A stretch of 64,000 nt of DNA from Rubrobacteraceae bacterium (GCA_965213905.1 OZ243922.1:2226230-2290229), one strand, 5' to 3'. Counted from the first letter of the stretch, positions 1 through 64,000 are shown. Made by a program: numbers and translations. The notes: generated by a model not told the origin, from the letters alone.

Positions 1-1168
1 CGTCGGCCTGCGCCACGTTGTACGGGCCGTCGCCGTTAGCGTTGCTGGTCACGACGTTGCCGTCCACGTAACCGCGGGCGAAGTTCGATTCGTCGAGCAG
101 ACCGAGGTACTGGACGATGACCTTGTCGTCACCCTCCTCGTCGGTCTCCGGGACCATCCCGGTGGCGTCGAGCACGGGGCCGCCGTCGGTCGGGACGAGG
201 TGGAAGCTCGTGCGGTTGCCACCGCCGAGGTAGGCGGCCTGATCGAAGTCGTAATCTACGCAGGTGGTCGGCTCTAGCTCCGCGGTGTACGGACCCTGAC
301 GGAAGTTGCCGACGAACTGTAGGTCCGGGGCAACCGTCCATCCGGAGGGGAGATTCGTCTCATCTACCGTCGAGGGCGGGCAGGTGGTAAAGCCACCACC
401 GAGCGGTTCGCCGACGAGCGTCTCGTCGAGTTCATTGGGCTCGAAGGTGCCGTCGTTGTCGATGTCCGCGCCGACGACCGTGCCCTGGACTACGAAACCG
501 CCGACGGCGTCGGCGACGGTCGTGCCCTCGGGCAGGTCGTACACCGCCCGCAGCGTGGTCGAGTCTACCTGCTCCACGGCCAGCGAGCCATAGGTGACGG
601 CTTGATCCGTGTAGAAGCGTAGTCCCGAAGTGTTCTGGATAACATCATCGTCGTTATCTATCGGCTGGTCGAACTCGAACAGCAGGGTGTTGACGTCCTG
701 CCGGACGCTTACCAGGTCGGGGGCGTCAGTGGCGCCGGCAACCGGGGCAGCCTGCGGCGGGTTGTTCGTCGGGCTGCCGCCGTCCACGACTTGTACGATG
801 TTCTTGTCTATCGTGCCGCGGGCGGTGTTGGCCGCGGAGATCCGGCCTTCGAAAGCCAGCGTGATCTCGGTGGTCCCGTTGCCGGCGAGCACGTCTATAG
901 CTTTCAGCGGATCGTTGTTCACCGTATCCGTGTGAATGAGCTGGAATCCGGCGCAACAACTGACGACCTCGGTCGGCTCGTCGAAGGTGAAGACCGCCGT
1001 AGTGTCGTTGGTGCCGCTACCGTTGTAGTCGGTGTTCGTGGCCGTTACGTCTGCGACCGACAATAAATCGGGTGAGATGGTTGGCCCGCTCGTAGTCTGG
1101 GCCGAAGCCGAACCCATGCTTACGAGCATCGTAGCAAGCATCGTTGCCAGAAATACTAACTTTCTCAA
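1..1168 (-). CDS. secreted hypothetical protein (3' end beyond window start)
   Basis: I checked every codon of the minus frame from TTG 1168 to position 2 and found no stop. GGAGGA lies 7 nt upstream. The N-terminus MRKLVFLATMLATMLVSMGSASA/Q is a Sec signal peptide, and third codon positions are strongly G/C. It is absent from the ORF track because no stop lies in the window. Confidence 0.7.
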   Translation of the reverse strand, partial: MRKLVFLATMLATMLVSMGSASAQTTSGPTISPDLLSVADVTATNTDYNGSGTNDTTAVFTFDEPTEVVSCCAGFQLIHTDTVNNDPLKAIDVLAGNGTTEITLAFEGRISAANTARGTIDKNIVQVVDGGSPTNNPPQAAPVAGATDAPDLVSVRQDVNTLLFEFDQPIDNDDDVIQNTSGLRFYTDQAVTYGSLAVEQVDSTTLRAVYDLPEGTTVADAVGGFVVQGTVVGADIDNDGTFEPNELDETLVGEPLGGGFTTCPPSTVDETNLPSGWTVAPDLQFVGNFRQGPYTAELEPTTCVDYDFDQAAYLGGGNRTSFHLVPTDGGPVLDATGMVPETDEEGDDKVIVQYLGLLDESNFARGYVDGNVVTSNANGDGPYNVAQAD

Positions 1169-1318
1169 ATTTACATCCTCCTGGTTGATAGCGTTACAGA
1201 TATCTATGTTGCCATATTTGTCGGAAATTTAAACGTTTTGCCGGATACATCTCCGGTGCGGGCCCGGTTCTGTAGTCCGCGCCGGAGGTTTAGCGAAGTT
1301 GTTTCTACTACTCTTCTA

Positions 1319-1717
1319 CTACCCGGGTAGGGTCACGTCCGCGACGGTTACGTTGACCTCTGTTACGTCTATGCCGGACAGGTCCTTTACGCGCCGGATC
1401 ACAATGTCACGCACGGCCTGGGTTGTCCGGGGTATGGATTCACCGTAAGGCACCGTCAGGGTGAGGTCTACCGCCGCTTCACGTCCGGTAACCTCGACCG
1501 AGACACCGCGCGTGAAGTCCCCCGTACCGGTCAGGCTGCCAAGGAACTCGCCGACCGTCGGGGAGTTGTCGCCTGGAACACGGGCACCGCCGGAGGACAT
1601 CCGGATTCTCTCGGCTTCCCGGGTCACCGTGCTGACGATGCTGGTGACTACGGGTTGCCCTACGGTAGTGGTGCCCCGGTCGCTGTCGAGTGGGTGCCGC
1701 TGTTTCTCATCCGCCAT
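1319..1717 (-). CDS. Asp23/Gls24-family envelope stress protein
   Basis: 132 aa. Size and sequence pattern (TTVGQPVVTSIVSTVTREAE ... VEVTGREAAVDLTLTVPYG ... VTEVNVTVADV) are typical of alkaline shock protein 23 family members. Confidence 0.75.
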   Translation of the reverse strand: MADEKQRHPLDSDRGTTTVGQPVVTSIVSTVTREAERIRMSSGGARVPGDNSPTVGEFLGSLTGTGDFTRGVSVEVTGREAAVDLTLTVPYGESIPRTTQAVRDIVIRRVKDLSGIDVTEVNVTVADVTLPG

Positions 1718-1807
1718 CTACGCTCCTCCTTCTACATTCGCCCTGTTGCTCACTTGTAGGGTATGTAGGGTAAACCATCTGCGGGCCGGGATAGTTGACT
1801 GCGCCGC

Positions 1808-2482
1808 TTACTCTCTTTGTTCACGTTCTATCGTGCTGCTGAAAGGAGCGTAGATCAGGACGTTTTGGACGAGGGCGATGAGGTTGTTCGCGATCCAGTA
1901 CACGAACAGCCCCGACGGGAACCCTCCGAGAGCCATGAAAGCCCCGAACACCACCGGGAGAAACCGCATGAGCCGGCGTTGTTGGGGCGCCGTGTTCCTC
2001 AGCGTAATCTCCTGCGACGCCATCAGCGTAAGCACGAAGATTACCGGCAGCACGTAAAAAGGGTCCGCCACGGTCAGGTCCTGGAACCACAAGAGCCCGC
2101 CGGTCGTGAAACTCTGGAGGTTCTCGAACTCTTTTATCGTGTAGTACAACCCGAGAAATACCGGCATCTGGACCAGCAACGGCAGGCAACCCCCGAGCGG
2201 GTTGATCTCCCGCTCCGCGTAGAGCTTCATCACGGCCCGCTGTTGCTCGTGCGGCTCGTCTTCGTGCTTTTTGCGAATTTCGTCCAACTCCGGTTTTAGC
2301 TCCTGCATCCGGCGTAGGCTCTTGGCTTGTTTGACGGTCAGGGGGAAGAGCGCCGTCCGCACGACGATCGTTAGCATGACGATGGAGAGCCACCAGGGGG
2401 CGCCCCAGCCGTGGAAGAGTTGCAGCCCCGAACCCAAAAGGGTTACCAGCGGGTCGAGTAAGCTACCCAATAGTTCGACCAT
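1808..2482 (-). CDS. yidC: membrane protein insertase YidC (short, Gram-positive type)
   Basis: 224 aa with YidC/Oxa1 motifs: LFPLTVKQAKSLRRMQELKPELDEIRKK, NPLGGCLPLLVQMPVFLGLY. Multiple TM segments. Confidence 0.9.
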   Translation of the reverse strand: MVELLGSLLDPLVTLLGSGLQLFHGWGAPWWLSIVMLTIVVRTALFPLTVKQAKSLRRMQELKPELDEIRKKHEDEPHEQQRAVMKLYAEREINPLGGCLPLLVQMPVFLGLYYTIKEFENLQSFTTGGLLWFQDLTVADPFYVLPVIFVLTLMASQEITLRNTAPQQRRLMRFLPVVFGAFMALGGFPSGLFVYWIANNLIALVQNVLIYAPFSSTIEREQRE

Positions 2483-2557
2483 TTTTTGCTCCTTACCGGG
2501 AAACCGGGAGGGTCCCCGTAATAGATCTCGACTAAAGATTCGTCTAGCCAGGAGCCG

Positions 2558-2938
2558 CTAGACCCAACCTCCGAGACCGGCGAGGAGCAATACAAAAGGA
2601 CCTAGGAGAAGCGCCACCAATAAGGGCCAGTCGGTGCTTTCGACGAGAACAACGCCGGACCGGCGACACCCCGAAGATCCGACACCACCCAAAAGAGAGA
2701 AAACGGAAGACAGGTATTCGGGACCCCGATAAGCGTAGGCTACGAGATGACCGAGACACCCTGCCGCCCCGAAGGCCGCCAACAGGGAGAAGCCGTACTC
2801 GACGCCGACGTGCGTTCCGGAGCCGGAGAGAACACCCCAGAGCAAGTAGACTAGCGAGAAGCCGATGGCGTAGTGCAAAAGGCTAGAAAAAACCCGCCCC
2901 GCACCCGCCCCGGAAAATCTAACCGTACCGCCGTTCAT
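2558..2938 (-). CDS. hypothetical membrane protein
   Basis: 126-aa ORF with 3-4 hydrophobic helices. No recognisable family. Confidence 0.45.
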   Translation of the reverse strand: MNGGTVRFSGAGAGRVFSSLLHYAIGFSLVYLLWGVLSGSGTHVGVEYGFSLLAAFGAAGCLGHLVAYAYRGPEYLSSVFSLLGGVGSSGCRRSGVVLVESTDWPLLVALLLGPFVLLLAGLGGWV

Positions 2939-3120
2939 CCGTCCTCCGATAGGAAGTTACGGGCGACGACCCACCCACAACACGCTGAGTCTAGCATTCC
3001 CAACACCTACGCGGGAAAAATGCCTCTTGGGAATGATGCGCGAACTGTATCCCTGGGTTAAGCTAAGGGCTCCGCCCCTTTTGTGGGCGTTAGGGGATAA
3101 GCGTGAGGAAGGAGGAACTC

Positions 3121-5163
3121 GTGGCAGTCGAGCCGGAGTGGATCCGCAATGTATGCTTGATCGGTCATCGGGGTAGTGGAAAGACGGTTTTGGGGGAGGG
3201 GATGCTGGGGCTCGCGTCCGGGCGCAGCGGCCCGATTGTGGGTGCGCTGGATAACGCGGACGAGGAGGTCGAGCGCGGCATGACGCTCGGCATGAGCGTC
3301 GCGACCTGCGGGTGGAAGGGACGCCAGATCAACCTGCTCGACACCCCGGGCGACGGCGGGTTTATCGGGGACGCTTTCGTGGCCCAGCGGGTCGCCGACT
3401 GCGCCGTGCTGGTCGTCCACGCCCAGGACCCGATACAGGTCGTCACGGAAAGGGTCTGGCGCCGGGGCGAGAAGGAAGACATCCCGCACATCGTCGTCGT
3501 TAACCACCTCGACCGGGAGCGGACGGACTTCGGCGAGGTCGTCGAGCAACTCCGCGAGAGGTTCGGGCCGGCGGTCGTGCCGCTGAACCTGCCCGTTGGC
3601 CGAGAGGACGACTTCAGAGGTGTATACGGACTTTTAAGCGGCATCGCCTTCGTGGACGGGGAGCAGAAAGAGGAGATACCCTCGGGCATGGAAGAGGAGG
3701 TGGATGCGGCAAAAGTCCAGCTTTTCGAAGCCATCGCCGAGAGCGACGACACGCTGTTGGAGAAGTACCTGGAGGGCGAGGAGTTTACCACGCAAGAAGC
3801 TTTCGAGGGCATACGAAAGGGCATTGCGGATGGGCTGATCATTCCGGTGCTCGCGGCGAGCGGGGAGCGCATGATCGGGGTTGACCGGATTCTGGACGTG
3901 ATCGCCGGCAGCGCCCCGAGCCCCGCCGACCGCTCCCAGTGGCTCGACGAGTCTGGAGAAGAGATCCCCTGCGACCCGGACGGCCCGTTCTCGGCCTACG
4001 TCTTCAAGACTTACGTGGACCCGTTCGCCGGACGCCTGAGCGCGCTGCGCGTCGTGGGCGGCCGCTGCCGCTCGGACGAGGCCCTCGTCAACCCGCACAC
4101 CGGCTCCCAGGAGCGCCCCGGCGGCATCTCGCACATGATGGGCAAGGACCGCGAACCAACCGATGAGGCCGTGGCCGGCGACATCATCGCCATCACCAAG
4201 CTCAAGGACACTAACACCCTCGACACGCTCTGCAAGCCGGAGTACCCACTGGTTTACGAGCCGGTAGAGTTGCCGGAGCCGACGACGACCTTCGCGGTCG
4301 GGGCGAAAGCGCGGGGCCAGGAAGAAAAAGTCTTCGACGCCATCCGGCGCGTCGTGGATGAAGACCCGTCGCTGAAGTTGGAGCGTTCTCAAGGCACCGG
4401 CGAAGACATACTCTCCGGTTTGTCCCAAATGCACGTCGAGTTGGCCCTGGAGCGGATCCACAACCGCTACGGCGTCGAGGTGGATGCGCGGGCGCCGAAA
4501 GTACCGTATAAGGAGACGATCACGGGCGAAGCCCGGGCCCAGGGCCGCTACAAAAAGCAGACCGGCGGCCGCGGCCAGTTCGGCGACTGCCACATCGAGG
4601 TTGCGCCGCTCCCCCGCGGCTCGGGTTTTGAGTTCGAGAACGCCATCGTCGGTGGCTCTATCCCCCGCCAGTTTATCCCGGCGGTCGAGAAGGGCGTGGT
4701 CGAGGCGATGACCGAGGGCACCATCGCCGGCTACCCGGTCGTGGACGTGAGGGTGCGGCTCCACGACGGCTCCCACCACTCCGTAGACTCCTCGGAGAAC
4801 GCGTTCAAAGTAGCCGGCTCCATGGCGTTCAAGGACGCGGTGGAGAGGTCTAATCCGGTGCTGTTGGAGCCGTTCGTAAAAGTGGAGATCCTCGCCCCAA
4901 CCGAACTCGTCGGCGACATCATGGGCGACCTCTCGGGACGCCGCGGCAGGCCCATGGGCATGGAGCAGCGCGGCGAACGGCAAGTGATACAGGCCGAAGT
5001 CCCGCAAGTCGAGATGCTCACCTACGCCCGCGAACTGAGGTCCCTGAGCGGCGGGCGCGCGAACTTCCACGTCGAACCCGGCCACTACGAAGAAGTCCCG
5101 CCCAGCCTCGTAGACAAAGTCCTCGCCGCCAACGCCGGCCAAGTACAAGAGAAAGCCGGCTAG
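3121..5163 (+). CDS. elongation factor G-like translational GTPase (EF-G paralogue)
   Basis: G1 GHRGSGKT, G3 DTPG, G4-like NHLD, and EF-G domains II-V recognisable (e.g. YKETI..GRYKKQTGGRGQFG). GTG 3121 has GGAGG 6 nt upstream. The track start 3103 is the alternative. Confidence 0.9.
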   Translation: MAVEPEWIRNVCLIGHRGSGKTVLGEGMLGLASGRSGPIVGALDNADEEVERGMTLGMSVATCGWKGRQINLLDTPGDGGFIGDAFVAQRVADCAVLVVHAQDPIQVVTERVWRRGEKEDIPHIVVVNHLDRERTDFGEVVEQLRERFGPAVVPLNLPVGREDDFRGVYGLLSGIAFVDGEQKEEIPSGMEEEVDAAKVQLFEAIAESDDTLLEKYLEGEEFTTQEAFEGIRKGIADGLIIPVLAASGERMIGVDRILDVIAGSAPSPADRSQWLDESGEEIPCDPDGPFSAYVFKTYVDPFAGRLSALRVVGGRCRSDEALVNPHTGSQERPGGISHMMGKDREPTDEAVAGDIIAITKLKDTNTLDTLCKPEYPLVYEPVELPEPTTTFAVGAKARGQEEKVFDAIRRVVDEDPSLKLERSQGTGEDILSGLSQMHVELALERIHNRYGVEVDARAPKVPYKETITGEARAQGRYKKQTGGRGQFGDCHIEVAPLPRGSGFEFENAIVGGSIPRQFIPAVEKGVVEAMTEGTIAGYPVVDVRVRLHDGSHHSVDSSENAFKVAGSMAFKDAVERSNPVLLEPFVKVEILAPTELVGDIMGDLSGRRGRPMGMEQRGERQVIQAEVPQVEMLTYARELRSLSGGRANFHVEPGHYEEVPPSLVDKVLAANAGQVQEKAG

Positions 5164-5187
5164 TCAGCTTATACATCCTGTACCCCG

Positions 5188-5238
5188 CCGGGCCGCCGTT
5201 GCAAGCGGAGTAGCCGCAACGGCGGCCCGGCTTTTCTC
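5188..5238 (+). terminator. rho-independent terminator after the EF-G paralogue
   Basis: Perfect 15-bp stem CCGGGCCGCCGTTGC / GCAACGGCGGCCCGG (5188-5202 / 5216-5230) followed by CTTTTCTC. Confidence 0.85.
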
Positions 5239-5282
5239 GCAGAAATCTCCCTTGTAGTACGAGAATTCATATTGATCTTCTA

Positions 5283-5312
5283 TGTAACGTTGTAAGATCA
5301 AACTGTAACGTT
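5283..5312 (+). promoter_or_regulatory. two direct TGTAACGTT repeats (possible operator) upstream of the 5365 gene
   Basis: TGTAACGTT at 5283-5291 and 5304-5312, 21 bp centre to centre, in an AT-rich intergenic stretch. Each contains the palindrome AACGTT. Confidence 0.25.
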
Positions 5313-5364
5313 TCCGGCCGTTTGCCACGAGGGCGGTCTGGTTTCTCAGAGAGGAGATGGGCGT

Positions 5365-6471
5365 ATGAAGGTATTTGTTGGGCGCAGGTTTTTGCTGGCG
5401 GGTTTGATCTTGGCCGCGACTTTTATCGTGGCCGGTCCGGCTTCGGCGCACCAAAAATGGTTTCAGAACGCTTCGGGCTTTCCGCTGCGCTGGGACCTGT
5501 TTTTCCGTCCGCTGCCGCTCTTTCTCGTGGGAACCATGCTGTTGGTCTTGCTGGCCGCGGTTGCTGTGTGGCGGGTGCGGGGGCGCGGCTTTTTGCCCGG
5601 CCCCGAATTCTTCGGATCTTCGGAAGACCGGCGGGCGTTTTTCTACGGGCTCGTGCCGCTCATTCTCGGGGTTCACGTGGCGATCCCGTTGCTCGTGAGC
5701 GGGGTTCAGGGAGAACTTTTCACCCCCAACAACGAGCTCCCGGGTTTGTGGGCGAACTTCCTCGGGTTTGCGGAGACGATGATAGCGCTGTCGCTGTTCT
5801 ACGGGGCGTTTACCCGGATAGCGGCTGGCGGGCTGGCCGGGCTCTGGGTCTTCGGATTTTTCTTGCTCGGGCCTCAGGCGATGCTGGATAACGCAATGTA
5901 TCTGGGGTTTGCGGCGTTCTTCTTTCTGGCGGGGCGCGGGCCTTACTCGGTTGACCGGATGTTGCTGCCGCGGCTAGAGCCGCCGGAGAGCTCGGCCCGG
6001 TACGCGATACCGGCGCTGCGTGTCGGGCTCGGCGTGAGCTTTCTGGTAGTGGCGTTTACCGAGAAGTTGGCGAACGTTCCGCTCGGGCTGTCTTTCCTGG
6101 AGGACTATCCGTTGAACTTCGCGGCCGGGTTGGGACTCCCCATCTCGAACGAGGTGTTCGTGCTTTTAGCAGGGTCGGTGGAGTTCCTGATCGGGCTCTG
6201 GCTCATACTCGGTATCTTCCCGCGGGAGATCGTCGTACTCGCCCTGGGGCCGACCAACCTCACGCTCACGGTGTTTAGCTGGACGGAGCTGATCGGGCAC
6301 CTCCCCATCTACGGGATACTGGCCGTGCTCCTGCTGTGGGGCTCCGGAAAAGATATGAACCTTTGGCTGGAAGGCTTGAAGGGGCGAAGAAAGGCCTCCG
6401 CCGAAATTGGTGAGAGTGCCAGGGAAGCCCCCGGGGAAAAAGTCTCTAACCCACCCTCAGCACTTCGCTGA
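5365..6471 (+). CDS. polytopic membrane protein, unknown function
   Basis: 368 aa. Signal-like N-terminus MKVFVGRRFLLAGLILAATFIVAGPASA/HQKW, then at least 8 hydrophobic helices. GGAGATGGG lies before the ATG. Confidence 0.6.
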   Translation: MKVFVGRRFLLAGLILAATFIVAGPASAHQKWFQNASGFPLRWDLFFRPLPLFLVGTMLLVLLAAVAVWRVRGRGFLPGPEFFGSSEDRRAFFYGLVPLILGVHVAIPLLVSGVQGELFTPNNELPGLWANFLGFAETMIALSLFYGAFTRIAAGGLAGLWVFGFFLLGPQAMLDNAMYLGFAAFFFLAGRGPYSVDRMLLPRLEPPESSARYAIPALRVGLGVSFLVVAFTEKLANVPLGLSFLEDYPLNFAAGLGLPISNEVFVLLAGSVEFLIGLWLILGIFPREIVVLALGPTNLTLTVFSWTELIGHLPIYGILAVLLLWGSGKDMNLWLEGLKGRRKASAEIGESAREAPGEKVSNPPSALR

Positions 6472-7453
6472 TCGGGGGCCGCTCCACAAGCTCCTCCACG
6501 TACTCTTGAAGCTGTAGTCCTTCCGGGGTTGCGACCGCGTGCTGGTAGTCGCTCAGTTGAAAGAGTTGTTCTGGTAGCCGGGGGTCTCGTGACTGGTTCA
6601 GGCGGCCGTCTTCCCGCAACCTCCGGGCGACGGCCCTCAGCACGGCGTAGGACATGCGGGAGAGATCCCGCAGAGACTGGTGCCGGTTCTGGCGGGTGCC
6701 GAGGTCTACCTGGGCCATCGCCCCCAGGCCGACCCTCTTCAGCACGTCTATCATGATCCCGGTCTCAACCGCGTAGCCGGTGAGGAACGGTATCGAGCGG
6801 AACAACTCCCGGTCCGCCACGAACTCCCCGGCGAGCGGTTGTACAAAGCCGGTTAGCTCCGGGTAGAAGAGATTGAAGAGCGGCTTCGTCGAAAGCTCCG
6901 TAACCCGGCCGCCGCCGTCGGGCTCCGCGTTCTCGCCCTTTTTGAAAGGCCGCCGGTAAGCTGCTTTCACGTAGCGGATTTGGGGGACCTCCAGGATTGG
7001 ACCCAGAATGCCGTAGACGAACTGGGGCTTGAAATCCCGGGTATCGGCGTCCGCGTACATCACGAGGTCGCCCCCGGCGACCGAGAGGGCGCGCCACATG
7101 GCGTCACCCTTGCCGTGGGTCGCCCCGTGGTAGGACATAAGCTCGTTCTCCGAGTAGACCCGGGCTCCGTGGCCCGCGGCCACTTCGGCCGTGCCGTCAT
7201 CCGAGTCGGCATCTACGGCGAGAATTTCGTCCACCAGCGGGGCACTCTCGTTTGCCGCGTGGACCTCGTCTATTATCCCGCCCACCGTATCCGCTACGTT
7301 CCGGCACGGCAGTACCAGGCTCACGGTCAGCCCCCGCTCCCTTTTCCGGCGGCCCAAAGCTTTCAGGTCGGAGAATTGCACGTACTCATACGAACGATTC
7401 TTGAACCAATCCGCGGCGTCTACAGGCACGATTTTACCCCCGTCTACTCTCAT
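6446..7453 (-). CDS. gpgS: glucosyl-3-phosphoglycerate synthase (GT81; possibly dual GpgS/MpgS)
   Basis: GT-A fold motifs VSLVLPCRNVADTV, AVDADSDDGT, GKGDAMWRAL, YADADT, GGGRVTEL and PLAGEF match the mycobacterial/Rubrobacter GpgS pattern. Confidence 0.8.
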   Translation of the reverse strand: MRVDGGKIVPVDAADWFKNRSYEYVQFSDLKALGRRKRERGLTVSLVLPCRNVADTVGGIIDEVHAANESAPLVDEILAVDADSDDGTAEVAAGHGARVYSENELMSYHGATHGKGDAMWRALSVAGGDLVMYADADTRDFKPQFVYGILGPILEVPQIRYVKAAYRRPFKKGENAEPDGGGRVTELSTKPLFNLFYPELTGFVQPLAGEFVADRELFRSIPFLTGYAVETGIMIDVLKRVGLGAMAQVDLGTRQNRHQSLRDLSRMSYAVLRAVARRLREDGRLNQSRDPRLPEQLFQLSDYQHAVATPEGLQLQEYVEELVERPPISEVLRVG

Positions 7454-7713
7454 GCCCCCTAAATTAACCTAAAGGGGGTTACCTGTCCACAAGTTTCGGG
7501 GTAGGTCTTTTGTCCCGTAAAAGTCAGGGAACACCTACCCGGCCCACACAGGCGCGTCTTGGGCGGGCGAGATCTTACCACGTTCACTAAACGGGCCGCG
7601 GGGACGCGGATGTTAGACTTACGTTCTTTCTAAAAATTGGAAACGTTGGTTTTCTTTGGAGGTTCTTTTCAAAAGGACTTCTTTGGAGGGCCGGAAAGCA
7701 TGAGAGTAAGAAG

Positions 7714-8511
7714 ATGCGAATAGTTTTGACAAACGACGACGGGATAGACGCCCAGGGGCTTTTGGAAGCCCGACGGGCCCTGGAAGAGGTTGGGGACGTG
7801 CTGACCGTCGCCCCGGACCGCAACCGGAGCGGCGTCGGGAGGAGCATCAGCTTCGGCGAGCCGCTCCACGTCGAGGAGCGCGAGATGCAAGACGGCGGCG
7901 TCGGGTACGCCTGTAGCGGCACGCCGGTAGACTGCGTGCGGCTCGTGGCGCTGGGCTTGATGGACTTCGAGCCCGACATCGTGGTCTCCGGGATCAACCA
8001 CGGCGAAAACTTGGGGGACGACATAACCTACTCCGGCACGGTGGCGGCGGCCTTCGAGGGAATCGTGATCGGGGTTCCCGGCATCGCGGTCTCTCTTAGC
8101 ATGGGCCGCGCCTGGCACTCCGGCGAGGAGGAGGAGTTGCACTTCGGCCCCGTGGCGGATTTCACCGCCCGGCTGGTGAAGGTGGCCCTCGGGGGGCTGC
8201 CGGAAGAGCGCATCCTAAGCGTTAACGCGCCGAATTTGCCTGAGGTAAAAGGCGCGCGGGTAACGAAGCTCGGCCGCAGGTTCTACAATGACGAGTTGAT
8301 CGAGGTAAAAGACGAACGTGGGAAGGTGGGATACGACATTTACAATAACCCGCCGGGCCACCACAAGGGAGAGGGCACCGACTTCGCCGCCATCGAGAAT
8401 GGTGAGATCAGCGTAACCCCGATTCACCTGGACCTGACCGACGAGGCCGGGCTCGCGGAAATCACCTCCTGGGACGTGGGCAGCCTGCTCTCCAGAAACG
8501 GCCGCGGATGA
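7714..8511 (+). CDS. surE: 5'/3'-nucleotidase SurE
   Basis: N-terminus MRIVLTNDDGIDAQGL, plus SGINHGENLGDDITYSGTVAAAFEG, the canonical SurE signature. Confidence 0.95.
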   Translation: MRIVLTNDDGIDAQGLLEARRALEEVGDVLTVAPDRNRSGVGRSISFGEPLHVEEREMQDGGVGYACSGTPVDCVRLVALGLMDFEPDIVVSGINHGENLGDDITYSGTVAAAFEGIVIGVPGIAVSLSMGRAWHSGEEEELHFGPVADFTARLVKVALGGLPEERILSVNAPNLPEVKGARVTKLGRRFYNDELIEVKDERGKVGYDIYNNPPGHHKGEGTDFAAIENGEISVTPIHLDLTDEAGLAEITSWDVGSLLSRNGRG

Positions 8512-9188
8512 CACCGCTCAAAGCAGCCCTCTTCGACTTTGACGGCACCCTCGTGGACACCACGGAACTCATTTACCAATCCCTCCGCCACGCCAGCCGG
8601 GAAGTCCTCGGCCACGAGCCGTCCCGGGAGGTCCTCATGGCGAACGTCGGACGGCCCCTCCCGCAACAAATGGAAGAGTTGATCGAAAAAGAGGCCGGCC
8701 AAAACGCCGACCCCGCTTTGCCGGAAAAACTCCTGAAATCCTACCGAACCCAAAACGATGTACTCCACGAAGACCTCATACAAGAGTTTCCCGGCGTAGA
8801 AGAAGCGCTCGCCCGCCTGAGAGAAGCCGGCGTCAAGACCGCCGTAGTAACCTCCAAACGCCGCCACTCGGTGGAGATGGCCGTCGAAACTTTTCCCGGG
8901 CTCGGCCGCGTCACGGATCACTTTGTAACTATGGAAGACACCAAAGAGCACAAACCCGAGCCCGCCCCGCTCCTCAAGGGACTGGAACTTCTGGGTGGCA
9001 TCCCCGTCGAGGAAGCCGCCTACGTCGGCGACTCGCCCCACGACGTAAAAGCCGCCCACGCCGCCGGGGTGACCAGCGTCGGCGTGAGCTGGGGAGCTTT
9101 TCCAGAAGAAGTTCTCAAGTCCGCAGAGCCCGATTATCTAGTCTCGGATATAAACGCGGTCGTAGACGTTCTTCTGAACCTCCGCTAA
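8508..9188 (+). CDS. HAD-IA family hydrolase (phosphoglycolate phosphatase/PpaX-like)
   Basis: Motif I FDFDGTLVDT, motif II VVTSK, motif IV VGDSPHDV. 4-bp overlap with surE. Confidence 0.85.
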   Translation: MTPLKAALFDFDGTLVDTTELIYQSLRHASREVLGHEPSREVLMANVGRPLPQQMEELIEKEAGQNADPALPEKLLKSYRTQNDVLHEDLIQEFPGVEEALARLREAGVKTAVVTSKRRHSVEMAVETFPGLGRVTDHFVTMEDTKEHKPEPAPLLKGLELLGGIPVEEAAYVGDSPHDVKAAHAAGVTSVGVSWGAFPEEVLKSAEPDYLVSDINAVVDVLLNLR

Positions 9189-9253
9189 ACCTCGGGGTGC
9201 GGTACCTCGCTTCTCGACGGCAGAGTTGCTCTAGGACCCGGCGGGCAGGTAAC

Positions 9254-9814
9254 ATGGATGTCATGAGGGAATTCAACCGCCGGTTCAGAAGAAGCGCCGT
9301 CTCCAGGGGTGCGGCCGGCTTCGCCACGCTGGTAACCGCGATAGTGGTTTTGCAAGATGCTCTTATAGACGGGCGGTTGTCGCCCTTGGGCGTGGCGACC
9401 TACGCTGTGATCTGGACAGTCATGTGGGTCGTCGGGGCAATCTGGTTAGGTTACCCGACGGATTATCGCAACCGGAGCGGCCGGGGTAAAGCCAGGAAAG
9501 CGTTCGAGACGGTCATCCACTACGATAATTCTCAAGACCACCTTCAGCAAGCAGTATTATCCGCTACCCGGGACCTATTGCAAAAGAATTCTTTGTACAG
9601 CCTCGTCGAAAACTCACCCGGGTCCGCCGCGATGGTCACGCCGCCCAGCCTGCGAAGTTTCGGCGAGGAGATAGTGATGTCCGTCGAGGATTCCTCCGTT
9701 CGCGTAAGATCCGAGTGCCTAAACACCGCACAACGGATTGACTGGGGCAAAAACCGGAAGAACGTCGAGCAGGCCCGCCGTAGCCTCCTCCAGGCATCTT
9801 CCACCGTTCTCTAG
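9254..9814 (+). CDS. hypothetical membrane protein
   Basis: Track ORF 9197-9814. ATG 9254 chosen as the first Met after the HAD gene stop. Two TM helices, then a soluble tail. No family recognised. Confidence 0.4.
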   Translation: MDVMREFNRRFRRSAVSRGAAGFATLVTAIVVLQDALIDGRLSPLGVATYAVIWTVMWVVGAIWLGYPTDYRNRSGRGKARKAFETVIHYDNSQDHLQQAVLSATRDLLQKNSLYSLVENSPGSAAMVTPPSLRSFGEEIVMSVEDSSVRVRSECLNTAQRIDWGKNRKNVEQARRSLLQASSTVL

Positions 9815-9822
9815 CAGGTCGG

Positions 9823-10965
9823 CTACATCCGGCCCACGGCTCTCGCCAAGGCCTCCAATTCCTCCTCCGGGTTGAAGAGGTGGACGCTCGCCCGGACGTA
9901 GTGGTTCGGACCTGGGATAAAGCGTACGACGAACCGCTGCTCTAGCAAGCGTTCGGCGGCTTCTTTTGCCGGTACTCCTTCGACCTCGAAGCTAACCAGG
10001 CCCGTTTGGGCCGGGCGCGGGGTGCGGAGGGTGACGCGCGGGTTCTCTGAGAGTAGATCCATCAAAAGTTCGGCGCGGCGATGAATTTCTTCCAAGCCTG
10101 CGTCCCCGCGCCCGGCGGCGGCTTCGAGGGCTTGCGCGAAGCCGCCGGCGAGGGCCGGGCTCATCGTCGAGGCCTCGAATCGCCGGGCGCCGGAGTGTAG
10201 CCCGTAGTCGCCGTCCGCACCGAAGTCCGCCGGGTTTGCCAGCGACAAAAACCCGATGTTCGGACTGTGGGTGCGGCAGTCGGGACGCACGTACAAGGCT
10301 CCCATGCCTTCGGGGCCGAGCAGCCATTTGTGGCCGGTAAAAGCGTACATGTCGGCGCCGGTTTCGGGGACGTTTGCGGGAATGTTTCCGATGGACTGGG
10401 CGCCGTCCACGAGGGCAAGGGCTCCGTGTGCGCGGGCGGCGACGCAGATCTCCTCCAGCGGCAACACCTCGCCCGTCGTCCAGTCTACGTGCGAAAGCGC
10501 GACGAGGCGGGTTTTGGAGTTCAAAGACTCTTCTATCTTCTCTGTCGTGACGGGTGGTGAGATGAGGTTTAGTTTTACGCCGAAGCGGTCCCGGAGGGCG
10601 TGTAGGGGGGCGAGGCAACCGGGGTGTTCGGTGGTGGTGGAGATCACCTCGTCCCCGGCTTTCCAGACAAGGGAGTTCACGCCGAGGTTCATGCCGTGGG
10701 TGGTGTTTTGGGTGAGCGCGACGTCTTCGGGGGCGGCCCGGATCAGGCGGGCCGCCGCCGCCCGCGCCCGGGTGTACGCCTCACCCTGGCGGGCGTAGAA
10801 CTCCGAGCCCTGCAAGTACGCCGGGCCGGAGCAGAGGTCGTCGGTTTCTCTCGTGGCTTCTATGGTCTCGTAGGTCGGCGGGCCGCTGCCGCCGGAGTTC
10901 AGGTAGGCGTAGTCGTTCGTCGAAAGGGCCGGGAAAATTTTGCGGGGGAGGTTTTGGCGCTCGAT
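9823..10965 (-). CDS. class V aminotransferase / cysteine desulfurase-like PLP enzyme (probable ATC start)
   Basis: Class V fold pattern (TQNTTHGMN, FTGHKWLLGPEGMGALYV). The conserved N-terminal segment FPALSTNDYAYLNSGGSGPP lies upstream of track start 10815. There is no ATG/GTG/TTG in frame back to the stop. ATC at 10965-10963 sits 6 nt after GGAAGGAG. Confidence 0.75.
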   Translation of the reverse strand: MERQNLPRKIFPALSTNDYAYLNSGGSGPPTYETIEATRETDDLCSGPAYLQGSEFYARQGEAYTRARAAAARLIRAAPEDVALTQNTTHGMNLGVNSLVWKAGDEVISTTTEHPGCLAPLHALRDRFGVKLNLISPPVTTEKIEESLNSKTRLVALSHVDWTTGEVLPLEEICVAARAHGALALVDGAQSIGNIPANVPETGADMYAFTGHKWLLGPEGMGALYVRPDCRTHSPNIGFLSLANPADFGADGDYGLHSGARRFEASTMSPALAGGFAQALEAAAGRGDAGLEEIHRRAELLMDLLSENPRVTLRTPRPAQTGLVSFEVEGVPAKEAAERLLEQRFVVRFIPGPNHYVRASVHLFNPEEELEALARAVGRM

Positions 10966-11000
10966 GTCGTGCTCCTTCCGGGATATTCCGATACGTTTTG

Positions 11001-11006
11001 TATAAT
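11001..11006 (+). promoter_or_regulatory. -10 element TATAAT (preceded by TG) for a near-leaderless PBP mRNA
   Basis: TTTTGTATAAT at 10996-11006, with ATG 11016 nine nt downstream and no SD sequence. Confidence 0.45.
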
Positions 11007-11015
11007 AACGCCTCT

Positions 11016-13262
11016 ATGCAAGGAGACACCCTCGCAAGGATCGGTAGCCGGCGTCGCCGGCAGCGGCAGAGAAAGGGCTGGCTGGCAAAGCTTCGCACCC
11101 TTTTCCTGCTGCTATGCGCCGCCGCCATAGCCGCGTTGGTCGGGGCTTTCGCCACCTTCAGCTACACTTACGCCCAGGTCTCCGAAGAAGTCCCCGAGCT
11201 GGACAACTACAAAAGTACCGAACTCGCCCAAACTTCCGTGGTCTACGATGTTGAGGGGAACGTGGTGGACGAACTCTACGGCGTACAAAACCGCTACATA
11301 GTTCCCCTGGACGAGATCAACCCGACTCTGGAAAAAGCCGTGGTCGCCATTGAAGACCACCGTTTCTACGAGCATCGCGGCCTGGACTTCGAGGCCATAG
11401 GCCGCGCCGCCGTCGAGAACGTAGAGAACCTCTCCATCCAGGAGGGCGGCTCCACCATAACCCAGCAGCTAATAAAAAATACCTACATAGCCCAGGAGCA
11501 GCGGGCCATACCAAGTTTCCAGCGTAAATTTACCGAGGCGTCGCTGGCCTGGCAGTACGAAGAAGAGAACTCCAAAAAGGAGATCCTGGAGCAGTACCTG
11601 AACACGGTGTACTTCGGGGCAAACGCCTACGGGGCGGAAGCCGCGGCGAAAACTTATTTCAACAAGAGCGCCGGAGAGTTGACGCTGGCCGAGTCGGCGA
11701 TGCTCGCGGGCATTATCAACCTGCCCGGGGCCTACGATCCCTTTAACGACCCGGAGAGCGCCGTCGCCCGGCGCAACGTAGTTTTGGACAGCATGTTGCG
11801 GTACGGGTACATAGACCAGGCGGCCCACGAGGAGGCCGTGAACCAGGAACTGGAGTTGAGCCGGGGCCGGATAGAGCACGAAAACGACAACGAGTATTTC
11901 TTGGACGCGGTCCGCAAAGAACTGGCCCGGGAATACGGGGACGACACGGTCTACGAGGGCGGTTTGGAGATCTACACGACCCTAAACCCCCAGCTCCAGG
12001 AGCAAGCAAGCCTGTCGGTGGACGAGATCCTCTACGACTCGAACGATCCCTCGGCCGCCCTGGTTTCCGTGGAGCCGAGCACGGGAGCCGTTCGGGCGAT
12101 GGTCGGCGGCTCGGACTTCGAGCAGATAAAGTTCAACCTCGCAACCCAGGGCCGGCGGCAGCCCGGCAGCACGTTCAAACCGTTCGTGCTGGCGGAAGCT
12201 ATAGAGCAGGGAATTTCTCCCGAGACCCGCTACATGTCACAGCCCCTGAACATCCCGATGCCCGACGCCGCCGCCGAGCCTTTCTACGAAGTCGTCAACT
12301 ACGAAGACGAGTACCGGGGGCCGACCACCCTGGAAGAGGCCACCAAAGAATCGGACAACTCGGTCTACGTCCAGCTCGCCCAGGACCTCGGCATAGAAGA
12401 CGTCGTGGACATGGCGAACAGGCTGGGGGTGGAGAGCCAGATAGACAACTACTTGCCGACGGCTATCGGTGGTTTGAGAGAAGGCGTCACGCCGCTGGAG
12501 ATGGCCTCGGCTTACTCCACGTTCGCCAACCAGGGGACCAACATGGAACCTTACCTGGTCGAAAAAGTGGTCCAGAAAAAGGACGGCGAAGAAGAAACCA
12601 TTATGCAGCACGAGCTCGAAGGCGAGGAGGCTATTTCCCGGGATCAGGCGGCAAAGGTGAACGAGGTGATGTCCGATGTGGGCGAGTTTTACGGTACGGA
12701 AGAGGATGTAGGCCGGCCGATCGCCACGAAGACCGGGACCAGCGAGCAGTTCTCGGACGCCTGGTTCAACGGCTACGTGCCGCAACTCGCCACGAGCGTC
12801 TGGGTGGGGTACCCGGGCGACCGCATCCCGATGGTCAACATCCGGGGCTACGAGAAGATAGACGGCGGCACCTTCCCCATGGATATCTGGACCCTCTACA
12901 TGCAACGCGCCATGCAACTCTACCCGGAAACCCAACAGTTCGGCGTGCCGGACCCGGACCTGGACCTGGAGGTCAAGACCGACGGCCGCGCCCTAGAGCC
13001 CCCCAAAACCACTAAGAAAGGAACCACCGGGGGAACCACGGGAGGAACGACCGCCGGCAACAAGACTTTCTCTGAAAGACTCACCCCATCCAACGGCGGT
13101 GAAACACAGCAGGCGCAACCGTACCAAGAGCAGCCCTACGAGCAACAGCCTTACCAACAGCCGCCTCAGCAGCCCCGGCAGCAGTGGACCAACCCCCAGC
13201 AAAGTTTCCAGCAGGGCCAGAGGTTCCAGCCGGCGCCCGCGGCCGACGCCTTTGGTCAGTGA
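11016..13262 (+). CDS. class A penicillin-binding protein (transglycosylase/transpeptidase, PBP1A type)
   Basis: GT51 motifs EDHRFYEHRG and GGSTITQQL. Transpeptidase motifs STFKP, SDN and KTGT. N-terminal TM anchor. The track start 10998 would include the TATAAT box. Confidence 0.9.
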   Translation: MQGDTLARIGSRRRRQRQRKGWLAKLRTLFLLLCAAAIAALVGAFATFSYTYAQVSEEVPELDNYKSTELAQTSVVYDVEGNVVDELYGVQNRYIVPLDEINPTLEKAVVAIEDHRFYEHRGLDFEAIGRAAVENVENLSIQEGGSTITQQLIKNTYIAQEQRAIPSFQRKFTEASLAWQYEEENSKKEILEQYLNTVYFGANAYGAEAAAKTYFNKSAGELTLAESAMLAGIINLPGAYDPFNDPESAVARRNVVLDSMLRYGYIDQAAHEEAVNQELELSRGRIEHENDNEYFLDAVRKELAREYGDDTVYEGGLEIYTTLNPQLQEQASLSVDEILYDSNDPSAALVSVEPSTGAVRAMVGGSDFEQIKFNLATQGRRQPGSTFKPFVLAEAIEQGISPETRYMSQPLNIPMPDAAAEPFYEVVNYEDEYRGPTTLEEATKESDNSVYVQLAQDLGIEDVVDMANRLGVESQIDNYLPTAIGGLREGVTPLEMASAYSTFANQGTNMEPYLVEKVVQKKDGEEETIMQHELEGEEAISRDQAAKVNEVMSDVGEFYGTEEDVGRPIATKTGTSEQFSDAWFNGYVPQLATSVWVGYPGDRIPMVNIRGYEKIDGGTFPMDIWTLYMQRAMQLYPETQQFGVPDPDLDLEVKTDGRALEPPKTTKKGTTGGTTGGTTAGNKTFSERLTPSNGGETQQAQPYQEQPYEQQPYQQPPQQPRQQWTNPQQSFQQGQRFQPAPAADAFGQ

Positions 13263-13355
13263 CCCGGGACCCCGGAGTTACTCTTTAAAAGATCGGGCCA
13301 TCAGGGCTGTCAGAGGTAGGGGAAGTAGGGGAGATCAGCCTTCCAGCACGTTGCC

Positions 13356-14174
13356 CTAGTCGCGCGCCAGGATCTCTAACACCCGCTCGTTCAACGGGGC
13401 GTTGGCGGCTATTAGACCTTGGGATGCCGGGGTCCAGGGTTCGCCGTCGAGGTCCGTGGACTTTCCACCGGCCTCTGAAACCAGCAAAGCGGTGGGCGCG
13501 TAGTCCCAGGCGGTGTTGTTGGTCCCGATAGAGACGTCTATGTGGCCCGCGGAGGTCCAGGCACCGCGCACGCCCGCGCTCCCGAGCGCCCTTACCTGCC
13601 AGCAGGAAGAGAAGATCTCCTGCAACCCCCCGCGCTGGTTTTTCTTTTTCGTGGAGAACGCCATGTCCACCCCGACGTGGGCATACTCCAACTGCTCGGT
13701 ATCACTGACCGTCAACCGGGTACGCCCGCCGCCCGTGTCCCGAAAAGCGCCGCCGCCGGAGAGCGCATGATAAAGATCTCCCAACCGGGGAACGGCCACG
13801 GCGGCGTGCGTCACGATCCCGTCCTCCAGAACCGAGATGCAGGCGCAGAAGAGCGGGTTGGCTTTGGAGAAGTTCGCCGTACCGTCCACCGGGTCCAGTA
13901 GCCAGGAACGGCCTTCAGAGGAGATGTTGCCGCCCTTTTCCTCCGAGAGGATGGCGTCTTCCGGGTAACGTTCCTCGATGGCCGAGACCATTAACTCTTC
14001 GCAGAGCAGGTCCACCTCGGTGACCACGTCTTTGGGGGCTTTCTCCGTTACCTCGCCGGGGTTTTCGTAGCGGGATAGTTGGAGTTCCCCGGCCCGGAGC
14101 GCCAGGTCGCAGACGAAGCCGTGCAGTTCTTCGGGGGTTTCCCGGACGTCGCCGGGGCTACTGGATGTACTCAC
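13356..14174 (-). CDS. inositol monophosphatase family protein
   Basis: Motifs [15 protein letters not shown] and [15 protein letters not shown]. Confidence 0.85.
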
Positions 14175-15249
14175 GCAGGTTCTGGGTGCGGCGTTGCTCG
14201 CGGAGGAGGTTGAGGGTCTTCATCTGGATCTGGCGGACGCGCTCGCGGGTGATGTCGAACTCGCGGCCGACTTCTTCCAGGGTGCGGGGCCGGTCGTCTT
14301 TCATCCCGAAGCGCAACTCGATGATTTGGCGCTCCCTCTCCGGCAGCTCGTTTAGCGCCTCCCGCAAGTGCGACTTCAAGAGCGAGTCGGATACGGCGTC
14401 TGTCGGGGTGATAGTCGCCACGTCCTCCAGGAAGTCTCCCAGCTCCGAAGAGTCTTCTTCGCCGACCGGCGTTTCGAGGCTGATGGATCTCTGGCTGATC
14501 TCCCGCAGCCGCAGTATCTCTTCGATCCCAATGCTGAGTTCCAGCCCGATTTCTTCGTCGAAGGGCTCGCGGCCTAGCTGCTGGGTCATGCGGCGGTGGG
14601 TGCGGTGGAACTTGTTGACCTTCTCGACCATGTGGACCGGAATGCGGATCGTGCGGCCCTTATCCGCTATAGCGCGGGTTATGGCCTGCCGGATCCACCA
14701 CGTCGCGTAAGTCGAGAACTTGTAACCTTTTGTGTGATCAAACTTCTCCGCCGCCCGGATAAGTCCCAGGTTGCCCTCCTGGATGAGGTCCAGAAACGAG
14801 ACCCCCCGGTTGCGGTATTTCTTGGCGATGGAAACGACGAGTCGCAGGTTCGCCTCGACGAGACGGTCTTTGGAGCGTCTACAACCGCGGGCGATGCCTT
14901 TCGCCAGACGGATCTCATCCGCGTGGGTGAGCAACCTTACCCGCCCGATCTCCGCCAGGTACATCCTTATGGAATCTCCGGTGGCGACGGCGTGGGCGAT
15001 TTGGGTCGTAGGAGCCTCCGGTGCCACCGCTTTGCTCCGGACCGGCGCGGCCTCTTCTGCTTCACCTTCTACGATGGATATCTCTTCTTCCTCCAGTGCG
15101 GCGTAGAATTCTTCGATCTCCGCAGCCGAGAGGTCCCCCCCCTGAACGAGCTCGGCGACCTCCTCCATACTGACGAATCCCTGACTTTTTCCTCGACTCA
15201 AAAGCTCGTCCGTGCGTTCCGTCAGCATCATGGTGTTCTCGGCCGCCAT
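14158..15249 (-). CDS. rpoD: principal (group 1) RNA polymerase sigma-70 factor
   Basis: Region 1.1-like acidic N-terminus, region 1.2 [11 protein letters not shown], region 2 [37 protein letters not shown], and regions 3 and 4 ([19 protein letters not shown]). Confidence 0.85.
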
Positions 15250-15537
15250 CTATCTCCTCTCTCGGAACAGAGCTGCTGCCCGTGTAACAGCAGCCCCGCT
15301 GAACACTACAGATATCGTTATTTATTAAATTTCTGTGAAAACGACGGGCGTAGACTAACACACCGTATATAGGCAGTCACAGCAAATCGTATCCATTTTT
15401 GGGTGTTTTTATTTACAATAACTTTCTTGCACACCATACTCCATATATTTCGAGGGTGTTTCGGTGCTGTTTCGGTATTGTTTCGCCGGAGTTTTGTAGC
15501 GGGTGTACGGCCATCCGGCCTTGCTACACTACCCGGT

Positions 15538-17007
15538 ATGATCCTGGATAAAGCAAAGCTGGAGAAGGTCCTGGGTGTCCGGGTCCCCGCCGGCGCCACG
15601 GTGTCGGGGGTTACGCAGGACTCGCGCGCGGTGGAGCCCGGCCATGCTTTCGTGGCCGTCCCCGGTTTCAGGCGTAACGGCGCCGAGTTCGCCGGGGAGG
15701 CTTTACGTCGGGGGGCTTCCTTAATCGTCTCCGAAAGCGAAGTCCCCGGTGCGGCCGCGGCCGGCGGGAACGCGGTCACCGTTCCCGACGCCCGCGACGC
15801 CTTGGCGGGGCTTGCTTGCGCGGTGTTCGGAGACCCCTCCGGGAAGCTGGAAGTCTACGGTGTGACCGGCACGAACGGCAAGACGACGACCTCTTACGCG
15901 CTGCACGCGATACTGGCCGGCGTTTACGGTGAAGAGGCGTGCGGCCTCATGACGACTGCGGGGAACACAATCGCTGGGGAGCCTTGCGGGGCGGAGCGTA
16001 CGACCCCCGAAGCCCCCGAAGTACAGCGAACGCTCGCCGAGATGGTCGAAAAAGGCGTTCGAAAGGTCGTGATGGAGGTTTCGTCGCACGGCATCGCGTT
16101 GCGGCGCGTATCCGGAACCCGGTTTGCCGGGGCGCTCTTCACAAACCTCACCCGGGACCACCTCGACCTCCACGGTACGATGGAGGAGTACTACAAAACA
16201 AAGCGCGAACTCCACCGCACCGCCCGGGGTCCCAGGCTCGCAAACGCCGACGACCCCTGGGGCCGGCGGCTCGCGAGGGAGGTAGAAGGGGTAGAAACCT
16301 TCGGCACTGGAGAAGACGCCGATCATCGCATATCAGATGTCAGGGCCGTTCCCGAGGGCACCGCTTTTACCCTCGGCCACCCGGGAGGACATCTCGGCCT
16401 ACAGACCCCTTTGCTGGGCGCTTACAACGTCCTCAACGTCGCCGGGGCGGCGGCGCTCGCCCTGGCTGCGGGTGTAGAAGGGGAGGCGGTGGTGCGGGCG
16501 GCACGGAAAATGCCGCAGGTTCCGGGGAGGTTTGAGCGGGTCGCGCGGGGTAGAGACTTCGAGGTCATCGTAGACTACGCGCACACCGACGTGGGGCTCG
16601 CGGCCTCCCTAGAGGTGGCCCGCGACGTGGCGGACTCGAACGGTGCTTCCGGGCGCGTCATATGCGTCTTCGGCGCCGCCGGAGATCGGGACGGGGCCAA
16701 ACGGCCTTTAATGGGCGGGGTGGCGTCCAGGTTGGCCGACCGGGGCATCGTTACCACAGACGACGCCTACTCCGAGGACCCGGAGAAAATAGCCCGGGAG
16801 GTCGCGTCGGGCGCGGACCCGGAGAAGATCGAGGTAGTGCTGGATCGCCGGAAGGCGATAGAGCGGGCGTTGCGGGAAGCCCGGCGGGGTGACGTAGTGG
16901 TGGTCGCCGGGAAAGGACACGAGCGGGTCCAGCACTTGCCGGAAGGTGACGTGCCGTTCCACGACGCGGGCGTGGTCAGAGAAATCCTGGCCGGGCTGGA
17001 AGGATGA
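15538..17007 (+). CDS. murE: UDP-MurNAc-L-Ala-D-Glu:L-Lys/meso-DAP ligase MurE
   Basis: P-loop GVTGTNGKTTT and Mur ligase middle/C-terminal domains. ATG 15538 gives a typical N-terminus (MILDKAKLEKVLG). The track extension from 15403 is AT-rich promoter DNA. Confidence 0.9.
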   Translation: MILDKAKLEKVLGVRVPAGATVSGVTQDSRAVEPGHAFVAVPGFRRNGAEFAGEALRRGASLIVSESEVPGAAAAGGNAVTVPDARDALAGLACAVFGDPSGKLEVYGVTGTNGKTTTSYALHAILAGVYGEEACGLMTTAGNTIAGEPCGAERTTPEAPEVQRTLAEMVEKGVRKVVMEVSSHGIALRRVSGTRFAGALFTNLTRDHLDLHGTMEEYYKTKRELHRTARGPRLANADDPWGRRLAREVEGVETFGTGEDADHRISDVRAVPEGTAFTLGHPGGHLGLQTPLLGAYNVLNVAGAAALALAAGVEGEAVVRAARKMPQVPGRFERVARGRDFEVIVDYAHTDVGLAASLEVARDVADSNGASGRVICVFGAAGDRDGAKRPLMGGVASRLADRGIVTTDDAYSEDPEKIAREVASGADPEKIEVVLDRRKAIERALREARRGDVVVVAGKGHERVQHLPEGDVPFHDAGVVREILAGLEG

Positions 17008-17045
17008 ACGGGCCAGGCTAATAGGCCAGGCCGATAGGAGGCAGC

Positions 17046-17306
17046 GTGCAAAAAGAGAACAAAACCGAGATCGTGCGGCGGCTCAAAAGCGTAGAAGGCC
17101 ACGTGCGGGGGATAGTAAAGATGGTAGATGAGGGGGACGTTTCCTACGCCGACGTGGTGCAGCAGACAAACGCCGTGTTCTCGGCCGTGCGGCGCATAAA
17201 CACGCTGTTGCTGAAGGATTACGTGGAGGAGCGCGCCGCCGGGGACGGGGCCTCCGAAGAGACGCTAAAAGACCTCGCAAAAGCCATAGATCGGGTGACC
17301 AAATAG
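17046..17306 (+). CDS. CsoR/RcnR/FrmR-family (DUF156) transcriptional repressor lacking sensory Cys
   Basis: 86 aa. Family pattern IVRRLKSVEGHVRGIVKMVDE..., with GGAGG before GTG 17046. The protein contains no cysteine at all. Confidence 0.75.
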   Translation: MQKENKTEIVRRLKSVEGHVRGIVKMVDEGDVSYADVVQQTNAVFSAVRRINTLLLKDYVEERAAGDGASEETLKDLAKAIDRVTK

Positions 17307-17557
17307 TGAACCGCCTGCCTCCCAAAGCGTTGCTGGCCGTGCTCGTTCTCACCGTACCGCTCGTGGTGGTCTTGGCGGCCGTGGCGTCCGTGATCCTTTT
17401 TCGGGCCGGGTACGGTCCTTTGACGTGGGGCGTCGCGCCTTTTCTGGTTTCTTTGCTAATCTCGGTGGTCCTGGGCGTGGTACTCGGCCGGGCCGCGAGC
17501 AAGCCGGACGGCGGCCCGAGGGGTGAGAAATCCCCCGGCCGCCGGAATGATGTATAG
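17306..17557 (+). CDS. small membrane protein (2 TM), hypothetical
   Basis: The GTG overlaps the stop of the CsoR-like gene (TAGTG). Two hydrophobic helices. Confidence 0.45.
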   Translation: MNRLPPKALLAVLVLTVPLVVVLAAVASVILFRAGYGPLTWGVAPFLVSLLISVVLGVVLGRAASKPDGGPRGEKSPGRRNDV

Positions 17558-17861
17558 TCCGAAACTCATGGAAGGCCGCGGAGAAAACCCCCGGATCGAA
17601 AAGCTGGAAGCCCAAATAGGCGAGCTAGAAGGCCTCGCCGACGACCTCGGAAACGTCCCGGACGAAGCCCTGATCTCGACTCTGGGCCGCGCCGTGGAAT
17701 TGTTGAGGGAGGTCAATACGGGCATAGAAGGCGGCATAAAGTCCCTGGGGGCAGAGTCGCGCGAGGTAGAAGAACTCCTGAACCCGCTAGACCTCAGCGA
17801 ATTCGACGATGCGCTCGGAGAACTGGAAAAGCGGCGGGACGCCGGTGAGCCCGGTCCCTGA
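17547..17861 (+). CDS. hypothetical acidic coiled-coil protein
   Basis: Track ORF 17523-17861; start uncertain (ATG ATG at 17547). E/L-rich helical sequence. Resemblance to XseB is only weak. Confidence 0.4.
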   Translation: MMYSPKLMEGRGENPRIEKLEAQIGELEGLADDLGNVPDEALISTLGRAVELLREVNTGIEGGIKSLGAESREVEELLNPLDLSEFDDALGELEKRRDAGEPGP

Positions 17862-18372
17862 CCTCGCCCGCCGCGTAAGGGAAGCGGCCCTTCTGGAAGG
17901 TGATTTCCTGCTTTCTAGCGGGAAACGTAGCAGCTTCTATGTAGACAAGTACCTATTCTCTACCGAGCCGGATCTCCTGCGGGAAGTAGCCGGGACGCTC
18001 GCCCGAACGCTGCCCGACGGGGTGGACCGGCTGGCCGGCATCGAGCTCGGGGCGGTACCGCTGGTTACGGCCGTCGCCCTTCACACAGGCCTTCCGTATA
18101 TTATCGTCCGCAAGTCGGCCAAGGAATACGGCACGGGGAAAGGTGTGGAAGGACGCCTCGAAGCCGGGGAGCGGGTGGCCCTGATCGAGGACGTGGTTAC
18201 CACCGGAACCCAAGCCGTGGAAGCCGCCCGCCGATTGTCCGGTGCGGATATTGAAGTCGCAAAAATCTCTGCGGTCCTGGATCGCCGGGAAGAAGCTTCC
18301 GGGTATCTGGAGGAGTTCCTTTTCGGGGCACTGCTTAGAATGGACGATCTGCGGGTAGACAATGACTGTTGA
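17809..18372 (+). CDS. pyrE: orotate phosphoribosyltransferase
   Basis: LLEGDFLLSSGKRSSFYVDKY and the PRPP motif VALIEDVVTTGT. An internal GTG 17845 is an alternative start. Confidence 0.9.
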   Translation: MRSENWKSGGTPVSPVPDLARRVREAALLEGDFLLSSGKRSSFYVDKYLFSTEPDLLREVAGTLARTLPDGVDRLAGIELGAVPLVTAVALHTGLPYIIVRKSAKEYGTGKGVEGRLEAGERVALIEDVVTTGTQAVEAARRLSGADIEVAKISAVLDRREEASGYLEEFLFGALLRMDDLRVDNDC

Positions 18373-18454
18373 GACGCTATGAGGTGTTTGTTATAGTCCT
18401 CTGGATGAGTTCGGGGGAAGGCAAAGGCAAGCGAGACAGGGAGGTAAAAAGAAT

Positions 18455-18733
18455 ATGGCACTAAACAAGACGCAGTTGATCGAGAGGATCGCCAACGGGA
18501 CCGATAGCTCCAAGAGCGAGGCCCAGAAGTTCTTCGATCAGTTCGTTAGTACGGTCGAGAACGCCCTCAAAAACGGCGAGGAAGTTCAGATCACCGGCTT
18601 CGGCAAGTTCTACGTACAGCAACGAGATTCCCGAGAGGGTATCAACCCGCAGACAAAGCAGAAGATGACGATCCCCGCGTCCAAGGTGCCAAAGTTCACC
18701 GCCGGGAACGCGCTCAAAGACTCGGTCAAGTAA
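18455..18733 (+). CDS. hup: DNA-binding protein HU
   Basis: 92 aa. MALNKTQLIERIA..., GFGKFYVQQRDSREGINPQT..., canonical HU/IHF fold signature. GGAGG RBS. Confidence 0.95.
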   Translation: MALNKTQLIERIANGTDSSKSEAQKFFDQFVSTVENALKNGEEVQITGFGKFYVQQRDSREGINPQTKQKMTIPASKVPKFTAGNALKDSVK

Positions 18734-18752
18734 CCGCAGGAAATTTTCACCG

Positions 18753-18784
18753 GGCCGCAGGCTACTAGCCTGCGGCCTTTTCTT
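18753..18784 (+). terminator. rho-independent terminator after hup
   Basis: GGCCGCAGGC / GCCTGCGGCC stem with a 5-nt loop, followed by TTTTCTT. Confidence 0.85.
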
Positions 18785-18810
18785 ACCCCCAGAATAGTGG
18801 ACTGGCAAAT

Positions 18811-19656
18811 TTGCAGGCGCTGGTAGACTCCGCCCGCCGTAAAGAAAGCGTCCTAGTGGCGGGTCTCGACCCGTCGCCGGGGCGTTTACCGGCGGAGATC
18901 TCAGATCTAGGTCTCCCGGAGCACCTCGCGGCCTACGAGTTCTGCAGGGGCGTTATGGAGTCTACCGCGGCCGAAATATCGGCCGTAAAACTCCAGTCGG
19001 CGTACTTCGAGAGGCTGGGGCCGCCGGGGGCAAAGGCTTACGCGGACCTCATAAAAGACGCGGCGGAACTCGGCCTGCCAACCATCGCGGACGTGAAACG
19101 TGGCGATATAGGAACCGTCGCCGGGGCGTACGCCGAGGCCCACCTCTCCACGTACGGCGCAACTTGTGTGACGGTGAACCCCTACATGGGCGAAGATGCC
19201 CTGGTGCCGTTTCTGGAAGAGGTGCGGCGCCTGAACCTCGGAGGAGGGGTGTTCGCGCTCGTCGCAACCTCAAACCCCTCCGCCTCGGGGGTGCAAAGCG
19301 CCACCAACCCGCCACTCTACGAAGTCGTGGCGAAGCTCATCAAGGAGTTGGGAGATAAATCCAGAGAGCGCCCGGACATCGGCGCGGTAGTCGGGGTGAC
19401 ACGGCCCGAGATAGGGCGCCGGGTAAGGGAGATACTGCCGGGAGAAATATTTCTAGCGCCGGGTTACGGGGCCCAGGGTGGCGGCGTTTCGGGGGTGAAG
19501 TCCCTACTGGACAAAGAAGGCGGGGGGGTTCTGGTAAACAGCAGCCGGGATATTCTCTACGCCTACGAAGGGTCCGAAACAGGCTACCGGGACGCCGCCC
19601 GGGGGGCCGTCCGGGCGGCAAAGCGCGGGTTGCAAAGTATCGGGACGCACCTCTAG
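18811..19656 (+). CDS. pyrF: orotidine 5'-phosphate decarboxylase (type 2)
   Basis: Motifs VAGLDP, ADVKRGDIG and LAPGYGAQGG. 281 aa, the long actinobacterial type. Confidence 0.85.
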   Translation: MQALVDSARRKESVLVAGLDPSPGRLPAEISDLGLPEHLAAYEFCRGVMESTAAEISAVKLQSAYFERLGPPGAKAYADLIKDAAELGLPTIADVKRGDIGTVAGAYAEAHLSTYGATCVTVNPYMGEDALVPFLEEVRRLNLGGGVFALVATSNPSASGVQSATNPPLYEVVAKLIKELGDKSRERPDIGAVVGVTRPEIGRRVREILPGEIFLAPGYGAQGGGVSGVKSLLDKEGGGVLVNSSRDILYAYEGSETGYRDAARGAVRAAKRGLQSIGTHL

Positions 19657-19701
19657 AACTTTCTTGCTGGCGGGCCCAGATCGCCGGGGCCGAAAATGGT
19701 T

Positions 19702-19794
19702 CTAGAAGAGGTGGAGGACGGCGAAGATCGTCACCACTATAGTCGCCAGGGTTATTACCACGCCGAAAAGCTGTACCAGGCTTTCTCTTTTCAT
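19702..19794 (-). CDS. 30-aa small hydrophobic protein (not in ORF track)
   Basis: Hand translation gives MKRESLVQLFGVVITLATIVVTIFAVLHLF*. GGAAGGAG lies just upstream. Same strand as, and 80 bp downstream of, the TlpA-like gene. Confidence 0.35.
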   Translation of the reverse strand: MKRESLVQLFGVVITLATIVVTIFAVLHLF

Positions 19795-19874
19795 GATCTC
19801 CTTCCAAAGTCTAAGTCTTTTAGTTCGGGTCGTTCTGAGTTTATTCGCCCGCCGCCGGATCAAGCGAAGTTCAT

Positions 19875-20390
19875 TTAAAGCGCCTCTATCGTTTCTTTCA
19901 GAACCTTCTTGTTCTCTTCGTAGTAGTTATTGTAGTAATTGTCCAGCACCAGTTCGATCTCGTCGTTTTTTATTACGAATATCCTCGGCACCCGCTTGAC
20001 GTTGTAGATCGAAGTCAACTTTCCGCTGGAGTCCAGAAGTACGTTGTAGGGAACCTCTCCGTAGTCGTCGGGGATGTTGCTCACGTACACGGCGGCGAAC
20101 GTTACGTCTTCGTCCGCATATTCCCGGGCCATCCGCGAGAAATCTTCTTTGACCATGCTCGAACCCTGGTTTAGGGTACTCCAGAAAGTCAGCACGTAAG
20201 CCCCATCTTCCGAAAGCCGGAATTTATCGCCTTTCAAGGTTTCGGCGGTGAACTGCTGGACGTTTTCTCCCTCGTTCGGGGCGGGCTGCGGTAGCGTGAG
20301 GTTCCCCGTGCCGGTCTCCGGCGAGCCGTAAGACCGCCAGCCGACGGCCAGGACGAGCACCAGAACGACCACGACAAAGAGACGTTTCAC
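19875..20390 (-). CDS. TlpA/ResA-like thioredoxin-fold exported protein lacking the CXXC motif
   Basis: Signal/TM MKRLFVVVVLVLVLAV and thioredoxin-fold layout (VLTFWS..., VPRIFVI). STLNQGS occupies the position where WCxxC is expected. Noticeably AT-richer than neighbours. Confidence 0.6.
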   Translation of the reverse strand: MKRLFVVVVLVLVLAVGWRSYGSPETGTGNLTLPQPAPNEGENVQQFTAETLKGDKFRLSEDGAYVLTFWSTLNQGSSMVKEDFSRMAREYADEDVTFAAVYVSNIPDDYGEVPYNVLLDSSGKLTSIYNVKRVPRIFVIKNDEIELVLDNYYNNYYEENKKVLKETIEAL

Positions 20391-20484
20391 GGCGCTAACG
20401 GATGGGAGAGGTCGAAAGATTCATGGCCGGGAGATTATATCCCCGTCCGGAACGCTTGTCCCGAAGCCCCGAATATCTATACTC

Positions 20485-21678
20485 TTGTGGCCTTTGAACT
20501 CTTTGCGTATAAAAACCGTCGTTTTCGTAGTAGTGCTCGTCCTGCTCCCGCTGTACGGGATGCAGCCGGCTGCCGCCCAACCCCCCGAATCCCCAGAGTC
20601 CCCCGAGTCCGGCGGGGTCGGCCGGTCATCGGCCCCGGAGGTGGCGGCCCGGGCGTGGGCGTTGACGGACGTCCGTACCGGCGAGGTACTAGCGGGGAAG
20701 AATTCTTCCAGGGAGCTCCCGATGGCTTCTACCACCAAGATCATGCTGGCCCTCGTAACGCTCGAAGAGTCAAACCTCGACGAAGAAGTCACCATCTCCC
20801 AAAAAGCCGCCTCCTACGCGACACCGGCGTACAGCAATGTGGGCCTCTTTGCCGGGGATACTTTGAGCGTCCGGGAGCTTTTGATGGCCTCGCTAATATC
20901 TTCCGGCGACGACGCGGCCCGCGCCCTGGCCGAGCACCTGGGTGACGGCGACGCCGGGAGACTGGTCGAGAAGATGAACCGCGAGGCCGGAGAGCTCGGG
21001 CTCGAAGACACCCACTTCGAGAACGCGGTGGGCTTCGACGCCCGCGACCACCACTCCAGCGCCCGGGACCTGGCGGAGATGGCCCGCGCCGCTATGGAGT
21101 ACCCGGAGTTCCGCGAGCTGGTCGCGACTACCGAGACCAGCATCACCACCCGGGACCGCACGATACCGCTCGTCAACACGAACGAGCTACTTCTCACCTA
21201 CGGCCCCACAACCGGCGTCAAAACGGGCACCACGCCCGCCGCCGGGCCAAGCCTCGTGTCGGCCGCCGAGTCCGGAAACGAGTCCTACATAACGGTCGTG
21301 TTGGACGACGAGCAGCGCTTTATAGACTCGGCGGCGCTTTTAGAGTACGGGTTCGAGGCTTACGACCGCCGGAACCTGGCCTCGGAGGGCGAGCAATACG
21401 CGAAAGTAGGCGTGCCGTACCGGCGGGGCCAAGAGATAGACCTGATCGCCGAAAAGGACGTGCCGGGCCTGGTAGAAGGGAAGCCGGACGTAGAGCGCGA
21501 GGCCAACGTCCGGGAGAAGTTGCCGGGCTCGATTCGCCCCGGCGCGAAGCTCGGGGAGCTCGTCGTAAAGGTGGATGGTGAGCGCGTGGGGACGTCGGCG
21601 TTGGTTGCCCGGAAGGGGTACGGGGAAGCCTCCGTCGGTGAGAAGGTGTGGTATACCGTGGAGGGAATTTTCGAGTAA
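20485..21678 (+). CDS. D-alanyl-D-alanine carboxypeptidase (S11 family)
   Basis: Signal peptide, SxxK (ASTTK), SxN-like (SSGDD) and KTGT motifs. Confidence 0.88.
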   Translation: MWPLNSLRIKTVVFVVVLVLLPLYGMQPAAAQPPESPESPESGGVGRSSAPEVAARAWALTDVRTGEVLAGKNSSRELPMASTTKIMLALVTLEESNLDEEVTISQKAASYATPAYSNVGLFAGDTLSVRELLMASLISSGDDAARALAEHLGDGDAGRLVEKMNREAGELGLEDTHFENAVGFDARDHHSSARDLAEMARAAMEYPEFRELVATTETSITTRDRTIPLVNTNELLLTYGPTTGVKTGTTPAAGPSLVSAAESGNESYITVVLDDEQRFIDSAALLEYGFEAYDRRNLASEGEQYAKVGVPYRRGQEIDLIAEKDVPGLVEGKPDVEREANVREKLPGSIRPGAKLGELVVKVDGERVGTSALVARKGYGEASVGEKVWYTVEGIFE

Positions 21679-21708
21679 GTTCGAAAAGGGGAGAGAAGGG
21701 AACCGAAG

Positions 21709-22668
21709 ATGATCCTGACCGTAACCCTTAACGCTGCCGTCGCCCAGACGCTCGTGGTCCCGAGCCTCACGCTGGGGCACCGTCACCGGGTACAGGAGAG
21801 TGTAGCCCTGGCCGGCGGCAAGGGCATAAACGTTGCCCGGAGCCTGCGTACCCTGGGCGTGCCGGTTCTTGCTACGGGGCTCGTCGGCGGACGAAACGCG
21901 GACGCCGTGCGGGACGGCCTCTCGGAGGCGGCCATACCGTTCGACCTCGTGGAGATCGAAGGCCACTCCAGGACTTCGACCGCTATCATAGACCCGACCA
22001 GCGGGGCGCAAACGGAGATCAACGAGTACGGCCCGGAAGTCAGCCCCCACGAACTCCAGGAGTTTTCCCGCCGGCTGGAGCACCTGATGGAGTACGCCAC
22101 TGCGATAGTCTTCGCCGGGAGCCTGCCGCCAAACGTGGAGGAGAGTTTTCTGGTCGGCCTCGTAAAGCGGGCGCGCGACCGAGACCTCTACACCGTGGTG
22201 GACTCGACTCCGACGGTGCTGCGCTCCGCCCTCAAGGCAAACCCGTCGCTCGTCAGCCCGAACCAGCACGAGGCCGAGAGCGTGGTCGGCTTCGACTTTA
22301 TCGAGGAGGAAGACTTTCCAAGAGCCCTCGGACGTCTAGTCGAACTCGGGGGCGAGGGGGCGTGCATAACGCTCTCCGAAGGACACTCCTACCTGACCTC
22401 CGGTAAAGACCTGATCTGCGCCCGGGCGCCAAAGGTGGAGACGCGCTCTACGGTGGGGAGTGGCGACGCCTACCTGGCCGGACTCTTGGCGGGCCTCTTA
22501 CACCGGAACCTCACCACCACCGACTCCGTGCGGCTCGCCGCCGGTTGCGCCGCCGCCAACGCCGAAACCCTCGGGGCCGGGATGCTAGAAGCCCGCCGGG
22601 CCGAAGAACTCGCCGAGTCCGTGGAGGCCGAAATTCAGTCTCTCAACCTGGAAGCCGACCGCGTCTAG
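21709..22668 (+). CDS. 1-phosphofructokinase / tagatose-6-phosphate kinase family (PfkB)
   Basis: MILTVTLNAAV..., GGKGINVAR, C-terminal GSGDAYLAG. Confidence 0.85.
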   Translation: MILTVTLNAAVAQTLVVPSLTLGHRHRVQESVALAGGKGINVARSLRTLGVPVLATGLVGGRNADAVRDGLSEAAIPFDLVEIEGHSRTSTAIIDPTSGAQTEINEYGPEVSPHELQEFSRRLEHLMEYATAIVFAGSLPPNVEESFLVGLVKRARDRDLYTVVDSTPTVLRSALKANPSLVSPNQHEAESVVGFDFIEEEDFPRALGRLVELGGEGACITLSEGHSYLTSGKDLICARAPKVETRSTVGSGDAYLAGLLAGLLHRNLTTTDSVRLAAGCAAANAETLGAGMLEARRAEELAESVEAEIQSLNLEADRV

Positions 22669-22769
22669 GGGTTCTTTTGGGAAGCCTGGGCGGCCCGGTT
22701 ATGCTGCCGTCCCGTGCTAAAATAAGGCGCTGCAAGTCGTTATCCCAAAGAGATGGAGGTCAACCTGTT

Positions 22770-23081
22770 ATGGCGGTCGCAGAAGTAACGGACGCCAACT
22801 TCGAGGGCGAAGTCCTCAAGGCGGACAAACCGGTAATAGTAGATTTCTGGGCGCCGTGGTGCGCGCCGTGCCGCAGGATCTCTCCCATCCTCGAAGAGAT
22901 GTCCGAGGACAGGCAAGACGTACAGTTTTTCAAGATGAACGTGGATGACAACCCATCCACGGCAATGAACTACGGCGTCTCCAGTATCCCGACGATAGTT
23001 CGCTTCGAGGGCGGTCAAGAGACGCAGAAAGCGGTCGGGGCGCTGCCCAAAAACCAGCTTTCGTCGCAGCTCGGGTTGTAG
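22770..23081 (+). CDS. trxA: thioredoxin
   Basis: VIVDFWAPWCAPCRRISP active site and GGAGG 10 nt before ATG 22770. The track N-terminal extension (from 22545) is an Arg-rich shadow frame. Confidence 0.95.
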   Translation: MAVAEVTDANFEGEVLKADKPVIVDFWAPWCAPCRRISPILEEMSEDRQDVQFFKMNVDDNPSTAMNYGVSSIPTIVRFEGGQETQKAVGALPKNQLSSQLGL

Positions 23082-23211
23082 CCCGTTTCTAATTGCAACG
23101 AGGAAGCCGGACGGTTACAATCCCGGACTGGTAGCCCAAAGAAGGAGCTTTCGAAACGTTGCTCCGGAGGGTAATTGTCAAGAACGTATGAGTTTTAGAG
23201 GAGGTACTTAG

Positions 23212-23481
23212 ATGAAATTCAAACCACTCGGAGAGCGCGCGTTGGTCAAGATGGTCGAGCGGGAGCAGACGACCGCTTCCGGAATCGTTTTGCCGGACAC
23301 AGCCAAAGAGAAGCCGCAGACGGCGGAGGTCGTCGCGGTCGGCGAGTTTGAGAACGGCGTACAGGTTAGCGAGGGAGACGTAATCGTCTTCGCCAAGTAC
23401 TCGGGAACCGAGATCAAGCTGGACGGCGACGATTTCATGATTTTGGATGCCGAAGACATCCTCGGGGTCGTAGAGGACTAA
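23212..23481 (+). CDS. groES: co-chaperonin GroES
   Basis: MKFKPLGERALVKMVEREQTTASGIVLPDTAKEKPQTAEVVAVG, canonical Cpn10. GGAGG RBS. Confidence 0.95.
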   Translation: MKFKPLGERALVKMVEREQTTASGIVLPDTAKEKPQTAEVVAVGEFENGVQVSEGDVIVFAKYSGTEIKLDGDDFMILDAEDILGVVED

Positions 23482-23515
23482 TACTCTACCGGGAGTAATT
23501 TCTGGGCAAGAGAGG

Positions 23516-23556
23516 GCGCCGGACGCACTAGTAGCGTCCCGGCGCTTCTCTTTGTT
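23516..23556 (+). terminator. rho-independent terminator after groES
   Basis: GCGCCGGACGC / GCGTCCCGGCGC stem (one bulge) followed by TTCTCTTTGTT. Confidence 0.7.
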
Positions 23557-23609
23557 GGCCGCGAGACTCCCGGGTCGAACAGAGATTTCTAGGGAGGATC
23601 GGCCGGACC

Positions 23610-24680
23610 TTGCGTACGTTGAGGAGAGGAGACCGCGGTAGGGAAGTCGTGGATCTCCAGACCCGTTTACAGGCCCTGGGCTTCGACTTCGGCAACCGGG
23701 GCATAGACGGCGTGTTCGGCCCCGTTACCGAAAGGGCCGTCCGGGCTTTCCAGCAAAACACCAGCATTCTCTCCGACGGCAAAGTGGGGTGGCCGACCTG
23801 GAACGAAATCGTGGAGGCCGGCTATCGTCCCGGTGGACGTTTGATCTACTTGCGCCAGCCGCCTTTTCGGGGGGCGGACGTGATGCAGCTCCAGCGGATG
23901 CTCAACGACCTGGGCTTTGATCCGGGCGCCGTTAACGGTCTTTTGGACGAGCGTACGGCGCGCGCCGTGCGGGATTTTCAGAGAAACGCCGGGCTGACGG
24001 TGGACGGGGTGGTGGACGAAACGGTTTTCAAAGTCCTTGGCACCTACGCCTCGCAAAGCCTCGGCACCCACCAACTACCGGATAAGAGCGGCGGGTACTT
24101 CCCGGAGGACATCTTCTCGGGGACCATCGTCGTGGACGCGGCCCACGGCGGGCGTGACAGGGGGTACGTCTGCCCGAACGGCCTCTCCGAAGCCGACCTG
24201 AACCTGGCGGTCGCCGAAGAGCTGGCCCAGATACTACCGGCCCACGAGATCCTCCTGACCCGCAGCGACGACGAAGAGATCTCTCCCGCAGACCGGGCGG
24301 TTGTCGCCAACGAATCCGGGGCAAAGATGGTAGTCTCTATCCACCACGCCGCCCACCACTCACCAACGGCCAGCGGTACGGCCTCTTTCTACTTCGAGCG
24401 GTTGGGATACCAGTCCCATCGCGGACGCATGGCCGCCACCTACATCCAACGCGGACTGAGCCGGACCCTCGACACTTGCGATATTGGGGAGTTCGGCCGC
24501 TCCTACGGCATACTACGCGAGACGAATATACCGGCGATCATGCTAGAGCCACTCTTTCTTACGAACCCGGGAAACCTGGAGCTGGCCTCAGATCCCTACT
24601 ACCCCGTCACCGTCTCCGAAGCCATAGCCGGCGCCCTGGAACTCTACGCGAGCCGCGACGACGGCTTTATAGCGGTTTAG
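23610..24680 (+). CDS. N-acetylmuramoyl-L-alanine amidase with two PG-binding repeats
   Basis: Two PG_binding_1-like repeats (GDRGREVVDLQTRLQALGF..., GADVMQLQRMLNDLGF...), then an Amidase_3 core (VVDAAHGGRDRG, VSIHHAA). Confidence 0.85.
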   Translation: MRTLRRGDRGREVVDLQTRLQALGFDFGNRGIDGVFGPVTERAVRAFQQNTSILSDGKVGWPTWNEIVEAGYRPGGRLIYLRQPPFRGADVMQLQRMLNDLGFDPGAVNGLLDERTARAVRDFQRNAGLTVDGVVDETVFKVLGTYASQSLGTHQLPDKSGGYFPEDIFSGTIVVDAAHGGRDRGYVCPNGLSEADLNLAVAEELAQILPAHEILLTRSDDEEISPADRAVVANESGAKMVVSIHHAAHHSPTASGTASFYFERLGYQSHRGRMAATYIQRGLSRTLDTCDIGEFGRSYGILRETNIPAIMLEPLFLTNPGNLELASDPYYPVTVSEAIAGALELYASRDDGFIAV

Positions 24681-24810
24681 GCTTCAGGCCTCGGATTTCA
24701 GATCGTTCAGGTCGCTTCGTCGCTTCGGAGTTGCGACCCTCGCTTTCAGCAACTTCGGGTTTTCCGAAACCTGACACCTCCGATCCGGCTGGTATAATAC
24801 CCCCCGCAGT

Positions 24811-24884
24811 CGGGACGTAGCGCAGCCTGGTAGCGCGCCTCGTTCGGGACGAGGAGGTCGGAGGTTCGAATCCTCTCGTCCCGA
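24811..24884 (+). tRNA. tRNA-Pro (CGG)
   Basis: Hand-folded cloverleaf: acceptor CGGGACG/CGTCCCG, anticodon arm CCTCG-TTCGGGA-CGAGG, T-arm GGAGG-TTCGAAT-CCTCT. 74 nt, no encoded CCA. Confidence 0.9.
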
Positions 24885-24890
24885 CTCTTT

Positions 24891-24915
24891 TAGGGATTTT
24901 CCCTAACTTTTATCT
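24891..24915 (+). terminator. weak hairpin plus T-tract after tRNA-Pro
   Basis: TAGGGA-TTT-TCCCTA followed by ACTTTTATCTT. Confidence 0.45.
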
Positions 24916-24928
24916 TCCGATCCGGCGG

Positions 24929-26824
24929 TTATAGTTTGGCTTCTTCGGCCTCTTCCAGAAGCGTACCCCAATCTTCGTAGAGGTTCTCCAGCACGCTTTT
25001 TAGCTGACGGTGCTCCGTAACTACTTTGCGGGAGCGCTCCCCGTCGGCGTAGAGTTCCGAGGTGGCAAGCTCTTTCTCCAAACGACCTATGCGACGTTCG
25101 GTGGCGTCTATCTCACCCTCCACCGCGACCAACCGGGTGGCGATGATGCTCTGGTTCTTGTCTAACCCGGGACGCACCCGCTGCCGGGGCGTCTTTTTGC
25201 CGCCCTCCCGGACGTCTAGACGCCGGTAGGAGCGGTAGTAGTCGTAGCCACCGGGATAGTTGGTGAGCTTTTTGTCGCCCAACTCGACCACGCGGGTCGC
25301 GAGCTTCCTGAGAAAGTACCGGTCGTGGGAGATAAAAAATATTGTGCCTTTGTATTGGAGCAATGCTTCTTCCAGGGCTTCGCGGGCGGGAATGTCCAGG
25401 TTGTTCGTCGGTTCGTCCAGCAGGAGGAAGTTGGCGTCGCTGACCACGATCTCCGCGAGCGAGAGCCGGTTTTTCTCGCCGCCCGATAAAGATGAGACTT
25501 TCTTGAACACGTCGTCGCCGGAGAAGAGGAACGAGCCCAGAAGGTCTCGTGTGTCGGGGGCATCGAGGCCCGTCGCGTCCATGGCTTCTTGCAGGACGGT
25601 TTTACCGCCTTCGAGCCGGGCGAGTTGTTGGTCCTGGTAGGCGGGCGTAACGTTGTGACCGAGACGGGTCCGTCCGCCGCGGGGTTCCAGCTCTCCGGTC
25701 GCGAGCCGCATTATGGTGCTCTTGCCGGTCCCGTTCGGGCCCATGAGCGCGACGCGCTCCCCGCGCTCGACCACGAGGTTCAGTTCTTGCAGTAGCGGTT
25801 CGCCGTCCTCCTCGTAGGCATAACCAACCTCCTCCATCTCCAGGACCACGCGGCCCGCGCGCCGGGTCTCTTCACCGAGGTCCAGCCGGATGTTCTTCGA
25901 GCTTCGTCCCGGGTCGTCGATCTTCTCCATCCGGTCCAGGAGTTTCTGTTTGCTCTTTGCCTGGCTGGCTTTTTTCGCTTTGGCGCGGTTTTTCTCGATA
26001 AACCGTTCCAGTTGCTCGCGGCGCTCGGCGTTCGCTTTGGCTTTGCGGGCGAGTTGCTCGTCGCGGGCCGCTTTTTCGCGGACGTAGCCGCTGTAGTTGC
26101 CCGGGTAGCGGACGAGCTTTCCGTCTTCCAATTCCACGATGGAGCCTGCCACGGCGTCCAGAAAGTAGCGGTCGTGGGAGACCACGAGTATGGCGCTACG
26201 GGCGTTCTTTATAAAGCCTTCCAGCCACTCTATAGCCCGGAGGTCCAGGTGGTTCGTGGGCTCGTCGAGCAGAACGAGATCCGGCTCCTCCAGAAGCAGC
26301 CTCGCGAGCGCCACGTGGCTCTGCTCGCCGCCGGAGAAAGACCCGACCGGGCGCTTCCAATCTTCGGGGGCGAAGCCTAAGGACGAGAGGGCCGAGGCCG
26401 CCCGCGCCCGGTAGGCGTAACCGCCGTCCCGCTCGAACTCGGCCTGGAACCTCCCGTAGCGTTCCAGAAGGGCGTCGGAGGGGTTTTCGGCCAGTTCGTT
26501 CTCCAGTTCTTCGAGTTCTTTTTCGCGCAGGATCAGGGGCTCGAAAGCCGACAGTAGCTCTTCTTCGATGGAGACTCGCCCGCGCTCGCCCGCGTAGAGG
26601 TTCTGCGGCGTCATCCTCACCCGGGCGCCGCCGATGCGCTCGACGCCGCCGGCCTCTGTATCCGAGTTACCGGAGAGCACGTTGAGCAGGGTCGTCTTGC
26701 CGACCCCGTTGCGTCCGACCAGCCCGATCTTCTCCCCAGACTCGACGGCGAGCGAGGCCCCGGAGAGAATCTTCAAATCCCCCCCGTGATATTTGACCAA
26801 ATCTCTCGCTATAACGACTTTCAC
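24929..26824 (-). CDS. ABC-F family ATPase (translation-associated, two ABC domains)
   Basis: Two Walker A sites (GRNGVGKTT, GPNGTGKST), two LSGGE signatures, a charged inter-domain linker and no TM domain. Confidence 0.9.
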   Translation of the reverse strand: MKVVIARDLVKYHGGDLKILSGASLAVESGEKIGLVGRNGVGKTTLLNVLSGNSDTEAGGVERIGGARVRMTPQNLYAGERGRVSIEEELLSAFEPLILREKELEELENELAENPSDALLERYGRFQAEFERDGGYAYRARAASALSSLGFAPEDWKRPVGSFSGGEQSHVALARLLLEEPDLVLLDEPTNHLDLRAIEWLEGFIKNARSAILVVSHDRYFLDAVAGSIVELEDGKLVRYPGNYSGYVREKAARDEQLARKAKANAERREQLERFIEKNRAKAKKASQAKSKQKLLDRMEKIDDPGRSSKNIRLDLGEETRRAGRVVLEMEEVGYAYEEDGEPLLQELNLVVERGERVALMGPNGTGKSTIMRLATGELEPRGGRTRLGHNVTPAYQDQQLARLEGGKTVLQEAMDATGLDAPDTRDLLGSFLFSGDDVFKKVSSLSGGEKNRLSLAEIVVSDANFLLLDEPTNNLDIPAREALEEALLQYKGTIFFISHDRYFLRKLATRVVELGDKKLTNYPGGYDYYRSYRRLDVREGGKKTPRQRVRPGLDKNQSIIATRLVAVEGEIDATERRIGRLEKELATSELYADGERSRKVVTEHRQLKSVLENLYEDWGTLLEEAEEAKL

Positions 26825-26937
26825 GCCGATGAAATTACCACGTTACAGAAATCTATCTAGCCCGCCGGTAGAAAATCCTTCCCGCCGTCGTTGTCCGCAA
26901 TTGCCCGGACGAGCCTGTTCTGGGATAAGCTTCGAAC

Positions 26938-27753
26938 GTGAAAGAGGTCGGGAAAAGAATGCCGGAAGGGCCACCCGGAGGTCCTTTGACACCAGAGGAG
27001 CGGGTGGAGTTCGAGGAGGGTTTGATCTCTTTTTCCGACCGCCAGTTGGGTTTGCTGGGCGACATCCGGGGCCTGGACGTACTCTACGCCGGTGGCTTTT
27101 CGCTGCTCTGGATCGAGGGCCTCAGCCAGCGTATCGGTGAGGGTGGGAGCCTCACCGTGCTGGATCTCGACGAGGAAGCCCTCGGAGAAACCAACGAGCG
27201 GCTCGCGGAAGCCGGCCTCGCGGCCCCGGTAAGCCTCGTCGCGGGGGATGTTTTCTCGCCGCCCTTCAGGGACGGAAGTTTCGATCTCGCCTACTCTGCG
27301 GGCCTCTTCCACGAACTGGACGTGACGGAGAGGGCCGCGGACAAAGCATTGCAAGCCCTAGCGCGCGCCGTGCGCCGCGGCGGGCGGGTGGCGACCACGG
27401 ACTTCGTAGACTCCACGCCGGCCGTCCAGATCGAGGACGAACGCCTCCGGGCGGCCGTCTGGGACGAACTACACGGGCGGAAGCTCTACAGCATCGGCCC
27501 GCCGGAGAGGCTCGCCGCGGTGCACGAGAGCTACTTGGAAAACGTCGAGAAACGCACCTTAAGACCTTATTCCGTAGAACATCTCGGGAAGATCATCTTA
27601 GCCGAGAAAGAGCCGGAAGAGCTATCTTTTCTACCCCCCGAAGCGCGGGATGGTTGGCGCGGGCGATACGAAATCCTTCGGGAACGCATCCGGCGCGAAG
27701 GCTACACGCGGCCCGCGACGCTGTATCTGGAGGGACGAACCCCTGGCGGCTAA
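26938..27753 (+). CDS. class I SAM-dependent methyltransferase
   Basis: Rossmann motif I-like VLYAGGFSLLW..., post-I acidic LDLDEEAL, and DLAYSAGLFHEL. Confidence 0.65.
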   Translation: MKEVGKRMPEGPPGGPLTPEERVEFEEGLISFSDRQLGLLGDIRGLDVLYAGGFSLLWIEGLSQRIGEGGSLTVLDLDEEALGETNERLAEAGLAAPVSLVAGDVFSPPFRDGSFDLAYSAGLFHELDVTERAADKALQALARAVRRGGRVATTDFVDSTPAVQIEDERLRAAVWDELHGRKLYSIGPPERLAAVHESYLENVEKRTLRPYSVEHLGKIILAEKEPEELSFLPPEARDGWRGRYEILRERIRREGYTRPATLYLEGRTPGG

Positions 27754-28187
27754 CCTTTCTTCTCTTCCGGGCTCCTCCACGAGAGCCGGTCCGGATCGTA
27801 GCCGAGGTCTACTGCGGCGTCGCGGATGAAAGTGTCGGTGCGGAGGGCGAAGGGTAGCCAACCCTTATAACGCTCGTAGGCTTCTTCCGCCTCCGGACGC
27901 GGGTTTTCGAGGCCCGTCATGTCCCGCATATCCTGGTCCATCTCGATAAACCTCGAAAGCCAGGTGTCGTCGTTGCGCCCTTCGTTCAGGGCGACCGAGA
28001 AGGCTTCGTACGAGACGTAGTCGGGCTCTTCTTCCGCATAATGGGGGACGAACCTTTCTCTCATGCCGCCCATCACCTCCTCGACGCCGGTCAGCAGGGT
28101 GGGCAGGCCCGGTCCTTCGGCGGCGGGGTGGTCTTTCGGGAGTCCCCAGCGCAGGGCGGCGGCCGTTTCGCTGACCACCCGGAACAC
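27750..28187 (-). CDS. hypothetical protein
   Basis: 145-aa acidic ORF directly downstream of the K+ channel gene on the same strand. No family recognised. Confidence 0.45.
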   Translation of the reverse strand: MFRVVSETAAALRWGLPKDHPAAEGPGLPTLLTGVEEVMGGMRERFVPHYAEEEPDYVSYEAFSVALNEGRNDDTWLSRFIEMDQDMRDMTGLENPRPEAEEAYERYKGWLPFALRTDTFIRDAAVDLGYDPDRLSWRSPEEKKG

Positions 28188-28208
28188 GTACGGGATAGAG
28201 CGCCGGGC

Positions 28209-28889
28209 CTAGCGGCTGTGGAAATAGTAGACCAGCGGGTAACGCCGGACGCCTTCGTAGTAGCTCGTCAGGTTCTGATGGAAGCCGCCGATAGTGGCGT
28301 CGAGGCCGCTCGGGTTGCCCTTCGGGAAGTGCGGCCTGAGAAGGTTAACGGGGTCCGCGTCGTCGCCCGCTTGGTGGTAGAGACCGGATGAGAGCGTGTT
28401 CCACTGCTGGAGAACCTGATAGATGTTCAGTATGTAAGTGATAAAGAGGGTGATAATCGAGAACCCGATAAGCGCCTGCACGAAAGTCAGGGTGCCGAAA
28501 AAGGGGTTTTTCGGGGTAATGTCCCCGTAGCCGAGGGTCCCTACCGTAACGCCGCTCAAGTAGATCATGTGCGGGAAAGTCGGCTTTGCGCCGCTCGTGA
28601 AGGAGAAGTAGTCTGTTTGCGAGTAGTAGATGAGGCCGAAGCCTAAAATTTCTACGAGCATCCACAGCAGAAGGGTGGCCGGTATCATGAAGGGCGCCCC
28701 GACCGACAACCCAAAATGCCGCGCCCTTGTCGGCAGGGGGCGGGTCACCGCCCGCAAGAGGCCCCAGGTCACCCGGTAAAGGCGGCTGCTGAGAAAGCTG
28801 AACCCGTCGTAGTTCAGGACGGCGAAGAACACGTCCAAGAGCCCCACGAAGATCAACACGATACCGCACACCAACAATACCCAGGTCAT
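28209..28889 (-). CDS. potassium channel family protein (2TM pore type)
   Basis: Selectivity filter TVGTLGYGDITP between hydrophobic helices. Confidence 0.8.
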   Translation of the reverse strand: MTWVLLVCGIVLIFVGLLDVFFAVLNYDGFSFLSSRLYRVTWGLLRAVTRPLPTRARHFGLSVGAPFMIPATLLLWMLVEILGFGLIYYSQTDYFSFTSGAKPTFPHMIYLSGVTVGTLGYGDITPKNPFFGTLTFVQALIGFSIITLFITYILNIYQVLQQWNTLSSGLYHQAGDDADPVNLLRPHFPKGNPSGLDATIGGFHQNLTSYYEGVRRYPLVYYFHSR

Positions 28890-29077
28890 CTAACCTCTTT
28901 TTCTAATACCGGAAAGCATAATCACCCGAATACCTCCTGTTCCCGCCGACCATATCCGCTACACTTTCTGTCAGAAACCGGGCTGTACCTTACCGCCGTT
29001 TATTATTTCGCGCTACGGGGTATGGGCCGTCAAATTGTTAGGGTGTGTGGCGTAACAAACCCGAAAGGAGGGGCCTC

Positions 29078-29770
29078 GTGACGGAAAGATACGGCGACGA
29101 AGAGTCTGCCCAGGAAAGGGCCCGGCGACGGCTGCAAGAGCTGGAAGAACAGAGGTTGGCGGGCGGCTCCGGGGAAAGAGAAGTCTTCGTGCAGGATGAG
29201 ACGTTTGAGCCCGAGGCGTCCGAGCCCGAGGCACCTAGACCTGAAGCACCCGAGCCCGGCGGGAGGTCTGGAAGCGGCGAGGCGTCCGGTCAAGTGTCCG
29301 GGCAAATGTCCGGGCAGGCTTCCGAGTATGCCCAGCAGGGCCAGGAGAAAGCCGCCGAAGTAGCGGGGCAGGGCCGGGAAAAGGCGAAGGGGCAGATCGC
29401 CACCCAGAAAGAGCGGGCTTCCGGGGAGTTGCAGGGCATAGCGCGGGCCCTCCAGAGCACGGGTGAGCAACTGCGGGAGCAGAACCAGGACTCCGTCGGC
29501 CGCTACGCGGATCAGGCCGCGGAGCAGGTGGAGCGGCTCTCCAATTTCCTGGACGAAAAGGACTCGGAGCAACTCCTAAACGAGGTGGAGGACTTCGCCC
29601 GGCAGAGCCCGGCGGTGTTCCTGGGCGGGGCGTTTTTGGCGGGGGTCGCCGCGGCCCGCTTTCTCAAGAGTTCCGCCGGCCAGACCGGAGACCTGAAAGA
29701 AGAGCTGAAGCAGGCGGGCGAGGAGTTGCGACAGAGCGCCACCCCGTCCGACGGCGGTGGTTTGCGGTGA
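29078..29770 (+). CDS. hypothetical E/Q/G-rich protein with C-terminal TM helix
   Basis: GTG 29078 with GGAGG 7 nt upstream. Low-complexity repeats (EPEASEPEAPRPEAPEP, SGQVSGQMSGQAS) and a C-terminal helix AVFLGGAFLAGVAAARFL. Confidence 0.55.
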   Translation: MTERYGDEESAQERARRRLQELEEQRLAGGSGEREVFVQDETFEPEASEPEAPRPEAPEPGGRSGSGEASGQVSGQMSGQASEYAQQGQEKAAEVAGQGREKAKGQIATQKERASGELQGIARALQSTGEQLREQNQDSVGRYADQAAEQVERLSNFLDEKDSEQLLNEVEDFARQSPAVFLGGAFLAGVAAARFLKSSAGQTGDLKEELKQAGEELRQSATPSDGGGLR

Positions 29771-30162
29771 TGCAGAAGAGCCGGCGGGACCGCCCGACGG
29801 GCGAGCTATTAGGGGACCTTTACCGGGGCGTTTCGAACGTCATAAGCCTGGAGATAGAGCTCGCCAAAACGGAGGTCAGCCAGAAAGCTTCCCGGGTCGG
29901 CAAAAACGTGGGTTTGTTGGCCGCCGGGGGCGCCATAGCTTACGCGGGTTTTCTGGCGCTCATAGCCGCGATCATCGCCATACTGGCGACGTTTATGTAT
30001 ACCTGGCTGGCGGCCCTTATAGTGGCGTTGCTGGTGCTCGCGGCGGGTGGCGCGCTCGTGTGGGTTGGCTTAAAGACTCTTCAGCAAGAGTCTCCCGTAC
30101 CACAAAGAACGGTCGAAACCCTCAAGGAGGACAAAGAATGGATGACAGACCAGACCAACTAA
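29767..30162 (+). CDS. holin-X (holin superfamily III)-like membrane protein
   Basis: 131 aa with two TM helices after an amphipathic N-terminus (LSLEIELAKTEVSQKA...). 4-bp overlap with the upstream gene. Confidence 0.65.
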   Translation: MMQKSRRDRPTGELLGDLYRGVSNVISLEIELAKTEVSQKASRVGKNVGLLAAGGAIAYAGFLALIAAIIAILATFMYTWLAALIVALLVLAAGGALVWVGLKTLQQESPVPQRTVETLKEDKEWMTDQTN

Positions 30163-31007
30163 GAGGACAGAACGAACCGGACGCGGGCGTCCGCGACAAG
30201 CTCTCGTCGGGGCGGGGCGAGATAAACCCGAACCCCGCTTCCACCGACGACGAGTTGGAAGAGCTGCGCCTCGAACTCTCGCGGACCCGGGCGGAGATGA
30301 GCGAGACGGTCTACGCTTTGCAGGACCGGCTGAACCCACAATACATGAGGGAACAAGCCTCCTCCCAGGCCAAAGACTCGGCGAAGCAAGCTGGCTCCAA
30401 CGTGGTGGAGACGATCAAAGACAACCCGATACCAACGGCGCTGGCCGGGGCGGGGCTCGTGGGGCTTGGGTGGCTGATCTCTAGCGGTCGCGATAGTGGT
30501 AGCGGTGGCGGTGAATCGCAACGAGGCTCGCGGCAAGGCGGTTACGAAGACCCCGGCTACTACAGTTCTACCAGACGCACTTATCCGGAATACTATGAAG
30601 GGCGCGAATTCGAAAGCTCTTCCGGGGAGTCCGGCGGTGAACGGGCGCGGGAGGCTGCCGGCCAAGCCCGGCAGAAAGCCGGCGAATTGGGCGGCCAGCT
30701 ACAGAGCCGGGCGAGCCGGGCCGGCGGTGAGGCCCAAGAGAAAGCCCAGCAGGCCAAAGGCGGTTTCCAGCGGATGTTACAGGACACGCCCCTGGCCCTC
30801 GGGGCCCTGGCCCTCGGTATCGGGGCCGCCGTCGGCTTCGCCGTACCCGGAACCAGCAAGGAAGACGAGGTGATGGGCGAGACGCGCGACAACCTGGTTG
30901 AACGCGGCAAGCAATCCGCCCAGGATGCCCGCAAACGGGCGCAGAGCGCCATCGAAGAAGGCCGCCGGGCCGCGGAGCAAGAAGCCGACCGTCAGGACTT
31001 GACCTGA
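30138..31007 (+). CDS. DUF3618-like protein
   Basis: ATG 30138 with AAGGAGG upstream. ELEELRLELSRTRAEMSETVYALQDRLNP is the DUF3618 signature, followed by a TM helix and a G/S/E-rich tail. The track ORF start 29757 is a shadow extension. Confidence 0.6.
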   Translation: MDDRPDQLRGQNEPDAGVRDKLSSGRGEINPNPASTDDELEELRLELSRTRAEMSETVYALQDRLNPQYMREQASSQAKDSAKQAGSNVVETIKDNPIPTALAGAGLVGLGWLISSGRDSGSGGGESQRGSRQGGYEDPGYYSSTRRTYPEYYEGREFESSSGESGGERAREAAGQARQKAGELGGQLQSRASRAGGEAQEKAQQAKGGFQRMLQDTPLALGALALGIGAAVGFAVPGTSKEDEVMGETRDNLVERGKQSAQDARKRAQSAIEEGRRAAEQEADRQDLT

Positions 31008-31012
31008 GAACT

Positions 31013-31231
31013 ATGGCCGAAGTCTCTCTACAAAGCCGGGCCGGCGAGGGTTTTGAAAAGGCAAACACCACGACGACGAACGGTGGTGAGCACCAGGAGT
31101 TGGACCATATCTTTAAGGAGGCGACCCGGCTTCTAGAAGCCACGGACCTTCCCGGCGCGAATGAAGCCCTCAAAACGGCCGAGCAGGTCCTCGTTCTGCG
31201 GCGTCGGATCTTTGACCTCGGTCCCTGGTAG
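31013..31231 (+). CDS. small hypothetical protein
   Basis: 72-aa ORF starting 6 nt after the DUF3618 gene stop. No family recognised. Confidence 0.3.
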   Translation: MAEVSLQSRAGEGFEKANTTTTNGGEHQELDHIFKEATRLLEATDLPGANEALKTAEQVLVLRRRIFDLGPW

Positions 31232-31307
31232 TAGGTTTACCAGAGGAATAAAACAGGAATCTTTCTCTTGTGAGACGGTAAGTGCCGGCGGAGCGGGGAG
31301 GTAAAGC

Positions 31308-32276
31308 GTGAAGGTGCCCGGCAAAAAATATCTAGAGAAGGCCGAGCAGACCGGCAACCAGGCCTGGGTCCCGATGACCCACGGGCTCGGGACGGTAGAA
31401 CTCCTCAAACGCACGGCGAAAGAGGTGGGCGACGACCACCTCTTTGCGTATGCGGGCAATCTTTCCTATAAGGCGCTCTTCGCGCTCTTTCCGCTGTTTA
31501 CGCTCCTGATCTCGCTGCTCGGCATGTTCAACGCCGCTTGGGTCGTAGACGCCTTTACCAACCAGTTGGCGGGCGCGCTGCCCCCGGAAGCCTCCGAATT
31601 CATCAACGGGCAACTCCAGAGCATTGCCCAGAGTGAGGCTACCGCATCCTTTACTTTCGGGGCCCTTATCTCCATAGCCCTCGGATTGTGGGGTGTTTCG
31701 GGCGCGATGCGTTCGGTTATGGAAGCCATGAACGTCATGCACGACCTCGAAGAAACCCGGCCGTTCTGGAAAAAGTACGTGGTTTCTTTGTTTATCGCGT
31801 TGTTTGTCGTGGGCTTGGTGCTCACGGCGCTCGTGCTGGTGGTGTTCGGGGAGCGGATCGGGGCCCAGGTCGCGGCGGCCTTGGGGTTCGGCTCTATTTT
31901 CGAGACGATATGGGCCGTAGTGCAGTGGCCGGTTTTGACCTTTCTGGTGCTCTTTGCGTTCGCGGTTCTCTACTACTTCGCTCCGTCCGCCGACCAGAAG
32001 TTCCGCTGGATCAGCCCCGGCTCCCTCGTGGCTTTCGCGTTCTGGCTAATATTCTCCCTGGTCTTCGCGTACTACGTGGGCACTTCGGACTCTTTCCAGA
32101 CCTACGGTGCTCTGGCCGGTGTGATCATCCTGATGCTCTACTTCTACTACTCGGCCGCCATCGTGCTCGTCGGAGCCGAGATGAACCAGGTGGTGGAAGA
32201 GAATATCCCCGGCGGTAAGAATAAGGGCGAAGAGTACCCGGACGATAAGAAGCCGCCGGAGCAACAGACCGGCTAG
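31308..32276 (+). CDS. YihY/BrkB-family membrane protein
   Basis: [23 protein letters not shown] and six TM helices, the typical YihY pattern. Confidence 0.85.
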
Positions 32277-32728
32277 GTTGTTGCCGGCCAACGCTCCAAT
32301 ACTATTGTGACCGGCCCGTCGTTCGTCAACGCCACGTCCATCATCGCCCCGAAACGGCCTTTCTCTACGGAACGAATTCCAACGTCCCGCAGCTTCTCGT
32401 AAAAGTAGTTGAAGAGCGGCTCGGCCTTTTCCGGGGGGGCGGCTTTTACGAAGCTCGGGCGTTTGCCCTTGCGGGTGTCGGCGAGCAGCGTAAATTGCGA
32501 GACGGCGAGCACCGCGCCCCCAACCTCCCGCACGCCCAGGTTCATCTTGCCGTCCTCATCGGCAAAGACCCGCAGGCCGGCGACCTTCTCCGCGAGCCAG
32601 TCGGCCTCTGCCTCCGTGTCTCCCTGTCCGACGCCGACTAGGAGCAGCAACCCGGCCCCGATCCAGGATACCAGTTCCTCGTCTACCGTAACGGAAGCCC
32701 TGCTTACCCGCTGGAGGACTATCCTCAT
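32273..32728 (-). CDS. dtd: D-aminoacyl-tRNA deacylase
   Basis: [13 protein letters not shown]..., [35 protein letters not shown]. Confidence 0.95.
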
Positions 32729-32736
32729 CTTCAGGG

Positions 32737-33123
32737 TTAGAGGGGTTGGCGGCCCGCGTAGCCGGCTTCGATCTCGTGCCAGTACTCCACCCGTTCCTCT
32801 GGCGGATGCCAGCAGAGAAAGACCACGCGGCCTTCCCGCTCGTGGGGAAAGTCCAAAAGGCCCATGTTCAGGTCTTTGAGTACGACGCCCAACTCCCGGA
32901 TGCGTTCTATGGAGCGGTGGAGTTTATACGCCTCGACGCCGTACTCGGAGCCGATCCTACCGCCGCCGTTCGAGGCTTTTGCTTCGAGGATGGGTTCCAT
33001 GTGCGGGGCTTTCTCCCGCAAAGCGTCGCGGTGTAAGGAAACTTCCCGGAGCATCTCTTGGAGGGTGGGGAGGAGTTGGTTCACCTCCTCTACGGTAAAG
33101 AGCTTCTGAAATGGATGCTCCAC
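32737..33123 (-). CDS. DUF2203-family protein
   Basis: [22 protein letters not shown] ... GLLDFP ... FLCW pattern. Confidence 0.65.
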
Positions 33124-33137
33124 GGCAGGAGGGCTTT

Positions 33138-33863
33138 CTAGCGGCCGACGGCCAGCCGGTCGGCCAGCATACCGGGCAGACCCGCCTCGCGGATCTTGGC
33201 CTGCGCCTTTTCTATGTCGTACTCGACGGACCGGTAGGTAACGTCGGTCCCCTCTACCAACACGTAGGAGGCGAACGTGTCGCCGTCGCGGGGCTGGCCG
33301 ACAGAGCCGGGGTTTACCAGGTACGGGCCATCGGAACCCAGGTCCAGGGCCTCGGTCGCCGGGCCGTTGGGTGAGGGCGCGACCGCTTTTACGTGCGTGT
33401 GGCCGAAAAAGCAGAGCCGCACGTCCGGGTACTCTCTCTCCAACACAGCCAAGTTCTCGGCCGCCGTACCCCCGTCTATGATGTACTCGTCCGGGTCCCG
33501 GACCGAACCGTGAACAAAGAGGACCTCGCCCGCCCGCATAGTGCGCGGCCGGGAGCGGAGAAACTCCGCGTTCTCGTCTGTCAGGCGTTCCCGGGTCCAG
33601 CGAACGGCGGCCCCGGCCACCGGGTTAAACCAATTCAAATCCGTGCCGAGGTCGGTAACGGCCAGGTCGTGGTTGCCCGTGATCGTGGGCATCTCCCGCC
33701 CCCGCACGAGGTCGCAGCACTCGTTCGGGTTCGCCCCGTAACCGATAACGTCGCCCAGGCAGTAGATGCGCTCCACCCCGCCGGGCACGCCCTCGGGCAC
33801 GTCCGCGAGGACGGCTTCGAGGCCTTCGAGGTTACCGTGGATGTCGGAGATCACCGCGTACAT
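33138..33863 (-). CDS. metallophosphoesterase family protein
   Basis: Motifs ISDIHGN, GDVIGYG, GNHD, GHTH and NPGSVGQPR. Confidence 0.85.
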   Translation of the reverse strand: MYAVISDIHGNLEGLEAVLADVPEGVPGGVERIYCLGDVIGYGANPNECCDLVRGREMPTITGNHDLAVTDLGTDLNWFNPVAGAAVRWTRERLTDENAEFLRSRPRTMRAGEVLFVHGSVRDPDEYIIDGGTAAENLAVLEREYPDVRLCFFGHTHVKAVAPSPNGPATEALDLGSDGPYLVNPGSVGQPRDGDTFASYVLVEGTDVTYRSVEYDIEKAQAKIREAGLPGMLADRLAVGR

Positions 33864-33961
33864 GGCGTTGGACCGCGTAGTATAGCAGTCAAACCCCAGC
33901 TTTCAGCCGGATTGCCGGCAGACCAGACTTGCGGTAACATCTCTCAGCAACACTCCTGCGC

Positions 33962-34034
33962 GGGCCTGTAGCTCAGGGGATAGAGCACTGGTTTCCGGTG
34001 CCAGGTGTCGGAGGTTCGAATCCTTCCAGGCCCG
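33962..34034 (+). tRNA. tRNA-Arg (CCG)
   Basis: Hand-folded: acceptor GGGCCTG/CAGGCCC, D-arm GCTC..GAGC, anticodon arm CTGGT-TTCCGGT-GCCAG, T-arm GGAGG-TTCGAAT-CCTTC. 73 nt, no CCA. Confidence 0.9.
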
Positions 34035-34229
34035 CTCCCCTCTAAATGTGGTAATGGGCTTTCACGAGTATGCAACTAACCTGCGCAACGCTTCACGAGG
34101 TGCTTACGTGGAATAAAGGGTAACTGCGTATTTGACTCCACAATTACATTACTGCATTATTAACACCGACGCTAGAAAGTCGGGGTTTTGTGTAGGAACC
34201 TTCGGCGATTAAGAAAGGGAGGGAAATTG

Positions 34230-34781
34230 GTGAAGAAACTACTGTACATGGCTACCCTAAGTGTGGTGGCAACATTACTATTCGCATCCATAGCGGCGGC
34301 GCAAGATGACTTGGACTGCGACGACTTCGCTACCCAGGCCGAGGCCCAGCAAGCTTTGTTCCAAAATCCGACTGACCCCAACAACCTTGACGCCGATAAT
34401 GACGGCGAAGCGTGTGAAGAGGCAGGATTGCCGGAAGGTGAGGTGCAAACTGTAGCCGACCCGGCAACGGGAGCGCCGGCCGACCCGGCGACGGGGCAGA
34501 TACTAGGTCCGCCGGCCGACTCTGCAGCGGCACAGAATGCGATCGAGTCCGGCACGCTAACTTGTGCGGACATCGACCTATCCGCATATCAGTTCTACCC
34601 TGAACTGGAGTGTGGCATCGAAGCTGGTACAGATCAGTACGTCGCGCCGGAAACCCCAGTTGACACGCCGGAGATGGAGCCGCTTCCCGACACCGGTGGC
34701 TCGGCGTTCTTGCTGCCCGTTGCGGGTCTTCTCCTCGCAACCGGCATAATAGGACTTACAATAGTCCGCCGCCGTTCGTAG
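34230..34781 (+). CDS. sortase-anchored surface protein with Excalibur Ca-binding domain
   Basis: GTG 34230 after GGGAGGG, then a signal peptide. Excalibur motif [15 protein letters not shown]...[11 protein letters not shown]-terminal LPDTG, a hydrophobic helix and RRRS. Confidence 0.75.
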
Positions 34782-34976
34782 TAGTCATTACTTGAAGGGA
34801 AAAGGGAGCCTACACTCTCTCCCCTTCACTTTTACCTCTTGATTTTTTTAACAACCACACCGGAAACTCCGGCTATGTCCTCAAAAAAGTTGATAGTCTA
34901 TTTTCTCGGTGGCGGGAGAAATCCTATGGTCGAAACCTGCTTACCTATAGGCTTTTCGAGGTTTTCAAAGAGACTC

Positions 34977-35032
34977 GCACTGGTTTTCGGTGCCAGGTAT
35001 CGGAGGTTCAAATCCTTCCAGGTCTGCTTCCC
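34977..35032 (+). repeat. degenerate duplicate of the 3' half of tRNA-Arg (att-like)
   Basis: GCACTGGTTTTCGGTGCCAGGTATCGGAGGTTCAAATCCTTCCAGGTCTGCTTCCC versus tRNA 33985-34040. 6 mismatches in 56, all C-to-T or G-to-A. No matching 5' half upstream. Confidence 0.8.
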
Positions 35033-35085
35033 ACGGAAAACTGGAGAGCACCTCGTTAATCTCAAACGTCGGAAAATTTTGGTGC

Positions 35086-35114
35086 TTGACCTGCGACTAC
35101 CTTGTGCCTATTAT
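35086..35114 (+). promoter_or_regulatory. sigma-70-type promoter for the lipoprotein gene
   Basis: TTGACC (35086-35091), 17-nt spacer, TATTAT (35109-35114). Confidence 0.55.
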
Positions 35115-35160
35115 GGTATTTGGATGGGTGCAATGTAAGTGACGTTGAGGAAGTGGACCT

Positions 35161-35952
35161 GTGACCATCAATCGGGTAACAAAAGTTCAAGTCTTACTGA
35201 CGACCGCAGTGATCGCCGTACTGGTGTTCGCTGCGGGTTGTGGCGAGGGTGGGAGCCAGGCGCAGGACTTGGAGGAACAGCAACAGCAAAACGAGGAACA
35301 GCAGAGGCAGAACGAAGAGCTCCAGAAAGAGTTGGAGGGCCGGGAAAAGGAGCAGCAAGAGGCTGAAAAGCAAGAGGAGGCCGAGAGGCAGGAGGAGCTG
35401 AAGCAAGAGGTCGCCGATCTAGAGAAGAAGCTGGATGAGAGCGAGCAGCAGCAAAACGAACCTGAGCCGGAACCCGAGTCGAACTCTGAGTCGCCCGACG
35501 TGGTGATCGAAAGCAATAGCAACTGGACCGCGCCCCCGTCGCAGGCCCCGCAGGGCGTCGTGGTGGTTTCGCCCAACTACAACGTTCAGGCGGTGGGCGC
35601 CGAAGAAGCGCAGGTCCTGGATGGGGCCATTGCTTACTACCAGGCGGCTGAGATCGGTGACTACGTCGCCACCTACAACCTCCTTAGCTCCAGCGACCAG
35701 TCCTACTACACGCTCGACCAGTGGGTAGAGTCGAACACGACCCTGGACAGCGCCGCCGCGGAGTTCGTCGTGACCGACGCCTTCCCCGAGGACGTGGGCA
35801 ACGGCTATCCGACCTACGCCGTGACGCTTACGGCCTACCTGCCCGACGGCAGCTCGTTCGACCGCAAAACGTACTTTACCAATGAAGGCAACGGATTCTG
35901 GGCCCACTGGCTGAACGAGGAAGAGATAGACATGTTCGACGGTGCTTTGTAG
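35161..35952 (+). CDS. lipoprotein with E/Q-rich coiled-coil linker, unknown function
   Basis: Lipobox LVFAAGC after a hydrophobic signal. About 90 aa of EEQQQQNEEQQRQNEE... repeats, then a globular C-terminal domain. Confidence 0.7.
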   Translation: MTINRVTKVQVLLTTAVIAVLVFAAGCGEGGSQAQDLEEQQQQNEEQQRQNEELQKELEGREKEQQEAEKQEEAERQEELKQEVADLEKKLDESEQQQNEPEPEPESNSESPDVVIESNSNWTAPPSQAPQGVVVVSPNYNVQAVGAEEAQVLDGAIAYYQAAEIGDYVATYNLLSSSDQSYYTLDQWVESNTTLDSAAAEFVVTDAFPEDVGNGYPTYAVTLTAYLPDGSSFDRKTYFTNEGNGFWAHWLNEEEIDMFDGAL

Positions 35953-35975
35953 GCGCCCCGACCCCGGAACGTTTC

Positions 35976-36953
35976 CTAGCCGCTAATAGCCAACGCCTCC
36001 CGGAAACTCCCGTGGAAACCTTCGCCTTCCGCATCCAGGGCGTGCTCGCAGCGGGCTAGATAGGCGGTGGCGTAGAGCCCCGCGGCGGCGACGATTTTCC
36101 GTCCTTCTTCTGAGAACCGCCTGTCGCGGGCTTTCTCGTATTCTTCGGCGAAGAGCCGGGTTTCTCCGGGGGTTGGCGGGTTGGGGACGCCGGTGCTCCA
36201 GGTAGAGGTGAAATTGGCGGCGGCGATGCCGACGACCACTTCTTCTTTCTCCGGCCGGAGCGAGTCCCAGTCGTAGACGGCGGAGATTTCTCCGTTATCC
36301 ACCCGGATCTGGTCCGCGCTCCAGTCAGTGTGGCCGACGACTGCCCGGCTTTTGAAGTTGTCCACCACCGCTTTTGCCTCCGCCGCCACGGCGTCGATCC
36401 AACCGGCGCCTTCTCTGGTAGCCTCGAAGTCGTAGAGGGCGTTGTGGGGCGGGGGCCACAACTCGTCTTTACCCGGCCAGGGCCAGCCTTTTTCGAGCCC
36501 CCGAATGTCCGGCACCCCCGCGGCCAGCTCTATCTGCCGGGCGAGGACCTGTGCCATCCGACACCGGACCCCCGGGTCGTGGCCGTCGGGAATAGCACCT
36601 CCGTCTACGAGTTCGTCCACGGTAGCAAGGCCGGCGCCGAAGGGCAGCGGGCCGAGGATAGGGTTTGGACAAGGGAAACCGTGACGGTGAAGGTAAGTTT
36701 GTACGCGGTGGACGGCCCGCAAATAGTCGGCGTCCCGTCCCGGCGGGTGGGCTTTGAGAAAGGCGCGGCGTCCGTTGCCGAGGATCAGGCCGAACGCCGC
36801 CCCCGTACCCAGCCGGAAGAACAGTATCTCTTCTACCCCCGCGCGGAGATGTTCTTTACAAAAGGCGTCGAGGCGGTGGTTTACATCTTTGGGGTCGGCG
36901 GTGCCGAGTATGGAGCGGGAGAGAGGCGGGTTGTCGGCTAGCGTTCCCTCCAA
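35976..36953 (-). CDS. phosphotransferase (APH/choline kinase-like) family protein
   Basis: Brenner-type motif GHTDWSADQIRV and DFG-like YDWDS. Confidence 0.7.
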   Translation of the reverse strand: MEGTLADNPPLSRSILGTADPKDVNHRLDAFCKEHLRAGVEEILFFRLGTGAAFGLILGNGRRAFLKAHPPGRDADYLRAVHRVQTYLHRHGFPCPNPILGPLPFGAGLATVDELVDGGAIPDGHDPGVRCRMAQVLARQIELAAGVPDIRGLEKGWPWPGKDELWPPPHNALYDFEATREGAGWIDAVAAEAKAVVDNFKSRAVVGHTDWSADQIRVDNGEISAVYDWDSLRPEKEEVVVGIAAANFTSTWSTGVPNPPTPGETRLFAEEYEKARDRRFSEEGRKIVAAAGLYATAYLARCEHALDAEGEGFHGSFREALAISG

Positions 36954-36981
36954 CGCGGTCTTCTAGGCCAACCTGCCGGGT

Positions 36982-37251
36982 TCAGACGGTCTTGCGGCCG
37001 GCAAAGAGCCGATAGACGAAGAGCAGGATGATCGCGCCCACGGTGGCGACCAGGATGGACCATGGGTTGAAGCCCGTGGTTCCTACGCCGCCGAGAAACC
37101 TGAACAGGATCCCCCCGACGAAAGCGCCGCCCATGCCGATAAGGGGCGTGAGGAGAAAACCACCGGGGTCCCTGCCCGGCAGGATGACCTTCGCCAGGAT
37201 ACCGGCGATGATTCCCACGACGATCCAGCTTACGATTCCCATTCCGACCAC
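36982..37251 (-). CDS. GlsB/YeaQ/YmgE-family stress membrane protein
   Basis: 89 aa, IVSWIVVGIIAGILAKVILPG...GGAFVGGILF pattern. Confidence 0.85.
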   Translation of the reverse strand: MVGMGIVSWIVVGIIAGILAKVILPGRDPGGFLLTPLIGMGGAFVGGILFRFLGGVGTTGFNPWSILVATVGAIILLFVYRLFAGRKTV

Positions 37252-37286
37252 GTTTGTCTCCTTCTTTTTTGCCGGTTTTGCAGAAC

Positions 37287-37766
37287 CTACATTCCAGCTT
37301 TACGTTCTCCGCTTATCACATCCGCCACCCAGAGATAACGGTAGTCTACCCCTTCATTGACTTTGTATGCCGCATAGACCGCGTGCACAAAAGGAACGAC
37401 CGTCAAAATCAGCATCGGGATGAACAGTAGAAAGCCGATCAGGACGACCGTCAACACACCGGAGATGGTCCAGCCCGCGAACAGGACCGCAAACCACGCC
37501 ACCTGATACCACAGCGATTGCAGGGCGTGGAACGAGACCCTCGGGGAGCGGTTTTTATAAAACAGCCAGATGACGAAAGCCGCCACCGGCCCCAGAAAAC
37601 CCGTAAAAAGGTTCAGGAAGATAGTCAGATGAGACACGACGGACCAGGTGTTTTCTTCGCCGGGGTTTACGGCTACCGGGGACGAAGGTATTCCCTTGCC
37701 CGGGCCTCCGGAACCGGGGTTTTCGGGCTCCGGCTCTATGCCGTAGTTTCTTTGCTCCTCGGACAT
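37287..37766 (-). CDS. DUF4870-like membrane protein
   Basis: TWSVVSHLTIFLN...VAAFVIWLFYKNRSPRVSFHALQSLWYQ pattern. Confidence 0.6.
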   Translation of the reverse strand: MSEEQRNYGIEPEPENPGSGGPGKGIPSSPVAVNPGEENTWSVVSHLTIFLNLFTGFLGPVAAFVIWLFYKNRSPRVSFHALQSLWYQVAWFAVLFAGWTISGVLTVVLIGFLLFIPMLILTVVPFVHAVYAAYKVNEGVDYRYLWVADVISGERKAGM

Positions 37767-37841
37767 CGGGGCCTACCTCCTCGTCGCTCTCCGTAGTTGT
37801 ATATGTATACGCGGCGGACGCGATAAGGTTTCTTCTGGCTC

Positions 37842-39419
37842 TTACTGTGGCCCGGGACCCGGGCGCCCCCGGCTCCGGGCGAGCCACGAAGCCGCGGCGC
37901 GTAGTTCTTGCGAGCCGAGGAGAAAAGCCACCCCGAGGTAGGCCGCAAACGACGCCCCGCCAACCCCGAGAAGCACGGACGCCCTCCCGGAAGAAGAGCC
38001 GGTCCCGGAGAGAAAGACCCCGGCCCGGGCAACGACGTACATCACGAGCCCGGCAGCCAGTATCCCGGCCAAAGACCTCATCAGCTGCCGGTCCTGTAGA
38101 ACTTTCACCTCCCGGTGCATGGCGAAGAGCAGGCCGGCCGCCAGCAGCGTGTAAGCCGCCGAGAACCCGAGCGCCACCCCGGCGAGGCCGGCAGGCTGCG
38201 AAAAGGCGTAGGCGAGGCCTATAAAGACGATGAAAAGGCCGACGTTGAGCCGGGCGGGTACTACAGAGTTCTGCCGGGCGTAGAAAGCGCGGACGAGCAA
38301 CAGTTGGACCGTATACCCCGGCAACCCGCCGGCGAACGCGGTGAGAACGGCCGCCACCAGCCGGGTGTCCCCGGGTCCGAACTCGCCGCGCTGGTAGAGT
38401 AGACCCACCAGCGGAACGGCGAACGCGACCAGAAAAACAAGCGCCGGAACGATCGCAAAGCCCGTGACACGCAGCCCGAAAGAAAGCGTGGCCCGGTAAC
38501 CAGCCGTGTCGCGGCGGGCGTGCTTTTCGGAGAGTTCCGGAACCAGGGCGGTCGTTATCGAGACGGCGAAGATACCGTAGGGGAGCAGGAAGACGATGAA
38601 GGCGTAGTAGAGCTCGTCCACCCCGTCAAAGCGGGAGGCTAAAAGGTTGGCGGCGACTTGCACCCCGACCGTCGCCGCCACGAAGACGAGCACCGGCGCG
38701 GCGAGCTTCAACGCCGTACCCAGGGCCGGATGCCCGAACTGGAGCCGGGGCCTGTACCCGAGCCTCACGGCGGGAGGCACCAGAAGAAGAGACATTACCG
38801 CGACGCCGAGCGTGGTGCCGCCGGCGAGCGTGTATATCGCGGCTTCCGGGTTGCGGCCGGCCAGAAAGGCGTAGGCGGCGAAAGAGAGAATAGAGATCAG
38901 GTTATTCAACACCGGGGCGAAGGTGGGCAGGAAGAAACGCCGGTGGGCGTTCAGGACCCCTGTGGCGAGCGCGCCCGCGCCGTAGAAAACTATCTGGAGC
39001 GCGAAAATCCGGAAGAGCAAGACCGCAAGCTCCGTCCGGCGTGCCGCTTCTCCGGAAGACAGCGTAGAAGAGCCGGACCAGTCGGTTGTCAGGAGGATTA
39101 TGGGACCGGCAAAGAGGATTCCCAAAACCGCGAGTATTCCCAGGAGGGGCAAGACGAGGGTGGAGAGCGCGTTTACGAAACTCCGGGCGTCCCGTTCGCC
39201 GTTGCGGGAGACGCGCTCCACGAGGAGGGGGACCAGGATCGAGGATAGCACCCCGCCCATAAACAGCTCGTAGATTTGGGTCGGCAGCGCGTTCGAGAGC
39301 GTGTACGCCCCGGCGACGGCCCCGGTCCCCAAAGCGCCGGCCTGGGCCATCGTCCGCAGGTAGCCGGTGGCCCGCGAGAGCGAAGTCGCCGCCGACATGG
39401 AAATGATGGATCTCAACAT
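37842..39419 (-). CDS. murJ: lipid II flippase MurJ
   Basis: N-terminus MLRSIISMSAATSLSRATGYLR, about 14 TM helices and the MOP superfamily pattern. The track extension to 39518 is judged spurious. Confidence 0.85.
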   Translation of the reverse strand: MLRSIISMSAATSLSRATGYLRTMAQAGALGTGAVAGAYTLSNALPTQIYELFMGGVLSSILVPLLVERVSRNGERDARSFVNALSTLVLPLLGILAVLGILFAGPIILLTTDWSGSSTLSSGEAARRTELAVLLFRIFALQIVFYGAGALATGVLNAHRRFFLPTFAPVLNNLISILSFAAYAFLAGRNPEAAIYTLAGGTTLGVAVMSLLLVPPAVRLGYRPRLQFGHPALGTALKLAAPVLVFVAATVGVQVAANLLASRFDGVDELYYAFIVFLLPYGIFAVSITTALVPELSEKHARRDTAGYRATLSFGLRVTGFAIVPALVFLVAFAVPLVGLLYQRGEFGPGDTRLVAAVLTAFAGGLPGYTVQLLLVRAFYARQNSVVPARLNVGLFIVFIGLAYAFSQPAGLAGVALGFSAAYTLLAAGLLFAMHREVKVLQDRQLMRSLAGILAAGLVMYVVARAGVFLSGTGSSSGRASVLLGVGGASFAAYLGVAFLLGSQELRAAASWLARSRGRPGPGPQ

Positions 39420-39550
39420 GTTCGTCACCCGTGGATGGTACATCCGTCGTCCCCGCCGCGCCGCCCCCGGTACCGGGCCGCGAGTAGGAGTAGAATTCCA
39501 CTGCGGAGAAAGGAGCAAAAGGTGATTACGGAAAAATTCAGGGTGGAGAA

Positions 39551-40615
39551 ATGAATTGCTATCCCATAAAACTCACTTACCACGTGCGGGCCTACGCTTT
39601 CGGGGAGCGTCTAATTCCTGAAATACTCGGCAAAACGGACGTTCCCGACGGCCTCGTGGCCGAGACCTGGGAAGTCAGCGACTACCGCGAGGCACGGGCG
39701 ACGGTGAAGAACGGCGAATACGCCGGACGCGGGCTTCACGGGCTCGTCGAGGAATTTCCGGGCGAGTTGGTCGGTGGGGGATGGCGGGGGCCGCACTTCC
39801 CGCTGCTGGAGAAGTTTATAGACGCCTCGCACATGCTCCCGGTACACCTCCACGCCGACGATGAGTCGGCGCGGAGAAAACACGGCGAGCCGCACGGCAA
39901 AACCGAGGCCTGGCACATCCTCTGGGCTGCCGAGGGCGCGACCATCCTAGCGGGCGTCCGGGAAGACGCCGGGCAAGACGAACTCTTCGAGGCGTTCAAG
40001 GCCCAGGATTACGACTCCGTCATGTTCCGGCACCCGATACGGGCCGGTGACACCATCTACGTGCCGGGCGGCATCCTGCACGCCTTCGGCCCCGACGCCC
40101 TGGTCTTCGAGGTACAACAAACCTCGGATCTCGGCCAGTTCGTTATGCCCGAAGACCTCTATGGCAACCGGCTGTCCGGGGAAGAGTGGGGCGCGAACAT
40201 CCGGGCCACGCTGGACGAGCTGAGAAGAGACTACGAGCCCCGTCCCAACTCCGGCCTGGTACTCGAAGACGGGAACAACCGTCGCATCCTCTGCTGCGCG
40301 GGGCCGCACTTCGCCCTCGAACGTTGGATGCTGACAGAACCCTACACTGGGCCTCCGCAGCCTCGGCGCTGCCGGACGCTATCGAACGTCGGGGACGCGG
40401 TGGGTATCGAGTACGCGGGCGGTGAGGAGCTTTTAGGACCCGGCGAGTCTTGTATCTTGCCGGCGGCTATAGGCGAGGTTCGCGTCGTTTTCGAGGGGGA
40501 GGCAAGCCTCGTAGTTTGCTACGTGCCGGACCTGGACCTGGACGTTGTGGCGCCCCTGCGGGAGGCGGGTTATTCGGACGGGGAGATTCGGGGGTTGGGA
40601 GAAGTAAATGTATGA
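39551..40615 (+). CDS. manA: class I mannose-6-phosphate isomerase (cupin)
   Basis: FPLLEKFIDASHMLPVHLH, GKTEAWHIL, YVPGGILHAFG, FEVQQTSD. Confidence 0.75.
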   Translation: MNCYPIKLTYHVRAYAFGERLIPEILGKTDVPDGLVAETWEVSDYREARATVKNGEYAGRGLHGLVEEFPGELVGGGWRGPHFPLLEKFIDASHMLPVHLHADDESARRKHGEPHGKTEAWHILWAAEGATILAGVREDAGQDELFEAFKAQDYDSVMFRHPIRAGDTIYVPGGILHAFGPDALVFEVQQTSDLGQFVMPEDLYGNRLSGEEWGANIRATLDELRRDYEPRPNSGLVLEDGNNRRILCCAGPHFALERWMLTEPYTGPPQPRRCRTLSNVGDAVGIEYAGGEELLGPGESCILPAAIGEVRVVFEGEASLVVCYVPDLDLDVVAPLREAGYSDGEIRGLGEVNV

Positions 40616-40645
40616 CTACTTAGAAGGCTGCACGAGGAGGACGTT

Positions 40646-41599
40646 TTGGGGAAGGTAGTGGCTTTGGGCGAGGTCGTTGCGGACATCTACCGGGGCGGGG
40701 GTGGCTCGCCGGTCGCGATGCCGTTCACGGCGCGGCCCGGCGGCGCGCCGGCGAACATCGCCGTGGCGGTTTCGAGGCTCGGGACGGAGGCGGCGTTCGT
40801 CGGGGGCGTGGGCGACGACCTGTTCGGTAATTTCATCCTCCAGGCCCTGGAGGCCGAAGGCGTGGATGCCGGCGGCGTACGGCGCTGCGACCCGCCGACG
40901 CGCACCTCGCTGGCTTTCGTGGAGATAGACGATGCGGGTGACCGGGAGTTCACCTTCTACCGCTCGGACCCGGCCGCCGACGAGCTACTCTCGCCGGAAG
41001 ACATCTCCGAGGATCTCTTTGCCGGAGCCTCGTTCCTGAACTTCGGGAGCATACCGCTCATCCAGGACCCGGTGGCGGCCGCGACCCGGGAGGCCGCGAA
41101 GCTCGCCGCCGACGCAGGCGTCACCGTGGCCTTCGACGTGAACTTCCGGGAGCACCTCTGGGAGGACGTCGAGGCCGCCCGCGAGGCCGTGGACCCGCTT
41201 ATCGACCTGTCGAACATCGTCAAACTTAGCGAGGACGAACTCTCGCCGCTGCTCGGCGTGGAAAGCAGCGAAGAAGCCGCCCGGACGCTTCTGGACCGGG
41301 GTGTGGAACTGGTCCTGATCAGCCTGGGTCCGGACGGCGCTTTCTACGCCACCCCCGGGTTCAGCGGCTCCGTACCGGCTTTCGAGGTAGAAGTATTGGA
41401 CGCCACCGGGGCCGGGGATGCTTTTCTGGCCGCGGCTTTGTCGCGCCTGGCCGGAGAAAGCCTGGCTGACGAAGAGGCCGTGCGTGAGGCGGCCCGGCGT
41501 GGAACGGCCGCCGGCGCGATGGCCTGCACGGACTACGGCGCCATGAGCGCCCTGCCGACCAAGAAGGAACTGGAACGTTTTATCGGGGAGAGAAGTTAG
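40646..41599 (+). CDS. PfkB-family sugar kinase (fructokinase-like)
   Basis: GGAPANIAVAVSRLG and the C-terminal DATGAGDAF motif. Confidence 0.85.
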   Translation: MGKVVALGEVVADIYRGGGGSPVAMPFTARPGGAPANIAVAVSRLGTEAAFVGGVGDDLFGNFILQALEAEGVDAGGVRRCDPPTRTSLAFVEIDDAGDREFTFYRSDPAADELLSPEDISEDLFAGASFLNFGSIPLIQDPVAAATREAAKLAADAGVTVAFDVNFREHLWEDVEAAREAVDPLIDLSNIVKLSEDELSPLLGVESSEEAARTLLDRGVELVLISLGPDGAFYATPGFSGSVPAFEVEVLDATGAGDAFLAAALSRLAGESLADEEAVREAARRGTAAGAMACTDYGAMSALPTKKELERFIGERS

Positions 41600-41707
41600 C
41601 GGTTCGCAGGGCGACGTGTGATGACGTTGGGTTTCGACGCTTTGTTTTTTGCTGACGGCCGAAGTGCTGACAGGCTGAAACCCTCCGCCAGCGCCTGCTA
41701 GCGCCTG

Positions 41708-42799
41708 CTAACGTCGGACCTCGCTGACCACGACCGGGACGTCCACTAGTTCGGATAGCCTCCGGGCCAGGGGACGCAGGGAGGGCAGCTCCGTCGCCGC
41801 GTGGCCGGCGTCTATCGCCGCGAGGCCGAGGGATTTCGCCAGAAGGGCGTCGTGGTAGTCCAGGTCTCCGGTGACGTAGGCTCCCGCCCCTGATGTCGCC
41901 ACCTCCCGGACGAACGAACCGCCGGAACCCCCGAGAACGGCGACGCGCCGGATGGTTCGCCCGGGCTCCGGGTTTGCGACCAGGCGGGCCTCGGAGCCCA
42001 GAGACCGCGAGATGTCCCGCGCCAACCCTTCCGGGGTGGACGTTTGCGGCAGCCGGCCGAGACGGCCGTAGCCGCAGCCTTCCGGATGGCCTTCGACGGG
42101 GTACAAGTCCAGGGCCGTTTCTTCGTAGGGGTGGGCGGCGGTTGCGGCTTTTGCGGCCCCGTTCGCGAGGTGTGCCGGGACCACGGTTTCCAGCCGGATC
42201 TCCGGCTCCCGCCCCAGTTCGCCCCGTTCGCCCGAATACGGGTTTGCCGACGCGCCCGGCAGGAAAGTCCCGGTTCCGGGGGTGCGGAAGGTACACTTTT
42301 TGTAGTCTCCGATCACCCCGGCCCCGGCGGCGTCTAGTGCGTCCGCGACTTCCTCGACGTACGCCTCCGGCACGAACACCACGAGCTTGCACAGCCCGCC
42401 CCGGGGCGAGACGACCCTCAGAGGTCCCTCAAGGCCGACGGCCTCCGCAAGTGCGACTGAGACCCCATCGGGGGCGGCGTCGTAGTTCGTGTGGGCGGCG
42501 TAAACGTTCAGGCCGTTGCGTGCGGCCCGGAACACGAGGTTGCCCGGATAGGAGCCGGCGTCAACGGAGTTCAAGCCGCCGAAGATCAGGGGGTGGTGAA
42601 ACAAGAGGAAATCCGCGCCCCACTCCTCAGCCTCGTCGAAGACTTCCGGAAGCGGCGTGAGCGCGACCAGGACCTTCGCGACCTCCGCCGCCGGGTTCCC
42701 GGCCTGGAGCCCGCAGTTGTCCCAGCCCTCCGCCAGAGAGGGCGGCGCTATTTTATCCACGGCCGTTGCTATATCCCGAACTTTGGTCACGGCCTGCAT
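41708..42799 (-). CDS. Nif3-like dinuclear metal centre protein (with inserted domain)
   Basis: GWDNCGLQ, HHPLIF, AHTNYD and GHAATE. ATG 42799 gives the typical N-terminus MQAVTKVRDI. Confidence 0.85.
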   Translation of the reverse strand: MQAVTKVRDIATAVDKIAPPSLAEGWDNCGLQAGNPAAEVAKVLVALTPLPEVFDEAEEWGADFLLFHHPLIFGGLNSVDAGSYPGNLVFRAARNGLNVYAAHTNYDAAPDGVSVALAEAVGLEGPLRVVSPRGGLCKLVVFVPEAYVEEVADALDAAGAGVIGDYKKCTFRTPGTGTFLPGASANPYSGERGELGREPEIRLETVVPAHLANGAAKAATAAHPYEETALDLYPVEGHPEGCGYGRLGRLPQTSTPEGLARDISRSLGSEARLVANPEPGRTIRRVAVLGGSGGSFVREVATSGAGAYVTGDLDYHDALLAKSLGLAAIDAGHAATELPSLRPLARRLSELVDVPVVVSEVRR

Positions 42800-43398
42800 T
42801 GTACAATTCCCGGACCTTGAGCCCGAACCGAAACACAAAGTTCGCTGAACTTATCTCCAACGCCACCCGGTTGCCCTTGATCTCCGTCCCGCTCTTTCCC
42901 ATCGTCGGCGCGGCTTCCGGCGGCTTGCGGGGGGTTGGCTGGGCCATCCTCGGCTTGTTTCTGACCAGCGGGCTTTCGTTGGTTTACCTCTCGTACCTGA
43001 CGCGGACGGGCAAAGTGCGGGACCCGCGTCGAATTTCGCGGGCCGAGCGCGTTCGTCCCCTGCGGGTGGTCGCGGTGCTGCACGCGGGGGCGTTTTTGGT
43101 GCTGCTATCCGGCGCCCCCTCACAACTTCAGGCTATCCTGCTCTCCTACGCCATCTCGACGGCGCTGTTCGCGCTACTCACGCCGGTCACGAACCTTTCG
43201 CTGCATTCCGCCGGCGTCTCCGGCGCGGTGGTTTGTTTGGTCTACGTGTTCGGGGCGTGGGCGGCGCCCTCGGTGGTCGTTTTGCCCCTGGTGTGGTGGG
43301 CGCGGAGGGTGTTGGGCCGGCACACCAACCTGGAACTTGCCCTGGGGGTACTGGTCGGGGGAGGCGGAACGGCGTTCGCCTTTCAGTTACTCGGCTAG
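42766..43398 (+). CDS. membrane protein with weak PAP2-like phosphatase motifs
   Basis: 5-6 TM helices. Possible C2/C3-like motifs SLHSAG and RRVLGRHTNLE. The start is uncertain because the track start overlaps the nif3-like 5' end. Confidence 0.4.
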   Translation: MLYPELWSRPALYNSRTLSPNRNTKFAELISNATRLPLISVPLFPIVGAASGGLRGVGWAILGLFLTSGLSLVYLSYLTRTGKVRDPRRISRAERVRPLRVVAVLHAGAFLVLLSGAPSQLQAILLSYAISTALFALLTPVTNLSLHSAGVSGAVVCLVYVFGAWAAPSVVVLPLVWWARRVLGRHTNLELALGVLVGGGGTAFAFQLLG

Positions 43399-43420
43399 GA
43401 CGGAGTCGTCTTCGCGCTGC

Positions 43421-44182
43421 TTACGCTTTGAGGCGGTAGCCGGTCTTGAAGACCCACCACACCGCCGTCATGCAAACGGCGAGGAATACCATCGTCATGG
43501 TTATGCTGACGCCGACGCCCACGTCGGCCATCCCGTAGAAGCTCCAGCGGAAGCCGCTGATCAGGTAAACGACCGGGTTAAAGAGCGTGGCCGTCTGCCA
43601 AAACGGCGGCAACACGTCTATAGAGTAGAAGCTGCCGCCGAGGAAGATTAGGGGTGTAACTATGAGGAACGGCACGAGTTGCAGCTTCTCGAAGCCGTCG
43701 GCCCAGATGCCGAGCAGGAAGCCGAAGAGGCTGAAAGTTATGGCCGTAAGCAGGAGGAACGTAATCATCCATACCGGGTGGGCGATCTCGATGGGCACGA
43801 ACAAGCCGGCGGTGGCGAGGATGATCAGGGCCAGGATTATAGACTTGGTGGCGGCGGCCCCGACGTAGCCGAGCACGATCTCGACGTACGAAACGGGCGC
43901 CGAGAGGATCTCGTAGATCGTGCCGGTAAACTTGGGGAAGAAGATGCCAAACGCCGCATTCGTGATGCTCTGCGTCAACAGCGACAGCATGATTAAACCC
44001 GGCACGATAAAAGCGCCGTAGCTGATCCCGTCAATGTTTTGTATGCGCGAGCCGATGGCCGCCCCGAAGACCACGAAGTACAGCGAGGTGGAGATGACCG
44101 GCGAAACTATGCTCTGCAGTAGCGTCCGCCAGGTACGGGCCATCTCGAACTTGTAGATCGCCCGGATAGCGTAGAAGTTCAT
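43421..44182 (-). CDS. ABC-2 type transporter permease
   Basis: 253 aa, six TM helices, ABC-2 pattern. 4-bp overlap with the upstream ATPase gene. Confidence 0.85.
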
Positions 44183-45105
44183 TTGCCCTCTTTCACCAGG
44201 TTGACGAAAATTTCCTCCAACGAGTTCTGACGCGTCTGGAGGTCGCTGAACCTTACACCTGCACTATTGAGGTCCGAGAGCAGGGCGGCGATGTCCGTGC
44301 GGCCGTTTTGCGAGTCGTAGGTGTAGACCAACTCGTTGCCGCTCGCGGCGAGATCCAGGTTGTAGCCGGTGAGCGCGTCCGGGATTTCTTCCAGCGCGTC
44401 GTGCAGTTGCAGGGCCAACTGCTTTTTGCCGAGTTTGCGCATAAGCTCCGCCTTATCTTCGACCAGCATGATCTTCCCGTCGTCTATGACTCCTATGCGG
44501 TCGGCCATCTCCTCCGCCTCGTTAATGTAGTGGGTGGTGAGGATGATGGTCACGCCGGTCTCGCGCAGCGCGCGCACGTTCTGCCACATCTCCCGGCGCA
44601 GCTCCACATCCACCCCGGCGGTCGGCTCGTCGAGAAACAGAATCCGCGGCTCGTGGGAGAGGGCCTTCGCGATCATCACCCGGCGCTTCATTCCTCCCGA
44701 GAGCGTTACTATCTTGTCGTCCTTCTTTTTCCAGAGGGACAGGTCACGGAGCACCTTCTCGACGTACTCGGGGTTTGCCTTTTTGCCGAAAAGACCGCGG
44801 CTAAAGTTGACGGTGGCCCACACGGTCTCGAACGAATCCGTCGTAAGTTCTTGGGGAACTAGCCCGATCATGGACCGGGCCGCCCGGTACTCGGAGATGA
44901 TGTCGTGGCCGTCGGCCAGCACCTCGCCCTCCGTCGGGTTTACGATCCCGCAGATAACGCTGATCAGGGTGGTCTTCCCGGCCCCGTTCGGCCCAAGAAG
45001 GGCGAAGATCTCCCCACGCTTAATTTCCAAATCAACGTTTTTGAGTGCCTGAAACCCCGAGTCGTAGGTCTTCGAAAGCCCGGACACGGAAACGATGGGC
45101 CCCAA
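44179..45105 (-). CDS. ABC transporter ATP-binding protein
   Basis: Walker [10 protein letters not shown], signature LSGGMKRR, Walker B ILFLDEP. Confidence 0.92.
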
Positions 45106-45346
45106 GATCAGCGTCTCAATCCCAGGGCGGCCGGTAAGATGATTAATCTAGAGGTCAAAAGCTCGTGCTCCGTCTTATATCGTGTATTTCGCAACATTGC
45201 CTTCCTGCCGCGACAACTTATAGTTTAAGCGGAACGCCCCGGGTTACCAAGCATTTCTTTCACCCAATAATTTCGGATAGCCGTTTACGTTCGGCTACCA
45301 AAAACGTGGACCGGGTTTTCGGGCCAAAGAAAATTGCCTAAAGGAG

Positions 45347-45419
45347 TGGACCCGACGAGACTCGAACTCGTGGCCTCTGCCATGCGAAGGCAGCGCTCTC
45401 CCAACTGAGCTACGGGCCC
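45347..45419 (-). tRNA. tRNA-Ala (CGC)
   Basis: The reverse complement folds as GGGCCCG...CGGGTCC-A with the G3:U70 identity pair and anticodon arm CTGCC-TTCGCAT-GGCAG. 73 nt. Confidence 0.9.
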
Positions 45420-45477
45420 GGATAAGCTATGGCTATTTTAGCCGAATGCGGATGGCTTACAAGCCAACCATTATTGT

Positions 45478-45521
45478 GTGGGCGATGCTGGTTTCGAACC
45501 AGCGACCTCTGCCGTGTGAAG
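45478..45521. repeat. displaced tRNA-Val 3'-half copy (att site)
   Basis: 44/44 identical to 50970-51013. There is no tRNA 5' half next to it. It lies 58 bp from tRNA-Ala. Confidence 0.9.
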
Positions 45522-45571
45522 TCTGCCCGCGACATTCTACCACGTACTACTGCGTCCCAAAATTATGCTGT

Positions 45572-45656
45572 TTTGCAGGTATTTTGTAAAATTAGTGATG
45601 GCAGTATGTCCGCCGCGTACGCGCCTGTACCAGCCGGGTTGCAGTACGGTTGCAGT
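45572..45656. repeat. arm-type repeat cluster, left end of islet
   Basis: TTTGCAGGTATTT (45572-45584) and GTTGCAGTACGGTTGCAGT (45638-45656). Both recur at the right end. Confidence 0.6.
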
Positions 45657-45714
45657 AACTTTCCGGCTCCGCAAAGTAGCGAGTGTACAACAAAAATGAT
45701 GTATACTAAGTTGG

Positions 45715-46164
45715 ATGATACTGCGGTTCACTGAGGAAGGGCTGCTCCCTCCGGGCGTTCACCAGACGGATCTGGGGGAACTCAAGGAGAATATGGGTTG
45801 GAGTCGCAGGAGGCGAGAGTTGCTCGAAGGGCTGGAAGATGTCCTTGGGTTGATGACGTACTGCGGCGTGGCGAGGGTCTACTTCGACGGGAGCTTCGTA
45901 ACTGATAAGGACCGTCCAAACGACATAGACGGTTGCTACGATTTGTCGGAGGACGTTACCTCGGAGGACCTCAAGCGGTTGGCTCCAATCTTTCCACCGA
46001 GTCCGGCCAATCGGACAGAGGCCAAGAGGCGTTTCGGCGTCGACCTCTTCCCGGCCGCGGCCACGGAGCTAGGATTTGGACAGCCTTTCCTGCGATTCTT
46101 CCAGACAGATCGAGAAGGCCGCGAGCGTGGTGTGCTCTCAGTGGAACTGCAAGTGGGGAGGTGA
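45715..46164 (+). CDS. minimal Pol-beta-fold nucleotidyltransferase (candidate toxin)
   Basis: 149 aa. NTase signature FDGSFVTDKDRPNDIDG (GS ... DxD). TATACT -10 box ends 7 nt before the ATG, so the mRNA is probably leaderless. Confidence 0.65.
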   Translation: MILRFTEEGLLPPGVHQTDLGELKENMGWSRRRRELLEGLEDVLGLMTYCGVARVYFDGSFVTDKDRPNDIDGCYDLSEDVTSEDLKRLAPIFPPSPANRTEAKRRFGVDLFPAAATELGFGQPFLRFFQTDREGRERGVLSVELQVGR

Positions 46165-46168
46165 AGGT

Positions 46169-46627
46169 ATGATCCGCAACGATAAGGAATATCGGCAAAG
46201 CAAGAAACGGCTCTCGGAGCTTGAGACGGAGTCGCAGGGGCTCTCATCACGTAGCCATTCGGCACAGCGGGACGAGGTAGTCTCAGCAGTGATCGACGCA
46301 CTGCGGATCCAGATCGAGGATATGCAGCGCGAGATCTCCGAATACGAGGATCTGAAGGAAGGGCGTCTCCTTTCCTTTGGCGCCGACGATCTAGACTCCC
46401 TCGGGGAACTGATAGTCAAAGCGCGCATTGCCGGGGGGCTCACGCAGGCCGAGCTCGGCGAACTGCTCGGCATGACCCAGCAGCAGGTGGCGCGCTACGA
46501 GCGGGACGGTTGGCAGAAGATCAGCTTGTGGCGTCTGGCCGAAGCCGCCGACGCTTTAGGGCTAGATCTGAATGTCCGTGCCCGACTCCCTGCTTCTAGC
46601 CATGTAAGGTCGGCTGGCGTCGGTTAG
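46169..46627 (+). CDS. HigA-like XRE-family HTH protein (candidate antitoxin/regulator)
   Basis: ATG 46169 with GGAGG 7 nt upstream, 4 nt after the NTase stop. N-terminal IRNDKEYRQSKKRLSEL helix and C-terminal HTH GLTQAELGELLGMTQQQVARYE. Confidence 0.7.
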   Translation: MIRNDKEYRQSKKRLSELETESQGLSSRSHSAQRDEVVSAVIDALRIQIEDMQREISEYEDLKEGRLLSFGADDLDSLGELIVKARIAGGLTQAELGELLGMTQQQVARYERDGWQKISLWRLAEAADALGLDLNVRARLPASSHVRSAGVG

Positions 46628-46751
46628 CGATGAAAGCACCGTCGGTAGCTCTATGCGCACCCGGAATTCGACGACTCTTCGGATTCCGGTACGCAAGTGG
46701 CGCGATACACCGTAGCATCCATGTAGTCACAAACGAACTCGAGAGGACTAC

Positions 46752-46949
46752 ATGAACGAACAGCAGTACGAGTGGCTGAAGGTGCCGGAAGTGGCAGAAG
46801 AGCTTCGGATAGCGTGCAGCCGCGCCTACGAGTTGGTTGCGGACGGCGAGATCCCGGCCGTCAAGATCGGTCGCAGTGTCCGGGTAAGTCGGAAGGAGCT
46901 CGACCGGTGGCTCGAAGACCAACGCTATCTGGATGTCGTCCGGGGCTAG
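46752..46949 (+). CDS. excisionase-family (HTH_17/MerR-like) DNA-binding protein
   Basis: 65 aa. WLKVPEVAEELRIACSRAYELVADGEIPAVKIGRSVRVSRKELDRWL, the typical Xis/AlpA-type fold pattern. Confidence 0.75.
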   Translation: MNEQQYEWLKVPEVAEELRIACSRAYELVADGEIPAVKIGRSVRVSRKELDRWLEDQRYLDVVRG

Positions 46950-46997
46950 GATCTTTCGGGCAGCACGGATGCCGGTGCTTACACCCGTCCGTTCTCA

Positions 46998-47720
46998 CTA
47001 CTCGACACGCAAACCAAGAAGGGTGGCCGCTTCCACGAGGCCTTGGTCCCGGGCTTGGATCGGCTCTGCCACCTCACCGGGCTCGTGACGCATCCGGTCG
47101 TGGAAGACAGCCCACAACTCCCATCCAGGGTTGAGACGCGAAAGGTAGCAGATACCTGCAAAGATGGGCCGTCCCGTATCGTCGGTCTGCTCATAGACGT
47201 ATCTCGCCACTTCCTGCGTCAGACGGCGATGCGGACCGGTCACCGCGCTCAGGTCTATGTCCTCTAAGCCAGGCTCTCCTACTACCGCTGCCAACTCTCT
47301 CCGCAAGACACGCATCGTCTCCGGAGCAGGGAGGTCGGCGAAGAGCAGGTCCGGCGCCAAACGGGTCGAGCCTACGCGACGGCTCAGACGCCATTCCTCG
47401 GGGACCACGCCCCCTTCGAGCTCCGGATCCAGGGCCTCATCATCCTCGACCGCTTCCAGTCCCGCGAGCAAACCCACGCTCGGCCTGAAGCGCGCAATGG
47501 TTTCCCCGAACGCCCCGGCCCGCTCGGTAGCGCAGTACACAATTCGGTAACGCTCACTCTCCGGCAGACCATGTTCCGCAGAAGGATCATCAAAGCGATT
47601 CCCGAAGGTCCCATCCTCCAGCGCGTAGGCCCAGTCCGGTGGGGCGAAGGCGTCGAAGCCTCTGCCCACCCGGTAGACCGTCTCCGGCGGCCTTACGTCC
47701 GGCAGCGGTGCGTCAACCAC
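46998..47720 (-). CDS. RES-domain toxin (NAD+ phosphorylase/ADP-ribosyltransferase family)
   Basis: R-E-S triad context: GNRFDDP, YCATERAGAFGE, ICYLSRLNPGWELWAVF. 8-bp overlap with the upstream antitoxin gene. Confidence 0.8.
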   Translation of the reverse strand: MVDAPLPDVRPPETVYRVGRGFDAFAPPDWAYALEDGTFGNRFDDPSAEHGLPESERYRIVYCATERAGAFGETIARFRPSVGLLAGLEAVEDDEALDPELEGGVVPEEWRLSRRVGSTRLAPDLLFADLPAPETMRVLRRELAAVVGEPGLEDIDLSAVTGPHRRLTQEVARYVYEQTDDTGRPIFAGICYLSRLNPGWELWAVFHDRMRHEPGEVAEPIQARDQGLVEAATLLGLRVE

Positions 47721-48084
47721 CGGCCACGAAGGCGCGGGCCGCGGCCTTGGCTTCCCTCAACTTGCCCTCGTGGATCGCCTCTGCGGGAGAGACGTCGTCG
47801 AGCTGGGGATTCAACCCGATGAACCAGGCCTTCACGATCCTCGGTGAATCAAACTGCACGAGCAGTTGGGAGATCTCATACGCCGTGCGAAGACGCTCCT
47901 CGCTCTCCTGGCGCACCGCCTCCACCTCACCACCGGACCAGCGCGAAACCGTCTTGGCATCCTTCACCCCCGCTACATAAGCCACCAGACGACGCCCCAA
48001 AAGGTCCTGCAGAAAAGAAGCCACATCCGGAACCGCCGTAACCACCGATTGCCGATGCGCTTGTTCCAGAACCCGCGCTTCCAT
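47713..48084 (-). CDS. Xre/MbcA/ParS-type antitoxin (DUF2384-like)
   Basis: C-terminal pattern WFIGLNPQLDDVSPAEAIHEG. AAGGAGG RBS. Position immediately upstream of the RES gene. Confidence 0.75.
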   Translation of the reverse strand: MEARVLEQAHRQSVVTAVPDVASFLQDLLGRRLVAYVAGVKDAKTVSRWSGGEVEAVRQESEERLRTAYEISQLLVQFDSPRIVKAWFIGLNPQLDDVSPAEAIHEGKLREAKAAARAFVAGG

Positions 48085-48138
48085 CTCGTGCCTCCTTGGT
48101 GCCAGTATGCTAGCTCAATGCCCTATAAATGTCCTTTT

Positions 48139-48147
48139 ATTGTACCA
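48139..48147 (-). promoter_or_regulatory. extended -10 (TGGTACAAT) for the Xre-RES operon
   Basis: The minus strand reads TGGTACAAT, about 55 nt upstream of ATG 48084. Confidence 0.4.
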
Positions 48148-48216
48148 CTTTGATTTCAGGGCTTTCGGTACTCGGGCTTGTGGTGAATTACTCCGTTCGG
48201 CTTGCTGGTGCAAGCT

Positions 48217-48465
48217 CTAGCAGGAAGCGTATTCGAGGTCGTCGGCGAAGTCTTCTTCGGAGAGATCGGGGTAGGGAAGACCATGTCCCGTGTACCAGCG
48301 TATTGCCGAGACCCGGCCCTTGAGACCCAGGATCTCCCCGGCGCGGGCCACGCTCATCTTCCCCTCGCTCACCAAGAGCAGCAATACTCCTTCGAGCACC
48401 TCACGCTTGGGCTCTGGTCCCAGCGCCTCTACAACCTCGGCGGGCAACTCTACTCTCATGTCCAT
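48217..48465 (-). CDS. UPF0175-family antitoxin-like protein (orphan)
   Basis: 82 aa. VELPAEVVEAL...EGVLLLLVSEGKMSVARAGEILGL...EEDFADDLEY, the typical UPF0175 pattern. No PIN/DUF3368-type partner downstream. Confidence 0.7.
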   Translation of the reverse strand: MDMRVELPAEVVEALGPEPKREVLEGVLLLLVSEGKMSVARAGEILGLKGRVSAIRWYTGHGLPYPDLSEEDFADDLEYASC

Positions 48466-48560
48466 AACACTAGTTTATCCTCCCACAGCGCTCGCCGTTG
48501 CTCTGATCCAAGAAAAGAGCCCTCAGCCCAATTCCAGAGCACGGGATTGTGCGACCGAAT

Positions 48561-49589
48561 CTAAAGCCAGCCCTCTGGAACCTCGAACTCGGCTATTACG
48601 GGCGCGTGGTCGCTCTCTGGGTATTTCACGTCGGTGGCGAAGGAGATCGACTCGTCGTGCAATAGCTCGTTGTGGATCTCTGACTCCTCGAAATACTGGA
48701 GCATCTGTCGGCTGACTATAAGGTGGTCTATCATCTCGCCCTTTCCCAGGTACAGCAGTGAATACCGGGCGGGCTCGGGGATGCTCTTATCCACCGGCAC
48801 CATGACCCGCTCAGCCAGTTCCGGGTTGCCGTGGCTCTCTACATCTCCCCGTATCGCCTGCAAGGGCACGTCGTCGGTGTCGGCGTTGAAGTCTCCGCAG
48901 GCAACGATCAAAGCCCGCTCGTCCTCGTCGAAGATCCCGTCTATCAGCATCCTGGTCTCCAGAGCCTGCCCAACCCGCTTCATCGAAGAGAGGAAGAACC
49001 CTTCTGCCCACCCCGAAGCCGTCTTCCAGGTATAGCGATCCGCTTTCTGCTCCGGAATGTTCGTCGGCCTCTTGGATTTCAGGTGGACATTGAGGACGTG
49101 GAGGATCTGTCCGCCCAACCGGATCTTGCAAGCCAATATCGGCCTCTCCCAGCTTATCTTCTCGGCCTCCTCCCTGAGCAGCGCTTCATCTACTTCGGCG
49201 CCGGAGTCTTTATCAGTAACGGTGCGATAGTAGGGTGCGGGAGCGTAGGCGTGCTTGTGTTGGGCGTAATCGGCTATCTCGAAGCGGCTCAGAACTACCA
49301 GGTTGCGCTCGTCGTAGGGTTCGCTACCGTCCGTCAGCTTTGTAGAGACCATTTCGTAATCCGCGTACTGTGTATCTTCCAGCAACTTCTCCAGGGCCGA
49401 CAAACGTCGGGGAGCGCCTTCACGCTCCCTCTGCCCGTTGACCTCCTGCAGGCAGAGAATATCGGCGTCCACCCGCACCAGTTGGGGCCGCATCAGGGAA
49501 ATCCTCTCTTCAAGGGAGGGCCCACCTTCCTCCGAGGTTTCGTCGAGGTTCTCCAGGTTAAAGGTGGCGATACGCAGTGTCGGCGACAT
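48561..49589 (-). CDS. endonuclease/exonuclease/phosphatase (EEP, DNase I-like) family protein
   Basis: EEP motifs FNLENL, LCLQEV, NVHLKS, CGDFN and SDHAPV. ATG 49589 follows GAGGAGGA. The track start 49622 adds 11 aa. Confidence 0.8.
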   Translation of the reverse strand: MSPTLRIATFNLENLDETSEEGGPSLEERISLMRPQLVRVDADILCLQEVNGQREREGAPRRLSALEKLLEDTQYADYEMVSTKLTDGSEPYDERNLVVLSRFEIADYAQHKHAYAPAPYYRTVTDKDSGAEVDEALLREEAEKISWERPILACKIRLGGQILHVLNVHLKSKRPTNIPEQKADRYTWKTASGWAEGFFLSSMKRVGQALETRMLIDGIFDEDERALIVACGDFNADTDDVPLQAIRGDVESHGNPELAERVMVPVDKSIPEPARYSLLYLGKGEMIDHLIVSRQMLQYFEESEIHNELLHDESISFATDVKYPESDHAPVIAEFEVPEGWL

Positions 49590-49815
49590 AGCTATCCTCC
49601 TCGTGGTTTGACCGTAACACAATCATAGCCGTAGCCTCCAGATACCGGCGCTAAAGCGTGTCTCCGCCGGTCCTTTTGGGACGGCCCCAGCACGTGCGCG
49701 AAAACCTTCCCCAAGATCAGAGAGAGCCTGCGTCGGAACTGGTTGACTGACGCCAGCGCCCGCGAAGAGCAGTATTACGTTGGTGTGATGCAGCGGTAGC
49801 CGCTAATATGTCTGA

Positions 49816-50796
49816 GTGTCTGCTGGAGACTCCATAGAAAACTACATTCGGCTCTTTGCCAGCTTGAACACTGATAAGAGCGCGAGCAGGTGGCCTGACC
49901 GCACGAGAAATCGAGCTCCGCAGAAACCTCTATTGTTGCTCTCGGTCCTGGATCTTTTCGAGCTTGGCGAGGTCAGTTCAAACCTCATCGAGATCACCGA
50001 AGATCTCCTGGACCTTTTCGACAACTACTGGGTGAGAGCCCTGCCGTTTAGGAAACCGAGCACCCTTGCCATGCCGTTCGTCCGTCTGGAGAACGATGGC
50101 TTCTGGCAAATAGCCCGCCGTGTGGAAGGCGAGTCACTCCCTGGTAGTCCCGAAAAATCCGTAGCGCAACTACAAGGGCGAGTTTTCGGTGCCTGCCTTG
50201 ACGAGTCTCTATATCAATTTCTTCAAGCAAAGGAGAATCGCAAGCTCCTTCGTTCCGTTCTCGTAAGCGACAGGTACTTCTCGAACGAAGCCAGAGAAAG
50301 CCTCCTGCAGCAAGGTTTCGTAAACAAAGAGGCTTTTATGTACAGCAAAGAGCTTCTCAAGAATCCTAAGGATCCGAAGGTTGGGGAAGCACTATCTCTG
50401 GAAGAAGAGTACGTGCCGGTCCGGGATCAGGGTTTTCGGCGAGCAGTCGTCAAAGCCTACGATCACCGCTGCGCCCTGTGCAGCATCCGCGTCCGCACCC
50501 TTGATGGTCATACCCTTGTGGAAGCGGCACACATTGTTCCCTGGAGTGAGACCCGAGATGATCGGCCCGTAAACGGCCTTGCCCTCTGCCGCACGTGCCA
50601 CTGGACGTTCGACGAAAGGTTGCTGAGCGTCTCCCGAGACTACATTGTTGTGACCTCGAAGCAGTTGAACGTGCCGGACAACCTCTCAGGCTACCTGACG
50701 AGTCTCGAAGGACGAACGATCTTCGTACCCTCCCAAGAATCGTACCGACCCGACCGCGGCTCTCTGGAGTGGCACAGGAAACACCTCCTGCTCTGA
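49816..50796 (+). CDS. HNH_2-type endonuclease with N-terminal DNA-sensor-like domain (type IV restriction-like)
   Basis: C-terminal YDHRCALCS...VEAAHIVPW...NGLALCRTCHWTFD. N-terminal RAPQKPLLLLSVLDL...DNYW...PFVRLENDGFWQI. AT-richer than the host. Confidence 0.75.
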   Translation: MSAGDSIENYIRLFASLNTDKSASRWPDRTRNRAPQKPLLLLSVLDLFELGEVSSNLIEITEDLLDLFDNYWVRALPFRKPSTLAMPFVRLENDGFWQIARRVEGESLPGSPEKSVAQLQGRVFGACLDESLYQFLQAKENRKLLRSVLVSDRYFSNEARESLLQQGFVNKEAFMYSKELLKNPKDPKVGEALSLEEEYVPVRDQGFRRAVVKAYDHRCALCSIRVRTLDGHTLVEAAHIVPWSETRDDRPVNGLALCRTCHWTFDERLLSVSRDYIVVTSKQLNVPDNLSGYLTSLEGRTIFVPSQESYRPDRGSLEWHRKHLLL

Positions 50797-50888
50797 GCTT
50801 ATCCTGCTCTCCGGCCTTGCCTCCCGGCCCGCAGGAAAAGGCCGCGAAAGCCCTAGAGGAAGCACTGCAATAATCCTCAACAAATCGC

Positions 50889-50965
50889 GTTGTAGTACGG
50901 TTGCAGTGAAAAGCCCCCGGCCCGGAAACCGGGGGCTTTATTTTCCCTGCTATTTGCAGGTATTT
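50889..50965. repeat. arm-type repeat cluster, right end of islet
   Basis: GTTGTAGTACGGTTGCAGT (50889-50907, 18/19 match to the left copy) and TTTGCAGGTATTT (50953-50965, 13/13). Confidence 0.6.
50911..50946 (+). terminator. bidirectional rho-independent terminator
   Basis: AAGCCCCCGG / CCGGGGGCTT stem with loop CCCGGAAA. TTTATTTT follows on the plus strand and TTTTCAC on the minus strand (downstream of tRNA-Val). Confidence 0.75.
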
Positions 50966-50967
50966 CT

Positions 50968-51042
50968 TGGTGGGCGATGCTGGTTTCGAACCAGCGACCT
51001 CTGCCGTGTGAAGGCAGCGCTCTCCCGCTGAGCTAATCGCCC
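50968..51042 (-). tRNA. tRNA-Val (CAC), CCA encoded
   Basis: Reverse complement GGGCGAT-TA-GCTC..GAGC-G-CTGCC-TTCACAC-GGCAG-AGGTC-GCTGG-TTCGAAA-CCAGC-ATCGCCC-A-CCA. 75 nt. Confidence 0.9.
50970..51013. repeat. att copy inside intact tRNA-Val
   Basis: Identical to 45478-45521. Confidence 0.9.
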
Positions 51043-51176
51043 GATGAGGGAGAAAATATACCATCCTGCGGTGTGGTTGTTAAGATGCCTTTGCAGAGCC
51101 GGGGTCGCCCATCGGATATAATGCGCGGCTTGAGAACTCAAATGTGAGTCCTGTGGTGTAGAGGGAGGTAGTCGAA

Positions 51177-51572
51177 GTGGCGGAGCAAGGTGAAAACGGC
51201 AAGGCAAAGAGTTTGGAGGAGGTGCTGGGGGACTTGAAGGCGCTTTCGGGAGACATTGACTCTTGTGCGGTCCTCTCCGGGGACGGGGAGCTACGGGCTT
51301 CCAGGCACGGGGACGGCGTAGAGCGGGAGCGTACGACCGCGATGTTGGCGGCGCTGGTGAACTTGGCCGGGCGGACCGCGAGGGAGAACGGCAAGGAGAA
51401 CGCGGAGCAGACCAGGATCAAGACGGACCTGGGGCACGTCCTGATCGTACGCCTGGACGATGGCGCGTTGGCCGCAACCGTGGGCCCGGAGGCCCGGGTC
51501 GGGCTTGCACTCTACGACATGCGTAATACGCGGGGTGAGATCGAGGACGCCCTACGGGGAGAAGGTGAGTAG
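51177..51572 (+). CDS. Roadblock/LC7 (MglB-like) domain protein
   Basis: LGDLKALSGDIDSCAVLSGDGEL...HVLIVRLDDGALAATVGPEARVGLALYDM pattern. Confidence 0.7.
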   Translation: MAEQGENGKAKSLEEVLGDLKALSGDIDSCAVLSGDGELRASRHGDGVERERTTAMLAALVNLAGRTARENGKENAEQTRIKTDLGHVLIVRLDDGALAATVGPEARVGLALYDMRNTRGEIEDALRGEGE

Positions 51573-51574
51573 CC

Positions 51575-51787
51575 ATGGACAAGTTGTTCAAGAGCCTGCT
51601 TTTTTTGGGGCTGATGGTCGGTACCGCCGTGGCCGTACGGAACTACTTTGAAGGTTCCGAGTCTCGGGGTGAAGAAGCGGTCCAGGTAACTTTCGACGAC
51701 GGCTCCACCCAGTCGTTCGGCCCCGGCACGATGGAGGCACAGGAGTTTACGGACATCGCCCGGAAGATAGTCGAGGCCGGGCTCTAA
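51575..51787 (+). CDS. small membrane-anchored hypothetical protein
   Basis: 70 aa with an N-terminal TM helix. The ATG lies 2 nt after the roadblock gene stop. Confidence 0.45.
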   Translation: MDKLFKSLLFLGLMVGTAVAVRNYFEGSESRGEEAVQVTFDDGSTQSFGPGTMEAQEFTDIARKIVEAGL

Positions 51788-51807
51788 GAAAACTTACGCC
51801 CTTCTAG

Positions 51808-53037
51808 TTAGAGGGCGGTTTCCGGCGGGACTCCCCGGGCTTCTAGGATATGCCCGACGGCGAGACCTATCTGCGAGTTGGGGGTAGAAGCCCCGGCGGT
51901 AAGCCCGATGCGAACCGGCCCATCCGGGAGCCAGTCCTCTTCCTTTATCTCTTCGCTGGCGTCCAACGGCGTTCCGGCCGGCTTGTGCCGCATAACGTCG
52001 CCTTCGATGCAGTCGCCGCTCGCTATGTGATAGGTCTTCGGCACCCGTTCGTCGGCGATGATCGCCAGGTTGTTCGTGTTCGAGGAGTTGTATCCCCCGA
52101 TGACGATCATTATGTCCAGCGGATGGTCGAGCAGATCGAAGAGCGCGTCCTGCCGATCCTGGGTGGCGGAGCAGATGGTGTCGAAGAGCTCGAAGTGTTC
52201 GTCTACATTCTCTTCGCCGTAACGCCCGATCATCGCTTTTCTCAGCTCTTCGCCGACGGCCAGCGTCTCGCTCATCAGCATCGTGGTCTGATTTGCGACC
52301 CCGACCCGCTGTAAGTCTTCTTCCGGGTCGAAGCCGGGGCCCATGCCGTGGGAGAGCTTCTCGCGGAGTTCTTCCGCGTCCATCCGGCCCAGGATAAAGT
52401 CCGTGACGTAGCCGGTCTCCGTCAGGTTGCGGACGATGAGGTATTTGCCGTTGCCACCGTCTTTCTCCGTTTGGGAGGCGGTGGCTTTAGTCTCCTCGTG
52501 GTAGTACTTGCCGTGGATGATGCTGGTGAAATCCTTTTTGGCGTAGCGGGTGACGCGCTTCCAGACCGAGAGGACCGAGCCGCAGGTGGTGTCCACGACG
52601 ATGCACTCCCGCTCGCGGAGCTTGCGGACCCAATCCACCGGGGCGCCGAAGGCGGGGAGCAGGACCACGTCTTCCGGGCCGAGGGTGTCGAAGAGTTCGT
52701 CCGGGTGGCCGTTGAAGCCTTCGGAAAGAAACTCGATGCCCATTTCGCGCAGACGGTTGTTCATGGAGGGGTTGTGGATCATGTCCCCGGTTATGAAGAT
52801 GCGCCGGTCCGGGAACTTCTCCCGCGTCTGGAAGGCGTAGTCAACGGCCCGGTCCACCCCGTAGCAGAACCCGAACTCGTCGGCCAGGCGCAACGTGAGC
52901 CCTTCGGCCTCGAAGACGTTTCCGTTCTCCCGGATCCTCTCTACCACGTCGGAGCGGTAGTCGCGGTCCAGAAGATGCTGGACGTCGCCCCTCATTTTGA
53001 AGCCTTTGCGGAAGTATTTTTGGTCTTGCACGCTCAC
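51808..53037 (-). CDS. ispH: 4-hydroxy-3-methylbut-2-enyl diphosphate reductase (long form)
   Basis: FGFCYGVDRAV, VVDTTCGSV, ICSATQDRQ and NSSNTNNL. About 409 aa with an N-terminal extension. Confidence 0.88.
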   Translation of the reverse strand: MSVQDQKYFRKGFKMRGDVQHLLDRDYRSDVVERIRENGNVFEAEGLTLRLADEFGFCYGVDRAVDYAFQTREKFPDRRIFITGDMIHNPSMNNRLREMGIEFLSEGFNGHPDELFDTLGPEDVVLLPAFGAPVDWVRKLRERECIVVDTTCGSVLSVWKRVTRYAKKDFTSIIHGKYYHEETKATASQTEKDGGNGKYLIVRNLTETGYVTDFILGRMDAEELREKLSHGMGPGFDPEEDLQRVGVANQTTMLMSETLAVGEELRKAMIGRYGEENVDEHFELFDTICSATQDRQDALFDLLDHPLDIMIVIGGYNSSNTNNLAIIADERVPKTYHIASGDCIEGDVMRHKPAGTPLDASEEIKEEDWLPDGPVRIGLTAGASTPNSQIGLAVGHILEARGVPPETAL

Positions 53038-53119
53038 CTCTCGAACCTGGCGCTTGTCTGGGCGTTTGCCACAACGTTGGGCCCAAAGTTTAACCTATAG
53101 AGTGGTGCGCGTCGGCCCG

Positions 53120-53148
53120 TTGGCCGAAATTTTGTTTGGGTGTACAAT
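53120..53148 (+). promoter_or_regulatory. promoter for a leaderless response-regulator mRNA
   Basis: TTGGCC, 17-nt spacer, TACAAT (preceded by TG). An in-frame GTG 53158 lies 9 nt after the hexamer. Confidence 0.45.
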
Positions 53149-53157
53149 ACGCGGATC

Positions 53158-53547
53158 GTGGACTTCAGGCCCAAAGTAATGTTCGCCGATGACGACCCCG
53201 AAACGCTGGAAAAGTCCGCCGAGGCTTTGGATGCGGGCGGTTTCTGCGTGGTCAAGGCCTCCGACGGCCAGACGGCGTTGCAGGAGGCGTTGAGCCAGAA
53301 GGTCGACCTGATCGTCCTGGATATCTCTATGCCCCAGGTGGGCGGCCTGGAGGCTTGTCACTGCCTCAAAGCGATGCCAAAGACCTCCAAAATCCCGATA
53401 GTCCTAACGGCTTCTAAAAAAGATCCCGCAACCCGGATGCTGGGCGAGCGGATGAACGGCTCCATCCACGTCCTCCGGAAACCCTTTACCCCCGAAGAAC
53501 TGGTCTCCACCGTACGGGGACTCGTAAAGAAAAGGGTCCGGCTCTAA
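53158..53547 (+). CDS. single-domain (CheY-like) response regulator
   Basis: Receiver residues ADDD, LIVLDISMP, LTASK. Track start 53140 would include the TACAAT box. ATG 53179 is another option. Confidence 0.8.
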   Translation: MDFRPKVMFADDDPETLEKSAEALDAGGFCVVKASDGQTALQEALSQKVDLIVLDISMPQVGGLEACHCLKAMPKTSKIPIVLTASKKDPATRMLGERMNGSIHVLRKPFTPEELVSTVRGLVKKRVRL

Positions 53548-53599
53548 CCCCGAGTCTAACCTTACACAAAGTCCGAATTCTCGGAGAGTTTGGAGGAGT

Positions 53600-54748
53600 C
53601 TGAAAGCCTTAAAAGCCCTTATCGTTGGTGGTGGGATCGGCGGCCTGACGGCGGCCGGTGCCTTGCGCCGCGCCGGGCTACAGGTGACGGTGTTCGAGAA
53701 GGCCGGACGGATAAAAGAGGCGGGAGCCGGGGTCGCCCTGTGGGCCAACGCGACGAAGGTACTAGGAGGGCTGGGCCTCTACGAAGCAGTTGCTGAACTC
53801 GGGGCAGAGATTGGGGGCGAGGTGCGTAACCGGCGGGGTGAAAAACTGTTCGCCCTCCCGGCGGAAGGCCTGAGGAGCAGGTTCGGTAGCGCGAACCTCG
53901 CCCTCCACCGGGCCGACCTACAAAAAATACTCTACGATGCCCTACCGGACGGCACGGTACGCCTGAACTCCGAGTTGGTGGGCTTAAAGCACGAGCCGGA
54001 GGGCGTCGTGGCCCGCTTCTCGGACGGCCGGGAAGAAGGCGGGGATTTGCTCGTGGGCTCGGACGGCCTGCATTCGGTGGTCCGCGGCGAAGTCCTGGGT
54101 GGCGCCCCGCCCCGCTACGCGGGTTTCACGGCCTGGCGCGGCATCATCGAGGACGCCGAAGGAGTAGTTCGGGAAGGGGCCGGGCTAAACGTCTGGGGAT
54201 GCGGAACGGAGTTCGGGCTTTCGAGTCTCGGACGGGGGAGGGCCTACTGGTACGCCACGGCAAACGCCCCGGAAGGCGCGTCTGGAGTTTCTGCGGGCCG
54301 CAAAAAGGAAGTTTTGGGGCACCTGCGAGGTTACTACGGGCCGTTGCGGGCGGTGGTAGAAGCCACGAAAGAGGAGAACATCCTGCAAACCGACCTCTAC
54401 GACCGCGGGCCCGCGCGACGCTGGGGGGCGGGCCGGGTAACGCTCCTGGGTGACGCGGCGCACCCGATGACCCCGAGCCTCGGCCAGGGAGCCTGCCAGG
54501 CGATAGAGGACGCCGCGGTACTGGCCGACTCCTTGCGGGGGTCGGGTTCGGTCGCCGCGCGCCTGCGCCGCTACGAGAGGCGCCGCGCCGGGCGCACGGC
54601 CTCCGTAGTCCGCCGGTCGCGCCGCATGGGCAGGATAATGCAAACCGAAAATCCTCTCGCCTGCGGGTTGCGCGACGCCGTGGCGAGTAAGATGCCGCCC
54701 GGACTCCGGCTGCGTCTTCTCGAGCCGGTGGTAGGGTACGAAGTCTGA
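53600..54748 (+). CDS. FAD-dependent aromatic-ring monooxygenase family protein (start uncertain)
   Basis: The dinucleotide-binding motif ALIVGGGIGGLTAAGAL lies upstream of track start 53663. GSDGLHSVVR and LLGDAAHPMTPSLGQGACQAIEDA are also present. CTG 53600 is the only start-like codon before the motif. Confidence 0.8.
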   Translation: MKALKALIVGGGIGGLTAAGALRRAGLQVTVFEKAGRIKEAGAGVALWANATKVLGGLGLYEAVAELGAEIGGEVRNRRGEKLFALPAEGLRSRFGSANLALHRADLQKILYDALPDGTVRLNSELVGLKHEPEGVVARFSDGREEGGDLLVGSDGLHSVVRGEVLGGAPPRYAGFTAWRGIIEDAEGVVREGAGLNVWGCGTEFGLSSLGRGRAYWYATANAPEGASGVSAGRKKEVLGHLRGYYGPLRAVVEATKEENILQTDLYDRGPARRWGAGRVTLLGDAAHPMTPSLGQGACQAIEDAAVLADSLRGSGSVAARLRRYERRRAGRTASVVRRSRRMGRIMQTENPLACGLRDAVASKMPPGLRLRLLEPVVGYEV

Positions 54749-55392
54749 TGGGTCCCGAGGTTTTAAGCCTGCGAGACTTGCCCGTCCCGCCGCTATTCAG
54801 GTTGGTGGACGAAAGCGGCGGGGAGGTTTTCGAAGAAACTGGGGTGGGGGGTGAGCCCTCGACCGTCGGGGTGCTTTTCGCCTCCCGCGAGCTCTCCGAA
54901 GAGTTCTCCGCCGGCGCCGCGGAGTTCGGGATGGAAGCACTCTCCGGCCTGGAGCCCCGGGAGCTACCCGACCGGGCCGCCGTCGAAGCCTACGCCGCTT
55001 CGGGACCGGAGTACGTCCTGGTAGTCTCGGAGAAGGCGACGGGATTATTTCACGCCGGGGACGTGGTCCGGCACGTCCTGGAGGAGAAACGATCTCCCCC
55101 GTTTCCGTTGTATCTGTTCACCGACGCGGGGGGCGAGTCGCCCCTGATTTCGGTAGACGACGACAACGGCCCACTGCTCGTCGCCGCGCTCTTCAGTTCA
55201 CCGGAGAAGGCACGTTCTTTCAAAAGCCAGGCCGCGCACCTGGATCTGCCGGACTCGTTGGGAACCATAGAAGACGCCGACGGCCTGGGCCGCCACGCCC
55301 GCATAGCACAGAGGGCCGGGGCGGACTACGCTGTAGTAGACCCGGGAACCGGCCTCACCGAGGCGATACCGGTGGAGGAGTGGATCCGCTAA
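54748..55392 (+). CDS. hypothetical protein (two similar halves)
   Basis: The ATG overlaps the monooxygenase stop (ATGA). Acidic, 214 aa. No family recognised with confidence. Confidence 0.5.
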   Translation: MGPEVLSLRDLPVPPLFRLVDESGGEVFEETGVGGEPSTVGVLFASRELSEEFSAGAAEFGMEALSGLEPRELPDRAAVEAYAASGPEYVLVVSEKATGLFHAGDVVRHVLEEKRSPPFPLYLFTDAGGESPLISVDDDNGPLLVAALFSSPEKARSFKSQAAHLDLPDSLGTIEDADGLGRHARIAQRAGADYAVVDPGTGLTEAIPVEEWIR

Positions 55393-55706
55393 AACTCACC
55401 CTCGACGGCAAAATGCGGGATAGTGTAACCTCAAAGACCAGGCGACAAAAACCGGAGGTGCTAGTGGAAGACGAGGGTGGCGGCAGGCCGCAGGAACTTA
55501 GGGAAGACGCGCCGCAGGTCTCCGAGTTTCTAGGGCGTGGAAAGTTCGTACTGGTAGCCGCCCGCACCGGCACGGATCTGATGGGCTACGTTTGTGGCCG
55601 CGACGACGCCGGCTTGCTCCTGGACGTTAGACACCAGAGCGGAGACCACGCCAGCTACGAGTTCCTACCCTGGGCCAGCATAGAACGGGTGAGTACGGAA
55701 GAGTAA
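55380..55706 (+). CDS. hypothetical protein
   Basis: 108-aa ORF overlapping the previous gene by 13 nt. The C-terminal half is beta-rich (GKFVLVAARTGTDLMGYV...LLLDV). Confidence 0.4.
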   Translation: MDPLKLTLDGKMRDSVTSKTRRQKPEVLVEDEGGGRPQELREDAPQVSEFLGRGKFVLVAARTGTDLMGYVCGRDDAGLLLDVRHQSGDHASYEFLPWASIERVSTEE

Positions 55707-55732
55707 ACCTGGTTTCTCCTGCTCAGGGTGCC

Positions 55733-56869
55733 TTAAAGTACGCCCGCTAACACCTCGAACAGTTGATCCACGTCTTCTTCCGTGTTGTAGAGGTGGGGTG
55801 AGACGCGCACGCTTTCGCCCCGCACGCTGACGAAGACGTTCTCCGCGGCGAGCCGGGCTGCGAGGTCTCGTGGGGCGTCGGGGCCGAGGTGCAGGCCGGT
55901 CATGTGGCGCGCCCGCCGGCCGGCCGGAACCGAGCCGATACCATGCCCCGCCGCTTTTTGCTCCACGAGGTTTGTTAGCCGGCCGGCGGTCTCGGAGATG
56001 TTCTCGATGCCCCAGTCCAGTACCTGCTGCATCGCGGCGTTCGCCATCGGGAGCAGGACGAAGTTGCTCCGCTCTCCCACGTCGTAGCGCCGGGCCCCGG
56101 GCTGAAACCCGTCCCGGTACTCTACGAGGCTGGCGAAGTCCTCGCTGTGTTCGCGCAAGATCCAGTTGTGCTCTATCGGGTTGCCCTCCCAATGCTTTTC
56201 GTCCACGTACATAAAGCCCAGGCTGTAAGGCCCGAGCAGCCACTTGTACCCGGCGCAGACCATGAAATCCGGCTTTATCCGCGTCACGTCCAATGGATGC
56301 GCCCCGAGTGACTGGGTGGCGTCAACGACGAGCGCCGCCCCGAGTTCGCGGGCACGTTCTCCCACACGAACCAGGTCTACCAGCGAGCCGTCCGTCCAGT
56401 GGCAGTTCGGGAGGGCGAGAAGGGCCGTGCGCCCGTCCAATTCCTCCAGGATGGCGGAAATCCAGTCGTGGTCGGCGGGACGTGGGATCGCGACGAGTTC
56501 CGCGCCCCGGTCTCTTGCCAGCTCGCGCCAGGGGTAAACGTTGGACGGGAACTGCTCGTCGAGGACGAGTATGCGTTGTCCCTCTTCTACGGACACGTTC
56601 GCGGCGGCGACGGACATACCATAGCTGACGGAGGGGATTATCGCGATGCTGTCCGCCTCCGCGCCGCAGATCCCGGCGAACCTCTCGCGGGCTTTTTCGG
56701 AATCCATAAAGAAGTCTTTCGGCGTCACTTTCCAGGGGTGGGATTTTAAGTTGAGAGACTTTTCTCCGGCTTCACGCACGCCGTGCAGTTGCGGCGACAT
56801 GTAGGCGCAGTTGAGGTAGCAGATCTCTTCCGGCACGTCGAAGAGATCTCGCTGGTGCGGGAGTATCAT
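55733..56869 (-). CDS. class V-fold PLP-dependent aminotransferase
   Basis: ATG 56869 overlaps the crtD-like stop (ATGA). ICYLNCAYMSPQ and CAGYKWLLGPYSLGFMYV (PLP lysine context). The track extension to 57079 is a shadow frame. Confidence 0.8.
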   Translation of the reverse strand: MILPHQRDLFDVPEEICYLNCAYMSPQLHGVREAGEKSLNLKSHPWKVTPKDFFMDSEKARERFAGICGAEADSIAIIPSVSYGMSVAAANVSVEEGQRILVLDEQFPSNVYPWRELARDRGAELVAIPRPADHDWISAILEELDGRTALLALPNCHWTDGSLVDLVRVGERARELGAALVVDATQSLGAHPLDVTRIKPDFMVCAGYKWLLGPYSLGFMYVDEKHWEGNPIEHNWILREHSEDFASLVEYRDGFQPGARRYDVGERSNFVLLPMANAAMQQVLDWGIENISETAGRLTNLVEQKAAGHGIGSVPAGRRARHMTGLHLGPDAPRDLAARLAAENVFVSVRGESVRVSPHLYNTEEDVDQLFEVLAGVL

Positions 56870-58299
56870 CTCGAAGGCCTTCCTATTTTGTCGAGCAGCC
56901 GGTTCACGGAGATCATGGCCCCGCCCAACACGGCCGGTATGCCGCCGCCGGGGTGGACCGACGCACCGACCCGCCACAGCCAGGGCCTCTTCCGGTCGGA
57001 GTACCGGGGCCGGTGAAACGGGCCGCTCCGCCAGAACGGCCGCGCCGCGCCGTAGAGCGCCCCACCCGCGCCGCCCCACGCGCCGAAGTACCGGGGATGG
57101 AATACCTCGTACTCCTCGAAATAGTCGGTGGCGGGCCGTGGAAGGCCGATCTTCCGCGAGACGCGGCCGACCTCCTTCTCCACGAAATCGTCGGATATTA
57201 CGTATTCCCTCCCGTTCGGCGGGGCCGTGAGCAGTAGTGCCAGGGTGGCCTTACCGTTCGGGTACACTTCGCCGGGCCGGTAGTAGTTGGCGAAGGCCAT
57301 CGTCTCCGCCGGTTCGATCCCGGCTTCCAGGCTCCGGTGCAGGGAATCCGGCTTTGTAGGCAAGACGACGGAGTGTTGGGGGATCTCCAACTCCTCCCGG
57401 AGGGCCGCGTAGATCGCGACCCCCGAGCAAGAGAGTTTCGGGGTTTTTTGCTTCTTCCTGGGCTCCAAGAGCTCGTCCAGGTGCGTGGCGTCCAGGCCGC
57501 TGACTACGATGTCGGTCTCGTATTCGCCGGCGGGGGTCCTGACCCTGCCCGGCTTTATCTCCTCTACCGGTTCACCGCTTTTTACCTCGACCCCGGCGTG
57601 GCGGGCGAGCCTTTCGAGGGCGAGCACGGTTTCGTAGATACCGCCCTCCGGGGCCCAAACGCCTTCGGCGGCCATGATCGCGGGCATGCTGGCGTACAGT
57701 GCCGGGGTCCGGTCGGGGCTGACGCCCGCGTTGAGCGTGTGGATGGCGATGATTTCCCTCAAACCGTCCGGCAGCCACGAGAGGCCGTCGAGGTAGCCGC
57801 GCGTGGTGAGTTTGGTCCCATAAGTGCGGAGCAAGCGCCCTAGCGCGGGGAGCGTCCGCCGGTCGAGTGGGTCCGCCGTCAAAAGTTCCGCAACCTCCGG
57901 CCCGAGACCGCCGTGAACCCGCGTAAAACGTTCCCAGGCCTCGTGCCAGGGATGACCCTCCGCCACCGGCAGGGAGACCTTATCACCCCGGTAGTGGTAA
58001 GCCCCGACCTCTTGCATCCGCCGGAGTTCGAGCCCGGAAACTTCCGCCGCCACTGCGTCTTTGCCGGGCGCGTCCCAGCGCCGGAGTAGCTCCCGCCAGA
58101 CGCCGGGGAAAGTGAAGAGCGAGGGGCCGGTGTCTATTCTTTGTCCGGAGAGCTGTATGCGCCGGCTCTTGCCGCCGAGGTAAGAGTTGCCCTCCAGCAG
58201 CGTTACGCGGTGCCCGGCGCGTCCGACCAGGGCCGCCGCCGCGAGTCCGCCGAGTCCGCCGCCCACCACGACCACGCGCTTTGTGCGCTTCGCGCTCAC
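56866..58299 (-). CDS. crtD: phytoene desaturase-family FAD oxidoreductase (carotenoid 3,4-desaturase CrtD-like)
   Basis: VVVVGGGLGGLAAAALVGRAGHRVTLLEGNSYLGGK, about 477 aa. The CrtD call rests on operon context with lyeJ/cruF-like genes. Confidence 0.7.
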   Translation of the reverse strand: MSAKRTKRVVVVGGGLGGLAAAALVGRAGHRVTLLEGNSYLGGKSRRIQLSGQRIDTGPSLFTFPGVWRELLRRWDAPGKDAVAAEVSGLELRRMQEVGAYHYRGDKVSLPVAEGHPWHEAWERFTRVHGGLGPEVAELLTADPLDRRTLPALGRLLRTYGTKLTTRGYLDGLSWLPDGLREIIAIHTLNAGVSPDRTPALYASMPAIMAAEGVWAPEGGIYETVLALERLARHAGVEVKSGEPVEEIKPGRVRTPAGEYETDIVVSGLDATHLDELLEPRKKQKTPKLSCSGVAIYAALREELEIPQHSVVLPTKPDSLHRSLEAGIEPAETMAFANYYRPGEVYPNGKATLALLLTAPPNGREYVISDDFVEKEVGRVSRKIGLPRPATDYFEEYEVFHPRYFGAWGGAGGALYGAARPFWRSGPFHRPRYSDRKRPWLWRVGASVHPGGGIPAVLGGAMISVNRLLDKIGRPSR

Positions 58300-59195
58300 G
58301 GGTACGCCCCGATGCTCAAGGCGGCCACGAGTTGCACCCCGGCGACCGTGCCGGCCACGTAGGGGAAGGCGATAGAGTACGGGTAGAGCTGGTGTCCGGT
58401 GTGGGGCCGGGGGTCACGGTAGAGGCTGGACAGAAGAAAGCCGGCTATCGTGGCGTTCACCGCGGCGACGGGCAGGTTAACGAGCACGAACCCGGCCGTC
58501 GCAAGAACCCACCAGAACCCGCTCCACAACACGACGCCCCGGGCCCCGAGACGCACCGCGGTCGTGTCTATCCCGGCCTGACGATCCTCCTTTATATCCT
58601 GCACGGCGTCGAAGGTGTGCTTCGCCGCGCTCCAGGCCATGAGACCCGCGGCGGCGGGCCACACCACGGGCTCCGAGAACGCCAGCGGCACGAAGACCAG
58701 CGGGAAGGCGTAGGCCGCGTTGCTCAAGGAATCGAGGTACGGTCGGGCCTTGAAGCGGAGCGGCGGCGCCGAGTAGCCGACGAACAGCACCGCGTAGAGC
58801 AGCATCCACCCGAGGGCCGAGAAAGGCACGAAGAACGAGAAATATACGAGGAACGGCAGGTTCGTGAAAAGGATGGCCTGCCAGATCCTCCGCACCTCCC
58901 CCGGGTGGATGCGGGCGCCTTCGAGGGAGCCCTTGCGGGGGTTCTTTGCGTCGGTCTCCTGGTCGAAAATGTCGTTGGTGCCGTATATGAGCAGGTTGAA
59001 CGGCAGCGTAAGCCAGAGCAGTATCGGCAGCGCGGCCCACTGCCAGAGGTGTCCCGAAAGCCAGATCCCGACCACGGCGGGGCCGGCGGTGTTAACCCAG
59101 AGCACCGGCCGCGAGATGTGAAAGAGCCGTGAGAGCACGAAGCTAATATACCAGCCTCCAACCCCGAAGCTGAGATAACATACACGGGTGTTCAA
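58296..59195 (-). CDS. lyeJ: UbiA-family prenyltransferase (lycopene elongase/hydratase LyeJ-like)
   Basis: NDIFDQETD and DAVQDIKEDRQAGIDT Asp-rich motifs, 8-9 TM helices. 4-bp overlap with the crtD-like gene. Confidence 0.65.
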   Translation of the reverse strand: MNTRVCYLSFGVGGWYISFVLSRLFHISRPVLWVNTAGPAVVGIWLSGHLWQWAALPILLWLTLPFNLLIYGTNDIFDQETDAKNPRKGSLEGARIHPGEVRRIWQAILFTNLPFLVYFSFFVPFSALGWMLLYAVLFVGYSAPPLRFKARPYLDSLSNAAYAFPLVFVPLAFSEPVVWPAAAGLMAWSAAKHTFDAVQDIKEDRQAGIDTTAVRLGARGVVLWSGFWWVLATAGFVLVNLPVAAVNATIAGFLLSSLYRDPRPHTGHQLYPYSIAFPYVAGTVAGVQLVAALSIGAYP

Positions 59196-59985
59196 GCAAA
59201 CGTCGGGCCGGGATTACGAGCTTTCTCATCCGCTCCTCTTGCGGGCCTGCGCCGTGTTTTTCGTGATTTCTTTCTTTCCCGTCTACCTGCCGAACTTCCC
59301 CGGCTCCGGCGTGGCCTCTTACCTGGCGCCTTTTCTCATAGCCCTGCCCGCGTTCTTGGCGCTCTTCGGCTATCTCGGGCCCCGGCGGGCCGTGGTCTCC
59401 CTGCTCGCGGTCTCCGCTTTTGCTTTTTTTATAGAAACCACCGGCGTCGTCACCAGCTTGCCCTACGGACCCTTCGAGTACGGAGACGTATTGGGGCCGA
59501 AGGTCTTGGGCGTCGTACCTTATATGCTCCCGGTTACCTACGTGCCGCTCGTGGTCGGGGCTTTCGCGGCCGTCTGGAACCCGCGACGCCCCAAAACCTC
59601 CATTTTCGGGGCCGCCCTGCTACTGACCCTCGTGGACGGGATTCTGGACCCGGGCGCGGTCTCTTTGGGATTCTGGGTCTGGGCCGGGGGTGGAATCTAC
59701 TACGGGGTGCCTTTGAGCAACTACGTCGGGTGGCTGATCTCCAGCATCCTGGCCGCGGCTATCTTGCGCCGCGCCGGCCGTTGGACCGCGCCGCCGCACC
59801 CCGGCTTGCTCGACAGCGCCATTCTGGCCGTCGCCTTTTGGACGGGCGTCGCCGCGTTCTCGCTGCTTCCCGTCCCCACCGCGCTCGGCGCGGGCCTGTT
59901 CGTGTACTTGCTGCGCCGCCGTTCCAAACGCTCCGAAGAAAAGCCCGGTTTCGTGTCCGGCGGTATAAACGGCGGTATAAACTAA
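59188..59985 (+). CDS. cruF: carotenoid biosynthesis membrane protein (bisanhydrobacterioruberin hydratase CruF-like)
   Basis: ETTGVVTSLPYGPFEYGDVLGPKVLGVVP and YYGVPLSNYVGW pattern of the CruF/DUF422 family. Divergent from the lyeJ-like gene. Confidence 0.65.
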   Translation: MFKQTSGRDYELSHPLLLRACAVFFVISFFPVYLPNFPGSGVASYLAPFLIALPAFLALFGYLGPRRAVVSLLAVSAFAFFIETTGVVTSLPYGPFEYGDVLGPKVLGVVPYMLPVTYVPLVVGAFAAVWNPRRPKTSIFGAALLLTLVDGILDPGAVSLGFWVWAGGGIYYGVPLSNYVGWLISSILAAAILRRAGRWTAPPHPGLLDSAILAVAFWTGVAAFSLLPVPTALGAGLFVYLLRRRSKRSEEKPGFVSGGINGGIN

Positions 59986-59988
59986 GAG

Positions 59989-61191
59989 ATGGTCAGTATG
60001 ACGACTCGGATGAAGTGGGTAACGGCGGTATCGCGGAGCACCTCCATCGAGGAGGCCCTGATGGAGTGCTCCGAGAACGTCCGCGACCGGCTCGGCCCCG
60101 GGTCTGTGGACCTGGCTTTTCTTTTCGTGACCCCGCAGTTCGCCGCTTACTACCCGCAGATCCCGAATTTAGTGGCGCGTTACCTGGGACCGGAGACCTT
60201 CGTGGGGTGTTCGGGGGGAGGTGTGATCGGCGGCGGAGAAGAGGTAGAACGGTCTCCGGCCGTTACGCTCGTCGCGGCCCGTCTGCCGGGGGTTAGTGTA
60301 GAGCCGTTGCGCGTGGAAGGTGAGCTGCCGGACCTGGACGGCCCCCCGGACGCCTGGGAACAACTCGTCGGCGCGCGTCCCGAAGAGGCGCCGCAGTTCG
60401 TGCTACTCGTGGACCCGTTCAGCGTAAAAACCGGTTCTTTGCTCGCCGGGCTCGACTACGCCTTTCCGGGGGCGCCCAAGATCGGGGGGCTCGCCAGTGG
60501 CGGAACCTCTCCCGGAACCAACGTCTTATTCTCGAACGACGCGGTGTTTACCGGGGGCGCCGTCGGCCTCGTCCTGGGTGGCAACGTCGCCATAGACACG
60601 GTCGTGGCCCAGGGGTGCCGGCCCATCGGGGAGACGATGCAGGTGACTTCCTGTAAAGGCAACTTTCTATACGAGCTCGACGGCGAACCGGCACTGCGGG
60701 TTCTTCAGGAACTCGTCTCGGAGTTGGATGAAAGAGACCAGAAACTAGCCCGTACCGCTTTATTCGTGGGGGTGCTAATGGACGAATTCCGCGAAGAGCA
60801 GCAGGTGGGAGACTTCCTGATCCGGAACCTCGTGGGCGTGGACCCGGAGGGCGGCGCCATAGCCGTTGGTGAGAACCTGCAAGAAGGAATGCGGCTCCGC
60901 TTCCACGTCCGCGACGCCGAAACCTCCGCCGAAGACCTGCACGCCATGCTAACCGGGTACAGCGAAGCCGTCACAGACCGCGAAACCGTCGCGGGGGCGC
61001 TCCTATTCTCCTGCCTGGGCCGGGGAGAGAACCTCTACGGGGAACCCAACTTCGACACCGGCGCACTAAAAAAACACTTCGGCGATCTGCCGGTTGGCGG
61101 CTTTTTCTGCAACGGAGAGATCGGGCCTGTCGGCGGCTCGACGTTCCTGCACGGCTACACTTCGTCTTTTGGGTTTTTCCGTCCCGCGTAG
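59989..61191 (+). CDS. FIST N/C-domain sensory protein
   Basis: Typical FIST layout: DLAFLFVTPQF..., GCSGGGVIG..., C-terminal GFFCNGEIGP. Confidence 0.8.
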   Translation: MVSMTTRMKWVTAVSRSTSIEEALMECSENVRDRLGPGSVDLAFLFVTPQFAAYYPQIPNLVARYLGPETFVGCSGGGVIGGGEEVERSPAVTLVAARLPGVSVEPLRVEGELPDLDGPPDAWEQLVGARPEEAPQFVLLVDPFSVKTGSLLAGLDYAFPGAPKIGGLASGGTSPGTNVLFSNDAVFTGGAVGLVLGGNVAIDTVVAQGCRPIGETMQVTSCKGNFLYELDGEPALRVLQELVSELDERDQKLARTALFVGVLMDEFREEQQVGDFLIRNLVGVDPEGGAIAVGENLQEGMRLRFHVRDAETSAEDLHAMLTGYSEAVTDRETVAGALLFSCLGRGENLYGEPNFDTGALKKHFGDLPVGGFFCNGEIGPVGGSTFLHGYTSSFGFFRPA

Positions 61192-61249
61192 CGTTTTCGC
61201 AAACTCTATTAAAATTTTGTTAAAAAAAGCTTCCAATGGTGAATCCACT

Positions 61250-61507
61250 ATGCTATATAAGGCTCGACGGACGAGCTACGGAAGGAACTGGATGATCCGC
61301 GAGCGTGTGCCGGGTAAAACGGAGATTTCTCGGGAGAGCAAAGCGTATCGGGACGGCTGGGAGGACGGTCGCTTCGGGACCTCGGAGGCGCTCACCTCCA
61401 ACACCAACCTTTCTGCGTGCAACGAGTCCGAGCGGCTCGCCTACTATCGGGGGCACCGGGAAGGCCGGGGGGTAAGGGAGATGCTCCGGGGTAGTTTTCG
61501 CGCCTGA
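61250..61507 (+). CDS. small basic hypothetical protein (weak RMF-like pattern)
   Basis: The ATG follows an AT-rich stretch. 85 aa. AYRDGWEDGRFG ... C ... ERLAYYRGHREGR loosely recalls the ribosome modulation factor motif. Confidence 0.35.
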   Translation: MLYKARRTSYGRNWMIRERVPGKTEISRESKAYRDGWEDGRFGTSEALTSNTNLSACNESERLAYYRGHREGRGVREMLRGSFRA

Positions 61508-61924
61508 GGATGAAACCGTAAAACCATAAGAACGTAATTACAATTCGGTGTTATCGACTTTTAGCTGTTCTGCTGTTCTCAATCCAGCGTTGGTTGGAAC
61601 TGTTCCCGTTTGGCGACCCCGTTTTCTTGACCTGGATCCGGGACAAAATACCTACAGCGCGCACGAGCTATCTTTTTTACACTGCTGGTAGGTGATCCGG
61701 CGCCCGCGTGGGGTGATGGGTGGGAAAGGGAAAGGAAGGAGTACGCGGACGCCGGGACCAAATAAATATCCCAGCGGCCCGAGAAAGTCAAGGGGTGCGG
61801 GCACACCAAACCCCTGATCAGCCTTCACGCCACCTCCGAGTTTGAGGCTCCCAAACGGTAGCTTCCGGAAAACCTCGCACGCAACTTCCCCAAAGAATTT
61901 TTTCGAGAAAAACTCGCCCAAAGC

Positions 61925-61961
61925 TTGACGGTCCTACATATATGTGTAAACTGCACATATA
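61925..61961 (+). promoter_or_regulatory. promoter TTGACG-N16-TAAACT with an 8-bp inverted repeat bracketing the -10
   Basis: TTGACG 61925-61930 and TAAACT 61947-61952. Inverted repeat TATATGTG (61939-61946) / CACATATA (61954-61961). Confidence 0.5.
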
Positions 61962-61993
61962 AGAGTCAGCAACCGCTACGGAGGTAAACAGAG

Positions 61994-62329
61994 ATGATGG
62001 CCAACACCGAGAAGGCTAATAAGGCTGTAGAGAATATGGCACAGGTAACCAAGAACTCTTACCAGACGGTCATAGATCACACGATCGCCCTACAGGAGCG
62101 TAACGTTCGCTTTGCCCAGGGTGTCGCGGATAACTCCATCAAAGAGGTGCGCCAGCAGGCCGAGAGCAACCGGGCCATGACCCAAGAGCTCGTCGAGCGG
62201 GCCGAAAAGCAGCGCGACGCTTTCCAGACGATGGTCGAAGAAGGCGTAAACGCCTACATGGATCTGGCCTACGCCCCGCTTTCCTACTACAAAGAAGGCC
62301 TCGAGTACGCCAAGAAGGCCACCAAGTAA
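61994..62329 (+). CDS. helical hypothetical protein (phasin-like)
   Basis: 111 aa, all-helical, rich in Q/E/A. GGAGG RBS and a strong terminator downstream. Confidence 0.6.
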   Translation: MMANTEKANKAVENMAQVTKNSYQTVIDHTIALQERNVRFAQGVADNSIKEVRQQAESNRAMTQELVERAEKQRDAFQTMVEEGVNAYMDLAYAPLSYYKEGLEYAKKATK

Positions 62330-62365
62330 CTAACTTTCGCCCGGAGGGGGACTCAAGCGAAAGTG

Positions 62366-62393
62366 GGCCGGGCCGAAAGGCCCGGCCTTTCTC
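62366..62393 (+). terminator. rho-independent terminator
   Basis: GGCCGGGCC-GAAA-GGCCCGGCC followed by TTTCTC. Confidence 0.8.
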
Positions 62394-62494
62394 ATGCCTA
62401 AAAAGCGTTTACAAATCGAGCGGCAAGAGACGAAAGACACGCCCTTGTGGGCCTCGAAGCGTTCCGCCTTTGCTGCCAACTGCTATGGGTCACA

Positions 62495-62905
62495 TCACTC
62501 ACTATACTCAACAGTACCGTCTGAGCTGTCAAGCGTTGCGGTGCCACCAGCTTCGCAGTTAGTGGTTATCGAGTAGCCGTCATTATTGCCGGTTGCCGTT
62601 ACGGTCGTGACGTTGCCTTCGGTTTGGTTGAAGCCGTTATCTGTCAGGTCGTCCAGGCTAATGCCTTCGTAGTCGCCGTCTGTAGACGCGCCGTAGCTGG
62701 TGGCTGCGGTTCCGGCGTTTCTAGTGTCGCTTTCGCAAGCCGCTATCTGGGCTCTATCTCTTTGCGCCAGAAAAGTCGGGATGGCGATAGCCGCAAGTAT
62801 TCCTATTATGATCACCACGACCAGCAGTTCGATGAGGGTAAATCCTCGTTCCGATCTCTTTGTCTCTCGAAGGTGATTTAGTCTCTTTGTAAAAAATCGA
62901 AGCAT
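62495..62905 (-). CDS. type IV pilin-like protein (prepilin N-terminal cleavage/methylation domain)
   Basis: Class III signal ...SERG/FTLIELLVVVIIIGILAAIAIPTF. AT-richer than its neighbours. Confidence 0.8.
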   Translation of the reverse strand: MLRFFTKRLNHLRETKRSERGFTLIELLVVVIIIGILAAIAIPTFLAQRDRAQIAACESDTRNAGTAATSYGASTDGDYEGISLDDLTDNGFNQTEGNVTTVTATGNNDGYSITTNCEAGGTATLDSSDGTVEYSE

Positions 62906-62935
62906 CTAGTTTCCTTTCCCCAGTTCTGCCCAGTA

Positions 62936-64000
62936 CTATAGCCGTCCGGAGCGGATGATGCCAACGAGGAGTGCGACGCCCAGTACGGCGGCGAAGACGA
63001 AACCCACGAGGCCAAAGACGCTAACCCCGAGCAGGGTGGCCCCGGTCTGGGAGAAGATGCCGAGCATGGAGGAACCTACTATGAGCGCGGCTATGAGTAG
63101 GGCGAAGACGAGCCGGTTGGCGAGGATGTCTACCTTGGAGATCAACTCGTCCAACCCCCCGTGCCGGAAGCGTACTTCCACCTCGCCGTCTTTGAGCTCG
63201 TTTAGCAGGGCGTGGAGTTGGCGCGGGTAGTCCGCGTAGGTGTCGGGTTGGGCGAGGCGGCGGACGGTGCGGGTGGCGACGTAGGCCGGGTCCCGGAAGC
63301 GGGCGATAGCTGCCTCCGCCCCCTGGGCTGCCGCGAGGGTGCCTAGGTGCTGTGGTTTATCGGGGGTCTGGCCGAGTTTCTCCGAGGCCACGAGCGACTG
63401 GAACATCTGGGTGATCTCCGTCGGGAGCTTCGTGCCGCCCCGGCGGGCGGCTTCGAGGCTTTGGCCCCGGATCCCCTCCAGCGAGTGTTCCCGCCAGAGT
63501 GGGCCTCCTAGAGAGCCTATAGTCTCGCGCAACTCACGCCGGAGGTCGCCCGGGTCTTTCGGCGACACCGCCCCGATCAGGGGCAGGGTGCGTACTACGC
63601 CTTCTACCTCACCACGTCTCACGGCGGCCAAGGCTTCGGCCACGCCCCGTAGCCGCTCGGGGTCGAGCGCGAAGACCTCCGTCGGGTCCGAGAACCACAC
63701 CCCGTCGCCGGCGGTCACGAAGCGTTCGGGACCGGGGTCCGCGAAGAAGATGCCTTCTTGGAGCACCAGCCGGACGAGTTCGTCAGAGGCCCCGCGATAC
63801 TGAACGCCCTCCAGCGGCCCCGGCTCGGCGGGCGCTTCCAGGGTTATGCAGCGGCCCGTCGAATAATCCCGGTAGACCTCCGGGATTCGCAGGGCGAGGC
63901 TCCCGTTGTCACCCAGCCGCCGCATAGTCTGGGCGGCGAAGTGCATGTCCCGGCGCTGGGCGACGTGGGCGGCGAACTCCGCCGTCATCTCCGAGGGATC
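62936..64000 (-). CDS. ABC1/UbiB-family atypical kinase (5' end beyond window)
   Basis: The frame stays open to position 64000. RIPEVYRDYSTGRCITLE is the ABC1 pattern, and two C-terminal TM helices are present. Confidence 0.7.
   Translation of the reverse strand, partial: DPSEMTAEFAAHVAQRRDMHFAAQTMRRLGDNGSLALRIPEVYRDYSTGRCITLEAPAEPGPLEGVQYRGASDELVRLVLQEGIFFADPGPERFVTAGDGVWFSDPTEVFALDPERLRGVAEALAAVRRGEVEGVVRTLPLIGAVSPKDPGDLRRELRETIGSLGGPLWREHSLEGIRGQSLEAARRGGTKLPTEITQMFQSLVASEKLGQTPDKPQHLGTLAAAQGAEAAIARFRDPAYVATRTVRRLAQPDTYADYPRQLHALLNELKDGEVEVRFRHGGLDELISKVDILANRLVFALLIAALIVGSSMLGIFSQTGATLLGVSVFGLVGFVFAAVLGVALLVGIIRSGRL

What the first reader, a model, noticed from the sequence alone, without database searches (positions are those of the whole stretch)
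45478..51013. Integrase-less 5.5-kb islet in tRNA-Val bounded by perfect 44-bp att repeats
45478-45521 is 44/44 identical to 50970-51013. That stretch is tRNA-Val(CAC) from the last base pair of the anticodon stem to the first C of CCA. The intact tRNA sits at the right end. The displaced 3' half sits 58 bp from tRNA-Ala, so the ancestral locus was tRNA-Val followed directly by tRNA-Ala. The copy inside the functional tRNA continues as CCA, whereas the displaced copy continues as CAC. The interior is visibly AT-richer and encodes only addiction/nuclease-type genes plus an Xis-like HTH. No tyrosine or serine recombinase ORF or fragment is present in any frame. Perfect repeats imply a recent event, or an element still mobilised in trans (CIME-like). 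This is the only clearly accessory block in the window and the best place to look for an undescribed defence or addiction module.
Basis: partly seen in the sequence, partly recalled or inferred. Interest (0 to 1): 0.75.

Follow-up and report, generated by a model that had tools for sequence, protein, structure and literature searches.

The report
Integrase-deleted defence islet in tRNA-Val
A 5.5-kb piece of foreign DNA sits in a valine tRNA gene of a Rubrobacter-family bacterium; it lost its own integration enzyme long ago but kept all its docking sequences and a helper gene, and it now carries only self-defence and addiction genes, which is a known kind of decayed mobile element.

Summary
45478-45521 and 50970-51013 are 44/44 identical. 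They are the 3' part of tRNA-Val(CAC). The intact tRNA is at the right end, and the displaced copy lies 58 bp from tRNA-Ala. Two related Rubrobacteraceae genomes have the empty site, with tRNA-Val and tRNA-Ala 50-57 bp apart.

The islet is an integrase-deleted member of a widespread family of tyrosine-integrase elements that integrate into tRNA genes. Intact relatives read xis - int - stop - 15 nt - tandem GTTGCAGTA repeats - terminator hairpin - TTTGCAGGTA box - tRNA 3' end, and the same repeats recur in the other arm. The window keeps both arms, the hairpin, an excisionase gene under strong purifying selection (dN/dS 0.04) and the last ~13 codons of int (50832-50873). A 3.85-kb cassette occupies the place of int: a RES/MbcA-like toxin-antitoxin pair, an orphan UPF0175 gene, an EEP nuclease, and an SBD-HNH enzyme predicted to cut phosphorothioated DNA.

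So "no recombinase fragment" is slightly wrong, but the CIME-like reading is supported. Variants in four other genomes are mosaic, so recombination at this site continues. Present-day mobilisation in trans is unproven.

Verdict: a new member of a known kind, of modest interest.

The parts
45346..45419 (-). tRNA-Ala(CGC). It is the neighbour of tRNA-Val in the empty ancestral site.
   Evidence: ARAGORN. In L006 and L030 it lies 57 and 50 bp after tRNA-Val.
45478..45521 (-). attL core: the displaced 3' part of tRNA-Val (tRNA positions 31-74), 44/44 identical to attR.
45522..45714 (+). P' arm, the non-coding left end of the element. It contains a conserved block, AATTATGCTGTTTTGCAGGTATTTT (TTTGCAGGTATTT at 45572-45584), and tandem arm repeats, GGTTGCAGTA at 45637-45646 and 45648-45657.
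   Evidence: Alignment A2 shows the same blocks at the same spacing in elements that target Val, Ala and other tRNAs.
45715..46164 (+). DUF6932 protein (nucleotidyltransferase-like), probable toxin or effector of a two-gene module.
   Evidence: PF22014 E 6e-34. PADLOC candidate PDC-M63A E 6e-14.
46169..46627 (+). 152-aa protein with a C-terminal Xre-type HTH, the probable antitoxin or regulator partner of DUF6932.
   Evidence: HTH_3 and HTH_31. Antitoxin-type HTH matches. A homologous HTH-Xis module is present in L164.
46752..46949 (+). Excisionase (Xis/RDF), 65 aa, intact and under purifying selection.
   Evidence: PF12728 E 2e-15. TIGR01764 E 9e-13, above its cutoff. dN/dS 0.04. In L092 its homologue (75% nucleotide identity over 166 nt) lies directly upstream of int.
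46998..47720 (-). RES-domain toxin.
   Evidence: PF08808 E 4e-9, above its cutoff.
47713..48084 (-). Antitoxin of the RES toxin. It lies upstream and overlaps the toxin gene by 8 nt. MbcA-like.
   Evidence: PDB 6fkg_C (MbcA) E 0.008 over residues 38-119. No Pfam hit.
48217..48465 (-). UPF0175-like antitoxin, orphan in this window. Its DUF3368/PIN partner is present in L017 and L167.
   Evidence: PF03683 E 6e-5, below its cutoff. Partner gene seen.
48561..49589 (-). Endonuclease/exonuclease/phosphatase (EEP) family nuclease, function unknown. It is the gene most conserved among the islet variants.
   Evidence: PF03372. Nucleotide identity 96.5-98.6% with L017 and L163, and protein identity 96% with the L167 gene. 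More than 3,500 homologue clusters across Bacteria and Archaea.
49816..50796 (+). SBD-HNH protein, predicted to be a type IV restriction endonuclease dependent on phosphorothioated DNA.
   Evidence: HNH_2 E 7e-12. NF045808 E 2e-41, 142 bits against a cutoff of 180. Sulfur-binding domain of PDB 8h0l E 3e-9.
50832..50873 (+). Remnant of the 3' end of the tyrosine integrase gene (QEKAAKALEEALQ*). Its upstream limit is uncertain and lies between 50823 and 50845.
   Evidence: Alignments A1 and A3. Integrase C-termini. L060 reads MQEKAAKALEEALR*. Caveat.
50888..50908 (+). P-arm tandem arm repeats, CGTTGTAGTA and GGTTGCAGTG, starting 14-15 nt after the int stop codon.
50910..50939 (+). Terminator hairpin of the former int gene (11-bp stem followed by a T-run).
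   Evidence: Present at the same place in int-bearing relatives.
50953..50965 (+). TTTGCAGGTATTT box of the P arm, 4 nt from the core.
50970..51013 (-). attR core, inside the functional tRNA-Val.
50968..51042 (-). Intact tRNA-Val(CAC).

Best explanation
The block is the decayed, integrase-deleted descendant of a lambda-like tyrosine-integrase element that integrated into the 3' half of tRNA-Val(CAC) in a Rubrobacteraceae chromosome. It splits an ancestral tRNA-Val/tRNA-Ala pair.

Intact members of the family are organised as P' arm - cargo - (HTH) - xis - int - P arm. Each arm carries tandem GTTGCAGTA repeats, probably the sites bound by the N-terminal domain of Int, and a TTTGCAGGTA box. The core is a copy of the tRNA 3' end, which rebuilds the gene after integration.

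In the window, int has been replaced by a 3.85-kb cassette of defence and addiction genes. Only its last ~13 codons, its terminator and the arm sites remain. The excisionase gene is intact.

The islet therefore cannot recombine on its own. It would excise or integrate only if a co-resident family member supplied an integrase with the same arm specificity and the tRNA-Val(CAC) core specificity. In that case strand exchange would occur in or next to the anticodon-loop end of the 44-bp core, directed by the islet's own Xis. This makes it a cis/trans-mobilisable element (CIME).

Shown: the anatomy, the empty sites, homology to int-bearing relatives, the int remnant, purifying selection on xis and cargo, and mosaic exchange between genomes.

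Inferred: the role of the repeats as Int-binding sites, the position of crossover, and any present-day mobility. I put present-day mobility at about 35%.
For: - The 44/44 repeat, the intact tRNA and the displaced half.
- Empty sites in L006 and L030.
- In L017 the functional tRNA-Val and the displaced fragment differ by one T-loop base. This is expected if the element supplied the new 3' half and crossover lay 5' of the T-loop.
- The arm motif was found in 3 viral and at least 120 metagenome contigs. Of 126 occurrences, 29 lie within 80 nt after the C-terminus of a homologous integrase. Of those, 22 are followed 67-97 nt later by a tRNA T-loop. A further 54 are preceded by a tRNA fragment.
- The integrases carry Phage_integrase and Phage_int_SAM_3 domains.
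- L092 shows HTH - xis - int - P arm - tRNA-Val(TAC). L060 shows an int C-terminus next to a tRNA-Val(CAC)-type core, and that C-terminus matches the window remnant at 12 of 13 residues.
- The P' arm blocks are conserved across elements with different tRNA targets.
- The reconstructed attP spacing between the two repeat pairs (about 240 nt) equals that of attP-like junctions in L082 (241 nt) and L069 (253 nt).
- Xis dN/dS is 0.04 and cargo dN/dS is 0.1-0.3.
- L162 is an intermediate: SBD-HNH followed by an int remnant of at least 100 codons.
- L168 is an intact relative with EEP, a LexA-like repressor, a prim-pol, Xis and Int.
Against: - No integrase of any kind occurs in the 64-kb window, and the rest of the genome is unknown.
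- In the sister genome (L163, flanks 98% identical) the attL core has 4 mismatches, one arm repeat unit is missing and the right end is rearranged next to an IS3. That copy is immobile.
- The family integrase next to the islet in L017 has different arm repeats (GGTAACTGT x2) and would probably not act on it.
- The int-less state is shared by islets separated by flank dS of about 1, so the element may have been inherited passively for a long time.
- The upstream limit of the int remnant is ambiguous, because 50797-50848 also aligns with sequence downstream of HNH in L162 and L163.
- The phylogeny used to place the empty-site genome rests on 355 nt and is effectively a trichotomy.
Confidence: 0.82

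Rival explanations
1. Inert fossil. The islet descends from the same element family but no longer moves at all. It is kept because its defence and addiction genes are useful or hard to lose. The perfect repeats reflect constraint on the copy inside the tRNA plus too little time, or gene conversion, for the displaced copy to drift.
For: The int-less junction is shared with L017 across flank dS of about 1. The sister copy L163 has decayed cis sites. There is no integrase in the window. Two or three TA modules would stabilise the block.
Against: - Xis is retained under dN/dS 0.04 in three int-less copies.
- The attL core, which has no tRNA function, is still perfect in the window, L017 and L167.
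- Both arms keep every conserved block.
- The left module (Xis, dS 0.55) was replaced after the split from a sister genome whose flanks differ at dS 0.04. The EEP segment (dS 0.06-0.12) was exchanged with a genome whose flanks differ at dS of about 1. DNA at this site is therefore still turning over.
Confidence: 0.5
2. Composite of two decayed elements. The left module (P' arm, DUF6932/HTH, Xis) and the right module (UPF0175, EEP, SBD-HNH, int remnant, P arm) come from two family members that sat in tandem at tRNA-Val. An internal deletion or recombination event fused them. This is compatible with the best explanation.
For: - The two modules differ sharply in divergence between the window and L163: Xis dS 0.55 and P' arm 76% identity, against EEP dS 0.04.
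- L164 has the two modules on opposite sides of a core (EEP - P arm - core - P' arm - MNT/HEPN - HTH - Xis).
- L034, L069, L074 and L082 also show P arm - core - P' arm junctions.
- The CIME literature describes accretion followed by decay (PMC5704250).
Against: No internal core remnant is visible in the window between Xis and UPF0175. The RES/antitoxin pair fills that interval. The same pattern could arise from homologous replacement of one end.
Confidence: 0.35
3. The islet is moved by one of its own nucleases (HNH or EEP) or by another non-canonical recombinase, and needs no tyrosine integrase.
For: It carries two nucleases and no integrase.
Against: The ends are classical attL and attR with arms homologous to int-bearing elements, plus an int remnant. 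The HNH protein is an SBD-HNH restriction enzyme type. EEP homologues occur without any att context.
Confidence: 0.02
4. Not an insertion: a local duplication of part of the tRNA gene, or an assembly artefact.
For: None beyond the repeat itself.
Against: The same islet lies at the same site in four independent assemblies (L163, L017 and L167, plus the junction in L164). Empty sites exist in two others.
Confidence: 0.01

Closest known systems
CIMEs (cis-mobilizable elements), e.g. those derived from ICESt1/ICESt3 in Streptococcus thermophilus. Definition taken from PMC5704250; the examples are from memory.
   Same: The element has lost its integration genes but retains attL and attR. It derives from an integrase-bearing element by deletion. 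Related elements are found in tandem (accretion), and copies are mosaic.
   Different: - The host is Rubrobacteraceae and the site is tRNA-Val, not the fda 3' end.
- It keeps an intact excisionase.
- Int was replaced by a defence/TA cassette, not simply deleted.
- No transfer functions are known for the parent family.
- Mobilisation has not been tested.
Lambda/L5-type heterobivalent tyrosine integrase systems that integrate into tRNA genes (mycobacteriophage L5 and pSAM2 are from memory; general features in PMC10865867).
   Same: The common core is the 3' part of a tRNA and rebuilds the gene. Pairs of repeated arm sites flank the core. A small excisionase is present, and int lies next to attP.
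   Different: Here int is missing. The arm repeat (GTTGCAGTA in tandem, period 11) and the TTTGCAGGTA box have not, to my knowledge, been described. Their binding proteins are only inferred.
SBD-HNH type IV restriction endonucleases (ScoMcrA/SprMcrA family; PMC6224610, PMC7461809).
   Same: The 326-aa protein has an N-terminal sulfur-binding domain and a C-terminal HNH_2 domain.
   Different: It scores below NCBI's curated cutoff for the family (142 bits against 180). It has no SRA domain. Its activity and sequence context are untested.
RES-Xre toxin-antitoxin systems such as MbcT/MbcA of M. tuberculosis (PDB 6fkg).
   Same: A RES-domain protein is preceded by a small overlapping gene whose product aligns with MbcA over nearly its full length.
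   Different: The antitoxin match is weak (E 0.008) and has no Pfam support. The RES protein has no PDB sequence match.

Membership tests
tRNA-integrated island made by a tyrosine integrase | Direct repeats equal to the 3' part of the target tRNA bound the element, with an intact tRNA at one end. | tested here: met
tRNA-integrated island made by a tyrosine integrase | Relatives have an unoccupied site. | tested here: met
   L006 and L030 have tRNA-Val and tRNA-Ala 57 and 50 bp apart.
tRNA-integrated island made by a tyrosine integrase | An integrase gene lies inside the element next to an att site. | tested here: not met
   Only a 3' remnant of about 13 codons at 50832-50873. No recombinase ORF.
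CIME (cis-mobilizable element) | attL and attR are retained. | tested here: met
   Perfect 44-bp cores plus complete P and P' arms.
CIME (cis-mobilizable element) | No integration or transfer genes. | tested here: met
   None of the eight genes is a recombinase, relaxase or transfer gene.
CIME (cis-mobilizable element) | Derived by decay from an integrase-bearing element. | tested here: met
   The int remnant, terminator and arms are homologous to int-bearing L002, L060, L092 and L168. L162 is an intermediate.
CIME (cis-mobilizable element) | Can be excised or transferred with the help of a related element. | not testable with these tools
   Only indirect evidence: mosaicism and tandem or attP-like junctions in other genomes.
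Lambda-like heterobivalent integrase att architecture | Repeated arm-type sites lie on both sides of the core. | tested here: met
   Tandem GTTGCAGTA repeats in both arms, family-wide. That Int binds them is inferred.
Lambda-like heterobivalent integrase att architecture | The integrase has an N-terminal arm-binding domain. | tested here: inconclusive
   Pfam finds the SAM-like and catalytic domains from about residue 66 onward. The first ~65 residues have no hit at E<0.01.
Lambda-like heterobivalent integrase att architecture | An excisionase/RDF is present. | tested here: met
   TIGR01764, 48 bits against a cutoff of 28.8.
SBD-HNH phosphorothioate-dependent restriction endonuclease | A sulfur-binding domain plus an HNH nuclease domain. 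| tested here: met
   PDB 8h0l E 3e-9 for residues 29-164. PF13391 for residues 219-272.
SBD-HNH phosphorothioate-dependent restriction endonuclease | Reaches the curated family score (NF045808). | tested here: not met
   142 bits against a cutoff of 180, E 2e-41. This fits a relative of the family, not a certified member.
RES-Xre (MbcTA-like) toxin-antitoxin | A RES-domain toxin with an upstream, overlapping Xre/MbcA-type antitoxin. | tested here: inconclusive
   RES is met. The genes overlap by 8 nt. The antitoxin matches MbcA only at E 0.008.

The most novel reading that the evidence does not exclude
The islet is not a fossil but a working integrase-less hitch-hiker. It keeps only the cis sites and its own excisionase, and it uses integrases of co-resident family members to excise and re-integrate. 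In this way it shuttles interchangeable defence and addiction cassettes among Rubrobacteraceae. In one variant (L167) a dnd phosphorothioation cluster sits where the window has an SBD-HNH phosphorothioate-dependent nuclease. If so, loss of int would be an adaptive, satellite-like strategy rather than decay. The conserved-arm, variable-core design of the family would explain how such islets retarget among tRNAs.
Probability: 0.25. Interest if true: 0.55.

Novelty: new member of a known kind. Interest (0 to 1): 0.35.

Why it matters
It adds a clear, well-delimited example of a CIME-type element in a little-studied actinobacterial lineage, the desert and radiation-tolerant Rubrobacteraceae. It shows step by step how an integrase gene is replaced by defence cargo: intact (L092, L168), half-deleted (L162), then a 13-codon stub (window).

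As a by-product it defines the att architecture of a large family of tRNA-targeting integrases seen in more than 120 metagenome contigs. That architecture is a practical signature for finding both active and decayed members.

The cargo itself is mostly of known types. The one lead is the very widespread, uncharacterised EEP nuclease. In these islets it sits next to either a phosphorothioate-writing system or a phosphorothioate-reading nuclease.

Tried and rejected
- **Exact-protein look-ups** for five window proteins found nothing: roadblock, the 70-aa ORF, the 214-aa ORF, HNH and Xis. The window's own genome is apparently not in that collection. Only the ABC permease matched, and it led to a sister genome.
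- **Extending the sister genome** did not reach a tRNA-Val or an integrase. It ran through an IS3 into inositol-catabolism genes. That copy is rearranged and could not serve as the hoped-for intact ancestor.
- **EEP and SBD-HNH as an obligate two-gene system.** I rejected this, because EEP occurs without SBD-HNH in L164, L166, L167 and L168.
- **The integrase beside tRNA-Ala in L017 as the trans-acting enzyme.** This is unlikely, because its arm repeats differ.
- **Placing the empty-site genome L006 in a phylogeny.** I tried this to prove excision or integration after int loss. The 355-nt tree is an unresolved trichotomy, so I do not rely on it.
- **A pasted six-frame Pfam scan of the islet.** I prepared it but did not run it. 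The eight annotated genes leave no gap above 226 bp, so no sizeable pseudogene can hide there.
- **Literature search** for the arm motif or for Rubrobacter islands gave nothing specific.

Full report
**1. Observation**

The two 44-nt stretches 45478-45521 and 50970-51013 are identical. They are the only long exact direct repeat in the window. ARAGORN calls an intact tRNA-Val(cac) at 50968-51042 and tRNA-Ala(cgc) at 45346-45419, both on the minus strand.

Read on the tRNA strand, the repeat runs from position 31 to the first C of the encoded CCA. Position 31 is the last base of the 5' half of the anticodon stem. The repeat covers the anticodon loop, the variable loop, the T arm, the 3' acceptor strand and the discriminator base. 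The displaced copy lies 58 bp from tRNA-Ala.

The interior is 58.3% GC against 62.0% for the rest of the window, lower than any other 5.4-kb stretch. Its third-codon GC is 0.63-0.77 against 0.80-0.85 in flanking genes.

**2. Gene content**

Eight ORFs fill the islet, with gaps of at most 226 bp:
- 45715-46164: DUF6932 (PF22014, E 6e-34), which also matches the PADLOC candidate PDC-M63A.
- 46169-46627: a 152-aa protein with a C-terminal Xre-type HTH.
- 46752-46949: a 65-aa excisionase (PF12728; TIGR01764, above its cutoff).
- 46998-47720: a RES-domain protein.
- 47713-48084: an overlapping upstream 123-aa gene whose product aligns with MbcA (6fkg_C, E 0.008).
- 48217-48465: a UPF0175-like protein.
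- 48561-49589: an EEP-family nuclease.
- 49816-50796: a 326-aa protein with a sulfur-binding domain (PDB 8h0l, E 3e-9) and an HNH_2 domain. It matches NCBI's model for phosphorothioated-DNA-binding restriction endonucleases at E 2e-41, below the curated cutoff.

All genes tested are under purifying selection, with dN/dS between 0.04 and 0.31.

**3. It is a real insertion**

A scan of one genome per species for the 44-mer returned 38 loci, nearly all Rubrobacteraceae.
- In L006 (OZ243953) and L030, tRNA-Val is followed directly by tRNA-Ala, with gaps of 57 and 50 bp. The junction aligns continuously with the window's attR-side tRNA and attL-side spacer.
- The same islet occurs between these tRNAs in L017 (OZ243918).
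- It also occurs in a sister genome, L001/L163, whose flanks are 98% identical to the window.
- A third copy is in L167.
- In L017 the functional tRNA-Val differs from the displaced fragment by one T-loop base. This is expected if the incoming element supplied the new 3' half and strand exchange lay 5' of the T-loop, at the anticodon-loop end of the core.
- Many other Rubrobacteraceae genomes carry displaced tRNA-Val halves with other flanks, so this tRNA is a hot spot.

**4. What family it belongs to, and the integrase remnant**

The contig L002 shows the following order:
1. a 377-aa tyrosine integrase, then its stop codon;
2. 15 nt;
3. GTTGCAGTACGGTTGCAGTAA;
4. a GC-rich hairpin;
5. TTTGCAGGA;
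6. the 3' end of tRNA-Ala.

The window has the same succession at 50873-50969, next to tRNA-Val. The 42 nt before it encode QEKAAKALEEALQ*. Family integrases end in ...LPDMQ(E/D)xAA(R/K)ALE(E/D)AL(R)*. L060 is an integrase next to a tRNA-Val(CAC)-type core and ends MQEKAAKALEEALR*.

A stub of int therefore survives, so the statement "no fragment in any frame" is not strictly right. The upstream limit of the stub is uncertain (50823-50845), because 50797-50848 also aligns with the sequence that follows the HNH gene in L162 and L163. L017 has the same stub with a further gap of 10-13 nt and the same CAATAA ending. The int-less state therefore predates the divergence of these two islets.

**5. 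The family is large and its att architecture is conserved**

Scanning for GTTGYAGTACGGTTGCAGT found 3 IMG/VR contigs and at least 120 metagenome contigs. Of 126 occurrences:
- 29 lie within 80 nt after the C-terminus of a homologue of the L002/L017 integrases. These homologues are 30-88% identical to them and carry the Phage_int_SAM_3 and Phage_integrase domains.
- 22 of those 29 are followed 67-97 nt later by a tRNA T-loop.
- 54 others are preceded within 220 nt by a tRNA fragment, which identifies them as P' arms.

The targets include Val(CAC), Val(TAC), Ala(CGC) and other tRNAs not identified here. Alignment of P' arms from elements with different targets shows two conserved blocks at fixed spacing:
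- AATTATGC.GTTTTGCAGGTATTTT, about 50 nt from the core;
- GGTTGCAGTACGGTTGCAGTA, about 115 nt from the core.

The window has both blocks intact. If the window's islet is circularised on paper, the two repeat pairs lie about 240 nt apart. This matches the attP-like junctions in L082 (241 nt) and L069/L074 (253 nt). I infer that the tandem repeats are arm-type Int sites. This follows the lambda/L5 paradigm, in which pairs of arm sites flank the core (PMC10865867). Binding was not tested.

**6. Where int used to be**

L092 shows HTH - xis - int - P arm - tRNA-Val(TAC). Its xis gene is 75% identical in nucleotide sequence to the window's and lies 100 nt upstream of int. In the window, xis (46752-46949) is instead followed by 3.85 kb holding the RES pair, UPF0175, EEP and SBD-HNH, and then by the int stub. 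The cassette therefore occupies the position of int.

Two relatives bracket this state.
- L162 is an intermediate: SBD-HNH, about 470 nt, then at least 100 codons of the int catalytic domain (HDFRHT...LGH...Y) and the arm repeats.
- L168 is an intact relative that carries EEP, a LexA-like repressor, a prim-pol/DUF3987 protein, Xis and a 376-aa integrase.

**7. Dynamics**

Synonymous divergence (dS) between the window and two other copies:

| Segment | Window vs sister genome L163 | Window vs L017 |
|---|---|---|
| Flanking genes | 0.03-0.04 | about 1.0 |
| EEP | 0.04 | 0.12 |
| UPF0175 | 0.09 | 0.055 |
| HNH | 0.18 | 0.59 |
| Xis | 0.55 | 2.0 |

- Against L163, the P' arm is only 76% identical. 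The TA module next to it also differs: MNT/HEPN in L163, DUF6932/HTH in the window. The left module was therefore replaced after these two genomes split.
- Against L017, the EEP and UPF0175 segment is far less diverged than the flanks. That segment was exchanged recently between distant lineages.
- Several contigs show P arm - core - P' arm junctions: L034, L164, L069, L074 and L082. These are tandem arrays or circular forms. This is the accretion pattern described for CIMEs (PMC5704250).
- The L163 copy has a degenerate core and a single arm repeat unit. Its right end runs through an IS3 into unrelated genes. That copy is dead.
- The family integrase lying just beyond tRNA-Ala in L017 has different arm repeats (GGTAACTGT x2). 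It is a poor candidate helper.

**8. Interpretation**

The islet meets the published definition of a CIME: no integration or transfer genes, with attL and attR retained. The origin from an int-bearing element is well supported. It rests on homologous arms, the terminator, the int stub and the intermediate in L162.

How it would work is inferred. A cognate Int supplied in trans would bind the GTTGCAGTA repeats and the tRNA-Val core. With the islet's own Xis, it would recombine the two 44-bp cores. That would release a 5.5-kb circle and restore the tRNA-Val/tRNA-Ala pair.

For continued function:
- the displaced core, which has no tRNA role, is still perfect in three genomes;
- all arm blocks are intact;
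- selection on xis is strong.

Against continued function:
- no integrase is seen in the window;
- the int-less state is old;
- a dead copy exists in the sister genome;
- TA modules alone could explain retention.

I put the origin at about 0.8-0.85 and present-day mobility at about 0.35.

**9. Comparison and novelty**

Decayed tRNA islands and CIMEs are known kinds. SBD-HNH enzymes and RES toxins are also known, from PMC6224610 and PMC7461809 and from the MbcA structure 6fkg. This is a new member of a known kind, in an under-studied lineage, with an unusually complete decay series.

The family-wide arm signature and the EEP nuclease are the parts that might repay further work. The EEP family has more than 3,500 homologue clusters across Bacteria and Archaea, about 60-68% identical among the 120 best-scoring listed outside Rubrobacteraceae. 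In these islets it sits next to either SBD-HNH or a dnd cluster. Interest is modest, at 0.35.

Noticed in passing
L040-L162 (viral and metagenome contigs); window 45637-45657 and 50888-50908: The 19-21-nt tandem repeat GTTGCAGTA-CG-GTTGCAGTA lies 3-15 nt after the stop codon of tyrosine integrases that are only 30-88% identical to one another. It is followed by a hairpin, a TTTGCAGGTA or TACCTGCAAA box (either orientation) and the 3' end of many different tRNAs. It recurs in the opposite arm. This constant-arm, variable-core att architecture is shared by a very broad integrase family, including AT-rich IMG/VR contigs.
   Followed up: partly
L167:2292-9053 (ENA ERZ25070591 ctg142212): In an islet variant whose EEP protein is 96% identical to the window's, the place of the SBD-HNH gene is taken by a small HTH gene and a dnd cluster (cysteine desulfurase, DndC-, DndD- and DndE-like). 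SBD-HNH is predicted to cut phosphorothioated DNA, whereas a dnd cluster writes that modification. A transposase and a GmrSD-type nuclease lie beyond.
   Followed up: partly
window 48561-49589: The EEP nuclease belongs to a ~330-aa family with more than 3,500 clusters. Members from Rubrobacteraceae, cyanobacteria, Deltaproteobacteria, Dehalobacter and Methanosarcina are 60-68% identical to the window protein. No characterised member or solved structure was found by sequence. Its genomic contexts differ, so it looks like a stand-alone, horizontally spread gene.
   Followed up: partly
L163:4279-12073 (sister genome, flanks 98% identical): The sister genome's copy of the islet has a 4-mismatch attL core, one arm repeat unit instead of two, and MNT/HEPN in place of DUF6932/HTH. 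It has no RES pair. To the right of HNH it has a LexA-like repressor, two family-specific hypothetical genes, an IS3 and then inositol-catabolism genes. No tRNA-Val lies within 12 kb.
   Followed up: partly
L017:5086-6320 and L002:2-1308: In two genomes a full-length family integrase sits immediately 3' of the neighbouring tRNA-Ala, so tRNA-Ala is a second target. The L002 element uses the same GTTGCAGTA arm repeats. The L017 one uses GGTAACTGT repeats. The anticodon stem-loops of tRNA-Ala(CGC) and tRNA-Val(CAC) differ at only 2 of 22 nt.
   Followed up: partly
L034:3672-3931; L164:2760-3016; L069:3068-3340; L082:2468-2735: These contigs show P arm - core - P' arm junctions, the attP configuration. 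They are either tandem arrays of family members or assembled circular forms. In L164 the EEP module and the HTH-Xis module lie on opposite sides of such a core.
   Followed up: partly
window 45562-45590 (- strand): A promoter-like site (TTTACA - 17 nt - CATAAT) lies in the P' arm and points outward toward the displaced tRNA half and tRNA-Ala. The -10-like ATTATG is nearly invariant in P' arms of the family, while the -35 is not. It could be an outward promoter that compensates for separating tRNA-Ala from the tRNA-Val promoter, or simply a protein-binding block.
   Followed up: no
L168:365-13872 (GCA_030147825): A probably intact relative of the element carries an SNase/YdjM protein, a prim-pol/DUF3987 replication protein, a 456-aa family-specific protein, a LexA-like repressor, EEP, Xis and a 376-aa integrase. 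This gives an idea of the backbone the window's islet lost.
   Followed up: partly
L008, L013, L039 (Gammaproteobacteria genomes/MAGs): Over the 76 nt compared, the tRNA-Val(CAC) sequence is 100% identical in Methylohalomonas lacus and in Gammaproteobacteria and Ectothiorhodospiraceae MAGs. It is 97-99% identical in L016 (Ectothiorhodospiraceae), L012 (Coriobacteriales) and L026 (Bacteroidaceae bin). This is either extreme tRNA conservation or contamination/transfer.
   Followed up: no
L011:3324-8000 (CBDCNI010000001): Another Rubrobacteraceae genome has a type I restriction-modification system (HsdR, HsdS) directly next to tRNA-Val, behind a partial P arm (GCAGGTATTTC). Defence cargo at this hot spot is therefore varied.
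   Followed up: no
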